Assembly (NCBI GenBank): GCA_020848055.1
Contig: JADLBB010000227.1
Coordinates: 1 to 45,080, forward strand
DNA: 45,080 nt
From: Chloroflexota bacterium
GTDB taxonomy: Bacteria; Chloroflexota; Limnocylindria; QHBO01
Reading direction: 5' to 3'
The translations under genes were made by a program, and so were the position numbers. The notes under the pieces are model-generated. The model had not been told where the DNA came from and did no database searches. It saw only the letters and a list, made by a program, of their open reading frames with translations. Below, one piece after another: positions 1-45,080 of the stretch. Every line of letters begins with the position of its first letter. Positions within the stretch are counted from its first letter, which is position 1.

Positions 1-188
1 CCGACCGCAACCCGCAGCAGGTCGGCAGCATCGGCCGGGGAGCGTCGCAGCCTGGACGCGATCTCGACGACCGTGCCCTCCCCGACGGGCCGGCGCGTGG
101 CCAGCACCTCGGCCGGCTCCACGCGGTGCCCCACCTCGACCAGGGGCGTCGAGCCCGGAGGGATGCGGAGGCGATGTGGGGTGCTCAT
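1..188 (-). CDS. hypothetical protein, first 62 codons only (continues past window start)
   Basis: ATG at 188..186 overlaps the TGA (187..185) of the upstream GlmL-like gene (ATGA). The frame stays open to position 1. My translation is [47 protein letters not shown]... It is absent from the ORF track because it is truncated. No family recognised. Confidence 0.4.
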   Translation of the reverse strand, partial: MSTPHRLRIPPGSTPLVEVGHRVEPAEVLATRRPVGEGTVVEIASRLRRSPADAADLLRVAV

Positions 189-1822
189 GCCGGTCGCTCC
201 GAGCCCCGCGACAGCGCCTCCGCCCAGGCTGCGAGCACGGCCCGCCGATCCGCGGCCCGACGCGGCATGGCGATCGGAACGCCGCGCGCGTCCAGCATCA
301 GGCCGACGGTCCCCCCGGTGACCGATGCGACGATCCGATCCGCGCGCCGCGCGTTGCCCAGGTTGACTCCGGGCCAGAGCTCGATGGTCACCTCCGCCTC
401 CACTCCACGTCCCAGCGGCACGACCTGGAGTTGGCCGCTGCGGACGCTGACGGGTGGCGGGGTGGGCCATCCGGTGCGGTCCACCGTCACCCGCATCGCG
501 ACCTGTCCCGGCTGCGCTCCACGACAGACGATCGAGGTGCCGAGCGGCACCAGAAGGTCGTCGGCCACCAGCGCCAGGCCCTCCCGCAGTTCATCGTCAT
601 CGGTCAGCGATCCAAGCGGGCCGAGAAGCGAGGCCGCGTCGATGGCCAGCTGCGTCACCCCCAGCGGACGAACCCCGTCCAGCAGCATGCCCGCCGCCTG
701 GGCCGCCGTGGGCGCCGCGGCGATCGTGCGCCCGCAGCCGATCAGCAGGTCCAGTTGGCCCGGCGGGGCGTCCTCGACCAGCCCGGCCAGCTGCAGCCGG
801 GCCGCCGCCTGGGTCATCGCCAGCTCCTCGGGCTGCTCGGGCAACGTGGCCGGATGGGCGCGCAGGCCCTGGAGCAGATCGGCCGCACTCGCCTCGTCCA
901 CGACACCCTCCACGGCCCGCGCCACGCGCGCGGCCGCCCCCGGCAGCGTTGCAGCGCCGGCCAGTCCGCCCTCGGCGGACACCATGACGGCGGTGTTCCC
1001 GTCCGCGCCGGCAGTGACCCGCAGCGACGAGCGGGCGCCCAGGTCCACGGCCATGACGGTGAGGCCGCCCATCGCCGCCAGCATGCCGGTCGCCCGCGGC
1101 AGGGCGACCGGCCCCAGGCCCGCCTCCTCGTCTCCGCCACCGCCCGCCAGTTCACGCCACAGGGCGCGCAAGTGCTCGCGCAGGGCGTCCGAGGCGTCGA
1201 CACGGGCATCGGGCCTTGGGTTGGCGACAGCGGTGGTCGCCCCCGCCTCGAACATGGCCATCACCTCGTCGGCCAGCCGCCCGGTGCCCGCCCACACGAC
1301 CGGCGCGGATCCGGGCCGCCTTGTCGCGGCCACCAGCGCGGCGACCTCGAGCGCCCGCGGCGTGGCGCCTGAATCGAAGCCGCCCACCACCAGCCAGGCA
1401 TCGGCCTCGGTCGACTCGAGAGCCGTCAGGCGGTCGGCGAGGGACCGCCCGTCGTCGAGGGTCACCACGCTGCCGACCTGCCAGCCGGCCGCCTCGGCCG
1501 CGCGACGAGCGGCGTTGCCGGATATCTCCCTCGACACGGCCGCCAGCGCCAGGCGTCCCGGCCGTCGCGCGGTGTGGCACTCGATCCGTCGAGCGTCCGT
1601 CAGCAGCCTGTCCCAGTGGCCGGCCAGCCGCGGGTCACCCACGGCTTCGAGTCGCTCGACGATGGCGCGGCGCAGCTCATCCCCGCCCCATGCCGTCGGC
1701 TGCGCGGCGTGGGCGATGACGCGCCAGCGACCTGCGACGCGACCGATGACCGACGCCTTGGCCCAGGCCGAACCGATGTCCAGCAGCAGCGCCAGCTCGG
1801 CGCCCGGCAGTGGCTCGCTCAC
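185..1822 (-). CDS. GlmL/MutL-like (glutamate mutase L family) ASKHA-fold ATPase-like protein
   Basis: Track ORF 185..2278 trimmed to the GTG at 1822..1820, which overlaps the TGA of the upstream gene (GTGA). Two phosphate-loop-like motifs are present ([13 protein letters not shown] and [11 protein letters not shown]), plus LVVGGFDSG and a C-terminal [15 protein letters not shown]. This layout resembles the GlmL/MutL family as I recall it. Family assignment is from memory, not a search. Confidence 0.6.
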
Positions 1823-2451
1823 CGTCCGATACCCGCGACGTCGCCGACCAGGAAGGCGATCCGATCGATCAGCAGGACGAGACGCGCATACAGCAGGTAC
1901 CCGAGCCAACCCCCGATGCCCGCCACCATGAGCCACCGACCGGCGCTCGTCGCGACCAGTGAGGCGCGGCCGCGCGGAACGCCGTGCAGGAACCCGACCA
2001 GCACCAGCACCGTGATGGCGGCCGATACGACGGCCGCCAGCGTGACGCCGAAGGGCTCGCCACCGGCGACGACGGTTGCGGCGGCCTGGGGCAGCAGCGT
2101 CCCGACCAGGGCGCCTCCCAGGCCAAAGGCCGCGAGCGAGCCGACCATGATCGAGACCGGCACGGCCGCCAAGGCGCGGGGCAGCCACGGACTCAAGGCG
2201 GTGATCGCCACCATGGCCAGCCCGATCCACAGCTCGGGGCGCCCGGCCGGATCGGCGATCAGCGGAGTGACCAGCCACGGCACGACGACCTCGCGGACGG
2301 CGATGAGCACCAGGTAACCGGTCAGCAGCCCGGCGAACAGGTGCTGGGTCCAGCCGAAGACGCGCCGCTCGCCGAGCAGCCCGCCCAGCACCGCGACGGT
2401 GGCGAGGGCCGCAATCGCGGTGGCCGAAGCATCGGTGGCCAGGCCGTTCAT
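1819..2451 (-). CDS. polytopic integral membrane protein, unknown function
   Basis: 210 aa, almost entirely hydrophobic Gly/Ala/Leu/Val-rich segments (about 6 predicted TM). ATG 2451..2449 overlaps the TGA of the upstream gene (ATGA). GC3 very high. Confidence 0.7.
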   Translation of the reverse strand: MNGLATDASATAIAALATVAVLGGLLGERRVFGWTQHLFAGLLTGYLVLIAVREVVVPWLVTPLIADPAGRPELWIGLAMVAITALSPWLPRALAAVPVSIMVGSLAAFGLGGALVGTLLPQAAATVVAGGEPFGVTLAAVVSAAITVLVLVGFLHGVPRGRASLVATSAGRWLMVAGIGGWLGYLLYARLVLLIDRIAFLVGDVAGIGR

Positions 2452-3269
2452 CGTCGCGCCGTCGGTCGCAGCAGGCGCCGGGCTGGCCCGCCGGCCAGGA
2501 GCGCCGACGCCAACCAGACGGCCGCGACCAACAGCCCCGCGGCGATGGCGGCCGGCGATGGGCCCGCGCGCTCGGCCAGCGCCGGGAAGGATCCTGCCGG
2601 GGTTCGCTCGCGGAAGGCCGCGCCCTGTCCGGGCGTCGTCAGCAGCGCGGCCAGCTGGCCGCTTGCCCGGTAGGGCTCGACCTCGGGCAACAGCACCGTG
2701 GGGGTGACGGCCACGATCTGCAGGCCCGCAGCGCGCGGCGCCACCTGCTCGACCCAGCTGCGCGGTCCGAGGTCGTTGCCCCCGACCACGACGGCGAGGT
2801 CCGTTCCATCCAGCTCATCGAGTCCGGGCGGCCCGGCGGCCGGCCGCTGACCGCTGATCGCGCCGGCCAGGCTTACCAGCGCGGCCTCGGCTCCCGGGAT
2901 GAAGCCGAGGTCGGTGACGGAGCCGCGCGGGGCGCCCAGCCTATCGAGCCTGGCCATCTCGGCGACTGCCAGGGCCCGGCCCTCCGGCGTCATGCTGACG
3001 AACGAGAGCCCGGCGCCGCGATCCAGCAGGTCGGCGACGAGCGTCCGCACCGTGGGTCGCAGCTCCGGATAGGTCCCCAGGTCGGGATCGAAACCGACGA
3101 GCACGGCCGGGTCGGCGGGAAGCCGGTCGAGGACCTCGATCAGCCGCCCAGCGGGCGCCGGGTCGGAGCCGGCGATGCGCAGGCCCAGGTTCGGCCCGAC
3201 GGCGACGACCAGCGCGAGCAGGCCAACCACCGCCAGCGGCAGGCCGAACCGCGCGAGGCGCTCACTCAT
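2448..3269 (-). CDS. membrane-anchored protein (N- and C-terminal TM segments flanking a ~220 aa soluble domain), unknown function
   Basis: Track ORF 2448..3305. I prefer the ATG at 3269 (MSERLARFGLPLAVVGLLALVV...), which gives an 8-nt overlap with the upstream stop. A TTG at 3305 is the alternative. C-terminal TM is AAIAAGLLVAAVWLASALLAGG. Confidence 0.65.
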   Translation of the reverse strand: MSERLARFGLPLAVVGLLALVVAVGPNLGLRIAGSDPAPAGRLIEVLDRLPADPAVLVGFDPDLGTYPELRPTVRTLVADLLDRGAGLSFVSMTPEGRALAVAEMARLDRLGAPRGSVTDLGFIPGAEAALVSLAGAISGQRPAAGPPGLDELDGTDLAVVVGGNDLGPRSWVEQVAPRAAGLQIVAVTPTVLLPEVEPYRASGQLAALLTTPGQGAAFRERTPAGSFPALAERAGPSPAAIAAGLLVAAVWLASALLAGGPARRLLRPTARR

Positions 3270-3879
3270 CAGCCGGGCCGATGCCGAACATGGTGCGGGT
3301 GGCAAGGATGGCGGCGGTGATGGCGATGCCGATCAGGATCCCTCGGAAGACGCCGGCGATCGGTACCGACAGTGTCCAGGAGGCCACGCCCGACAGGGCC
3401 GTGCCCAGCGGGCCGCCGATCGGCAGCAGGGCCACGACCAGGACGAGCGCCGCCGCGACCAGTACCAGGCCCTCCCGCCCCCCGCGGATGGCCGATCGCC
3501 GCGCCGCCGACAGGGTGGCCAGGAACAGCAGGCCGAACAGGGTCGCTCCGATGGGTGCGATGAGCGCCGCCACGATCCAGCCGACCGCCGGATCTGCCGC
3601 CCCGGCCGAGCCGGGACGCAGGCCGGCCACCAGGACCGCTGCCATCCCGAGCAGCACGGCAAGGGCACCGACCGGGTCCCCGCGCCGGCGCCACAGGTCG
3701 AGGCCGCGGCGCACAGCGAGGGTCGTGCCGGTGGCAATCGCCGCGCCGGCCGCGACCGCGATGACCGCGGCGACCGCGACGCCGGCCAGATCGCCCAGCG
3801 CCGGGTTGACGACCAGCAGGTCGGCGAACAGCAGCAGGCCGACCGCGATGACCAGCGCCGGGATGGTGGCTCGCCTCAC
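3262..3879 (-). CDS. polytopic integral membrane protein, unknown function
   Basis: 205 aa, 5-6 hydrophobic segments. GTG 3879..3877 overlaps the TGA 3878..3876 of the upstream gene (GTGA). Confidence 0.7.
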   Translation of the reverse strand: MRRATIPALVIAVGLLLFADLLVVNPALGDLAGVAVAAVIAVAAGAAIATGTTLAVRRGLDLWRRRGDPVGALAVLLGMAAVLVAGLRPGSAGAADPAVGWIVAALIAPIGATLFGLLFLATLSAARRSAIRGGREGLVLVAAALVLVVALLPIGGPLGTALSGVASWTLSVPIAGVFRGILIGIAITAAILATRTMFGIGPADE

Positions 3880-4754
3880 CGGCCGCCCAACCCCGCCAGC
3901 AGGCCGTCCGGATGGATGATCCCGGCCAGCGCCAGTGCGCTGCCGATCGCGATGGCCACCACCGCCAGGACGATCAGGCGGTTCGCCGCCACGGCGCTGG
4001 TGCGCTCGGTCGCATCGGACTGAAGGTCGGCGGCGGCGCCGAACAGCTCGGGCCCGATCAGCGCGCCTCCCCCTGCAAGCAGCGCCGCCGCGGCCTGCGA
4101 CGGCTCCGGCGTTCCAGCCGTCAGGGCTGTGCCGGACTCGCCGCGCAGGCCCTCGAAGCCCAGCGTGGCCTCCTCGCGGCTGTTCCCGAGCGCGAATGCC
4201 GCGGCCGGTCGCGCGCGGGCCGTCATGACCAGTCCGGCGCTGGGCCCCCGGCCCTCGCCGACGACGACGACTCGCGACCGGCTCGTGCGCTCGCGGGTCG
4301 CGGTCCGGTCATGCGCCGACTCGATGGTGGTCGCGGCCGCGATGGCGGCCAGCGGATCGTTGACGAGCACGCGGACCGGCACTCCGCTGCGGGCCGCCGC
4401 GCGCGCCACGTGGCCGAGCAGCCCCATGGCGGCCAGGGTCTGGAGCCGCCCGAACGCATCGGTCGAGCGCGCCAGGCCGGCCGTGCCGAGGCTGAAGACC
4501 GCGTCGGTGCCGGCCTCTGCGGCCAGGGCCATGGCGCGGCCGACTCCGGCCAGGCCGCCAGGGTCCGACGTCACCCAGCGCGTCACCGGTCGTGCCACCA
4601 GCTGCAGGAAGACGAGCAGGACCCCGAGCGCGACCAGGGTCGTGCCGATCCCCAACCGGAATGAGGACACGCCCAGCGCGTCGCCGACGAACGAGAGCAG
4701 CCCGCCGACCAGGTCAGCCGGGGATGGCATCGGGAGTCCCATCTCGTGCCGCAT
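3876..4754 (-). CDS. membrane-anchored protein (TM - ~200 aa soluble domain - TM), unknown function
   Basis: 292 aa. ATG at 4754 is preceded by GAGG, then the 6 nt CCATGG, then ATG. N-terminal TM is IGTTLVALGVLLVFLQLV and C-terminal TM is LIVLAVVAIAIGSALALAGII. Overlaps the upstream small ORF by 41 nt. Confidence 0.65.
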   Translation of the reverse strand: MRHEMGLPMPSPADLVGGLLSFVGDALGVSSFRLGIGTTLVALGVLLVFLQLVARPVTRWVTSDPGGLAGVGRAMALAAEAGTDAVFSLGTAGLARSTDAFGRLQTLAAMGLLGHVARAAARSGVPVRVLVNDPLAAIAAATTIESAHDRTATRERTSRSRVVVVGEGRGPSAGLVMTARARPAAAFALGNSREEATLGFEGLRGESGTALTAGTPEPSQAAAALLAGGGALIGPELFGAAADLQSDATERTSAVAANRLIVLAVVAIAIGSALALAGIIHPDGLLAGLGGR

Positions 4755-4983
4755 CCATGGCCTCGACCAGGCGGTCCAGCCCGTCTGGCTCGTCGACCAC
4801 GGCCCGCAGGTCGTCCCCGGGCGGGCCCGCGCCCATGCTCAGCCATGGGCCGATGGCCGCCCCGACGTCAGCGATCAGCGGACCCAGCGGCCGGTGGGCG
4901 TCGACCAGCAGGCGGGCGGGGGTGGTGAGTCGGTGACGTTCGATCCGGGCGGCGAGGCGCCTTGCCGCCTCGGGCGCCGTCAC
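4714..4983 (-). CDS. small hypothetical protein (89 aa)
   Basis: GTG 4983..4981 overlaps the TGA 4982..4980 of the macro-domain gene (GTGA). High GC3. No recognised motif. Confidence 0.5.
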   Translation of the reverse strand: MTAPEAARRLAARIERHRLTTPARLLVDAHRPLGPLIADVGAAIGPWLSMGAGPPGDDLRAVVDEPDGLDRLVEAMDAARDGTPDAIPG

Positions 4984-5510
4984 CGCACGCCGGCCCCGGT
5001 ATCGGAGGCCCTGACCGCTTCTCGCAGCGCGCTGACCTCGGTGGCCTGCATCACCGCCAGCACGACCGACTCGATCGGCGTGTCGACGGCTCCAGCGCGA
5101 AGGGCCGGCACCACGACTGCGGCCGCCTCGTCGGGCGTGAACGCGCCGGTCTCGGTGCCCAGCAGCGCCATGGCGATCCTGCGCAGTTGCAGCGGCTCGG
5201 CGAACGCCAGCGCCGAGCGGACGGCCTGGGCCAGGACTCCGGGGTCGGCCACGCGATCGTGGCCCACCGCCACCGCATGGATCACGTAGGGCGCGGGTAG
5301 CATGCCGCCGGTGGTCACGACCGCCGAGCCGGGTGGAACCGGGGCCTGGTCGATGGCGGCTCGTTCGATCTCGATGCCTCCCCGGCGCTTCACCGCAGCC
5401 GCGGGGCCGGCCGTCATGAACAGTGACTCCGACCCGGCGATCACGATCGCGTCTACCTCGAGCTGCGCGATATCGCCCTGCCAGACGTCCATCTCGATTC
5501 GATCTGCCAT
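4980..5510 (-). CDS. macro-domain-like protein (degenerate ADP-ribose-binding fold)
   Basis: Track ORF 4980..5654 trimmed to the ATG at 5510..5508, with GGAGC upstream. The sequence MADRIEMDVWQGDIAQLEVDAIVIAGSESL...VVTTGG...YVIHAV...LLGTETGAF follows the macro-domain pattern (GDIT..DAIVNAAN...GGGV...VIHAVGP...ISTG). The NAAN and GGGVD motifs are replaced by IAGS and TAGPAAAV. Confidence 0.6.
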   Translation of the reverse strand: MADRIEMDVWQGDIAQLEVDAIVIAGSESLFMTAGPAAAVKRRGGIEIERAAIDQAPVPPGSAVVTTGGMLPAPYVIHAVAVGHDRVADPGVLAQAVRSALAFAEPLQLRRIAMALLGTETGAFTPDEAAAVVVPALRAGAVDTPIESVVLAVMQATEVSALREAVRASDTGAGVR

Positions 5511-5541
5511 TGCTCCGTGCTCGCTCCGCGACCGCCGAACG

Positions 5542-6663
5542 TCAACCGCTCCCGAGGTGGAGGCGCGGGAGCCTGCGACGAAGGGCGGTCGTGACCTCGT
5601 AATTGATCGTTCGACGCTCCTCGGCGACCTCCTCGGCGCTGATCCGAGCTCCACCCTGCTCGCCGATGAGCACGAATTCGTCGCTGTAGGTTACACCACC
5701 GATTCCACCGACATCCACGGTCAGCCCGTCCATGCTGACCGCGCCGACGATCGGGGCGCGTTGTCCGCGCACCAGGACCCACCCGTTGTTGGCGTGAGCG
5801 CGCGGCCAGCCATCACCGTAGCCGATGCCCAGGGTGGCGATGCGGGTCGCGCTCGCGGCCCGGAACCGCAGCCCGTAGCCGATGCCCTCGCCAGCGGCCA
5901 GGTCGAACAGCCGCAGCGGCAGTGCCTTGAGCGACAGTGCCGGGCGCAGCCCGATGTCGCGGTCGGCCGCCCAGTCGGGCAGCAGCCCGTACAGCGCTAT
6001 CCCCGGGCGAATCGCATCGGCAAAGCCGATGCCGCCGGCCAGCAGGCCGCCGGTCGCGCTGACGTGCACCAGGCCGGGATCGATGCCGGCGGAGCGCATC
6101 GAGTCGAGGACGCGCGCCAGGCGCAGCAACTGGACCTCGGTGTGCGCGTCGTCCTCGCCCGGCACGGCGAGATGGCTCATCGTGCCGGCCAGCCGCAGGC
6201 TCCGGCTGCGAGCGATCCTCGCCGCCAGCATCAACGCTCCGGCCGGATCGATGCCCTGCCGGCCCAGGCCGGTGTCCACCTTCAGATGGACGCCGATGGT
6301 CCGGCCGGTCGCCTCCAGCGCTTCGATGCTGCGCTCGTCGTATACGAGTGGCTCGAGATCGAGGTCCGCCACGGCCGGCGCCTCGTCGGGCCCGATGCCC
6401 CACAACACGATGATCCGCGCGCCGATCCCGGCGCTCCTCAGCCGCTGCGCCTCGTCGATGGTCGCCACCGCCAGAATGCCCACCCCACCCGCCGTCAGCG
6501 TGCGCGCCACCTCCAAGTCCCCGTGCCCGTAGGCGTTGGCCTTGACGACGCCGATGACCTCGGCGCCGGGCGCCAGGCCCCTGACTGCTCGCAGGTTCGA
6601 GCGAATCGCGTCGTGATCGATCTCGATCCAGGCGCGGTGCGGGCTGCGGGTGGCGACGGTCAC
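5542..6663 (-). CDS. alr: alanine racemase
   Basis: Track ORF 5542..7272 trimmed to the GTG at 6663..6661, which overlaps the nnrD TGA (GTGA). PLP-lysine motif VVKANAYGHG present. Also AVATIDEA, HLKVDTGLGRQG and the YGDGWPR region. Confidence 0.93.
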   Translation of the reverse strand: MTVATRSPHRAWIEIDHDAIRSNLRAVRGLAPGAEVIGVVKANAYGHGDLEVARTLTAGGVGILAVATIDEAQRLRSAGIGARIIVLWGIGPDEAPAVADLDLEPLVYDERSIEALEATGRTIGVHLKVDTGLGRQGIDPAGALMLAARIARSRSLRLAGTMSHLAVPGEDDAHTEVQLLRLARVLDSMRSAGIDPGLVHVSATGGLLAGGIGFADAIRPGIALYGLLPDWAADRDIGLRPALSLKALPLRLFDLAAGEGIGYGLRFRAASATRIATLGIGYGDGWPRAHANNGWVLVRGQRAPIVGAVSMDGLTVDVGGIGGVTYSDEFVLIGEQGGARISAEEVAEERRTINYEVTTALRRRLPRLHLGSG

Positions 6664-7556
6664 GCGCGCTCTCCACGCAGGTGCGCGATCGCCTCCGGCA
6701 GCAGGTGGGCGATGTCGCGGGCCATCACCCCGGTCGTGCCGATGCGCTCGGCTGCCAGCAGGCCGGCGGCCCCGTGGACGGCAACGCCGCAGGCCGCCGC
6801 CGCGAACGGCTCGACGCCGGCGGCAACGAATGCGCCGATCGCGCCGGCCAGCACGTCGCCGCTGCCGGCAGTGGCGAGGGCGGGCGTGGCCACGTCCGAC
6901 CGCAGCACCTCGCCCCCGGGCTCGGCGACGACGCTGTGAGCGCCCTTGAGCACGACCGTCTGGTCCCAGCGCAGGGCCGCCGCCGCGACAGCGTCGGCAC
7001 GCGCCGCATCGTCGTCGGCCGGCGGGGCCGCCTCGCCACTGAGTCGGGCGAACTCGCCCGGATGCGGCGTCAGCACCAGTGACGCCCCCAGTCCCTGCCA
7101 CCAGCGCGCCTGGCCGGACAGCGCGTTGAGGCCGTCGGCATCGACCACCACCGTGCCCCCCATGGCCGTGATCAGCTGCCTGGCGCGCCTCTGGGTCGCA
7201 GGCTGCGACCCGAGCCCCGGACCGATGACCATGGCGTCGAATCCGGGGGCGGCCGTGGCGATCCGCCGCCACCCGCCCGGCGAGATGAGGCCTGGCGCCT
7301 CCTCGTCGAGCGCCATCCAGGTCAGCTCGGGAACGGCGCCGGCCGTCCGGATGGCGACCGACTCGGCGGTGGCCACGCAGACCAATCCGGCTCCGGCCCG
7401 CATCGCGCCAAGGCCGGCCAGCACGGCCGCGCCCGGATAGTCGATGGATCCAGCGATGATCAGCAGCTTGCCGAACGTCCCCTTGTGGGCGCGCTCGGGC
7501 CGCGCCGGCAGGTTGCGCGCCACCCAGCGCTGCGTGATCGAGCGCGCCGCCGTCAT
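6660..7556 (-). CDS. nnrD: ADP-dependent NAD(P)H-hydrate dehydratase (YjeF C-terminal domain only)
   Basis: 298 aa. Motifs HKGTFGKLLIIAGS, VVDADGLN, LTPHPGEFARL, GSGDVLAG. No N-terminal epimerase domain. Confidence 0.88.
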   Translation of the reverse strand: MTAARSITQRWVARNLPARPERAHKGTFGKLLIIAGSIDYPGAAVLAGLGAMRAGAGLVCVATAESVAIRTAGAVPELTWMALDEEAPGLISPGGWRRIATAAPGFDAMVIGPGLGSQPATQRRARQLITAMGGTVVVDADGLNALSGQARWWQGLGASLVLTPHPGEFARLSGEAAPPADDDAARADAVAAAALRWDQTVVLKGAHSVVAEPGGEVLRSDVATPALATAGSGDVLAGAIGAFVAAGVEPFAAAACGVAVHGAAGLLAAERIGTTGVMARDIAHLLPEAIAHLRGERA

Positions 7557-7569
7557 GGCCGGGACGGCG

Positions 7570-7947
7570 TCATGCTGACTCCCGATGCGCCACCGCGACC
7601 GCCATCGCCATGTGGCGCTCGTGAGAGATCGACACGCTCACCTCGCCGAGGCCCATCGCCTCGGCTCGCCGCGCCGCGCGCCCGTGCAGGTTCACCTGCG
7701 GTGCTCCGGCCCGGTTGGGCAGGATCTCGATCTCGCGCCAGCCAACGCCGCGCACGCCGAGGCCGAGGACCTTGCTGATCGCCTCCTTGGCCGCCCAGCG
7801 GCCGGCAAGGCGTTCGACGCGGCCGCCCACGTAGCGGCGCTCGGCGTCGGTCAGGACGCGGTGGCGGAAGCGATCCGGAAAGCGCTCCAGCACGCCCACG
7901 ATGCGATCGATGTCGATCAGGTCTATCCCGATCTCGTGGCGGCTCAT
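7570..7947 (-). CDS. acpS: holo-[acyl-carrier-protein] synthase
   Basis: 125 aa. IGIDLIDIDRI..., AAKEAISKVLG, and SISHERHMAMAVAV at the C-terminus. Confidence 0.92.
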   Translation of the reverse strand: MSRHEIGIDLIDIDRIVGVLERFPDRFRHRVLTDAERRYVGGRVERLAGRWAAKEAISKVLGLGVRGVGWREIEILPNRAGAPQVNLHGRAARRAEAMGLGEVSVSISHERHMAMAVAVAHRESA

Positions 7948-7965
7948 TGACGGCGATGGTCCGGC

Positions 7966-9795
<1,830 letters not shown>

Positions 9796-9803
9796 TGATC
9801 CTC

Positions 9804-11129
9804 CTAGTTGAGTCGCGCCTCGGCGAGCGCTGCGAGCTCGCGGGCGATTCGATCGATCTGGTGAGCGTCGTCGCCCTCGACCATGATCCGGATGGTTGGC
9901 TCGGTCCCGGACGGCCGAACGAGGACTCGCCCGCGCTGCCCCATCTCGAGGGCGGCGCGCTCGACGGCGGCCACGAAAGCATAGTCCGCCTGCCACTGAT
10001 CGCGGCGGCGGACAGCCGAGTTTAGCATCACCTGGGGCAGCCTTGGGATGCGGCCGGTCAGTTCGGAGAGCGGTAGCGAGGCGCCCCGCATGGCTCGCGC
10101 CAGCTCGATGGCGGTCAGGAGGCCGTCGCCGGTGGTCGAGCGGTCGCGAAAGATGATGTGGCCCGACTGCTCGCCCCCCAGCACGGCATCCTCGCGCTCC
10201 ATGGCCTCGAGCACGTGCCGGTCGCCGACCGGGGTTCGAACCATCCTGCCTCCCGCCTGAACGACGGCGCGCTCCAGGCCGCCGTTGCTCAGGACGGTCG
10301 CCACCAGGACGTTGTTGCGCAGCGTGCCGGCGGCCAGGCGCTCGAGCGCGCAGATGCCCATTACCGCGTCGCCGTCCACGATCACGCCACGCTCGTCCAC
10401 CGCGATCAGGCGATCCGCGTCTCCATCGAAGGCGAATCCCACGTCCAGCGCCGCGGCCGCAACGGTCTCAGCGAGGCGCTCCGGGTGGGTGGAGCCACAC
10501 CCGTCGTTGATGTTGATGCCGTTGGGCGCATCGAACAGGACCGTCACCTCTGCGCCCAGCGACCGGAACAATGCCGGGGCAACCCCACTGGCCGATCCGT
10601 TGGCGCAGTCGAGGCCGATGCGCAGGCCGTCGAACGTGCTGCCAGCGACCTCGCTCAGGTGGCCGAGGTAGCGCTCGATGGCGTCGGGGTCCGCCTGCAG
10701 CCGGCCCAGGCGGTCGTTTGGCGCGTCACCGCTCGCCGCGGCGTCGATCAGCGCGTCCAGCTCGGCCTCGGTTCGATCATCGGCCTTGCGGCCGCCAACC
10801 ACGACCTTGAGCCCGTTGTCCGGGGCGGGGTTGTGCGAGGCCGAGATCATGATCCCGGCCGCGTAGCGCGGGTCGCAACTGGCGTGGACCAGGCAGGGCG
10901 TCGTGACGATCCCAAGGTCGACCGTATCGGTCCCGGTGCCCGCGAGGCCGGCGGTCAACGCCGCGACCAGCATCTCGCCCGAACGGCGCGTGTCGCGGCC
11001 CACCACGACCGTCGAACCATGGCCCGCCAGCCGGCTGCCGACCGCCCGGCCGAGGGCAAGGGCCAGGTCGGCGGTGACCTCGTCACCGACCCGGCCGCGG
11101 ATGCCGTCGGTCCCGAAGCGTCCCGCCAT
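9804..11129 (-). CDS. glmM: phosphoglucosamine mutase
   Basis: 441 aa. FGTDGIRG N-terminus, active-site SASHNPAPDNGLK, GEQSGH. Confidence 0.96.
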   Translation of the reverse strand: MAGRFGTDGIRGRVGDEVTADLALALGRAVGSRLAGHGSTVVVGRDTRRSGEMLVAALTAGLAGTGTDTVDLGIVTTPCLVHASCDPRYAAGIMISASHNPAPDNGLKVVVGGRKADDRTEAELDALIDAAASGDAPNDRLGRLQADPDAIERYLGHLSEVAGSTFDGLRIGLDCANGSASGVAPALFRSLGAEVTVLFDAPNGININDGCGSTHPERLAETVAAAALDVGFAFDGDADRLIAVDERGVIVDGDAVMGICALERLAAGTLRNNVLVATVLSNGGLERAVVQAGGRMVRTPVGDRHVLEAMEREDAVLGGEQSGHIIFRDRSTTGDGLLTAIELARAMRGASLPLSELTGRIPRLPQVMLNSAVRRRDQWQADYAFVAAVERAALEMGQRGRVLVRPSGTEPTIRIMVEGDDAHQIDRIARELAALAEARLN

Positions 11130-11130
11130 C

Positions 11131-12372
11131 CTAGGGCGCCGGCGACCCGGAGGGCTCGGACGGCTCGACGATCGTCACCCGCACGCTGCCCGGCTGCAGG
11201 CTCAGAAGCTCCACTCCGGGCGGGAGGCCGGCCAGGCTCAGTTGCAGCGTGTAGCTGCCGCCGACGAGGCCGGTGACGTCCACGCTCGGGGTCACGTCGG
11301 ACGCGGATAGGGCGCTGAGCGCCGCGCCGCTGCCACTCAGGGTGACCGACACCCGCTCGATGCCCGGCAGGCAGGCGTTGTCGCCTGCCCCGGTGCACAC
11401 GACTCCGACGACGAAGGTGCGGCTGGACACCGAGGGACCGATGATGGCCTCCACGGTCACCGTGTCCTCCTCGCCGGTGGCCAGCCGGATGCCGTCCGGC
11501 AGCTGCAGGGCGACGTCGAAGGTCCGGGTCTCGGACAGGCCGTCGATGCTGATCGGTTCGGTGGCGATGGAGCGCACGTTCGATAGTTGCTCGGGAAGGC
11601 CGACGATGGTGACCAGGGCCGGTTCCACGCTGAGCTGCTCCAGCGCGAAGCCGGGTGCCGGAGCGCCGGACTCGACGACCGGTCGCACCGCGACCGTCGT
11701 TCGAGTCTCCACCGCGTTGACGTCAACCTGGACCGAGACCGACTCCGGATCGATGTCGATCATCCCCTCGCCGACCGGCTGGCCCTCGATGTCCACCGGC
11801 GTCACCGTGACGGCCTCGTTGATGTCGATGCCCGAAGCGGGAATGCTCACCAGGGCGACCACGCGATCGATGCGCTCGACGACCGATGCAGGTCCCCGCA
11901 CGGCGACCTGGGCAGGACTGGCCACCGGCCGTCCGATCTCGAGCCCATCGGGGATCGGGCCGGGCTCGACCTCGACGTTGATGGTGCGGGTCGCGATCCT
12001 GTCCACCGATACCCTCACCGACGACGGACTGACCGAGACGACCTCGATCCCGGTGCGCAGGGCCCGGACCGTGACCGGCAGCTGCTGTGGTTCCGGCGCC
12101 AGTTCCATGTCGTAGCGCGACACGTCCACCTGGGCCACGAAGTCGTCGGCGCTCAAGTTCGTCGCCGCACCGGCCGCGGCGCGGTAGCGCACCTCGGTCA
12201 GGCCGAGGTCGCCGGACAGCACGAATGCGTCGCGCGAGACGTTGACCTGGTCGATGCGCACCTGCAGGACGTCCTCCGAGAACGAGCCGGAGAAGACGAG
12301 GCCGGTGTACAGCGCCGTCGCCAGCAGCACGGCCGATAGCTTCAGTTGCCAGTTGCGAAATAGCCAGCGCAT
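11131..12372 (-). CDS. cdaR: YbbR-domain protein (CdaA regulator)
   Basis: 413 aa. N-terminal TM (WQLKLSAVLLATALYTGLV) followed by repeated beta-rich YbbR-like modules. Sits immediately downstream of cdaA and upstream of glmM, the conserved cdaA-cdaR-glmM arrangement. Confidence 0.8.
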   Translation of the reverse strand: MRWLFRNWQLKLSAVLLATALYTGLVFSGSFSEDVLQVRIDQVNVSRDAFVLSGDLGLTEVRYRAAAGAATNLSADDFVAQVDVSRYDMELAPEPQQLPVTVRALRTGIEVVSVSPSSVRVSVDRIATRTINVEVEPGPIPDGLEIGRPVASPAQVAVRGPASVVERIDRVVALVSIPASGIDINEAVTVTPVDIEGQPVGEGMIDIDPESVSVQVDVNAVETRTTVAVRPVVESGAPAPGFALEQLSVEPALVTIVGLPEQLSNVRSIATEPISIDGLSETRTFDVALQLPDGIRLATGEEDTVTVEAIIGPSVSSRTFVVGVVCTGAGDNACLPGIERVSVTLSGSGAALSALSASDVTPSVDVTGLVGGSYTLQLSLAGLPPGVELLSLQPGSVRVTIVEPSEPSGSPAP

Positions 12373-12373
12373 G

Positions 12374-13288
12374 TCAGTGCCTCGCCACCACGCGCGCCTC
12401 GGGATCTATCGGCTCAGCCTCGTCGGACGGCTCGTCGGGGTGCAACTGCCATCGGCCGTCGACCGAGCGGCGCAGGAAGCCGATGGCCCGTCGCGGCGCC
12501 TGGGGCCGGATCAGGTTGAACAGGCGGCGGCGCAGCTGGTCCTCGGTCAGGTTGCGCTCGATGCGGCCGCGCACCACCACGCTGATCGAGCCCGACTCCT
12601 CGCTGACCACCACGACCACCGCATCGGTCTGCTCGCTGATGCCGATCGCCGCGCGGTGGCGCGTGCCGTAGCGCTCGCTGTCGAGCACGGTCTGGCTCAT
12701 CGGCAGCAGCACCCCGGCGGCGGTGATCCGCTCGCCCGACACGATCACCGCGCCGTCATGCAATGCCGTGCCGCGGTAGAAGATCGTCACCAGCAGCTCG
12801 GCGCGCAGGTCGGCGTGGATCGGCACTCCCGACTCGGCGGCCAGGTCCTGCAGCCCCGTCTCTCGCTCCAGCGCGATGAGCGCGCCGTGCCTCGATCCGG
12901 CCAGGATGCGCGCCGCGCGGCTGATCTCGCGGGCGACCCGCTCGGCGCTGGCCACCTCGCTGCTGACGAAGAAGCGATTCACGCTGCCGATGCGCCCGAT
13001 CTGCTCGAGAGCGCGACGCAGCTCCGGTTGGAAGACGACCACGATGGCGAACAGGCCGGCCAGCGCGGCGCTCTCCATGAGGGTGCGCAGCAGCTCCAGG
13101 CCGAAGAACACCGCGGCCAGGTAGACCAGGTACAGGATCGACAGCCCGATGACGATCCGCACCGCGCGCGTGCCGCGGATCAGGATGAACAGCCAGTAGA
13201 TGACGATCGATACCAGCCCGATGTCGATGATCGACGTCCAGCTGCCCATCAGGTAGGTGTTGAAGAAGTCGCGGATCGCGTCGATCAC
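12374..13288 (-). CDS. cdaA: diadenylate cyclase, CdaA type (membrane-bound DAC domain)
   Basis: 304 aa with GTG start at 13288. Three N-terminal TM segments, then a DAC domain with GALIALE, ALHDGAVIV (DGA motif), GTRHRAA (RHR motif) and VVVVSEESGSISV. Confidence 0.92.
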   Translation of the reverse strand: MIDAIRDFFNTYLMGSWTSIIDIGLVSIVIYWLFILIRGTRAVRIVIGLSILYLVYLAAVFFGLELLRTLMESAALAGLFAIVVVFQPELRRALEQIGRIGSVNRFFVSSEVASAERVAREISRAARILAGSRHGALIALERETGLQDLAAESGVPIHADLRAELLVTIFYRGTALHDGAVIVSGERITAAGVLLPMSQTVLDSERYGTRHRAAIGISEQTDAVVVVVSEESGSISVVVRGRIERNLTEDQLRRRLFNLIRPQAPRRAIGFLRRSVDGRWQLHPDEPSDEAEPIDPEARVVARH

Positions 13289-13330
13289 AAGGATTTCGTG
13301 CCTGCGTCATCCAGCGGCGATGGGAGGTCG

Positions 13331-13339
13331 ATGATACCA
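13331..13339 (-). promoter_or_regulatory. possible extended -10 element (TGGTATCAT) for the cdaA operon
   Basis: The minus strand reads ...CTCTTTGGTATCATCGACC..., about 45 nt upstream of the cdaA GTG. No convincing -35. Confidence 0.3.
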
Positions 13340-13365
13340 AAGAGCCCCGGCGATTCTGCCGGGGC
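13337..13365 (-). terminator. intrinsic-terminator-like hairpin after rpsI
   Basis: The minus strand reads GCCCCGGC-AGAATC-GCCGGGGC (perfect 8-bp GC stem) followed by TCTTTGG. It lies about 19 nt after the rpsI stop. Confidence 0.6.
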
Positions 13366-13383
13366 CCCGTGGGTGGCGGTGGA

Positions 13384-13776
13384 TCAGCGCTTGGTGTACT
13401 GCGGCGCCTTGCGCGCGCGCTTGAGCCCGTACTTCTTGCGCTCCTTGGCCCGCGGATCGCGGGTCAGCAGGCCCGCCTCGCGCAGGGCGCCGCGGGCGTC
13501 CGGCAGGGCGCTGAGCAGCGCACGGGCAATGCCGTGGCGAATCGCGCCGACCTGCCCGGAGACGCCGCCACCGGCGACCAGGACGCTGGCCGAGTAGCGA
13601 CCCTCGGTGTCGGTGACGCGGAACGGCAGGACCAGGGCCGAGCGGCCCGCGGCTCCTCCGAAGTACTCGTCGGAGGGCTTGCCATTGACGATGATGCTGC
13701 CGTCGCCCGGCAGCAGCCGGACGCGTGCCACGGCGGTCTTGCGACGGCCGGTGCCGTAGACGTAATTCGTGCTCAT
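13384..13776 (-). CDS. rpsI: 30S ribosomal protein S9
   Basis: 130 aa. [12 protein letters not shown]... and C-terminal ...RKAPQYTKR. Confidence 0.97.
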
Positions 13777-13784
13777 GTGCTCTG

Positions 13785-14213
13785 TTACAGCTCCACTGTG
13801 ATCGGCTGCTGGGCCTGGTGCGGATGCTCGGAGCCGCGGTAGACCTTCAGCTTGCGGAACATGGCCCGGCCGAGCCGGTTCTGGGGCAGCATGCCCTTGA
13901 CCGCGCGCTCAATGACCAGCTCGGGCTTGCGCTCCAGCAGCGTCCCGAGGCTCTCCTCGCGCAGTCCGCCGGGATAGTTCGAATGACGGAAGTAGGACTT
14001 CTGGCGCAGCTTGTCGCCAGTCACGCGGATGCTGCCCGCGTTGAGGACCACGACGTGGTCCCCGGTATCGAGGTGGGGCGAGTAGGTCGGCTTGTGCTTG
14101 CCCTCGAGCAGGGTGGCGATGCGCGTCGCCAGCCGGCCGAGAGTCTGGTCGGTCGCATCAACGACCCACCAGCCGCGCTCGATCTCGCTCGCCTTGACGG
14201 CGTAGGTCTTCAC
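13785..14213 (-). CDS. rplM: 50S ribosomal protein L13
   Basis: 142 aa. [16 protein letters not shown]...[15 protein letters not shown]. Confidence 0.97.
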
Positions 14214-14225
14214 TTTGCCTGCTCT

Positions 14226-15023
14226 CTAACTGCTTGGTTGCGATTTTCGGTTGATCTGGCTGACCTGCCGGTACACGACGCGCTCGAGCACGAGGCCCCT
14301 GGCCGGCACCGCGCGCCCATGCAGCGCACGTCGCCTGGGATCGAGCACCTCGTCCACCTCCTCCGGCGCCAGCCGCCCCCGGCCGACCTCCAACAGGAGG
14401 GCGACCAGGCTGCGCACCATGCGTCGCAGGAATGCGTTGGCCGTGACCCGGATCTCGACGAGGTCTCCGCGCCGCGTCACCCGCACCTCGGCGAGGTGCC
14501 GAACCGTCCGGTCGCGCGCATGGCTGCCGAGGGCCGCGAAGTCGCGCTCCCCGACCATGCGTGCCGCGGCGGCCTGCATGGCCGCCACGTCGAGACGATC
14601 GTCGATCTCGAGCGTGCGATGCCGCTCCAGCGGCTGCCTCGTGCCGTTCATTCGCACCCGGTAGCGGTACACGCGCCACAGCGCGTCCCGCCTCGGATCG
14701 AATTGCGGCCCGACGCTCCGCAGTGCGCGCACTGCCAGGTCCGATGGCAGCGCGGCGTTGAGCCGTCGCTGCAGCTCTGGCAGGCCGCCGCCGCGCGGGA
14801 TGACCCGCGGGACGCGGAATGCCGCGACCTGGCCGGTGGCGTGCACCCCGGCATCGGTACGCCCGGCGAGACGGACGCGCGTCCGCTCGCCGATCAGCCT
14901 GTTAAGGGCCGTCTCCAGCTCCCCCTGCACGGTCCTGGCATTCGGCTGGACCTGGGAGCCGGCGAAGGCCGACCCGTCGTACTCGATGGTCGCCCGGACG
15001 CTTCGCTGCGCGCGGGTGGCCAT
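14226..15023 (-). CDS. truA: tRNA pseudouridine(38-40) synthase
   Basis: Track ORF 14226..15491 trimmed to the ATG at 15023..15021 (MATRAQRSVRATIEYDGSAFAGSQVQ...). Catalytic RTDAGVHA motif present. Confidence 0.92.
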   Translation of the reverse strand: MATRAQRSVRATIEYDGSAFAGSQVQPNARTVQGELETALNRLIGERTRVRLAGRTDAGVHATGQVAAFRVPRVIPRGGGLPELQRRLNAALPSDLAVRALRSVGPQFDPRRDALWRVYRYRVRMNGTRQPLERHRTLEIDDRLDVAAMQAAAARMVGERDFAALGSHARDRTVRHLAEVRVTRRGDLVEIRVTANAFLRRMVRSLVALLLEVGRGRLAPEEVDEVLDPRRRALHGRAVPARGLVLERVVYRQVSQINRKSQPSS

Positions 15024-15061
15024 CGGGTGTGATCGGTGTTCGATTGGCGAGCCCGTCCGAA

Positions 15062-15415
15062 TCAGACGAGCTCGATCTGGACCATGGACGCGGCGTCGCC
15101 GGCGCGCTGGCCGATCTTGACGATCCGCGTGAAGCCCGAGGCCCGGTCGGCGTACTTGCCGGCCAGCTCGCCCATGAGCTTCTCGACGATGAGCGGCTCG
15201 TGAGGCATCCGGCCGACCAGCTGACGGCGAGCGTGCAGGTCGCCGCGCTTGGCGAGGGTGATCATGCCGTCCACCAGGCCGCGCACCTCCTTGGCCTTGG
15301 CCTCGGTCGTGCGCACCCGCTCGTAGCGAATGACCGCGACGGCCAGGTTGCCCAACATCGCCGTGCGATGGTCGGTGGTTCGGCCGAGCTTCCGTCCGGA
15401 TGTGCGGTGCGTCAC
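15062..15415 (-). CDS. rplQ: 50S ribosomal protein L17
   Basis: 117 aa. GRKLGRTTDHRTAMLGNL...TTEAKAKE. Confidence 0.97.
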   Translation of the reverse strand: MTHRTSGRKLGRTTDHRTAMLGNLAVAVIRYERVRTTEAKAKEVRGLVDGMITLAKRGDLHARRQLVGRMPHEPLIVEKLMGELAGKYADRASGFTRIVKIGQRAGDAASMVQIELV

Positions 15416-15420
15416 CTCGA

Positions 15421-16464
15421 TCAGGCCTCGCGGTCGAGTTCGGCCGCCGCGGCCTCGTCGAGCTCGGCCGATGCGGGCAGGTCGGACTCATCGGTGCTCA
15501 TGGCAGCCGACTCGGGACTGATGAAGCCGCGCAGCGCAAGGCGCTCCTTGAGCTCATCGAGGCTCTTCTGGCCGAAGTTGCGCATGCGCAGGAACTCGTC
15601 GTCCGATAGCGACAGCACCTGGCCGACCTTGGTGATCGAGTTGCGCTTCAGGCTGTTGTACGCCCGCATCGGCAGGTCGAGCTCCTCGATCGGCGCGTCG
15701 AGCATGTTCGCCGATGGCGATGCCGCCTCGTCCGCCGCGCCAGCGGAGGCGGGGCGACCGATCTCGGCGAAGCGACCGAACTCGCGCACCAGGATGTCCG
15801 CGGCCTGGCTGAGGGCGGCCTGCGCGGTGGTGGTGCCATCGGTCTCGATCTCGAGCGTCAGCTTGTCGAAGTTGGTCATCTGGCCCACGCGCGTCTTCTC
15901 CACCCCGTAGTTGACGCGACGGACCGGCGAGAAGATGGCATCGACCGGGATGACGCCGATCGGCATCTCCTCGGTGTGCTCGGCCGGTCGGTAACCCATG
16001 CCCGTCTCGACGGTCAGGTCCATCTCGATGGAGCCCGAATCGGAGTCGAGCGTCAGCAGGACGAGGTCCGGGTTGATGATCTCGACGTCGGCGGACTCAC
16101 CGATGTCCGCCGCGGTGACCGGGCCGGCACCGCGCTTGACGAGCTTGAGCGTCAGCGCGTGATGGGCGAAGGAACGCAGGCGCAACTTCTTGACGTTGAG
16201 CACGATCTGGGTAACGTCCTCCTTGACGTTGGGGATCGTGCTGAACTCGTGGAAGATGCCCGCGACCTGGATGTTGGTCACGGCGGCGCCCTCCAGCGAG
16301 CTGAGCAGGACGCGGCGCAGGGCGTTCCCGAGCGTCACGCCATATCCCTCCTGGAGCGGCGTCACCTCGAAATGGCTGAGCGTTCCCTCGGCGCGCACCT
16401 CTTCGATGCGCGGCTCCGGAATGGGCTGCTCGTGCTGCTGTGGTGTTGTCTCGAGATCGATCAT
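15421..16464 (-). CDS. rpoA: DNA-directed RNA polymerase subunit alpha
   Basis: Track ORF trimmed to the ATG at 16464 (MIDLETTPQQ...). GNALRRVLLSS motif, plus C-terminal domain LDLPMRAYNSLKRNSITKVGQV. Confidence 0.96.
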   Translation of the reverse strand: MIDLETTPQQHEQPIPEPRIEEVRAEGTLSHFEVTPLQEGYGVTLGNALRRVLLSSLEGAAVTNIQVAGIFHEFSTIPNVKEDVTQIVLNVKKLRLRSFAHHALTLKLVKRGAGPVTAADIGESADVEIINPDLVLLTLDSDSGSIEMDLTVETGMGYRPAEHTEEMPIGVIPVDAIFSPVRRVNYGVEKTRVGQMTNFDKLTLEIETDGTTTAQAALSQAADILVREFGRFAEIGRPASAGAADEAASPSANMLDAPIEELDLPMRAYNSLKRNSITKVGQVLSLSDDEFLRMRNFGQKSLDELKERLALRGFISPESAAMSTDESDLPASAELDEAAAAELDREA

Positions 16465-16480
16465 TGGATGCGATTGACTC

Positions 16481-17107
16481 CTAGCGCGAGTAGTACTCGA
16501 CGACGAGCTGCTCGTTGAACTCGAGCGGCATCTGCTCGCGCGCCGGTTCGGCAAGCACGGTTCCCGACAGCTTTGCCGGATCGACGCTCACCCACTCGGG
16601 GACCTGGGCCGCCCGGATGACCTCGGCGGCGGACTTGAAGTACTCGCGTCCGCGGCGGCTCTCACGGACCTCGATCCGGTCGCCGACCTTGGTCGCGAAG
16701 CTGGGGACGTTGGTGGGGCGGCCGTTGACCGCGAAGTGGCCGTGCGTGACCAGCTGGCGCGCCTGTGAGCGGCTGGTGGCGAAGCCCATGCGAAACACGA
16801 CGTTGTCGAGTCGCATCTCGAGCATCCGCAGCAGGTTCTCGCCGGTCACGCCCTTGCGCGCATCGGCCTTGGCGAAGTAATTGCGGAACTGGCGCTCCAG
16901 GACCGAGTAACTCTTGCGGACCTTCTGCTTCTCGCGCAACTGGAGGCCGTACTCGCTCACCTTGCGGCGGCGCATGGTGTTCATGCCCGGCGGCGAGCTG
17001 CGACGCTCGAAGGCGCACTTGCGGCTGTAGCAGCGGCTGCCCTTCAGGAAGAGCTTGAGGCCCTCCCGGCGGCAGATGCGGCAGACCGCGTCGGTGTAGC
17101 GTGCCAT
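16481..17107 (-). CDS. rpsD: 30S ribosomal protein S4 (Cys4 zinc-type N-terminus)
   Basis: 208 aa. [16 protein letters not shown]...RCYSRKC. Confidence 0.97.
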
Positions 17108-17116
17108 CTCGACCCC

Positions 17117-17512
17117 CTACACCCGGCGCCGCTTGGGAGGGCGGCAGCCGTTGTGCGGGATGGGCGTCACATCGGTGATGGCAGTCACCTCGAGCCCGGC
17201 GGCCTGCAGGGAGCGGATCGCCTGCTCGCGTCCACCCCCGGGTCCCTTGACGAAGACCTCGATCTGGCGCATGCCGTGCTCCATGGCCCGCCTGGCGGCG
17301 AGATCGGCGGTCTGTGCGGCGGCGAACGGGGTGCTCTTGCGGGAGCCCTTGAATCCGACAAGTCCGGCGCTGCCCCAGCTGATGACGTTACCGATGGGGT
17401 CGGTGATGGTCACGATCGTGTTGTTGAACGTGGACTGGATGTGCGCGTGCCCCGCCGGCACGTTCTTTCGCTCGCGCTTCTTGCCGCGCTGAGCGCGCTT
17501 ACGTTCTGCCAT
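17117..17512 (-). CDS. rpsK: 30S ribosomal protein S11
   Basis: 131 aa. [15 protein letters not shown]...[10 protein letters not shown]. Confidence 0.97.
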
Positions 17513-17522
17513 GAGACTCCCG

Positions 17523-17894
17523 TTACTTCTTGCGGCGCACGCCGACCGTCTTCTTGGCGCCGCGGCGCTGTCGCGCGTTGGTCTTGGTTCGCTGCCCGCG
17601 CACCGGCAGGTTGCGCCGGTGACGCAGTCCGCGGTACGACCCGATCTCCATCAGGCGCTTGACGTTGAGGCTGACCTCCCGACGGAGGTCGCCCTCGACC
17701 TTGAACTGGCGGTCGACGATCTCGCGGATGCGGTTGACCTCGTCATCGGTCAGGTCGCGCACGCGCGTGTCCGCCGAAACGTTGGCCGCGCCGATGACCC
17801 TGGCGGCGGAGGTGGGGCCGATGCCGTGGATGTAGGTGAGGCTGACGACCACGCGCTTGTCGCGCGGGATGTCGACGCCGGCAATACGAGCCAC
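17523..17894 (-). CDS. rpsM: 30S ribosomal protein S13
   Basis: 123 aa. [23 protein letters not shown]. Confidence 0.97.
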
Positions 17895-17901
17895 GATCAG
17901 C

Positions 17902-18015
17902 CTACCCCTGTCGCTGCTTGTGCTTGGGGATGACGCAGATGACCATCACCACGCCCGAGCGCTTGATGACCTTGCAGCGCTCGCAGCGGGGCTTCACGGA
18001 CGCAGAAACCTTCAT
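17902..18015 (-). CDS. rpmJ: 50S ribosomal protein L36
   Basis: Not in the ORF track because it is under 60 aa. My translation is [37 protein letters not shown] (37 aa). ATG 18015..18013 overlaps the infA TGA (ATGA). TAG stop at 17904..17902. Confidence 0.95.
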
Positions 18016-18230
18016 CTCATCCTGTACGTGATGCGACCCCGGGTGAGGTCATAGGGACTCAGCTCGACTCGGACGGTGTCGCCGGGCAGGATGCGGATGA
18101 AGTTCTGGCGCAGCTTGCCGGAGATGTGCGCGAGCACCTCGTGCCCGTTCTCCAGTCGCACCTTGAACATCGCGTTGGGCAGGGGCAGGACGACCTCGCC
18201 CTCTACCTCGATTGCATCCTTCTTCGCCAA
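18012..18230 (-). CDS. infA: translation initiation factor IF-1
   Basis: 72 aa (M)[12 protein letters not shown]... Start codon is TTG (plus-strand caa at 18228..18230). Confidence 0.97.
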
Positions 18231-18275
18231 GCGCTACGCACCCCGAAACCGGCATTGATCAATTGGAATGGGATT

Positions 18276-18307
18276 GACACACAGAAAGGCCGCCGCACTC
18301 GGCGACC
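18276..18307 (-). promoter_or_regulatory. 5'-leader hairpin plus GU-rich tract upstream of infA
   Basis: The minus strand reads GGTCGCCG-AGTG-CGGCGGCC (8 bp including one G-U) followed directly by TTTCTGTGTGTC. It begins about 10 nt after the TATACT box. Confidence 0.45.
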
Positions 18308-18316
18308 CGAACCGGG

Positions 18317-18346
18317 AGTATACATCACCTGGCGGTCGAGGCACAA
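18317..18346 (-). promoter_or_regulatory. candidate promoter for infA-rpmJ-rpsM... (TTGTGC-18 nt-TATACT)
   Basis: -10 TATACTCC is identical to the rpsL promoter -10 and discriminator. The -35 is weak (3/6). Confidence 0.45.
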
Positions 18347-18352
18347 GACGGC

Positions 18353-19129
18353 TCATCGGCCCGCGGTGAGCAGCTCGGGGCCGCCGGCGGTGACGGCGAT
18401 GGTGTTCTCGAAATGCGCCGATGTCGCGCCATCCGCGGTCCGGACGGTCCAGCCATCGTCGGCGACGTAGACCTCGTCCCCGCCCAGGTTGAACATGGGC
18501 TCGATGGCGAAGCACATGCCCTCCTCGATGAGCATGCCGGTGCCGGGGCGGCCGTAGTTGGGGACCTGGGGATCCTCGTGCATGGCGCGACCGATGCCAT
18601 GCCCCACGAACGGGCGAACGATGCCGTACCCATGCTGGTGAGCGACGGACTCGATCGCGTGCCCGACGTCCCCGAGGCGGTTGCCCGCCACGGCGGCAGC
18701 GATCCCCGCCTCCATCCCCCGCCGCGTGGCATCGATCAGCTCGGACAGGTCACGCGGCACGCGCCCGACCGGCCAGGTCCGGGCACAGTCGCCGTGCCAG
18801 CCGTCGAGGATGCAGCCGATGTCGATGCTCACGATGTCACCGTCGGCCAGGCGGCGGCGCGACGACGGGATGCCGTGGACGACCTCATCGTTGATACTGG
18901 CGCAGATGACGCCGGGGAACGGCGGGTTGGCCCCGTAGCCAAGAAAGGAGCTGACCGCACCCGCCTCGGTGATCATGCGCGCCGCGATCCGGTCCAGGTC
19001 GGCGGTGCTGACGCCGGGGCGAATCTCCGCCCGCAGGACGTCGAGGATGTCGGCCAGTACCGCACCGGCCGCGCGCATCGACTCGATCTCGGCCGGCCGC
19101 TTGATGGTGACGGCGCTCGCTCCTCTCAT
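18353..19129 (-). CDS. map: type I methionine aminopeptidase
   Basis: Track ORF trimmed to the ATG at 19129..19127, which overlaps the adk TGA (ATGA). MRGASAVTIKRPAEIESMR... Metal ligands occur in ...DIVSIDIG... and HGIG. Confidence 0.94.
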   Translation of the reverse strand: MRGASAVTIKRPAEIESMRAAGAVLADILDVLRAEIRPGVSTADLDRIAARMITEAGAVSSFLGYGANPPFPGVICASINDEVVHGIPSSRRRLADGDIVSIDIGCILDGWHGDCARTWPVGRVPRDLSELIDATRRGMEAGIAAAVAGNRLGDVGHAIESVAHQHGYGIVRPFVGHGIGRAMHEDPQVPNYGRPGTGMLIEEGMCFAIEPMFNLGGDEVYVADDGWTVRTADGATSAHFENTIAVTAGGPELLTAGR

Positions 19130-19833
19130 GCTCGGCCGTCCGCGCGAGCGGCGAGGTGAGCCATGATGTCCGAGGTGACCGCGTCGATCGACTGCCGGCC
19201 GTCGACGCGCACCACCCTCCCCGACCGGTCGTAATGGTCGATCACCTCGAGCATGGGCGGGATCTGGCGCTCGAGCCGGGCCCGGACCACCTCGGGGCGA
19301 TCGTCGTCGCGTTGCACCAGGTCGGTGCCGTCGCGATCGCAACGGCCGGAGGCCGCGGGCGGATCGGTCAGCTCGTGGTACGGCGTACCGCAGGTCGGGC
19401 ACACCCAGCGACCGGCCAGGCGCTCGACCAGCACATCGTCGGGGACCTCGATGTACACGACCGCGTCGATGCGGTCGCCTCGTTCGGCCAGCACGTTGTC
19501 GAGGGCGGCGGCCTGTCCGACGGTGCGCGGGAAGCCATCCAGGATCGCCCCGCGCTCCGCGCTCGGGCGTGACAGCTCGTCCATGAACATCGAGATGGTC
19601 AGCGCATCGGGCACGAGCTCGCCGCGGTCCATGTAGACGCGCGCCCGCGCGCCAAGTTCGGTGCGCGCCGCGATGGCGGCGCGAAACAGGTTGCCCGATG
19701 CCAGGTGCGGAGTCCCCAACTCGACCGCGAGCCGATCGGCCTGGGTGCCCTTGCCGGCACCCGCCGCGCCCATGAGCAGGATGATCCGGCGTTTGCCGCC
19801 GCCCGGTCCGGTGGCGGACCGATCGTCGGTCAC
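19126..19833 (-). CDS. adk: adenylate kinase (zinc-lid type)
   Basis: 235 aa. P-loop GAAGAGKGTQ and lid CPTCG...CDRD. GTG 19833..19831 overlaps the secY TGA. There is a ~15 aa N-terminal extension, so the exact start is uncertain. Confidence 0.93.
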   Translation of the reverse strand: MTDDRSATGPGGGKRRIILLMGAAGAGKGTQADRLAVELGTPHLASGNLFRAAIAARTELGARARVYMDRGELVPDALTISMFMDELSRPSAERGAILDGFPRTVGQAAALDNVLAERGDRIDAVVYIEVPDDVLVERLAGRWVCPTCGTPYHELTDPPAASGRCDRDGTDLVQRDDDRPEVVRARLERQIPPMLEVIDHYDRSGRVVRVDGRQSIDAVTSDIMAHLAARADGRA

Positions 19834-21116
19834 CGCATGAAGCCCTCGTAGTGACGCATCATCATCTGGGCCTCGAGCTGCTTCATGGTCTCGACCACCA
19901 CGCTCACGATGATCAGGATGCTCGTGCCGCCCAGCTGCAGGTTGTTGGTGCCGGGGATGATGGCGGTCACGATGTAGGGCAGGACGGCGATGAACCCGAG
20001 GAACAACGCGCCGCCGAGCGTGATCCGGTTCGTCACGCGCGCCAGGAACTCCTCCGTCGGCTTGCCGGGTCGAATGCCGGGGATGAAGCCGCCGTTCTTG
20101 CGCAGGTAGTCGGCGGTCTGGTCCGGTCGGAACTGGAACGCGGTGTAGAAGTACGTGAAGAACACCACCAGCACGAAGTAGAGCCCGCCGTACAGCAGCA
20201 GGTTGTTTGAGCCGTTGAGGTTCTGGCTGATCCAGGTGGCGGTGTCACGCACCCAGGGAATGTCGCTGGTCGTGAAGTAGGCGGCGATCTGTGCGGGGAA
20301 CAGCAGGATGCTGACCGCGAAGATGATCGGGATCACACCGGCCATCGTCACCTTGAGCGGCAGGTACTGCGTCTGGCCCTGGTACATGCGACGGCCGCGC
20401 ACCCGGCTGGCGTACTGGACCGGGATGCGTCGCTGCCCCTCGTTGATGAACACGATGGCGGCGATGACGACGACGCCGAGGATGATGAACGGGATGATGC
20501 GGGCCAGCCCATCGGGCGCCGACAGGATCGGCCCGATCTGCTGTGGGATGCTGCCCACGATGCCGGCGAAGATGATGAAGCTGATGCCGTTGCCCAGGCC
20601 GCGTTCGCTGATGAGCTCGCCGAGCCACATGAGCAGGATCGTCCCGGCCGTGAAGCTGAGCAGCAGGCTGATCGTCTCGATGCTGAACAGGTCGTTGGCC
20701 GGGATGACCCCGTTGGCGCTCAGCAGGACGCTGATGCCGTAACCCTGTGCCAGCGCGAGCGGGATGGTGAGCACGCGCGTGTACTGGTTGATCTTGTTGC
20801 GCCCGTACTCGCCCTCGCGGCTCAGCTCCTCGAGCGACGGGATGACGCCGCGCATCAGCTGCATGATGATGCTGGCGTTGATGTACGGGTTGACGCCGAG
20901 GCCGATGATCGAGGCCGCCGCCAGGCCGCCGCCCGAGAAGATGTTCAAGATTCCGAGCAGCGGGTTGTCGGTGAACAGGTTCGTCAGAGCTGCCGTGTTG
21001 ACGTTCGGGATGGGCACGTTGGTCAGCGCCCGGAAGATCAGCAGGATCCCGAGCGTGAACAGCAGCTTGCGCCGGATGTCCGGCGCACGGAAGGCGGTGA
21101 CGACCGTCTCGATCAA
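19830..21116 (-). CDS. secY: preprotein translocase subunit SecY
   Basis: 428 aa polytopic protein with a canonical SecY N-terminus (...DIRRKLLFTLGILLIFR...). Confidence 0.97.
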   Translation of the reverse strand: MIETVVTAFRAPDIRRKLLFTLGILLIFRALTNVPIPNVNTAALTNLFTDNPLLGILNIFSGGGLAAASIIGLGVNPYINASIIMQLMRGVIPSLEELSREGEYGRNKINQYTRVLTIPLALAQGYGISVLLSANGVIPANDLFSIETISLLLSFTAGTILLMWLGELISERGLGNGISFIIFAGIVGSIPQQIGPILSAPDGLARIIPFIILGVVVIAAIVFINEGQRRIPVQYASRVRGRRMYQGQTQYLPLKVTMAGVIPIIFAVSILLFPAQIAAYFTTSDIPWVRDTATWISQNLNGSNNLLLYGGLYFVLVVFFTYFYTAFQFRPDQTADYLRKNGGFIPGIRPGKPTEEFLARVTNRITLGGALFLGFIAVLPYIVTAIIPGTNNLQLGGTSILIIVSVVVETMKQLEAQMMMRHYEGFMR

Positions 21117-21130
21117 GGTTCGGTCTCGCT

Positions 21131-21709
21131 CTAGTTGTCGGTGGCGGGCTCGACGGCCCCGGCCTTCTCCGCCGCTGCCGAATCACCCGTGGCCGCCTGG
21201 CCCTCGTCGCGGCGGCGCCGCTTCGGAACGGGCAGCAGCTCGTCGAGCGGGGCGTTATCCGGCCAGCTCAGGCGTTGCGGCGTGCTGCCGGCCGCGGCCA
21301 GCTTGTCGAGCGCGCTCTTGCTGAAGGCGTGGGCGTGGATGGTGATCCCGGCCGGCGCCTCACCGACGCCGAGGATCTTGATCGGCGTCCGCGTGTCGCC
21401 GATGAGGCCGTCGTGGGCCAGCACGTCTGGCGTGACGAGCGTGCCCGCCTCCAGCGAACCCAGGCGGCCCAGGTTGACCGGGACGTACTCGACCCGGCCA
21501 CGGTTGCGGAAGCCGTGCAGCTTCGGGGTGCGGACGTGAAGCGGCGTCTGGCCGCCCTCGAACCAGGCCGGCAGGTTGCCGCCGGCGCGAGCCTTCTGGC
21601 CCTTCGTCCCGCGGCCGGCCGTCTTGCCGCGTCCGGAGCCGTGGCCGCGCCCGACGCGACGCGACGGCTTGCGAGAGCCGGGGGTCGGGTGCAGATCATG
21701 GAGCTTCAC
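21131..21709 (-). CDS. rplO: 50S ribosomal protein L15 (with ~45 aa C-terminal tail)
   Basis: 192 aa. [31 protein letters not shown]. Confidence 0.96.
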   Translation of the reverse strand: MKLHDLHPTPGSRKPSRRVGRGHGSGRGKTAGRGTKGQKARAGGNLPAWFEGGQTPLHVRTPKLHGFRNRGRVEYVPVNLGRLGSLEAGTLVTPDVLAHDGLIGDTRTPIKILGVGEAPAGITIHAHAFSKSALDKLAAAGSTPQRLSWPDNAPLDELLPVPKRRRRDEGQAATGDSAAAEKAGAVEPATDN

Positions 21710-21933
21710 TGCTTCTCCTCGTTGGTGGCCGGCGCATCCGACTGCTCGGCGACCTCGACCAGGAATGCGACGCGACGGATCATGCCGCGCGTCATGGGCG
21801 TGTCGGCCACCTCGACCGACTGGTTGAGCCGATGCAGCCCGAGCGCGCGGATCGTGCCCCGCGCACCCGCGCGATGACCGATGGTGGAGCGGACCCAGGT
21901 GACCTTGATGGTGCGCGGCGCGTCAGCGGTCAC
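21706..21933 (-). CDS. rpmD: 50S ribosomal protein L30
   Basis: 75 aa. GTG start at 21933, preceded by GGAGG with 5-nt spacing. [12 protein letters not shown].... Confidence 0.93.
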
Positions 21934-22513
21934 GGCGACCTCCCGGGCCGGCGTTCATCGGCTCGCGTCGCTCCGGGACCTCGTGCGGCGTGCGCGCCAG
22001 CTCCGCGCCGCGCTTGCCGAGCAGTTGCTCGGCGCTTCGTCCACGGAGCGCGGCGATCGCATCGGCCGAGCGCAGTGCGGCGAGGCACTCGATGGTGGCG
22101 CGCACCACGTTGATCGGGTTGGTAGAACCCTGGGCCTTGCTCAGCAGGTCCCGGATGCCGGCCACCTCGACCACCGAGCGGACCGAGCCACCGGCGATGA
22201 CGCCGGTACCGGCGCTGGCCGGCTTGAGCATGACCCGCGCCGCGCCGTAATGGCGATGGACCTCGTGCGGGATGGTGGATCCAACCAGCGGCACCTTGAT
22301 CAGGTGCTTCTTGGCGTCCTCGACGCCCTTGCGAATCGCCTCGGGCACCTCGCCGGCCTTGCCGATGCCGGCCCCGACCGTGCCATTCCCGTCGCCAACG
22401 ACCACGACCGCGCTGAAGCTGAAGCGGCGCCCGCCCTGGACGACCTTCGCGACGCGGTTGATCTGGACGACCTTCTCCTCCAGGTTGAGCTTGGACGGAT
22501 CGATCCGTGCCAT
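21923..22513 (-). CDS. rpsE: 30S ribosomal protein S5 (C-terminal ~30 aa tail)
   Basis: 196 aa. [42 protein letters not shown]. Confidence 0.97.
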
Positions 22514-22531
22514 GTGCGTGTCTCCTCTCGC

Positions 22532-22885
22532 CTACAGGTTGAGGCCGCCCTCGCGGGCGCCCTCAGCGAGCGAGCGGACCCGCCCGTGGTACTGGTAGCC
22601 ACCCCGATCGAGCACGACGGCCGTCACGCCCGCCGCCCTGGCCCGCTCGGCGATGGCAAGGCCCACGGACCGCGCGACGTCCACCTTGGTCGCCCCGTCG
22701 AGCCCGCTCTCGCGGCTCGATGCGGCGGCCAGCGTCCGGCCGGTCTGGTCGTCGATGACCTGGGCATAGATGAACTTCGCGCTGCGGAAGACCGACAGGC
22801 GCGGGCGCTCCGCGCTGCCGCTGACGCGCAGGCGCAGGCGCTCGTGTCGCTTGCGACGCAGGGCGTCGCGTGATGGGTTCGTCAT
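22532..22885 (-). CDS. rplR: 50S ribosomal protein L18
   Basis: Track ORF trimmed to the ATG at 22885..22883 ([18 protein letters not shown]...[18 protein letters not shown]). 117 aa. Confidence 0.96.
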
Positions 22886-22892
22886 CGGTGCA

Positions 22893-23441
22893 TCAGCCTC
22901 CGCCGACCTTGCCGGCCTTGCCCGCCTTGCGCAGGATCTTCTCGCCGGCGTAGCGAATGCCCTTGCCCTTGTACGGCTCGGGCTTGCGGCGGGAACGGAT
23001 GTCCGCGGCCACTTGGCCGACCAGCTCCTTGTCGGCGCCGAACACGCCGATGCGGGTCGGGTTCTCCACGCGGAACTCGATTCCGGCCGGAGGATCGATC
23101 TCCACCGGGTGCGAGTAGCCCAGAGCCAGGACCAGCTTGCTGCCCTGGAGCGCAGCACGGTAGCCGACCCCGCTGATCTCCAGGTTCCTGGTGAAGCCGG
23201 TCGTCACCCCGACGACCATGTTGTTGACCAGCGTGCGGGTCAGGCCGTGCAGCGAACGATGGCGCGGCTCGTCCGATGGCCGGACCACGCGCAGTTGGCC
23301 GTCCTCGCGCTCCAGGGCCATGTCGGCGTGCAGGTCGCGCTCGAGCGTGCCGAGCGGGCCGCGGACCGTCAGGCGGTTGCCCTGGTGGCTCACCTCCACT
23401 CCGGTCGGGAGCGGAATCGGCATGCGTCCGATTCGAGACAT
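22893..23441 (-). CDS. rplF: 50S ribosomal protein L6
   Basis: 182 aa. [17 protein letters not shown].... Confidence 0.97.
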
Positions 23442-23453
23442 GTCAGTTGCTCC

Positions 23454-23852
23454 TTACCAGACGTAGCACAGGACCTCGCCACCGAGGTTCTGCTTCCGTG
23501 CATCGCTGCCGGTCATGATCCCGTGGGAGGTGGACAGGATGGCCAGGCCCAGGCCGCCGAGGACGCGCGGGATCTCCGTCTTGCGCGCGTACACCCGCAG
23601 TCCTGGCTTGCTGATTCGCTTCAGGCCGGACACGACCGGCGTCCGCCCCTCGACGTACTTGAGGCGCAGGGTCAGCGCCTCTCCGACGCCATCGGGCGTC
23701 GCAGAGAAGCTCTCGATGAAGCCCTCCTCGGCCAGGATCCGCGCGATCTCGCGCTTGATCCGCGACGAAGGCAGCGTCAGTTCCCTGTGCCGGGCCATGC
23801 TGGCGTTGCGGATGCGCGTCAGCATGTCGGCGATCGGATCGGTCACGTTCAT
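23454..23852 (-). CDS. rpsH: 30S ribosomal protein S8
   Basis: 132 aa. [13 protein letters not shown].... Confidence 0.97.
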
Positions 23853-23949
23853 GTGGTCTTCGTTCTTCTCCTCGGCGGTGGTTCGCCCCGCGGGGCGCCT
23901 GCCGCTGATGATGGCCGCGACGACGCGGCCGTTGGTCGGTGAGCGGTGC

Positions 23950-24135
23950 CTACCAGCTCGACTTGGTCACCCCCGGCAGCTGGCCCAGCAGGGCGCGCTC
24001 CCGGAAGCAGATGCGGCACATCGCGAAGCGACGCATGTAGCCGCGTGGACGGCCGCACACCTGGCAGCGGTTGTGGTCGCGTACCTCGAAGCGCGCCCCG
24101 CGCTTCGCCTTGGCGATCATCGACTTCTTTGCCAC
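23950..24135 (-). CDS. rpsN: 30S ribosomal protein S14, type Z (zinc-binding, 61 aa)
   Basis: [12 protein letters not shown]... with [20 protein letters not shown] (CxxC...CxxC). Confidence 0.97.
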
Positions 24136-24145
24136 GTGGCTCTCC

Positions 24146-24865
24146 CTAGTTCTTCTGGAACGGCATGCCGAGGAGCTCCAGGAGCTTGCGCCCCTCCTCG
24201 TCGGTGCGTGCCGTGGTCACGATGCTGATCTCGAGGCCGCGGAGGCGATCGATCTTGTCGTAATCGATCTCGGGGTAGACCAACTGCTCCCGCAGGCCGA
24301 GGCTGAAGTTGCCGCGGCCGTCGAACGAGCGGGTCGGTATGCCGCGGAAGTCCCGGATGCGGGGCAGTGCCAGCGCCATGGTCCGCTCCAGGAAGTCGTA
24401 CATGCGCTGGCCGCGCAGCGTCACCTTGGCGCCGATCGGCATCCCGGTGCGCAGGCGGAACTGCGCGATGCTGCGCGTGGCACGCGTCACGATCGGCTTC
24501 TGGCCGGTGATGGTGGCCAGATCGCCGACGGCGGCGTCGAGCGCCTTGGCGTTGGCGATCGCCTCTCCGAGGCCGATGTTGACCACGACCTTGCTTACAC
24601 GCGGGATCTGCATCGGGTTGCTGTAGTCGAACTCGCGCTGCAACGCCGGGACGACCTCGTCACGGTACCGGCGTCGCAACCCACCGACCTCGGGGGCCGG
24701 ATGCCGGCCCGGTCCACCGGTGCGGCCATTGGCCTTCTCCGCCCTGCCGCGTGCGCCCTTGCGGGCTGGTGCGGCCTCCTTGGCGGCGGCCGTTACCGTC
24801 GCCTCGGCGGGGGTCCGTGCCGCACTGCTGCGCCGGCGCGCCGGCTTGGTCTCGTCTGGGCTCAC
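24146..24865 (-). CDS. rplE: 50S ribosomal protein L5 (long form, ~62 aa basic N-terminal extension; alternative TTG start at 24679)
   Basis: Conserved core is [37 protein letters not shown].... GTG 24865..24863 overlaps the rplX TGA (GTGA). An in-frame TTG at 24679, preceded by GAGG, would give a canonical 177 aa protein. Confidence 0.9.
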
Positions 24866-25197
24866 TTGCCGCTCACCTCGATCTGCTCGCCGCAGCGCCG
24901 GCAGACGCGCGTGCTGCGCGCGTGCTCCCCCTCGAGCCGGCCGTGCCCGACGCGGGTCGGCCGGTTGCAGCTGGGGCAGACGACCTGCACGTTGCTGATG
25001 TGCAGCGGGACCGGGATGTCCAGGATCCCGGCCGACTGCGTTCGCGACCGCGCCTTCTGGTGGCGCTTGGCCATGTTGATGCCACCGACCACGACCCCGT
25101 AGCCGCGCTTGGTCTTCTCGACCCGGTCCACGGTCCCACGCTTGCCGGCGTCCTTGCCGGTCAGCACCAGCACCGTGTCTCCCTTGCGGACGTCCAT
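24862..25197 (-). CDS. rplX: 50S ribosomal protein L24 (KOW plus C-terminal Cys4 zinc ribbon)
   Basis: Track ORF trimmed to the ATG at 25197..25195 ([22 protein letters not shown]). 111 aa with CPSC...CRRC. Confidence 0.96.
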
Positions 25198-25565
25198 CAC
25201 AGCACCTCCGGCGCGAGCGACACGATCTTCATGTAGTTGCGCTCGCGCAGCTCGCGCGCCACCGGGCCGAAGATGCGCGTTCCGCGCGGGCTGCCCTGTG
25301 GCGTGATCAGCACGGCCGCGTTCTCGTCGAAGCGGATGTGGCTGCCGTCCGGGCGGCCGTACTCCTTGGTGGTGCGGACCACCACGGCGCGCACGACATC
25401 GCCCTTCTTGACTCCCGAGTTGGGCAGCGCCTGCTTGACCGACGCGACGATGACGTCGCCGACCTCGGCGGTGTCGGACGTCGAACGGCCCAGCACGGTG
25501 ATGCACTGTAGCGTCCGCGCGCCGGAGTTATCGGCAACGCGCAGCCTGCTGTACTGGCGGATCAC
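25197..25565 (-). CDS. rplN: 50S ribosomal protein L14
   Basis: 122 aa. [17 protein letters not shown].... Confidence 0.97.
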
Positions 25566-25855
25566 TCGGCGCCCTCCGCCGGTTCGATCAGCTGCTCGCC
25601 GGCGCCGCGAGACAGGATCTCGACGACCGTCCAGCGCTTCTCGCGCGACAGCGGGCGGCTCTCCACGATGCGCACCGTGTCGCCGACCCTGGCGGCGTTG
25701 TCAGCGTCGTGCGCCTTGAACTTGGTGCTGAGGCGAACCACGCGCTTGTACACCGGGTGTCGGCGCAGGCGCTCCACGCTGACCACGACGGTCTTGTCCA
25801 TCTTGTCGGACACCACGCGTCCGACCTTGCTGCGTTTCGTATCGGTTCCGCTCAT
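25562..25855 (-). CDS. rpsQ: 30S ribosomal protein S17
   Basis: Track ORF trimmed to the ATG at 25855..25853 ([25 protein letters not shown]...). 97 aa. Confidence 0.96.
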
Positions 25856-26082
25856 CAGCTGGCCTTCTCGGCGGCGGCAGCCGCAAGCTCGGCGGCGTGC
25901 TGGCGCTCGGTCATCACGGTCAGGATGCGGGCGATGTGCTTGCGGGTCGCCGGCAGCCTGCTGTAGTTGCTCTCCTGTCGGGTGGCGAGGTCGAAGCGGA
26001 TCTTCCACAGCTCCTGCTTCGCGTCACGCAGAGCGCCCTCCAGGTCCTTGTCGGACAGGGCTCGCACCTCACTGATGTCCAA
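25855..26082 (-). CDS. rpmC: 50S ribosomal protein L29
   Basis: C-terminal part of track ORF 25855..26316. I place the start at the TTG at 26082..26080, preceded by AAGGAGGG with 9-nt spacing. The product is (M)[35 protein letters not shown].... Confidence 0.9.
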
Positions 26083-26497
26083 GGTCGAGGCCCTCCTTGG
26101 CGACGAACTTCGTGTTGATCGGCAGCTTGTGACTGGCGAGGCGCATCGCCTCGCGCGCGATCGGCTCCGAGACGCCGGACATCTCGAACATGACGCGCCC
26201 GGGCTTGACGACCGCGACCCAGTGGTCGGGGGCGCCCTTGCCGGAACCCATGCGCACCTCGGCCGGCTTCTTGGTGACCGGCTTGTCGGGGAAGACGCGG
26301 ATCCAGATGCGGCCACCGCGCTTGATGTGGTGGGTCATGGCGCGTCGCGCCGCCTCGATCTGGCGGCTGGTCAGCCAGCAGACCTCCTCGGCCATCAGGC
26401 CGTAGTCGCCGAAGCTCACGGCCGTCCCGCCCTTGGCCAGGCCGGCCCGGCGGCCGCGCTGGACCTTGCGGTGCTTGACGCGCTTGGGCATCAACAT
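26069..26497 (-). CDS. rplP: 50S ribosomal protein L16
   Basis: 142 aa. [16 protein letters not shown].... Confidence 0.97.
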
Positions 26498-26499
26498 GA

Positions 26500-27315
26500 T
26501 CAGGCCTCCTCCGGCTCAGCTCGCGGCGGCTCGGGCGCCACGACCGCTCCGACCACCGGCTGGGCTGCCTCGATCGCCGTCGCGGCCTGCGGCTCGGATG
26601 CCGCGCCAGTCGTGCGGCGGCGTGCGCGCGTGGGGGCGGCGGCAGCCCGTCGCGCGGCGCGCGGCTCGGTTCGAGCGCTACCGGGCTGATCGCCGAGTTG
26701 CTCGCCACGGTAGACCCACGCCTTGACGCCGATGCGTCCGTAGGTGGTGTGCGCGTGAACGACGCCGTAGCTGATGTCGGCGCGCAGCGTCCCGAGCGGG
26801 ATGCGGCCCTCCTTGTCCCACTCGGTGCGGCTCATCTCGGACCCACCGAGGCGCCCGGACACCTGGATCTTGACGCCCTTGGCACCGGCCTTGATGGTGC
26901 GCTGGATCGACTGCTTGATCGCCTTGCGGAACGCGATGCGCCGCTCCAGCTGTCCGGCCACGTTCTGGGCCAGCAGCATGCCGTCGAGCTCGGGCTGCAG
27001 GATCTCCTTGATCTCGAGCTTGACCTTCTTGTCGGTCAGCTTGCCGATGTTCGTGCGCAGGGCCTCGACGTTGGCGCCGCCCTTGCCGATGACGATCCCC
27101 GGCTTGGCCGTGTGGACCGTGACGGTCACGTGGTTGATGCCACGCTCGATCTCGACCTGGCTGACGCTCGCGTTCGACAGCTGCCTCGCGACCAGCTCCC
27201 GGATCCGCATGTCCTCCTGGAGCAGCGGGGCGTAGTCGCGATCCGCGTACCACTTCGCCAGCCAGGGCTTGATGATGCCGATGCGGAAGCCGTAGGGATG
27301 GACCTTGTGAGCCAT
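26500..27315 (-). CDS. rpsC: 30S ribosomal protein S3 (with ~68 aa Ala/Arg/Pro-rich C-terminal tail)
   Basis: 271 aa. [18 protein letters not shown]... Confidence 0.97.
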
Positions 27316-27317
27316 GC

Positions 27318-27659
27318 TTACGCCTCCTCTCGATCAGCCACGGCGACGGTGATGTGGCTGGTGCGCTTGAGTACCTGGAAGTAGCGACCCTGTGCCCGCG
27401 GACGCCCGCGCTTCAGGGTGGGTCCCTCGTTGGCCACGGCGCTCACCACGCGCAGCTCATCGGCCGACAGGTTGTAGTTGTTCTCGGCGTTGGCCGTGGC
27501 GCTCTTGAGCACCTTGGCCACGTCGCGGGCCGCGGCGTTGGGCAGGAAGCGCAGGATGGCCGCTGCCTCCTCGACCGGCTTGCCGGCGATGAGATCGGTC
27601 ACCAGGCGCACCTTGCGTGGACTGATGCGGATGTGCTTGGCGGTGGCGCTGACTCGCAT
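27318..27659 (-). CDS. rplV: 50S ribosomal protein L22
   Basis: 113 aa. ...[19 protein letters not shown].... Confidence 0.97.
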
Positions 27660-27668
27660 GGACCCTTC

Positions 27669-27956
27669 CTACTTCAGCGCCGTCGAGCGCTCGGTGGCTC
27701 GCCCGCCGTGCCCGCGGTAGGTGCGGGTTGGCGCGAACTCGCCGAGACGATGCCCGACCATGTTCTCGGTGATGAAGACCGGCACGTGGCGCCGACCGTC
27801 ATGCACTGCGATCGTGTGACCGATCATCTGCGGGAAGATCACGCTGGCGCGCGACCAGGTCTTGAGCACCTTGCGCTCGCTGCGCTTGTTCATGTCGTCG
27901 ATGCGGCCGAGCAGGCGCGCGTCGACGAATGGTCCCTTCTTGACAGAACGACTCAT
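27669..27956 (-). CDS. rpsS: 30S ribosomal protein S19
   Basis: Track ORF trimmed to the ATG at 27956..27954 ([12 protein letters not shown]...). 95 aa. Confidence 0.97.
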
Positions 27957-27967
27957 CTGGCGACTCC

Positions 27968-28801
27968 CTAACCCCGACCGTACCGGCGCCGGACGATCAG
28001 CTTGCTGCTCTTGTTCTTGCGGGTTCGCGTGCGCAGGCCCATGGCAGGCTTGCCCCACTTGGTCTTGGGAGCCATGCCGGTGGGCTGCTTGCCCTCGCCT
28101 CCACCATGCGGATGGTCGCGGGGGTTCATGGCCGACCCGCGCACGGTCGGCCGCTTGCCCATGTGGCGCGAACGACCAGCCTTGCCGATCTTCTGGTTCT
28201 CGTGATCGAGGTTGCTGACCTGTCCCACCGTGGCCATGCACTCGATCCTCACGCGCCGGACCTCGCCCGAGGGCAGGCGGATCGTGGCGTGGTCGCCCTC
28301 CTTGGCCAGCAGCTGGGCGCTGGCGCCGGCGCTGCGCACGATCTGCCCACCACGGCCGGCGACGAGCTCGATGTTGTGAATCTGCGTGCCCAGCGGGATG
28401 CGCGACAGCGGCAGCGCGTTGCCGGTGCGAGCCTCGACGTCGGAGCCGGAGATGACGGTGTCGCCCACGCCCAGGCCGTGCGGCAGCAGCATGTAGCGCT
28501 TGTCGCCGTCGGCGTAGTGCAGCAGTCCGATGCGCGCCGATCGATTCGGGTCGTATTCGACCGTGGCGATCCGCGCGGGGACGCCGGACTTGTCGCGCTT
28601 CCAGTCGATGACGCGGTACAGGCGCTTGTGGCCCGAGCCCTGGTGGCGCACCGTCAACTTGCCCTGGCTGTTGCGCCCGGCACGACGCACCAGCCGTTCG
28701 GTGAGCGGCTTGTGCGGCACATCGGCGGTGACCTCCTCGAACGTCGAGCGGGTCATCTCGCGCAGGCCGGGCGAGGTGGGTCGGTAACTGCGAAGTGGCA
28801 T
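27968..28801 (-). CDS. rplB: 50S ribosomal protein L2
   Basis: Track ORF trimmed to the ATG at 28801..28799 ([14 protein letters not shown]...). 277 aa with the conserved [17 protein letters not shown]. Confidence 0.97.
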
Positions 28802-28803
28802 GA

Positions 28804-29100
28804 CTAGACGGCCTCGAACAGTTCGATCTTGTCGCCCGGCGCGATCGTCACCACGGCCTTCTTCCAGCCGGGGACGATGCCGAGATTGCGGCGACCGCGC
28901 CGCTTCTGCTTGGGCCGCACGCTCACGACGCGCACGCCGAGGACGGTCACCTTGAACTCGGCCTCGACCGCGGCCTTGATGCGAAGCTTGTTCGCGTCGC
29001 GCGCCACGGCGAAGGTGTAGTTGTTGCGCTCGGCCTCCATGGTGCTCTTCTCGCTGATCACCGGGCGCAGCAGGACGTCGTGCAGGCTGGCGGCGGTCAC
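28804..29100 (-). CDS. rplW: 50S ribosomal protein L23
   Basis: Track ORF trimmed to the GTG at 29100..29098, which overlaps the rplD TGA and has GGAGG 7 nt upstream. ...[11 protein letters not shown]... 98 aa. Confidence 0.95.
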
Positions 29101-29720
29101 GCGTACACCTCCTGCGCGCGATCGAGCGCCTTGCTGGTGAACACGACGGTGTCGGCCTCCAGCAGGTCCACCACGTTGAGGCTGTCGGCCAGGATGACGC
29201 GGACCTCGCGCAGGTTGCGGCACGATCGCTCGACCCGCTCGTCGCGCTCGGCGAGCACCAGCAGCACCTTCCCGGACGCGCGCCAGGCGCCGAGTCGCTC
29301 GAGCATGGCACGGGTCTTGATCTCGGCCAGCTCGATGTCCTCGACGACGCGCAGCGCCCCGTCGGCGCGCTTGGCGCTCAGGACGCCGCGCAGCGCGCTG
29401 CGTCGCATCTTGGCCGGCATTCGCTGCTCGTAGGTGCGCGGGTGCGGGCCGAACACGACGCCACCCCCCGTCCAGTGCGGAGCGGTGCGCGAGCCCTGTC
29501 GGGCGCGGCCGGTGCCCTTCTGGCGCCACGGCTTGCGGCCTCCGCCGGCGACGTCGCCACGCGTCAGCGTGTTAGAGGTGCCGAGCCGCCGTCCGGCCAT
29601 CTGGCGCACCACCGCCTGGTGGATGAGCGAGGTGTTGATCGGCGCATCGAACAGCGAGGCCGCCAGCTCAACCGAGCCGGACTCGGCGCCTTCGGATGTG
29701 AGGAGTGGAGTCGATGGCAT
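29097..29720 (-). CDS. rplD: 50S ribosomal protein L4
   Basis: 207 aa. ...[19 protein letters not shown].... Confidence 0.97.
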
Positions 29721-29725
29721 GCGTT

Positions 29726-30349
29726 CTACTTCGCCTTCCGGACCAGCAGCAGCCCGTTGCGCGCGCCGGGGACCGCGCCCCTGACCAGGATGAGGTTGCG
29801 CTCGGGGTCGATCCTGATGACCTTGAGCTTCTTGACGGTAACCTGCTCGTCACCCATGTGGCCCGCCATGCGGGTCCCCTTCCAGACCCGGCCCGGAAAC
29901 GTTCCGGCCCCGACCGAGCCGGGGGCTCGATGGTGGTCGGAGCCATGGGTCTTGGGTCCGCGGCGGAAGTTGTGGCGCGCGATGACCCCGGTGAAGCCGT
30001 GGCCCTTGCTCACCCCGGTCACGTCGACCAGCTCGCCGGCCTCGAACAGGTCCACGCCGACCTGCTGGCCAACCTCGTACTCGGTCGCGCCGTCCAGGCG
30101 GAACTCGCGGACGTGCCTCGGGTGCTGATGCGCCTTGTCGAGGTGCTTGAACTGGCCGGCCACCGGCTTGGTCGAGCGGCGCGCGGTACCGGCGCCGAGC
30201 TGCACGGCACTGTAGCCGTCCTGCTCGATGCTGCGGACGCGGGTCACGGTGTTCGGGGTCGCCTCGATGACGCTCACCGGGACGACGCTGCCGTCGTCCG
30301 CGAAGATGCGCGTCATTCCAAGCTTCCGTCCGATCAATCCTGCCGGCAC
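29726..30349 (-). CDS. rplC: 50S ribosomal protein L3
   Basis: 207 aa with GTG start at 30349. (M)[15 protein letters not shown].... Confidence 0.97.
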
Positions 30350-30388
30350 TGTGGTTGGTTCCTTCCTGCGATGGCGGAACGTCCCTCG

Positions 30389-30407
30389 CTGGCCCGCGAC
30401 GGGCCAG
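30389..30407 (-). other. perfect 8-bp hairpin in the rpsJ-rplC spacer
   Basis: The minus strand reads CTGGCCCG-TCG-CGGGCCAG. No U-tract follows. Function unknown. Confidence 0.3.
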
Positions 30408-30419
30408 GCGCAGGGTCGT

Positions 30420-30728
30420 TCACATCTTGATCTCGATGTCGACGCCGGCCGCCAGCGACAGCCGCATCAGCGCATCGACCGTCTTCGACGACGGATCGAT
30501 GATGTCGATGAGGCGCTTGTGCGTCCGGATCTCGAACTGCTCTCGGCCGTCCTTGTGGACGAACGGGCCGCGAATCACGGTGTACTTCTCGATGCGGGTC
30601 GGCAACGGGACCGGGCCGGCGATGTCGGCGCCGGTCCGCTGCGCGGTCTCCACGATCTGCTCGGCCGACTGGTCGAGCAGCTTGTGGTCGTACGCCTTGA
30701 GCCGGATGCGGATGCGCTGCTTGGCCAT
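30420..30728 (-). CDS. rpsJ: 30S ribosomal protein S10
   Basis: 102 aa. [19 protein letters not shown].... Starts only 5 nt after the tuf stop. Confidence 0.97.
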
Positions 30729-30733
30729 GGCGT

Positions 30734-31936
30734 CTAGCCGGTTACCTCGGTGATGACGCCGGCGCCGACGGTGTGACCGCCCTCGCGGATGGCGAAGCGC
30801 TGGCCCTGCTCGATGGCGATCGGCGTGATCAGCTCGACGTCGATGTTGACGTTGTCGCCGGGCATGATCATCTCGACGCCCGCGGGCAGGATGATCGCGC
30901 CGGTCACGTCGGTCGTGCGCAGGTAGAACTGCGGACGGTAGCCGGCGTAGAACGGCGTGTGGCGACCGCCCTCCTCCTTGGAGAGCACGTAGACCTCGGC
31001 CTTGAACTTGGTGCCCGGCTTGACGCTGCCCTTCTTGGCGAGGACCTGGCCGCGCTCGAGCTCGTCGCGCTCGATGCCGCGCAGGAGCAGGCCGACGTTG
31101 TCGCCGGCCTCGCCGGTGTCGAGTGTCTTCTTGAACATCTCGACGCCGGTCACGACCAGGTCGCGGGTCTTCTCGTGGATGCCCACCAGCTCGACCGTCT
31201 CACCGGTGTTCACGACGCCGCGCTCAATGCGGCCGGTGGCGACCGTGCCGCGACCCTTGATGCCGAAGACGTCCTCGATCGGCATGAGGAAGGGCTTCTC
31301 GGTCTCGCGGATCGGGGTCGGGATGTACGAGTCGACGGCCGCCATCAGCTCCTTGATCGAGGCGTAGTCCTCGCTCTCCGGATCGGTGCTGGTCGACTCG
31401 AGCGCGCGCAGGGCCGAGCCGCGCACGACCGGGATGTCGTCGCCGGGGAACTCGTACTTGGTGAGGAGCTCGCGCACCTCCATCTCGACGAGGTCGACGA
31501 GCATCTCGTCATCGACCATGTCGACCTTGTTGAGGTAGACGACCAGGCTCGGAACCTCGACCTGGCGCGCCAGCAGGATGTGCTCGCGCGTCTGCGGCAT
31601 CGGGCCGTCGGCGGCCGACACGACCAGGATCGCGCCATCCATCTGGGCGGCACCGGTGATCATGTTCTTGATGTAGTCGGCGTGGCCGGGGCAGTCGACG
31701 TGGGCGTAGTGCCGGTTCGCCGTCTGGTACTCGACGTGGCTGATGGCGATGGTGATGCCGCGCTGGCGCTCCTCGGGAGCGTTGTCGATCTGGTCGAAGG
31801 CACGGAAGTCGGCACCGCCCTGCAGCGACAGGTACTTGGTGATCGCTGCGGTCAGCGTGGTCTTGCCGTGGTCGACGTGCCCGATCGTGCCGACGTTGAC
31901 GTGCGGCTTGCTGCGGTCGAACTTCTGCTTGGCCAT
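30734..31936 (-). CDS. tuf: elongation factor Tu
   Basis: 400 aa. ...[17 protein letters not shown]..., DCPGH, NKVD. Confidence 0.98.
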
Positions 31937-31989
31937 GGTTGGTCCTTCGTCGCTCCTGTTGTTGTTTCGTCCGATGCGTTGAGGTGTCT

Positions 31990-34095
<2,106 letters not shown>

Positions 34096-34099
34096 CGGC

Positions 34100-34573
34100 T
34101 CACCACTTGAAGTGGCTGAAGGCGCGGTTGGCCTCCGCCATGCGGTGGGTGTCCTCGCGGCGCTTGACCGCGGCGCCCAGGCCGTTGCTGGCGTCCATGA
34201 GCTCGGCGGCGAGCTTGTCGCTCATGCTCTTGCCGTGTCGCTTGCGTGCCGAGTCGATGAGCCAGCGCATGCCGAGGCTGACCCGACGGTCCGCGCGGAC
34301 CTCGACCGGGATCTGGTACGTCGAGCCACCGACGCGCTTGGGCTTGACCTCGATCAGCGGCATCGCGTTGCGCAGCGCCTGCTCCAGGACCTCGACGCCG
34401 GCCCGTCCGGCCTGCTGCTCGCAGCGGGCCAGGGCGCCCTCCAGTATCCGATGCGCGAGCTGGCGCTTGCCGCCGTACATCAACTTGTTGGTGAACTGGT
34501 CGAGCGTCAGTGCCGTGCCGGTCAGATCCTCGGCGTACTTGGTCTTGCGCGCGATGGTGGGGCGTCGTGGCAT
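34100..34573 (-). CDS. rpsG: 30S ribosomal protein S7
   Basis: Track ORF trimmed to the ATG at 34573..34571 ([10 protein letters not shown]...). 157 aa ending ...AFSHFKW. Confidence 0.97.
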
Positions 34574-34577
34574 GGGT

Positions 34578-34997
34578 CTAGCGGCTGGCCGGCGCCTTGG
34601 CGCCGTACTTGCTGCGACCCTGCTTGCGATCGCGCACACCGGCCGCGTCGAGCGTGCCGCGAATGATGTGGTACTTGACCGCCGGCAGGTCGCGCACCTT
34701 GCCGCCGCGCACGAGCACCATCGAGTGCTCCTGCAGGTTGTGTCCGATGCCGGGAATGTAGGCGGTGACCTCCATGCCATTCGTCAGCCGCACGCGCGCC
34801 ACCTTCCGAAGCGCCGAGTTCGGCTTCTTCGGGGTGCGCGTCATGACCTGCAGGCACACGCCGCGACGCTGCGGAGCGCCACGGCCGGAACTGGTCGTCT
34901 GCTTGAGGGTGTTCAGCGTCCGACGCAGGGCCGGCGCCTTCACCTTCTTGACCGACGGCTTGCGCCCCTTGCGGACCAGCTGGCTGATGGTTGGCAA
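34578..34997 (-). CDS. rpsL: 30S ribosomal protein S12
   Basis: 139 aa (M)[11 protein letters not shown]...[10 protein letters not shown].... TTG start (plus-strand caa at 34995..34997), with GAGG 7 nt upstream. Confidence 0.97.
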
Positions 34998-35134
34998 CGA
35001 AGGACCTCTCGCGACGGCGTCGCGTTGCTACTGAGCGGTTGGATGACCTTGGCAATGATCGCGTGATGCCCACGCCGGTCCCGCAGGGGCCGATATGGGG
35101 CTGCTCCCGGGATCGATGCTGGCACCGACCGTGA

Positions 35135-35168
35135 GGCACACACGAAGGCGTCCCGCAGGCGGGACACC
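35135..35168 (-). promoter_or_regulatory. 5'-leader hairpin plus GU-rich tract of the rpsL operon
   Basis: The minus strand reads GGTGTCCCG-CCTG-CGGGACGCC (9 bp including one G-U) followed directly by TTCGTGTGTGCC. It starts about 9 nt after the -10 box. Confidence 0.5.
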
Positions 35169-35176
35169 GACAATGG

Positions 35177-35206
35177 AGTATACGTAAAGGCCCGCGCGAG
35201 TGTCAA
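35177..35206 (-). promoter_or_regulatory. sigma-70-type promoter of rpsL-rpsG-fusA-tuf (TTGACA-18 nt-TATACT)
   Basis: The minus strand reads CAATTGACACTCGCGCGGGCCTTTACGTATACTCC. It has a perfect -35 and a 5/6 -10, about 175 nt upstream of the rpsL TTG. Confidence 0.7.
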
Positions 35207-35271
35207 TTGAGGCCCAGCCGGTTCGATCTGGGTGACGGCCGAACCGCCAGCGACTACCCTGTTGCCAGTCC

Positions 35272-35571
35272 ATGCCGGCTCCCATCGCGCTCACCCTGGC
35301 GTACCTGGCCGTGAACCTGGCGCTCACGGCCTGGATCGAGCGCGAGCGAGCCGCCGCGCGAAGCGTGCCCCCCACCCTCGCCACCGTCGCGGGCGTCGCC
35401 CGATGGGGTCCGCCGGCGGCGGGCGCCATCTACCTGCTCATCATCGCCAACGATTGGGCCTTCATCGGCTTCGTGGCGTTCTTCTTCGGCGTGGGTGCGT
35501 GGCTCATGAACGGCATGCTGGCGTACACCAACGACCGCCCGGACGACCAGCGGAGGCGCGACCGCCCGTAG
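35272..35571 (+). CDS. small membrane protein (99 aa), unknown function; the only plus-strand gene
   Basis: Nearly all third codon positions are G/C. Hydrophobic segments are IALTLAYLAVNLALTAWI and AIYLLIIANDWAFIGFVAFFFGVGAWLM. Sits in the rpoC-rpsL gap. No obvious SD sequence. Confidence 0.55.
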   Translation: MPAPIALTLAYLAVNLALTAWIERERAAARSVPPTLATVAGVARWGPPAAGAIYLLIIANDWAFIGFVAFFFGVGAWLMNGMLAYTNDRPDDQRRRDRP

Positions 35572-35599
35572 GGACGGCCGCGACCTGCGCCGGCAGGGC

Positions 35600-40051
<4,452 letters not shown>

Positions 40052-40058
40052 GTGCGCG

Positions 40059-43538
<3,480 letters not shown>

Positions 43539-43587
43539 TCAGTACTCCTGGAAGAAGGCATGGTGAGGCGCGGACACGCGAACGAGG

Positions 43588-43617
43588 AGTGTATAGCAAC
43601 CCCGGGCGCTTCGTCAA
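43588..43617 (-). promoter_or_regulatory. candidate internal promoter for rpoBC (TTGACG-18 nt-TACACT, or 16 nt-TATACA)
   Basis: The minus strand reads GGTTGACGAAGCGCCCGGGGTTGCTATACACTCC, about 50 nt upstream of the rpoB ATG. The -35 sits in the loop/3' arm of the hairpin CGCTTCG-GTTGA-CGAAGCG (43607..43625). Confidence 0.5.
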
Positions 43618-43670
43618 CCGAAGCGGTTCTGAGGTATTAGGTCATGGCCCCGGCCCGATGTGCTCCGGGG

Positions 43671-43813
43671 GCACGCATGGGCCAAGCGAGGATCTCGCCG
43701 CGGCTGTTCCATGGCCACCCCGTGCCACCCTGGCACAAGCCGGGCACGCAGAGCCGCGCATCAGGCGCTGCCAGCCGCCTGCTTCTCCGATGCGTGCTCC
43801 CCCGGCACGCGCG
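43671..43813. repeat. 143-nt structured direct repeat, copy A (rplL-rpoB spacer)
   Basis: Aligns without gaps to 43906..44048. I count 113/143 identities, and the last 42 nt are identical. Flanked by an imperfect inverted repeat, 43660..43678 against 43790..43808. Confidence 0.85.
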
Positions 43814-43852
43814 GCGCTTGCTCCCGGCACCACTCACATCTCGTCCAGACCC

Positions 43853-43892
43853 CCGTTGATTCCAAGGGCACTCCGTTGATTCCGAGAGCAGC
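43853..43892. repeat. two tandem 20-nt direct repeats sharing CCGTTGATTCC
   Basis: ccgttgattccaagggcact followed by ccgttgattccgagagcagc (16/20 identical). A locally AT-richer island between the two 143-nt copies. Confidence 0.8.
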
Positions 43893-43905
43893 TGTTGCCC
43901 CGCAG

Positions 43906-44048
43906 GCATGCATCGGCCAAGCAGAGATCCGGAGGACCCGACTCCATGGCTGCCTTGTGCGGCCACCGCACAAACCGGGCACGCCGAACCGCGCACAAGG
44001 CGCTGACAGCCGCCTGCTTCTCCGATGCGTGCTCCCCCGGCACGCGCG
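43906..44048. repeat. 143-nt structured direct repeat, copy B
   Basis: See copy A. The offset between copies is exactly 235 nt. Confidence 0.85.
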
Positions 44049-44080
44049 AGAACCGGCCGCGCGAACTCGCAGGGAAGGAC

Positions 44081-44110
44081 AGGGCCGGCCCCGCGGACGG
44101 GGCCGGCCCT
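44081..44110 (-). terminator. 13-bp perfect GC hairpin just downstream of rplL (terminator/attenuator candidate)
   Basis: AGGGCCGGCCCCG-(4 nt)-CGGGGCCGGCCCT, 22 nt after the rplL stop. On the minus strand it is followed by GTCCTTCCCT, which is pyrimidine-rich but has no clean U-run. Confidence 0.5.
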
Positions 44111-44132
44111 GGCGCCGGGGTCGAGCGGCGCG

Positions 44133-44534
44133 CTACTTGATCTCGACGGTCGCCCCGGCCTCGGCCAGCTTCTCCTTGACCTGCTCGGCCTCCTCCTTGG
44201 CCACGCCCTCCTTGACCGCCTTGGGGGCTGCGTCGACGAGGTCCTTGGCCTCCTTGAGGCCCAGGCCGGTGAGCTCGCGCACGGCCTTGATCACGAGGAT
44301 CTTGTTCGCGCCGACGTCGGTCAGCACCGCGTCGAACTCGGTCTGCTCCTCTTCGGCCGCGGCGGCCGCGCCGTCGCCGCCACCAGCGACCGGGGCAGCC
44401 GCAACTGCCACCGGGGCGGCGGCGGTCACGCCGTAGCGCTCCTCGAAGGCCTTCACCAGCTCGCTCAGCTCGAGGACGGTCATGCTGTCGATCGCCTCGA
44501 GGATCGCGTCCTTGTCCAGGGTCTTGGTCGCCAT
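44133..44534 (-). CDS. rplL: 50S ribosomal protein L7/L12
   Basis: 133 aa. Ala-rich hinge ...[16 protein letters not shown]..., then ...[22 protein letters not shown].... AAGGAGAA RBS. Confidence 0.97.
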
Positions 44535-44570
44535 CTGAATCGGTTCTCCTTGTTCGTTGCGTCGGGGCGG

Positions 44571-45080
44571 CTAGGCCGCGGACTCGTTGGTTCGTTTCTT
44601 GTCGGCGACCGCGGCGAGCACACCAACCAGGTTGCGCAGGTTGGCTGCCAGCACGCCGGCCATGCCGGTCAGGGGTGCGGCCATCCCGCCGGCGAGCCTG
44701 CCGAGCAGGACGTCGCGCGACGGGAGAGTCGCCAGTCGGTTGAGCGCGGCGGCGTCGATAGCAGTGCTGCCGAGCATCCCGCCGCGCACCGACACGACGC
44801 GCGAGTACGGACGCAGGGCATCGGCGACGGCCTTGGCCATGGCGGCCTCGTCGCCGTCGATCGTGGCCAGTGCGGTCGGCCCGTCGAGCATCGGCTTGAG
44901 CTCGGAGCGGCCGGCCTCGTCGGCGGCGATCTTGAGCAGGCGGTTCTTGGCCACGGTCAGGCGGACGCCGCCGTCACGCAGCGTGCGACGCACCTGCTGC
45001 ATATCGGCGACCTTGAGGCCGCGGTAGTCGGCCACGGCGATGGCCGAGCTCGAGCGGAGCAGCTCCGCCAGCTCGGTCAC
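44571..45080 (-). CDS. rplJ: 50S ribosomal protein L10 (N-terminus cut by window end)
   Basis: ...AELLRSSSAIAVADYRGLKVADMQQVRRTLR..GV.L.V.KN.L.... Confidence 0.93.
   Translation of the reverse strand: MTELAELLRSSSAIAVADYRGLKVADMQQVRRTLRDGGVRLTVAKNRLLKIAADEAGRSELKPMLDGPTALATIDGDEAAMAKAVADALRPYSRVVSVRGGMLGSTAIDAAALNRLATLPSRDVLLGRLAGGMAAPLTGMAGVLAANLRNLVGVLAAVADKKRTNESAA

Follow-up and report, generated by a model that had tools for sequence, protein, structure and literature searches.

Of the eight overlapping genes at positions 1 to 5510 of the window, the 45,080-nt stretch of Chloroflexota DNA analysed here, seven very probably represent a divergent Limnocylindria copy of a module of seven genes that is widespread and uncharacterised. 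In profile-profile comparison, seven of the eight products pair off one-to-one with families of the wider module at 96-100% probability, and blastp agrees. More than 600 metagenome stretches, with GC contents of 0.33-0.72 and including Planctomycetota and Vulcanimicrobiota, contain the wider module, which encodes a small protein (sB), a GlmL-type ASKHA protein, its 370-aa partner, a DUF6754 protein and the membrane proteins mA, mB and mC. Relative to that of other phyla, the Limnocylindria version is fast-diverged and rearranged, with a macro-domain gene added in front. No transporter, defence or B12-mutase family fits the module, and our literature search returned no paper describing it.

Direct reading of the sequence gives eight minus-strand ORFs running from 5510 to 1, with a GC3 of 0.83-0.90 against 0.51-0.59 at codon position 2, which bears out the overlapping chain reported in a preliminary description of the window. 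The junctions, all on the minus strand, are GTGA at 4980-4983 (macro/sB), GTGA at 3876-3879 (DUF6754/mA), an 8-nt overlap at 3262-3269 (mA/mB), ATGA at 2448-2451 (mB/mC), GTGA at 1819-1822 (mC/GlmL-like) and ATGA at 185-188 (GlmL-like/p348). The remaining overlap, between the small ORF and the DUF6754 gene, had been put at 41 nt and is most likely 17 nt: homologues of the DUF6754 protein are nearly all 283-284 aa long and one gene call on L002, an identical contig, gives 284 aa, which places the start at 4730 rather than at the alternative 4754 (292 aa). This is the sole change. Each overlapping start is followed within ~15 residues by the beginning of a TM helix or of an invariant motif, so the true starts cannot be much further downstream, and the overlaps are not annotation artefacts.

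The same overlaps recur among Limnocylindria species: 4 nt for macro/sB (44 of 47 species), 17 nt for sB/DUF6754 (48 of 52), 4 nt for DUF6754/mA (44 of 57), 8 nt for mA/mB (49 of 58), and 4 nt for mB/mC (50 of 58), mC/GlmL-like (49 of 63) and GlmL-like/p348 (59 of 69). They had been read as the signature of a complex. Present and conserved as they are, they are by themselves weak evidence for one, because 4-nt overlaps are common in the gene calls of this genome and also join the unrelated neighbours nnrD/alr, tsaD/ksgA and ispE/ridA. The strong evidence for a complex is the conserved co-occurrence of the genes.

Some 45-60 species of Candidatus Limnocylindria (Chloroflexota) share the eight-gene block with its junction overlaps, and in them it lies between alr and tsaE. 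In ~55 Limnocylindria species the GlmL-like gene is accompanied by the same four membrane partners, as it is, in rearranged order, in distant lineages. The sequence conservation of the module proteins (median 49-64%) is like that of their housekeeping neighbours (tsaB, 58%; tsaE, 67%). Among 80 metagenome loci that we fetched, only the module families recur while the flanks vary: mA, mB and mC come after DUF6754 in 27 of the 29 loci with enough downstream sequence, and 13 of the 23 with enough upstream sequence have MutL and the partner family p373 within 10 kb. The soluble pair comes first in L081, L082, L085 and L086 and the membrane quartet first in L168 and the window, and this difference in order between lineages argues for selection on co-occurrence rather than inherited synteny. 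Because flanks differ in other lineages, the envelope-precursor genes already noted beside the block carry no functional signal. As a conserved functional unit, the block withstood the tests proposed with the preliminary description (family placement, co-occurrence and overlap artefacts).

The quartet and the soluble sub-unit can occur apart from each other in the genome. In a deep clade of Limnocylindria only the GlmL-like/p348 pair lies between alr and tsaE, without adjacent membrane genes, and ~40% of the quartets in distant lineages have neither MutL nor p373 within 10 kb. DUF6754 is present in two or three copies at several loci. Reading of the full gene calls showed these to be complete quartets in L103, L104, L108, L123 and L143; in L104, L108 and L143 they lie beside the one MutL and p373 pair detected in the fetched locus. 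Single loci were also seen with an FHA domain fused to mA and with a beta-propeller gene inside the module.

The small soluble protein (89 aa; 4714-4983, minus strand) has no match in a Pfam search. It is homologous to sB of the wider module (hhalign 96%, E=4e-9) and to L083_88 (blastp E=2e-10). Next to it, the 284-aa membrane protein (3876-4730, minus strand) matches DUF6754 (PF20539, 58 bits against a cut-off of 27) and the DUF6754 protein of the wider module (hhalign 99.3%), so the earlier statement that only the macro-like and GlmL-like products had recognisable families no longer holds in full. Other lineages score ~380 bits with the same family model, and there the protein bears signal-peptide or FN3 and beta-propeller ectodomains. 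TM prediction gives a TM - cytoplasmic alpha/beta domain - TM layout, with the domain assigned to the cytoplasm by the positive-inside rule. Its AF2 model is of low confidence (pLDDT 55), and the fold matches are generic Rossmann-like ones only.

The other three quartet members, all on the minus strand, are a polytopic mA homologue (205 aa, ~6 TM; 3262-3879; hhalign 99.1%, E=6e-19), a bitopic mB homologue (273 aa; 2448-3269; hhalign 99.1%) and a polytopic mC homologue (210 aa, 5-6 TM; 1819-2451; hhalign 99.1%, E=5e-19). No Pfam family emerges consistently for the mA homologue, even at E<=5, or for the mC homologue, which is found in identical form on 23 contigs. The mB homologue, with no PDB or Pfam relative, has a TM - ~210-aa domain - TM layout, and by the distribution of K+R its two termini lie inside and its domain outside. 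These predictions bear out the TM layouts described before, save that the DUF6754 protein is now 284 and not 292 aa long. The quartet totals ~15-16 TM helices, among which we saw no conserved acidic residue, and, as the preliminary description had indicated, Pfam and NCBIfam place no membrane protein in a known transporter or biosynthetic family.

The 545-aa GlmL/MutL-family ASKHA-fold protein (185-1822, minus strand) matches Pfam MutL over its N-terminal half only (E=6e-22) and the MutL family of the module over its full length (hhalign 100%, E=8e-46); it has no sequence relative in the PDB. The GlmL models used for comparison were PF13941, TIGR01319, NF040745 and NF040744, which include a GlmL-related ornithine-degradation protein, and with the NCBIfam GlmL models it scores 38 bits against cut-offs of 204-475. 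Outside Limnocylindria, the module MutL keeps the full ASKHA motifs, is highly conserved (mean column identity 65% over loci of GC 0.42-0.70) and aligns end to end with NCBIfam GlmL (214 bits). The Limnocylindria protein retains the phosphate-1 Asp and Lys and the phosphate-2 Asp, all invariant, and its phosphate-2 and adenosine loops read DLGAR and GxGR as against DIGGATTD and GSGG. With these glycines lost, ATP turnover in the lineage is doubtful: of the earlier designation as a GlmL-like ATPase, family and fold stand, while "ATPase" is unproven.

Its partner p348 is represented in the window by the first 62 codons (1-188, minus strand). The full gene for the 348-aa protein (L001:12264-13310) was taken from L001-L004, whose sequences agree with the window at 100% identity along 5510 nt. 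The protein has no Pfam family at the gathering cut-off and matches the p373 family (hhalign 100%, E=1e-39), the 370-aa type that partners the ASKHA protein in the wider module. It comprises an N-terminal beta-barrel (hybrid-barrel-like), a central alpha/beta domain and a KOW/SH3-like domain (AF2 model, pLDDT 81), and its Foldseek matches are at domain level only: NusG DII/KOW, the RNAP hybrid domain and the C-terminal domain of 2e28. Together, the GlmL-like protein and p348 are the core soluble unit.

The macro-domain protein (176 aa; 4980-5510, minus strand) matches Pfam Macro above the cut-off (E=2e-16), scores well below every NCBIfam equivalog cut-off and has TTHA0132 (2dx6) as its nearest solved structure. 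It shares fold and family with MacroD/TTHA0132-type macro domains, but other residues take the place of the conserved Asn of VNAAN and of the GGG and GxG phosphate loops. Where canonical loops read VNAANN..GGGVAG and GTGVG, the consensus across the class is VV.A.ESLFMTAG.AASV and G.E.G.F, and these substitutes are themselves kept across Limnocylindria. The gene does not belong to the core of the module: it is missing in L036, L037, L038, L056 and L167, and among the fetched distant loci none was detected except in L083. Its sequence and distribution mark it as a lineage-specific accessory with non-canonical ligand loops.

How might the quartet and the soluble pair work? In modular ECF/ABC transporters one ATPase module serves several membrane modules, and by this likeness the quartet could be a translocator of a solute, lipid or polymer energised by a shared GlmL-like/p348 pair. 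The two or three tandem quartets adjoining one soluble pair in several loci fit this view, as do the combination of two polytopic and two bitopic subunits and an outward mB domain that could bind substrate. We nevertheless consider it unlikely: the module has no P-loop ATPase and no homology to ECF/ABC membrane subunits, its four membrane families do not match Pfam or NCBIfam transporters even weakly and consistently, the TM helices showed no conserved charged residues, quartets often lack a soluble pair nearby and, to our knowledge, no ASKHA-powered transporter has been described.

The Limnocylindria module could also be a nucleotide-independent scaffold, a static membrane assembly in which the ASKHA and macro proteins have lost catalysis and ligand binding and are mere adaptors. 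The loss of the Gly-rich ASKHA loops and of several wider-module motifs in the GlmL-like and DUF6754 proteins, the altered yet class-wide conserved macro loops and the low family-model scores (DUF6754, 58 vs ~380 bits; GlmL, 38 vs 214 bits) are consistent with this. The invariant phosphate-site residues and a conservation on par with housekeeping neighbours make it improbable, however, and the altered loops may reflect a changed ligand and not none.

A role in anti-phage defence or conflict is suggested by the macro gene heading the operon, by the HEPN and macro genes adjoining the module in L083 and by a SIR2_2 gene within it in L143, and is very improbable: each of these is limited to one lineage or locus, PADLOC models match none of the eight products, a plasmid collection gave no match, module flanks are ordinary metabolic genes and the block is fixed in a core housekeeping region throughout the class. 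We give hardly any credence to a true GlmL function, with the 545-aa protein as a reactivase or chaperone of a coenzyme-B12 mutase and the membrane genes unrelated. Family and ASKHA fold are common to the module protein and the GlmL/MutL accessory of glutamate (methylaspartate) mutase, the window protein matching the N-terminal half of the model and the non-Limnocylindria MutL the whole of it, but the scores of 38 and 214 bits fall far below the equivalog cut-off of 475, the module protein has an extra beta-rich C-terminal region of ~120 aa, the Gly loops of the Limnocylindria copy are degenerate, neither a glutamate-mutase nor an aminomutase gene is found in ~160 loci, and the conserved partners are p348 and the four membrane proteins. 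That these are unrelated genes of a long housekeeping operon, overlapping through high-GC compaction or mis-called starts, is scarcely credible: 4-nt overlaps do join unrelated neighbours here, and between alr and the block there is no site resembling a promoter or terminator, but N-terminal TM helices and motifs pin down the starts, and the co-occurrence of seven families across phyla, in varied orders and unrelated contexts, already contradicts it.

We favour a multi-subunit membrane complex under a cytoplasmic ASKHA/partner switch, to which, from sequence comparison, we give about an even chance. Among comparable systems, PilM-PilN-PilO, FtsA, MreB-MreC-MreD and GspL involve ASKHA proteins that dock on membrane partners, and as there, a cytoplasmic actin/Hsp70-fold protein is here encoded with bitopic and polytopic proteins exposing extramembrane domains. 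Pfam and NCBIfam detect none of these families in the module, however, its ASKHA protein belongs to the GlmL branch, and those systems have no counterpart of p348 or of the DUF6754 cytoplasmic domain. In the diol/glycerol dehydratase reactivases DdrAB/PduGH, an ASKHA-fold large subunit and an alpha/beta partner domain act together as a conformational switch that depends on ATP. In p348 the central alpha/beta domain, with its weak Foldseek match to pyruvate kinase 2e28, an enzyme that carries a C-terminal swivel-type domain, provides a lead in this direction and not a test; no sequence relation to DdrAB/PduGH was detected, and the module is membrane-linked and has no dehydratase client.

A physical complex of the products is probable, with DUF6754, mA, mB and mC forming one stoichiometric membrane complex. 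Control by the ASKHA/partner pair is evenly balanced, and driving or gating by the ASKHA protein, as proposed earlier, is a reasonable inference and not a result. The pair would act as a nucleotide- or conformation-dependent cytoplasmic switch, docking on the cytoplasmic domain of DUF6754 and driving or gating a change on the outer side of the membrane, at the mB domain; in other lineages the FN3 or beta-propeller ectodomains attached to DUF6754 would lie on this side too. As an addition specific to its lineage, the macro protein would have an accessory part in regulation or ligand sensing. With no conserved acidic TM residue seen and no transporter similarity, neither a transport nor a mechanical role is directly indicated. 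More tentatively, the module may have an outward, surface-directed role, which would concern how a component of the cell surface is assembled, exported or organised, and not the uptake of a small solute.

The eight consecutive minus-strand ORFs at 1-5510 run from a macro gene through a small ORF (89 aa), a DUF6754 gene, the membrane protein genes m205, m273 and m210 and a GlmL-like gene (545 aa) to the last gene, p348. Their GC3 of 0.83-0.90 and second-position GC of 0.51-0.59, in a window of 70-75% GC, are, as far as base composition can tell, the pattern expected for real genes in a high-GC genome. All but one of the overlaps quoted in the preliminary description are found on direct reading of the minus strand: GTGA at 4980-4983 (macro/small ORF), GTGA at 3876-3879 (DUF6754/m205), 8 nt at 3262-3269 (m205/m273), ATGA at 2448-2451 (m273/m210), GTGA at 1819-1822 (m210/GlmL-like) and ATGA at 185-188 (GlmL-like/p348). 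The exception is the 41-nt overlap between the small ORF and the DUF6754 gene, which we corrected to 17 nt: homologues of the DUF6754 protein are nearly all 283 aa long, covering 97% of the 292-aa reading, and on an identical contig one gene call has a length of 284 aa, so the start is most likely the ATG at 4730.

Over all 5510 bases of the block, four contigs (L001-L004) match the window with 100% identity, and they run beyond its end. On these, the eighth gene, truncated in the window, encodes 348 aa in full and is followed by a 62-nt gap and tsaE-tsaB-rimI-tsaD-ksgA-ispE. Upstream of the block, gene calls bear out the cluster cdaA-ybbR(cdaR)-glmM-glmS-acpS-nnrD-alr that had been described there. 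Unrelated neighbours in the same genome also overlap by 4 nt (nnrD/alr, tsaD/ksgA and ispE/ridA), so the overlaps, previously taken as the signature of a complex, are by themselves non-specific for one. Two features set the block apart from compaction: all seven internal junctions overlap, compared with 6 of 15 flanking junctions (counted from gene coordinates), and the overlaps persist across species.

Elsewhere in the window, 18353-43538 (minus strand) holds core housekeeping genes: map, secY, ribosomal protein L2, tuf and fusA were confirmed with Pfam, and another two, large ORFs (1483 and 1159 aa) would fit rpoC and rpoB, judged on their length alone. The long plus-strand ORFs of 386-601 aa at 126-1931, 5302-6939 and 4129-5289 lie opposite real genes and are stop-poor artefacts of 75% GC; those at 13725-15910 and 21881-25099 had no Pfam match. 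Scans of the 45 kb for tRNAs and Rfam families were empty, with no c-di-AMP or glmS riboswitch detected by Rfam near cdaA or glmS; a promoter/terminator scan was likewise empty.

Searching with the GlmL-like protein, one genome per species, returned 74 loci, mostly labelled Candidatus Limnocylindria, Chloroflexota or Chloroflexia and a few under other phyla. The gene neighbourhood, whose conservation the preliminary description had left to be checked, is kept: the same eight genes lie between alr and tsaE, a deep clade excepted. The spacing is likewise maintained, at -4 for macro/small ORF (44/47 loci), -17 for small ORF/DUF6754 (48/52), -4 for DUF6754/m205 (44/57), -8 for m205/m273 (49/58), and -4 for m273/m210 (50/58), m210/GlmL-like (49/63) and GlmL-like/p348 (59/69). 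Median identity to the window is 49-64% for the module proteins, comparable with tsaB (58%) and tsaE (67%), so purifying selection acts on all eight genes. In the deep Limnocylindria clade (L068-L073, about 40% identity), only the GlmL-like gene and p348 lie between alr and tsaE, with no room for membrane genes; in L068, L069, L070, L072 and L073 (L072:8835-12621 is an example) the small ORF and the macro gene are lacking as well.

The taxonomic labels given to MAG contigs cannot all be trusted, and several Limnocylindria-type loci are labelled as other phyla. Loci with Limnocylindria synteny and 55-66% identity (L017, L032, L046, L044, L056 and L069, and also P0460 and P0509) carry the labels Steroidobacteraceae, Angelobacter, Binatia, Pleomorphomonadaceae, Thermoleophilaceae or Zixibacteria, and are most likely mis-binned contigs. 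One MAG contains, besides L019, a second, divergent and partial GlmL-like/p348/tsaE/tsaB locus on a different contig (L080:3641-6400, 42-51% identity); this may be a paralogous region, or the bin may be contaminated.

The preliminary description recognised only the macro-like and GlmL-like proteins. This has to be revised for the 284-aa protein, which matches Pfam DUF6754 (PF20539; 58.1 bits, cut-off 27) over model positions 17-250 of 257; it stands for the other five, which fall below every family cut-off in Pfam and NCBIfam. Since scores in other lineages are about 380 bits, the sequence comparison places the window protein as a divergent member of the family. None of the four membrane proteins has a Pfam or NCBIfam match beyond DUF6754, so the transporter or biosynthetic assignment that had been envisaged as a counter-argument did not emerge. 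Topology prediction agrees with the layouts proposed earlier: the 205- and 210-aa proteins are polytopic (about 6 and 5-6 TM helices), and the 284- and 273-aa proteins have a TM-domain-TM layout. The positive-inside rule predicts a cytoplasmic location for the DUF6754 domain and an outward-facing one for that of the 273-aa protein. A paralogy of DUF6754 with mB (the wider family of m273, see below) and of mA with mC (those of m205 and m210) was suspected by eye and rejected (hhalign probability under 3%).

Modelling of the DUF6754 protein with AF2 from a shallow alignment was poor (pLDDT 55), and its Foldseek matches, generic Rossmann folds with E>0.06, were set aside. The p348 model (pLDDT 81) shows an N-terminal β-barrel, a central α/β domain and a small C-terminal β-barrel. 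Foldseek searches of PDB and BFVD found no whole-protein match for it, only KOW/SH3, hybrid-barrel and α/β similarity at the domain level; Foldseek and profile comparisons point to DII and KOW of Thermotoga NusG, to the hybrid domain of RNAP and to B. stearothermophilus pyruvate kinase in its C-terminal domain. Annotation of its N-terminus as the Pfam family "wHTH-Hsp90_Na associated" was rejected, being below cut-off and found in 1 of 25 members.

The block turned out to belong to a much wider gene set. We searched exhaustively for relatives of the DUF6754 protein and obtained 262 cluster representatives, only 13 of them of the Limnocylindria type; the others form a second type, usually with long N-terminal extensions containing FN3 or β-propeller domains. 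Each contig looked up that encodes this type has the same neighbours. In L082 the order is two genes of 147 and 148 aa, MutL (605 aa), a 373-aa gene, DUF6754 (956 aa) and genes of 278, 298 and 259 aa; L081, L085 (a Planctomycetota MAG) and L086 are arranged similarly, and in L168 the membrane genes come first, followed by MutL and a 379-aa gene, the order of the window. We mapped the families one to one by blastp and profile-profile comparison (hhalign): p348 corresponds to the 373-aa protein, p373 (100%, E=1e-39), GlmL-like to MutL (100%, E=8e-46), DUF6754 to DUF6754 (99.3%, E=5e-20), m205 to family mA (99.1%, E=6e-19), m273 to mB (99.1%, E=1e-18), m210 to mC (99.1%, E=5e-19) and the small ORF to family sB (96%, E=4e-9). 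We defined the module as homologues of all seven families in one locus; the window block contains this set, as do L081, L082, L085, L086, L168 and many of L087-L166. Weak Pfam matches at E<=5 were not consistent among 21 members of mA or mC, and PDB sequence and profile searches gave nothing significant for GlmL-like, the module's MutL, p348/p373 or mB.

Scanning metagenomes with DUF6754 of the second type gave matches in >600 stretches. In 80 loci fetched from these, spanning GC 0.33 to 0.72, clustering of ORFs showed that only the module families recur and that the surroundings are otherwise unconserved. DUF6754 is followed by mA, mB and mC in 27 of the 29 loci with enough sequence, and MutL and p373 lie <=10 kb away in 13 of 23. 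Ten loci have two or three DUF6754 copies (three each in L112, L125, L126, L152 and L162), and full gene calls revealed complete quartets of DUF6754, mA, mB and mC, duplicated or triplicated in tandem, at L104:5224-18112, L108:5959-16935, L123:5999-16860, L143:9611-16041 and L103:9980-17661. In L104, L108 and L143 they adjoin a single MutL-p373 pair. Since quartets multiply beside a single pair, and the deep clade has the pair only, the module is built of two sub-units, the membrane quartet and the soluble pair with sB. By source names, it occurs in Chloroflexota, Planctomycetota and Vulcanimicrobiota; a search of the plasmid collection found no DUF6754 relative of the wider type.

Several loci carry additional genes. 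In L143 (4764-5897 and 7850-8257) the module includes genes for a SIR2_2 protein and for a small membrane protein resembling 8xMP, an FHA domain is fused to mA at L085:4594-5856, and a Tricorn/PD40-type β-propeller gene is inserted at L086:7792-8832; the SIR2-like, FHA and β-propeller additions, each at a single locus, point to variable regulatory or periplasmic accessories. Downstream of triplicated quartets, five related loci have a pyruvate phosphate dikinase (PPDK) gene and a 105-119-aa ORF (L104:18871-20814, L108:17847-20687 and L123:17609-20602 among them). We judged PPDK with this ORF, and the molybdenum-cofactor genes around L153, to be lineage synteny and to lie outside the module. 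A link with the adjacent tsaE-tsaB-rimI-tsaD, which also includes ASKHA proteins, was dropped: outside Limnocylindria the module occurs without tsa genes.

The macro protein matches Pfam Macro (PF01661; 60.4 bits, threshold 22) and, among PDB entries, best resembles 2dx6 (Thermus TTHA0132, E=4e-17). Its ligand loops read VIAGSES, TAGPAA and GTETGAF, and the altered loops are conserved across the class (consensus A.ESLFMTAG and G.E.G.F). The hallmarks of MacroD-type ADP-ribose or O-acetyl-ADP-ribose hydrolases, the Asn of NAAN and the GGG and G-x-G-x-G loops, are missing, and scores are far under every NCBIfam equivalog cut-off. The gene is missing from L036, L037, L038, L056 and L167, and among the fetched distant loci was detected only in L083, so it is a lineage-specific accessory rather than a core component. 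L083 (481-3311), a relative with a low GC of 52%, encodes HEPN, a macro domain with canonical motifs, sB, DUF6754 (287 aa, without ectodomain) and mA, so the macro linkage recurs outside the high-GC Limnocylindria.

The conserved overlaps show translational coupling, the seven families co-occur, and one soluble pair can accompany several quartets. Extracytoplasmic parts, by predicted topology, are the mB domain and the FN3 or β-propeller domains on DUF6754. From these indirect data we infer that the quartet probably forms one membrane complex; the ASKHA/p348 pair may dock on its cytoplasmic DUF6754 domain and, once docked, would drive or gate events at the outer face. We favour a cell-surface role over small-solute uptake, as the ectodomains are of adhesion or scaffold type and the membrane families are unlike transporters. 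Our tentative proposal, possible rather than probable, is a new class of envelope machine: four-subunit membrane units, interchangeable with one another, would be powered or gated by a GlmL-type ATPase of actin/Hsp70 fold and its barrel/αβ/KOW partner and would act on the surface via FN3/β-propeller ectodomains and the outward mB domain, with Limnocylindria having a stripped-down, macro-linked version without ectodomain.

A serious rival is that the Limnocylindria module is a nucleotide-independent scaffold. A competent ASKHA protein has phosphate-1 DxGxT/S..K, phosphate-2 DxGGxT and adenosine GxGG motifs, and the module's very conserved MutL outside Limnocylindria has all three intact (DCGSTTTK, DIGGATTD and GSGGVLSHAP). 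The Limnocylindria protein has lost loop glycines (phosphate-2 DLGAR, adenosine G(C/A)GR) but retains the key Asp and Lys residues (D15, K22 and D260 are invariant), so ATP turnover there is uncertain. That the GlmL-like protein reactivates a B12-dependent mutase is not supported. Its N-terminal half does match Pfam MutL (PF13941, ASKHA clan; 78.4 bits, threshold 27), but it falls short of the NF040745 equivalog for GlmL, the methylaspartate mutase accessory (38.4 bits, cut-off 475), and of the TIGR01319 subfamily (38.8 bits, cut-off 204), with only residues 12-226 aligning, and neither glutamate mutase glmS/glmE nor another B12 aminomutase gene is present in the window, L001-L006 or the 74 and 80 related loci. 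A defence system is not supported either: PADLOC-DB 2.0 models (E<=0.01) matched none of the eight proteins, and the block holds a fixed core-genome position. Nor is an artefact: a TM helix or invariant motif begins within about 15 residues of each start, so the true starts cannot be further downstream, and the possibility raised earlier that the overlaps are annotation artefacts is without support.

Among known systems, the closest named relatives are GlmL/MutL, where kinship goes no further than the broad Pfam family, and the DUF6754 entry. PilMNO, FtsA and MreBCD, in which ASKHA proteins work with membrane assemblies, and modular ECF systems with one shared ATPase resemble the module by analogy; their defining families are absent here. 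In full-text literature searches neither DUF6754 nor PF13941 was mentioned by any paper, and the gene set was described by none; searches on GlmL as an actin-like or membrane-linked protein, on ASKHA proteins of Planctomycetes and on 8xMP gave nothing relevant. A study of gene essentiality in Planctopirus limnophila, supplements included, mentions MutL only as the DNA-repair protein. With known families absent and the literature silent, we regard the module as a novel type of system, of which the window contains a divergent member.

These seven families are scarcely annotated: one is a DUF, one bears the misleading label "glutamate mutase L", which in Chloroflexota and Planctomycetota MAGs does not indicate B12 metabolism, and five have no family. 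Together they are a coherent, strongly conserved module of soil, freshwater, marine and sediment bacteria from several poorly studied phyla. With its two sub-units and its variants defined (ectodomain fusions, tandem quartets and macro, FHA or β-propeller accessories), scattered hypothetical proteins become a testable system. Should the ASKHA protein indeed drive a membrane complex, cytoplasmic nucleotide turnover would be coupled to the cell surface in a new way, the module would be the first ASKHA-driven membrane system beyond the pilus, divisome and elongasome families, and the GlmL family would gain a function besides B12-enzyme reactivation.

Follow-up and report, generated by a model that had tools for sequence, protein, structure and literature searches.

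REPs are 20-40 nt long, and REPIN doublets usually span no more than ~100 nt. Their copy numbers range from tens to hundreds, and the GTAG-type tetranucleotide that flanks a REP is recognised by RAYT. Correia and ERIC elements give rise to hairpins that are cut by RNase III or change transcript stability. At the junction between ribosomal-protein and RNA polymerase genes, Escherichia coli relies largely on read-through from upstream promoters to express rpoBC. The E. coli rplL-rpoB spacer holds a transcription attenuator (PMC4670729). The features of MITE-type elements have been reviewed (PMC3184786, PMC10969869); a prokaryotic MITE family may be represented in a genome by as few as 1-22 copies, and RNase III cleaves the long hairpins of Correia-containing transcripts (PMC10969869).

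We analyzed the same junction in a stretch of 45,080 nt of Chloroflexota DNA (hereafter, the window), whose right end carries on the minus strand rplJ (44571-45080), rplL (44133-44534), rpoB (40059-43538) and rpoC (35600-40051). The spacer between rplL and rpoB, both of which are on the minus strand, spans 43539-44132 and was re-measured at 594 nt, in agreement with the initial annotation, which had described it as holding two direct repeats. On the operon strand, the order is rplL, a GC hairpin, repeat unit B, a linker, repeat unit A and the rpoB promoter. The features of the region are the following:

40059-43538, minus strand: rpoB, the gene downstream of the spacer (open reading frame; homologues with RNA_pol_Rpb2 domains)
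43539-43587, minus strand: rpoB 5' leader, almost invariant, with an AGGAG Shine-Dalgarno sequence (multi-lineage alignment)
43588-43617, minus strand: predicted rpoBC promoter, sigma-70-type (promoter scan; conserved in six lineages whatever the upstream gene)
43660-43687, no strand: left arm of the terminal inverted repeat (TIR) of unit A (inverted-repeat scan and pairing test)
43661-43813, no strand: repeat unit A, ~153 bp (self-alignment, nhmmer and covariance-model self-hits)
43722-43736, no strand: central hairpin of unit A, GTGCCA-CCC-TGGCAC (the sole helix with double changes relative to unit B)
43781-43808, no strand: right TIR arm of unit A (pairing test; identity to the arm of unit B)
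43814-43895, no strand: linker between the units, 82 nt, unrelated to either flank
43896-43924, no strand: left TIR arm of unit B (inverted-repeat scan and pairing test)
43896-44048, no strand: repeat unit B, ~153 bp (self-alignment, nhmmer and covariance-model self-hits)
43957-43971, no strand: central hairpin of unit B, GTGCGG-CCA-CCGCAC (sequence and fold comparison)
44014-44043, no strand: right TIR arm of unit B (inside the 42 nt identical to unit A)
44080-44111, minus strand: terminator-like hairpin after rplL (14-bp perfect GC stem, 4-nt loop, no U tract)
44133-44534, minus strand: rplL, encoding ribosomal protein L7/L12, the gene upstream of the spacer (open reading frame; Pfam Ribosomal_L12_N and Ribosomal_L12)

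The two direct repeats were reproduced as first described: the segments 43671-43813 and 43906-44048 lie at a constant offset of 235 nt, align with 0 indels and are identical at 113 of 143 positions, including all of the final 42 nt. The left border, on the other hand, had been placed too far inside. Homology reaches ~10 nt further left, to 43661 and 43896, and the true units are ~153 nt rather than 143 nt long. The divergence between the copies is mosaic, with identities of 81%, 52%, 85% and 100% along four successive segments of the unit, and a difference-free run of 42 nt (44007-44048 in unit B) has a probability of ~2e-4 if the 33 differences are spread at random. The borders of the units are sharp, with no similarity among the 82-nt linker and the outer flanks, which argues against a simple tandem duplication of a larger segment, a candidate that we rejected. 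A coding origin was likewise discarded, because the differences between the copies fall into the three codon phases as 9/10/14, with no coding periodicity, and the six-frame translation of both units has no match among 5.8 billion predicted proteins. ARAGORN returned no tRNA or tmRNA.

The linker contains a direct repeat of its own, composed of two copies of CCGTTGATTCCRAGRGCA at 43853-43870 and 43873-43890 with a 20-nt period. The motif CCGTTGATTCC(A/G)AG(G/A)GCA occurs there as two direct copies within 43853-43890. This repeat could be a protein-binding direct repeat or the product of chance. More generally, the whole block might be protein-binding DNA, either an upstream regulatory or architectural region of the rpoBC promoter or a pair of att-like recombination sites, in which case the identical 42-nt segments and the 20-nt-period linker motif would be the candidate binding sites. 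The two 42-nt segments share one orientation at an offset of 235 nt, with the CCGTTGATTCC repeat between them, and the block lies near the promoter, 43 nt from the -35 hexamer; however, the relatives described below have the same promoter and leader with no such upstream region, and no recombinase or regulator gene is adjacent. We consider this explanation very unlikely.

The same arrangement of units is found in independent assemblies (L001/L035, L009 and L003, from JGI 3300009868, JGI 3300009873 and ENA ERZ795017), and the repeats are therefore real sequence. Since it recurs in at least three assemblies made independently of one another (two JGI samples, one ENA sample), an assembly artifact is ruled out. 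Sample SRR17843467 likewise contains the species. The same-species contig L035 differs from the window at 9 positions over 4979 nt; five of the nine differences are clustered within 54 nt (44078-44131) around the terminator-like hairpin of rplL and none occurs in the two repeat units. The linker of the strain contig L003 lacks 5 nt and has one substitution near the CCGTTGATTCC repeats. Another same-species contig, from Logan (L002, 2582-2611), ends exactly 30 nt into the 42-nt segment that is common to both units. A k=31 de Bruijn assembly that meets two local copies should stop at such a point in unit B, which illustrates how short-read assemblies fragment at this marker-gene locus through repeats of this kind.

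Both units are palindromic at their ends. The terminal inverted repeats of unit A match at 26 of 33 aligned columns (p<0.0005 versus shuffles) and those of unit B at 16 of 19 (84% complementary at 43906-43924, p<0.001 versus shuffles). The significance was assessed with 2000 shuffles, all or nearly all of which score below both units, and with 3000 random 164-nt segments of the window, whose 99th percentile both units exceed. The pairing of the unit ends with each other, proposed in the initial annotation, is thus significant in both units, each with p<0.001 versus shuffles. The palindromy of the units was seen again as reverse-strand self-hits with both an nhmmer profile and a covariance model, and the inverted ends fall at the repeat borders. 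It had also been suggested that the units may switch between this long-range helix and a local hairpin. With the 10 additional nt included in the unit, the local hairpin GCGTGC-N7-GCACGC becomes the outer part of a 28-33-nt terminal inverted repeat; since its bases are then paired to the extended 5' end, nothing in particular calls for a switch, and we dropped this reading.

The inverted ends bear on a less specific explanation, according to which the block is non-mobile and non-functional debris at an insertion hot spot, where a segment was duplicated locally and partly homogenised by gene conversion, and where the inverted ends and hairpins are incidental to a sequence of 70% GC. The significance of the terminal inverted repeats in both units, by shuffles as well as by random segments, and the sharp repeat borders that coincide with them count against debris; most folding z-scores (see below) are unremarkable, as debris would have it. 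Taking into account also the comparison with the relatives, we give limited weight to this explanation as a whole.

To what extent the differences between the two copies preserve a structure depends on the measure. The change in the central hairpin from GTGCCA-CCC-TGGCAC to GTGCGG-CCA-CCGCAC, with two adjacent pairs replaced on both arms, was verified. RNAalifold finds 2 compensatory pairs between the units on the plus strand and 3 on the minus strand, and the controls, in which one copy was randomly mutated with the same number of changes or at the same positions, average 1.8-2.9. The consensus folding energy is instead better than that of the controls on both strands, with a fraction of 0-0.05 of the controls at least as good. 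Of the two measures, only the consensus energy beats the controls; the number of compensatory pairs is not above them and is no evidence for a preserved structure. When the 159-nt units are compared with dinucleotide shuffles, the z-scores of the minimum free energy (MFE) are -1.47 and -2.58 on the plus strand and -1.44 and -0.14 on the minus strand, and the MFE z-score of the whole spacer is -0.54.

Nor do the wobble pairs identify a transcribed strand. According to the initial annotation, G-U pairs appear only when the plus strand is read as RNA. The terminal-helix wobbles (G-T) are indeed on the plus strand, but the two U-G pairs that lengthen copy A's central hairpin from 6 to 9 bp exist on the minus strand only. 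Because the helices contradict each other, we rejected the assignment of a strand by G-U pairs. Wobbles that are split between strands and equal foldability on both are as expected from a palindrome at the DNA level. Overall, the comparison of the copies, which has low power with two sequences, points to a palindromic element that retains its capacity for hairpins at the duplex level rather than to selection on one-strand RNA. The initial observation is largely correct, but the structural significance of the repeats had been overstated, and hairpin-preserving differences between just two GC-rich copies should not be taken as evidence for a riboswitch.

An RNA function deserves nevertheless to be weighed. 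The pair may be a locally duplicated functional structured RNA, with a multi-hairpin domain and a long terminal helix, that acts on the expression of rplJL and rpoBC; it would be made either on the minus strand, via read-through or from a promoter that escaped recognition, or else as a small RNA (sRNA) of the plus strand, and would work by attenuation, processing or protein binding. The E. coli rplL-rpoB spacer, with its transcription attenuator, is a precedent (PMC4670729). In the units themselves, the differences between copies keep the common fold better than random substitutions (0-0.05 of controls), one hairpin has two double changes and reaches 9 bp on the minus strand through U-G pairs, and 42 nt are perfectly kept as opposed to 52% in the internal module. 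These observations are set against folding z-scores mostly within noise, a compensatory count not above controls and wobbles that point to different strands depending on the helix. Furthermore, there is no Rfam match for the units down to E=10: the search of the whole window at gathering score gave no match and the search of 43400-44700 at E up to 10 returned only noise, nothing of which is meaningful for the units. The units are also missing at the same locus in the closest available relatives, they sit after the rplL hairpin and ahead of the conserved rpoB promoter, and no promoter- or terminator-like site flanks them. All considered, a functional RNA of this type is improbable.

The position of the units relative to the signals of the flanking genes is informative in this respect. 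The predicted rpoBC promoter reads by eye as TTGACG, 16 nt and TATACA preceded by TGc, and by scan as TTGACG-18-TACACT, with its -35 hexamer 43 nt from unit A. A scan for sigma-70-type consensus promoters over 43300-44700 recovers it as the sole promoter-like site, and no terminator-like site adjoins either unit on either strand. The promoter core and a leader of ~50 nt are almost invariant in six lineages, in which the 5' DNA of rpoB is 85-88% identical to the window; conservation upstream of rpoB ends abruptly at about -40 in the six-lineage alignment. The genes upstream of rpoB differ among the aligned lineages, being rplL, an AlkZ-like gene on the opposite strand or a gene for a 511-aa protein. 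The conservation of promoter and leader despite varying upstream genes indicates that rpoBC is an independent transcription unit in the clade. The repeats lie outside the conserved control region of rpoBC, in the gap between two transcription units.

On the minus strand of the window (43539-43625), the conserved promoter core corresponds to CGCTTCrGTTGACGAAGCG ... TGnTATACw and the conserved rpoB leader to CCTCGTTCGCGTGTCCGCGCCyCACCATGCCTTCTTCCAGGAGTwCTGA-ATG, with matching promoter and leader stretches at L004 1971-2055, L029 9916-10000, L030 1575-1659 and L031 2100-2184. The leader has no Rfam match and its predicted fold is unremarkable (z +0.6). It may serve rpoBC in this clade as a conserved leader with a translational or autoregulatory function.

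A hairpin also occupies the equivalent site after rplL in the sister species L004. Upstream of the rpoB promoter and downstream of the rplL hairpin, the units would be transcribed on the operon strand by read-through only. The first of the explanations put forward in the initial annotation, a duplicated cis-regulatory RNA controlling read-through from rplL to rpoB, finds no support, since the units are absent from the closest available relatives, are upstream of a conserved rpoB promoter and belong to no Rfam family. The covariation that such an RNA should display is neither strand-specific nor above chance. The second explanation, a pair of sRNA genes, fares no better, because the sigma-70-type scan and the search for terminators found neither signal flanking either unit on either strand.

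We compared the rplL|rpoB junction in related genomes; close homologues bear the source name 'Candidatus Limnocylindria bacterium'. The nearest retrieved lineage is represented by five independent contigs (L004-L008), with an RplL protein 96% identical to that of the window and DNA identities of 91% in rplL and 87.5% in the 5' region of rpoB. Its rplL-rpoB spacer is 150 nt long, contains a hairpin and the promoter and has no trace of the units. The units are also absent from the 157-nt spacer of L029, whose RpoB is 90% identical. Other relatives host one to three unrelated genes at the junction (L025, L030 and L031-L033), including a luciferase-like monooxygenase with an FMN reductase and an AlkZ-like protein, a 511-aa protein, a 148-aa open reading frame, and a Dirigent-like protein plus a glycosyltransferase. 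The coordinates of the junction are 43539-44132 in the window, 587-704 in L025, 1365-1551 in L026 and 1536-1660 in L030.

These short unit-free spacers and whole genes at the junction indicate that the ~440-nt block is a lineage-specific insertion, and that the rplL|rpoB junction is a recurrent insertion site in Limnocylindria-like genomes. The presence or absence of the units at the orthologous junction is seen at the level of lineages, between relatives that are ~12% diverged in coding DNA, and at this divergence the 'empty site' of the nearest relative falls short of a clean pre-insertion site. A lineage-specific insertion at a recurrent site is hard to reconcile with a conserved read-through regulator like the E. 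coli attenuator.

The gain and loss of whole genes at the junction would also be compatible with non-functional debris, as would the lack of conservation upstream of about -40 in the spacers of any lineage and the occurrence of the sequence at this locus only, among the searched sets. However, comparison of the block with the genes inserted in the relatives by tblastx and blastn gave only noise, with no remnant homology. A pseudogene remnant of these junction genes was rejected on the same result.

We searched for further copies of the units in several sets of sequences. There is no third copy in the 45-kb window and no copy in 9.5 kb more of same-species sequence (~55 kb in total with L035). 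In this sequence, ~5 kb upstream of rplL, L035 has a gene-free gap of 588 nt (4944-5532), part of which has the look of several tRNA genes (GGGGTAGCTCAATGGCAGAGC... being one example); the repeat is absent from this gap. Neither the nhmmer profile nor the covariance model R1 found any copy beyond the two units in ~125 kb of related loci. The scan of genome_contigs with an 18-mer returned 11 isolated hits, all in unrelated taxa and none reaching past ~30 nt when extended, which we took as chance; the same holds true for the 4 hits of the 20-mer scan of metagenome_contigs, one of which was checked and lies inside a coding region, and for the 17-mer scan of viral contigs, with non-extending single hits only. 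No copy was detected by blastn in plasmids and phages. The genome and metagenome collections returned not even the known source contigs, and the species is therefore absent from both collections. In the window, the hairpin GCGTGC-N7-GCACGC occurs in the two units only, and a single further match, carrying 1 mismatch, is what chance would give. As MITE families may count 1-22 copies per genome, the lack of a third copy in ~55 kb is not contradictory and is weak evidence.

From these data, the third explanation of the initial annotation, a MITE- or REP-like element with imperfect terminal inverted repeats, is the best fit of the three: the inverted repeats, the non-coding nature, the presence and absence among lineages and the permissive site agree with it. 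No other copy was detected in the sets that we searched. We tentatively interpret the units as a small palindromic repeat of the MITE/ERIC/Correia type, locally duplicated or inserted twice, with a confidence that stays a little short of even. The units are non-coding and, at ~153 bp, fall within the 50-500 bp of MITEs, with terminal inverted repeats at both ends of each unit. Counting for the MITE-like reading are these significant inverted repeats, the small non-coding unit, the sharp borders, the presence and absence among lineages and the insertion-prone site, as well as the lack of Rfam or tRNA matches, the strand-symmetric foldability and the mosaic divergence. On the other side, neither a third copy nor a target-site duplication nor a partner transposase was found. 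With exact ends that are uncertain by a few nt, no target-site duplication is visible in the flanks CCGGCCCGAT and GCGCGGCGCT of unit A or in the flanks GAGAGCAGCT and GCGCGAGAAC of unit B. There is no transposase gene in the neighborhood of the window, and we know of none with matching ends. In addition, two copies in the same orientation 235 nt apart are unlikely as independent random insertions, and the units leave over ~130 nt of the inserted block (linker and flanks).

In the MITE-like reading, two ~153-bp palindromic repeats with imperfect terminal inverted repeats of 20-33 bp form the core of the lineage-specific ~440-bp non-coding block. The element would have arrived by insertion into the one part of the locus where additional DNA is probably without cost, past the hairpin closing the rplJL unit and at a distance of 43 nt from the -35 hexamer of rpoBC, and the second copy may have originated by a second insertion or by local duplication. 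The right-hand 42 nt would then have been kept identical by sequence exchange or gene conversion, or by a constraint on one end, while the internal module diverged to 52% identity. The effect on the host is likely small. Upon read-through past the rplL hairpin, each unit would form a long irregular hairpin with a closing helix of ~20-28 bp, and RNase III cleavage or altered transcript stability would at most reinforce the decoupling of rplJL and rpoBC. A more speculative extension, which we regard as a long shot, is that the palindromic insertion gave birth to a new riboregulator that tunes the synthesis of L7/L12 versus the beta/beta' subunits of RNA polymerase. Transcription that passes the U-less rplL hairpin would yield it on the operon strand, or else it would come from the plus strand; it could act through processing sites, roadblocks or a protein- or RNA polymerase-binding decoy before the rpoBC promoter.

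Under the MITE-like reading, the event is an ordinary one, a palindromic repeat that settled in a permissive gap between two essential transcription units, and the pair of units is useful mainly as a lineage marker of this uncultured Chloroflexota (Limnocylindria-like) bacterium. The more informative part is the rest of the locus, namely the independent rpoBC of the clade with its strikingly invariant promoter and leader, plus a junction that is prone to acquire foreign DNA.

Compared with described systems, the locus recalls the E. coli rplL-rpoB attenuator in that a structured region occupies the same junction and uncouples ribosomal-protein expression from that of RNA polymerase (PMC4670729). 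It departs from it because rpoB has here its own conserved promoter downstream of the units, and because the relatives are devoid of the units and in some cases have unrelated genes at the junction. With REP, BIME and REPIN sequences, the units share GC-rich palindromes that follow an operon terminator in several copies within one intergenic region, and each unit end has its own small palindrome, GCGTGC-N7-GCACGC. None of the REP traits of size, copy number, tetranucleotide or RAYT is seen in the sequence available for this species, however, and in the window the hairpin motif is confined to the two units. The comparison with the ERIC, Correia (NEMIS), bcr1 and RUP families of MITEs has differences too: the units have no demonstrated dispersed copies, target-site duplication or cognate transposase, they are adjacent and in direct orientation, and they bear no sequence similarity to any described family. 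Like the members of these families, the units are non-coding sequences in the range of ~100-170 bp with imperfect terminal inverted repeats of 20-30 bp and a variable internal region, can be folded over their whole length into one long irregular hairpin, lie in an intergenic region beside an operon boundary, and are present in some and absent from other related genomes.
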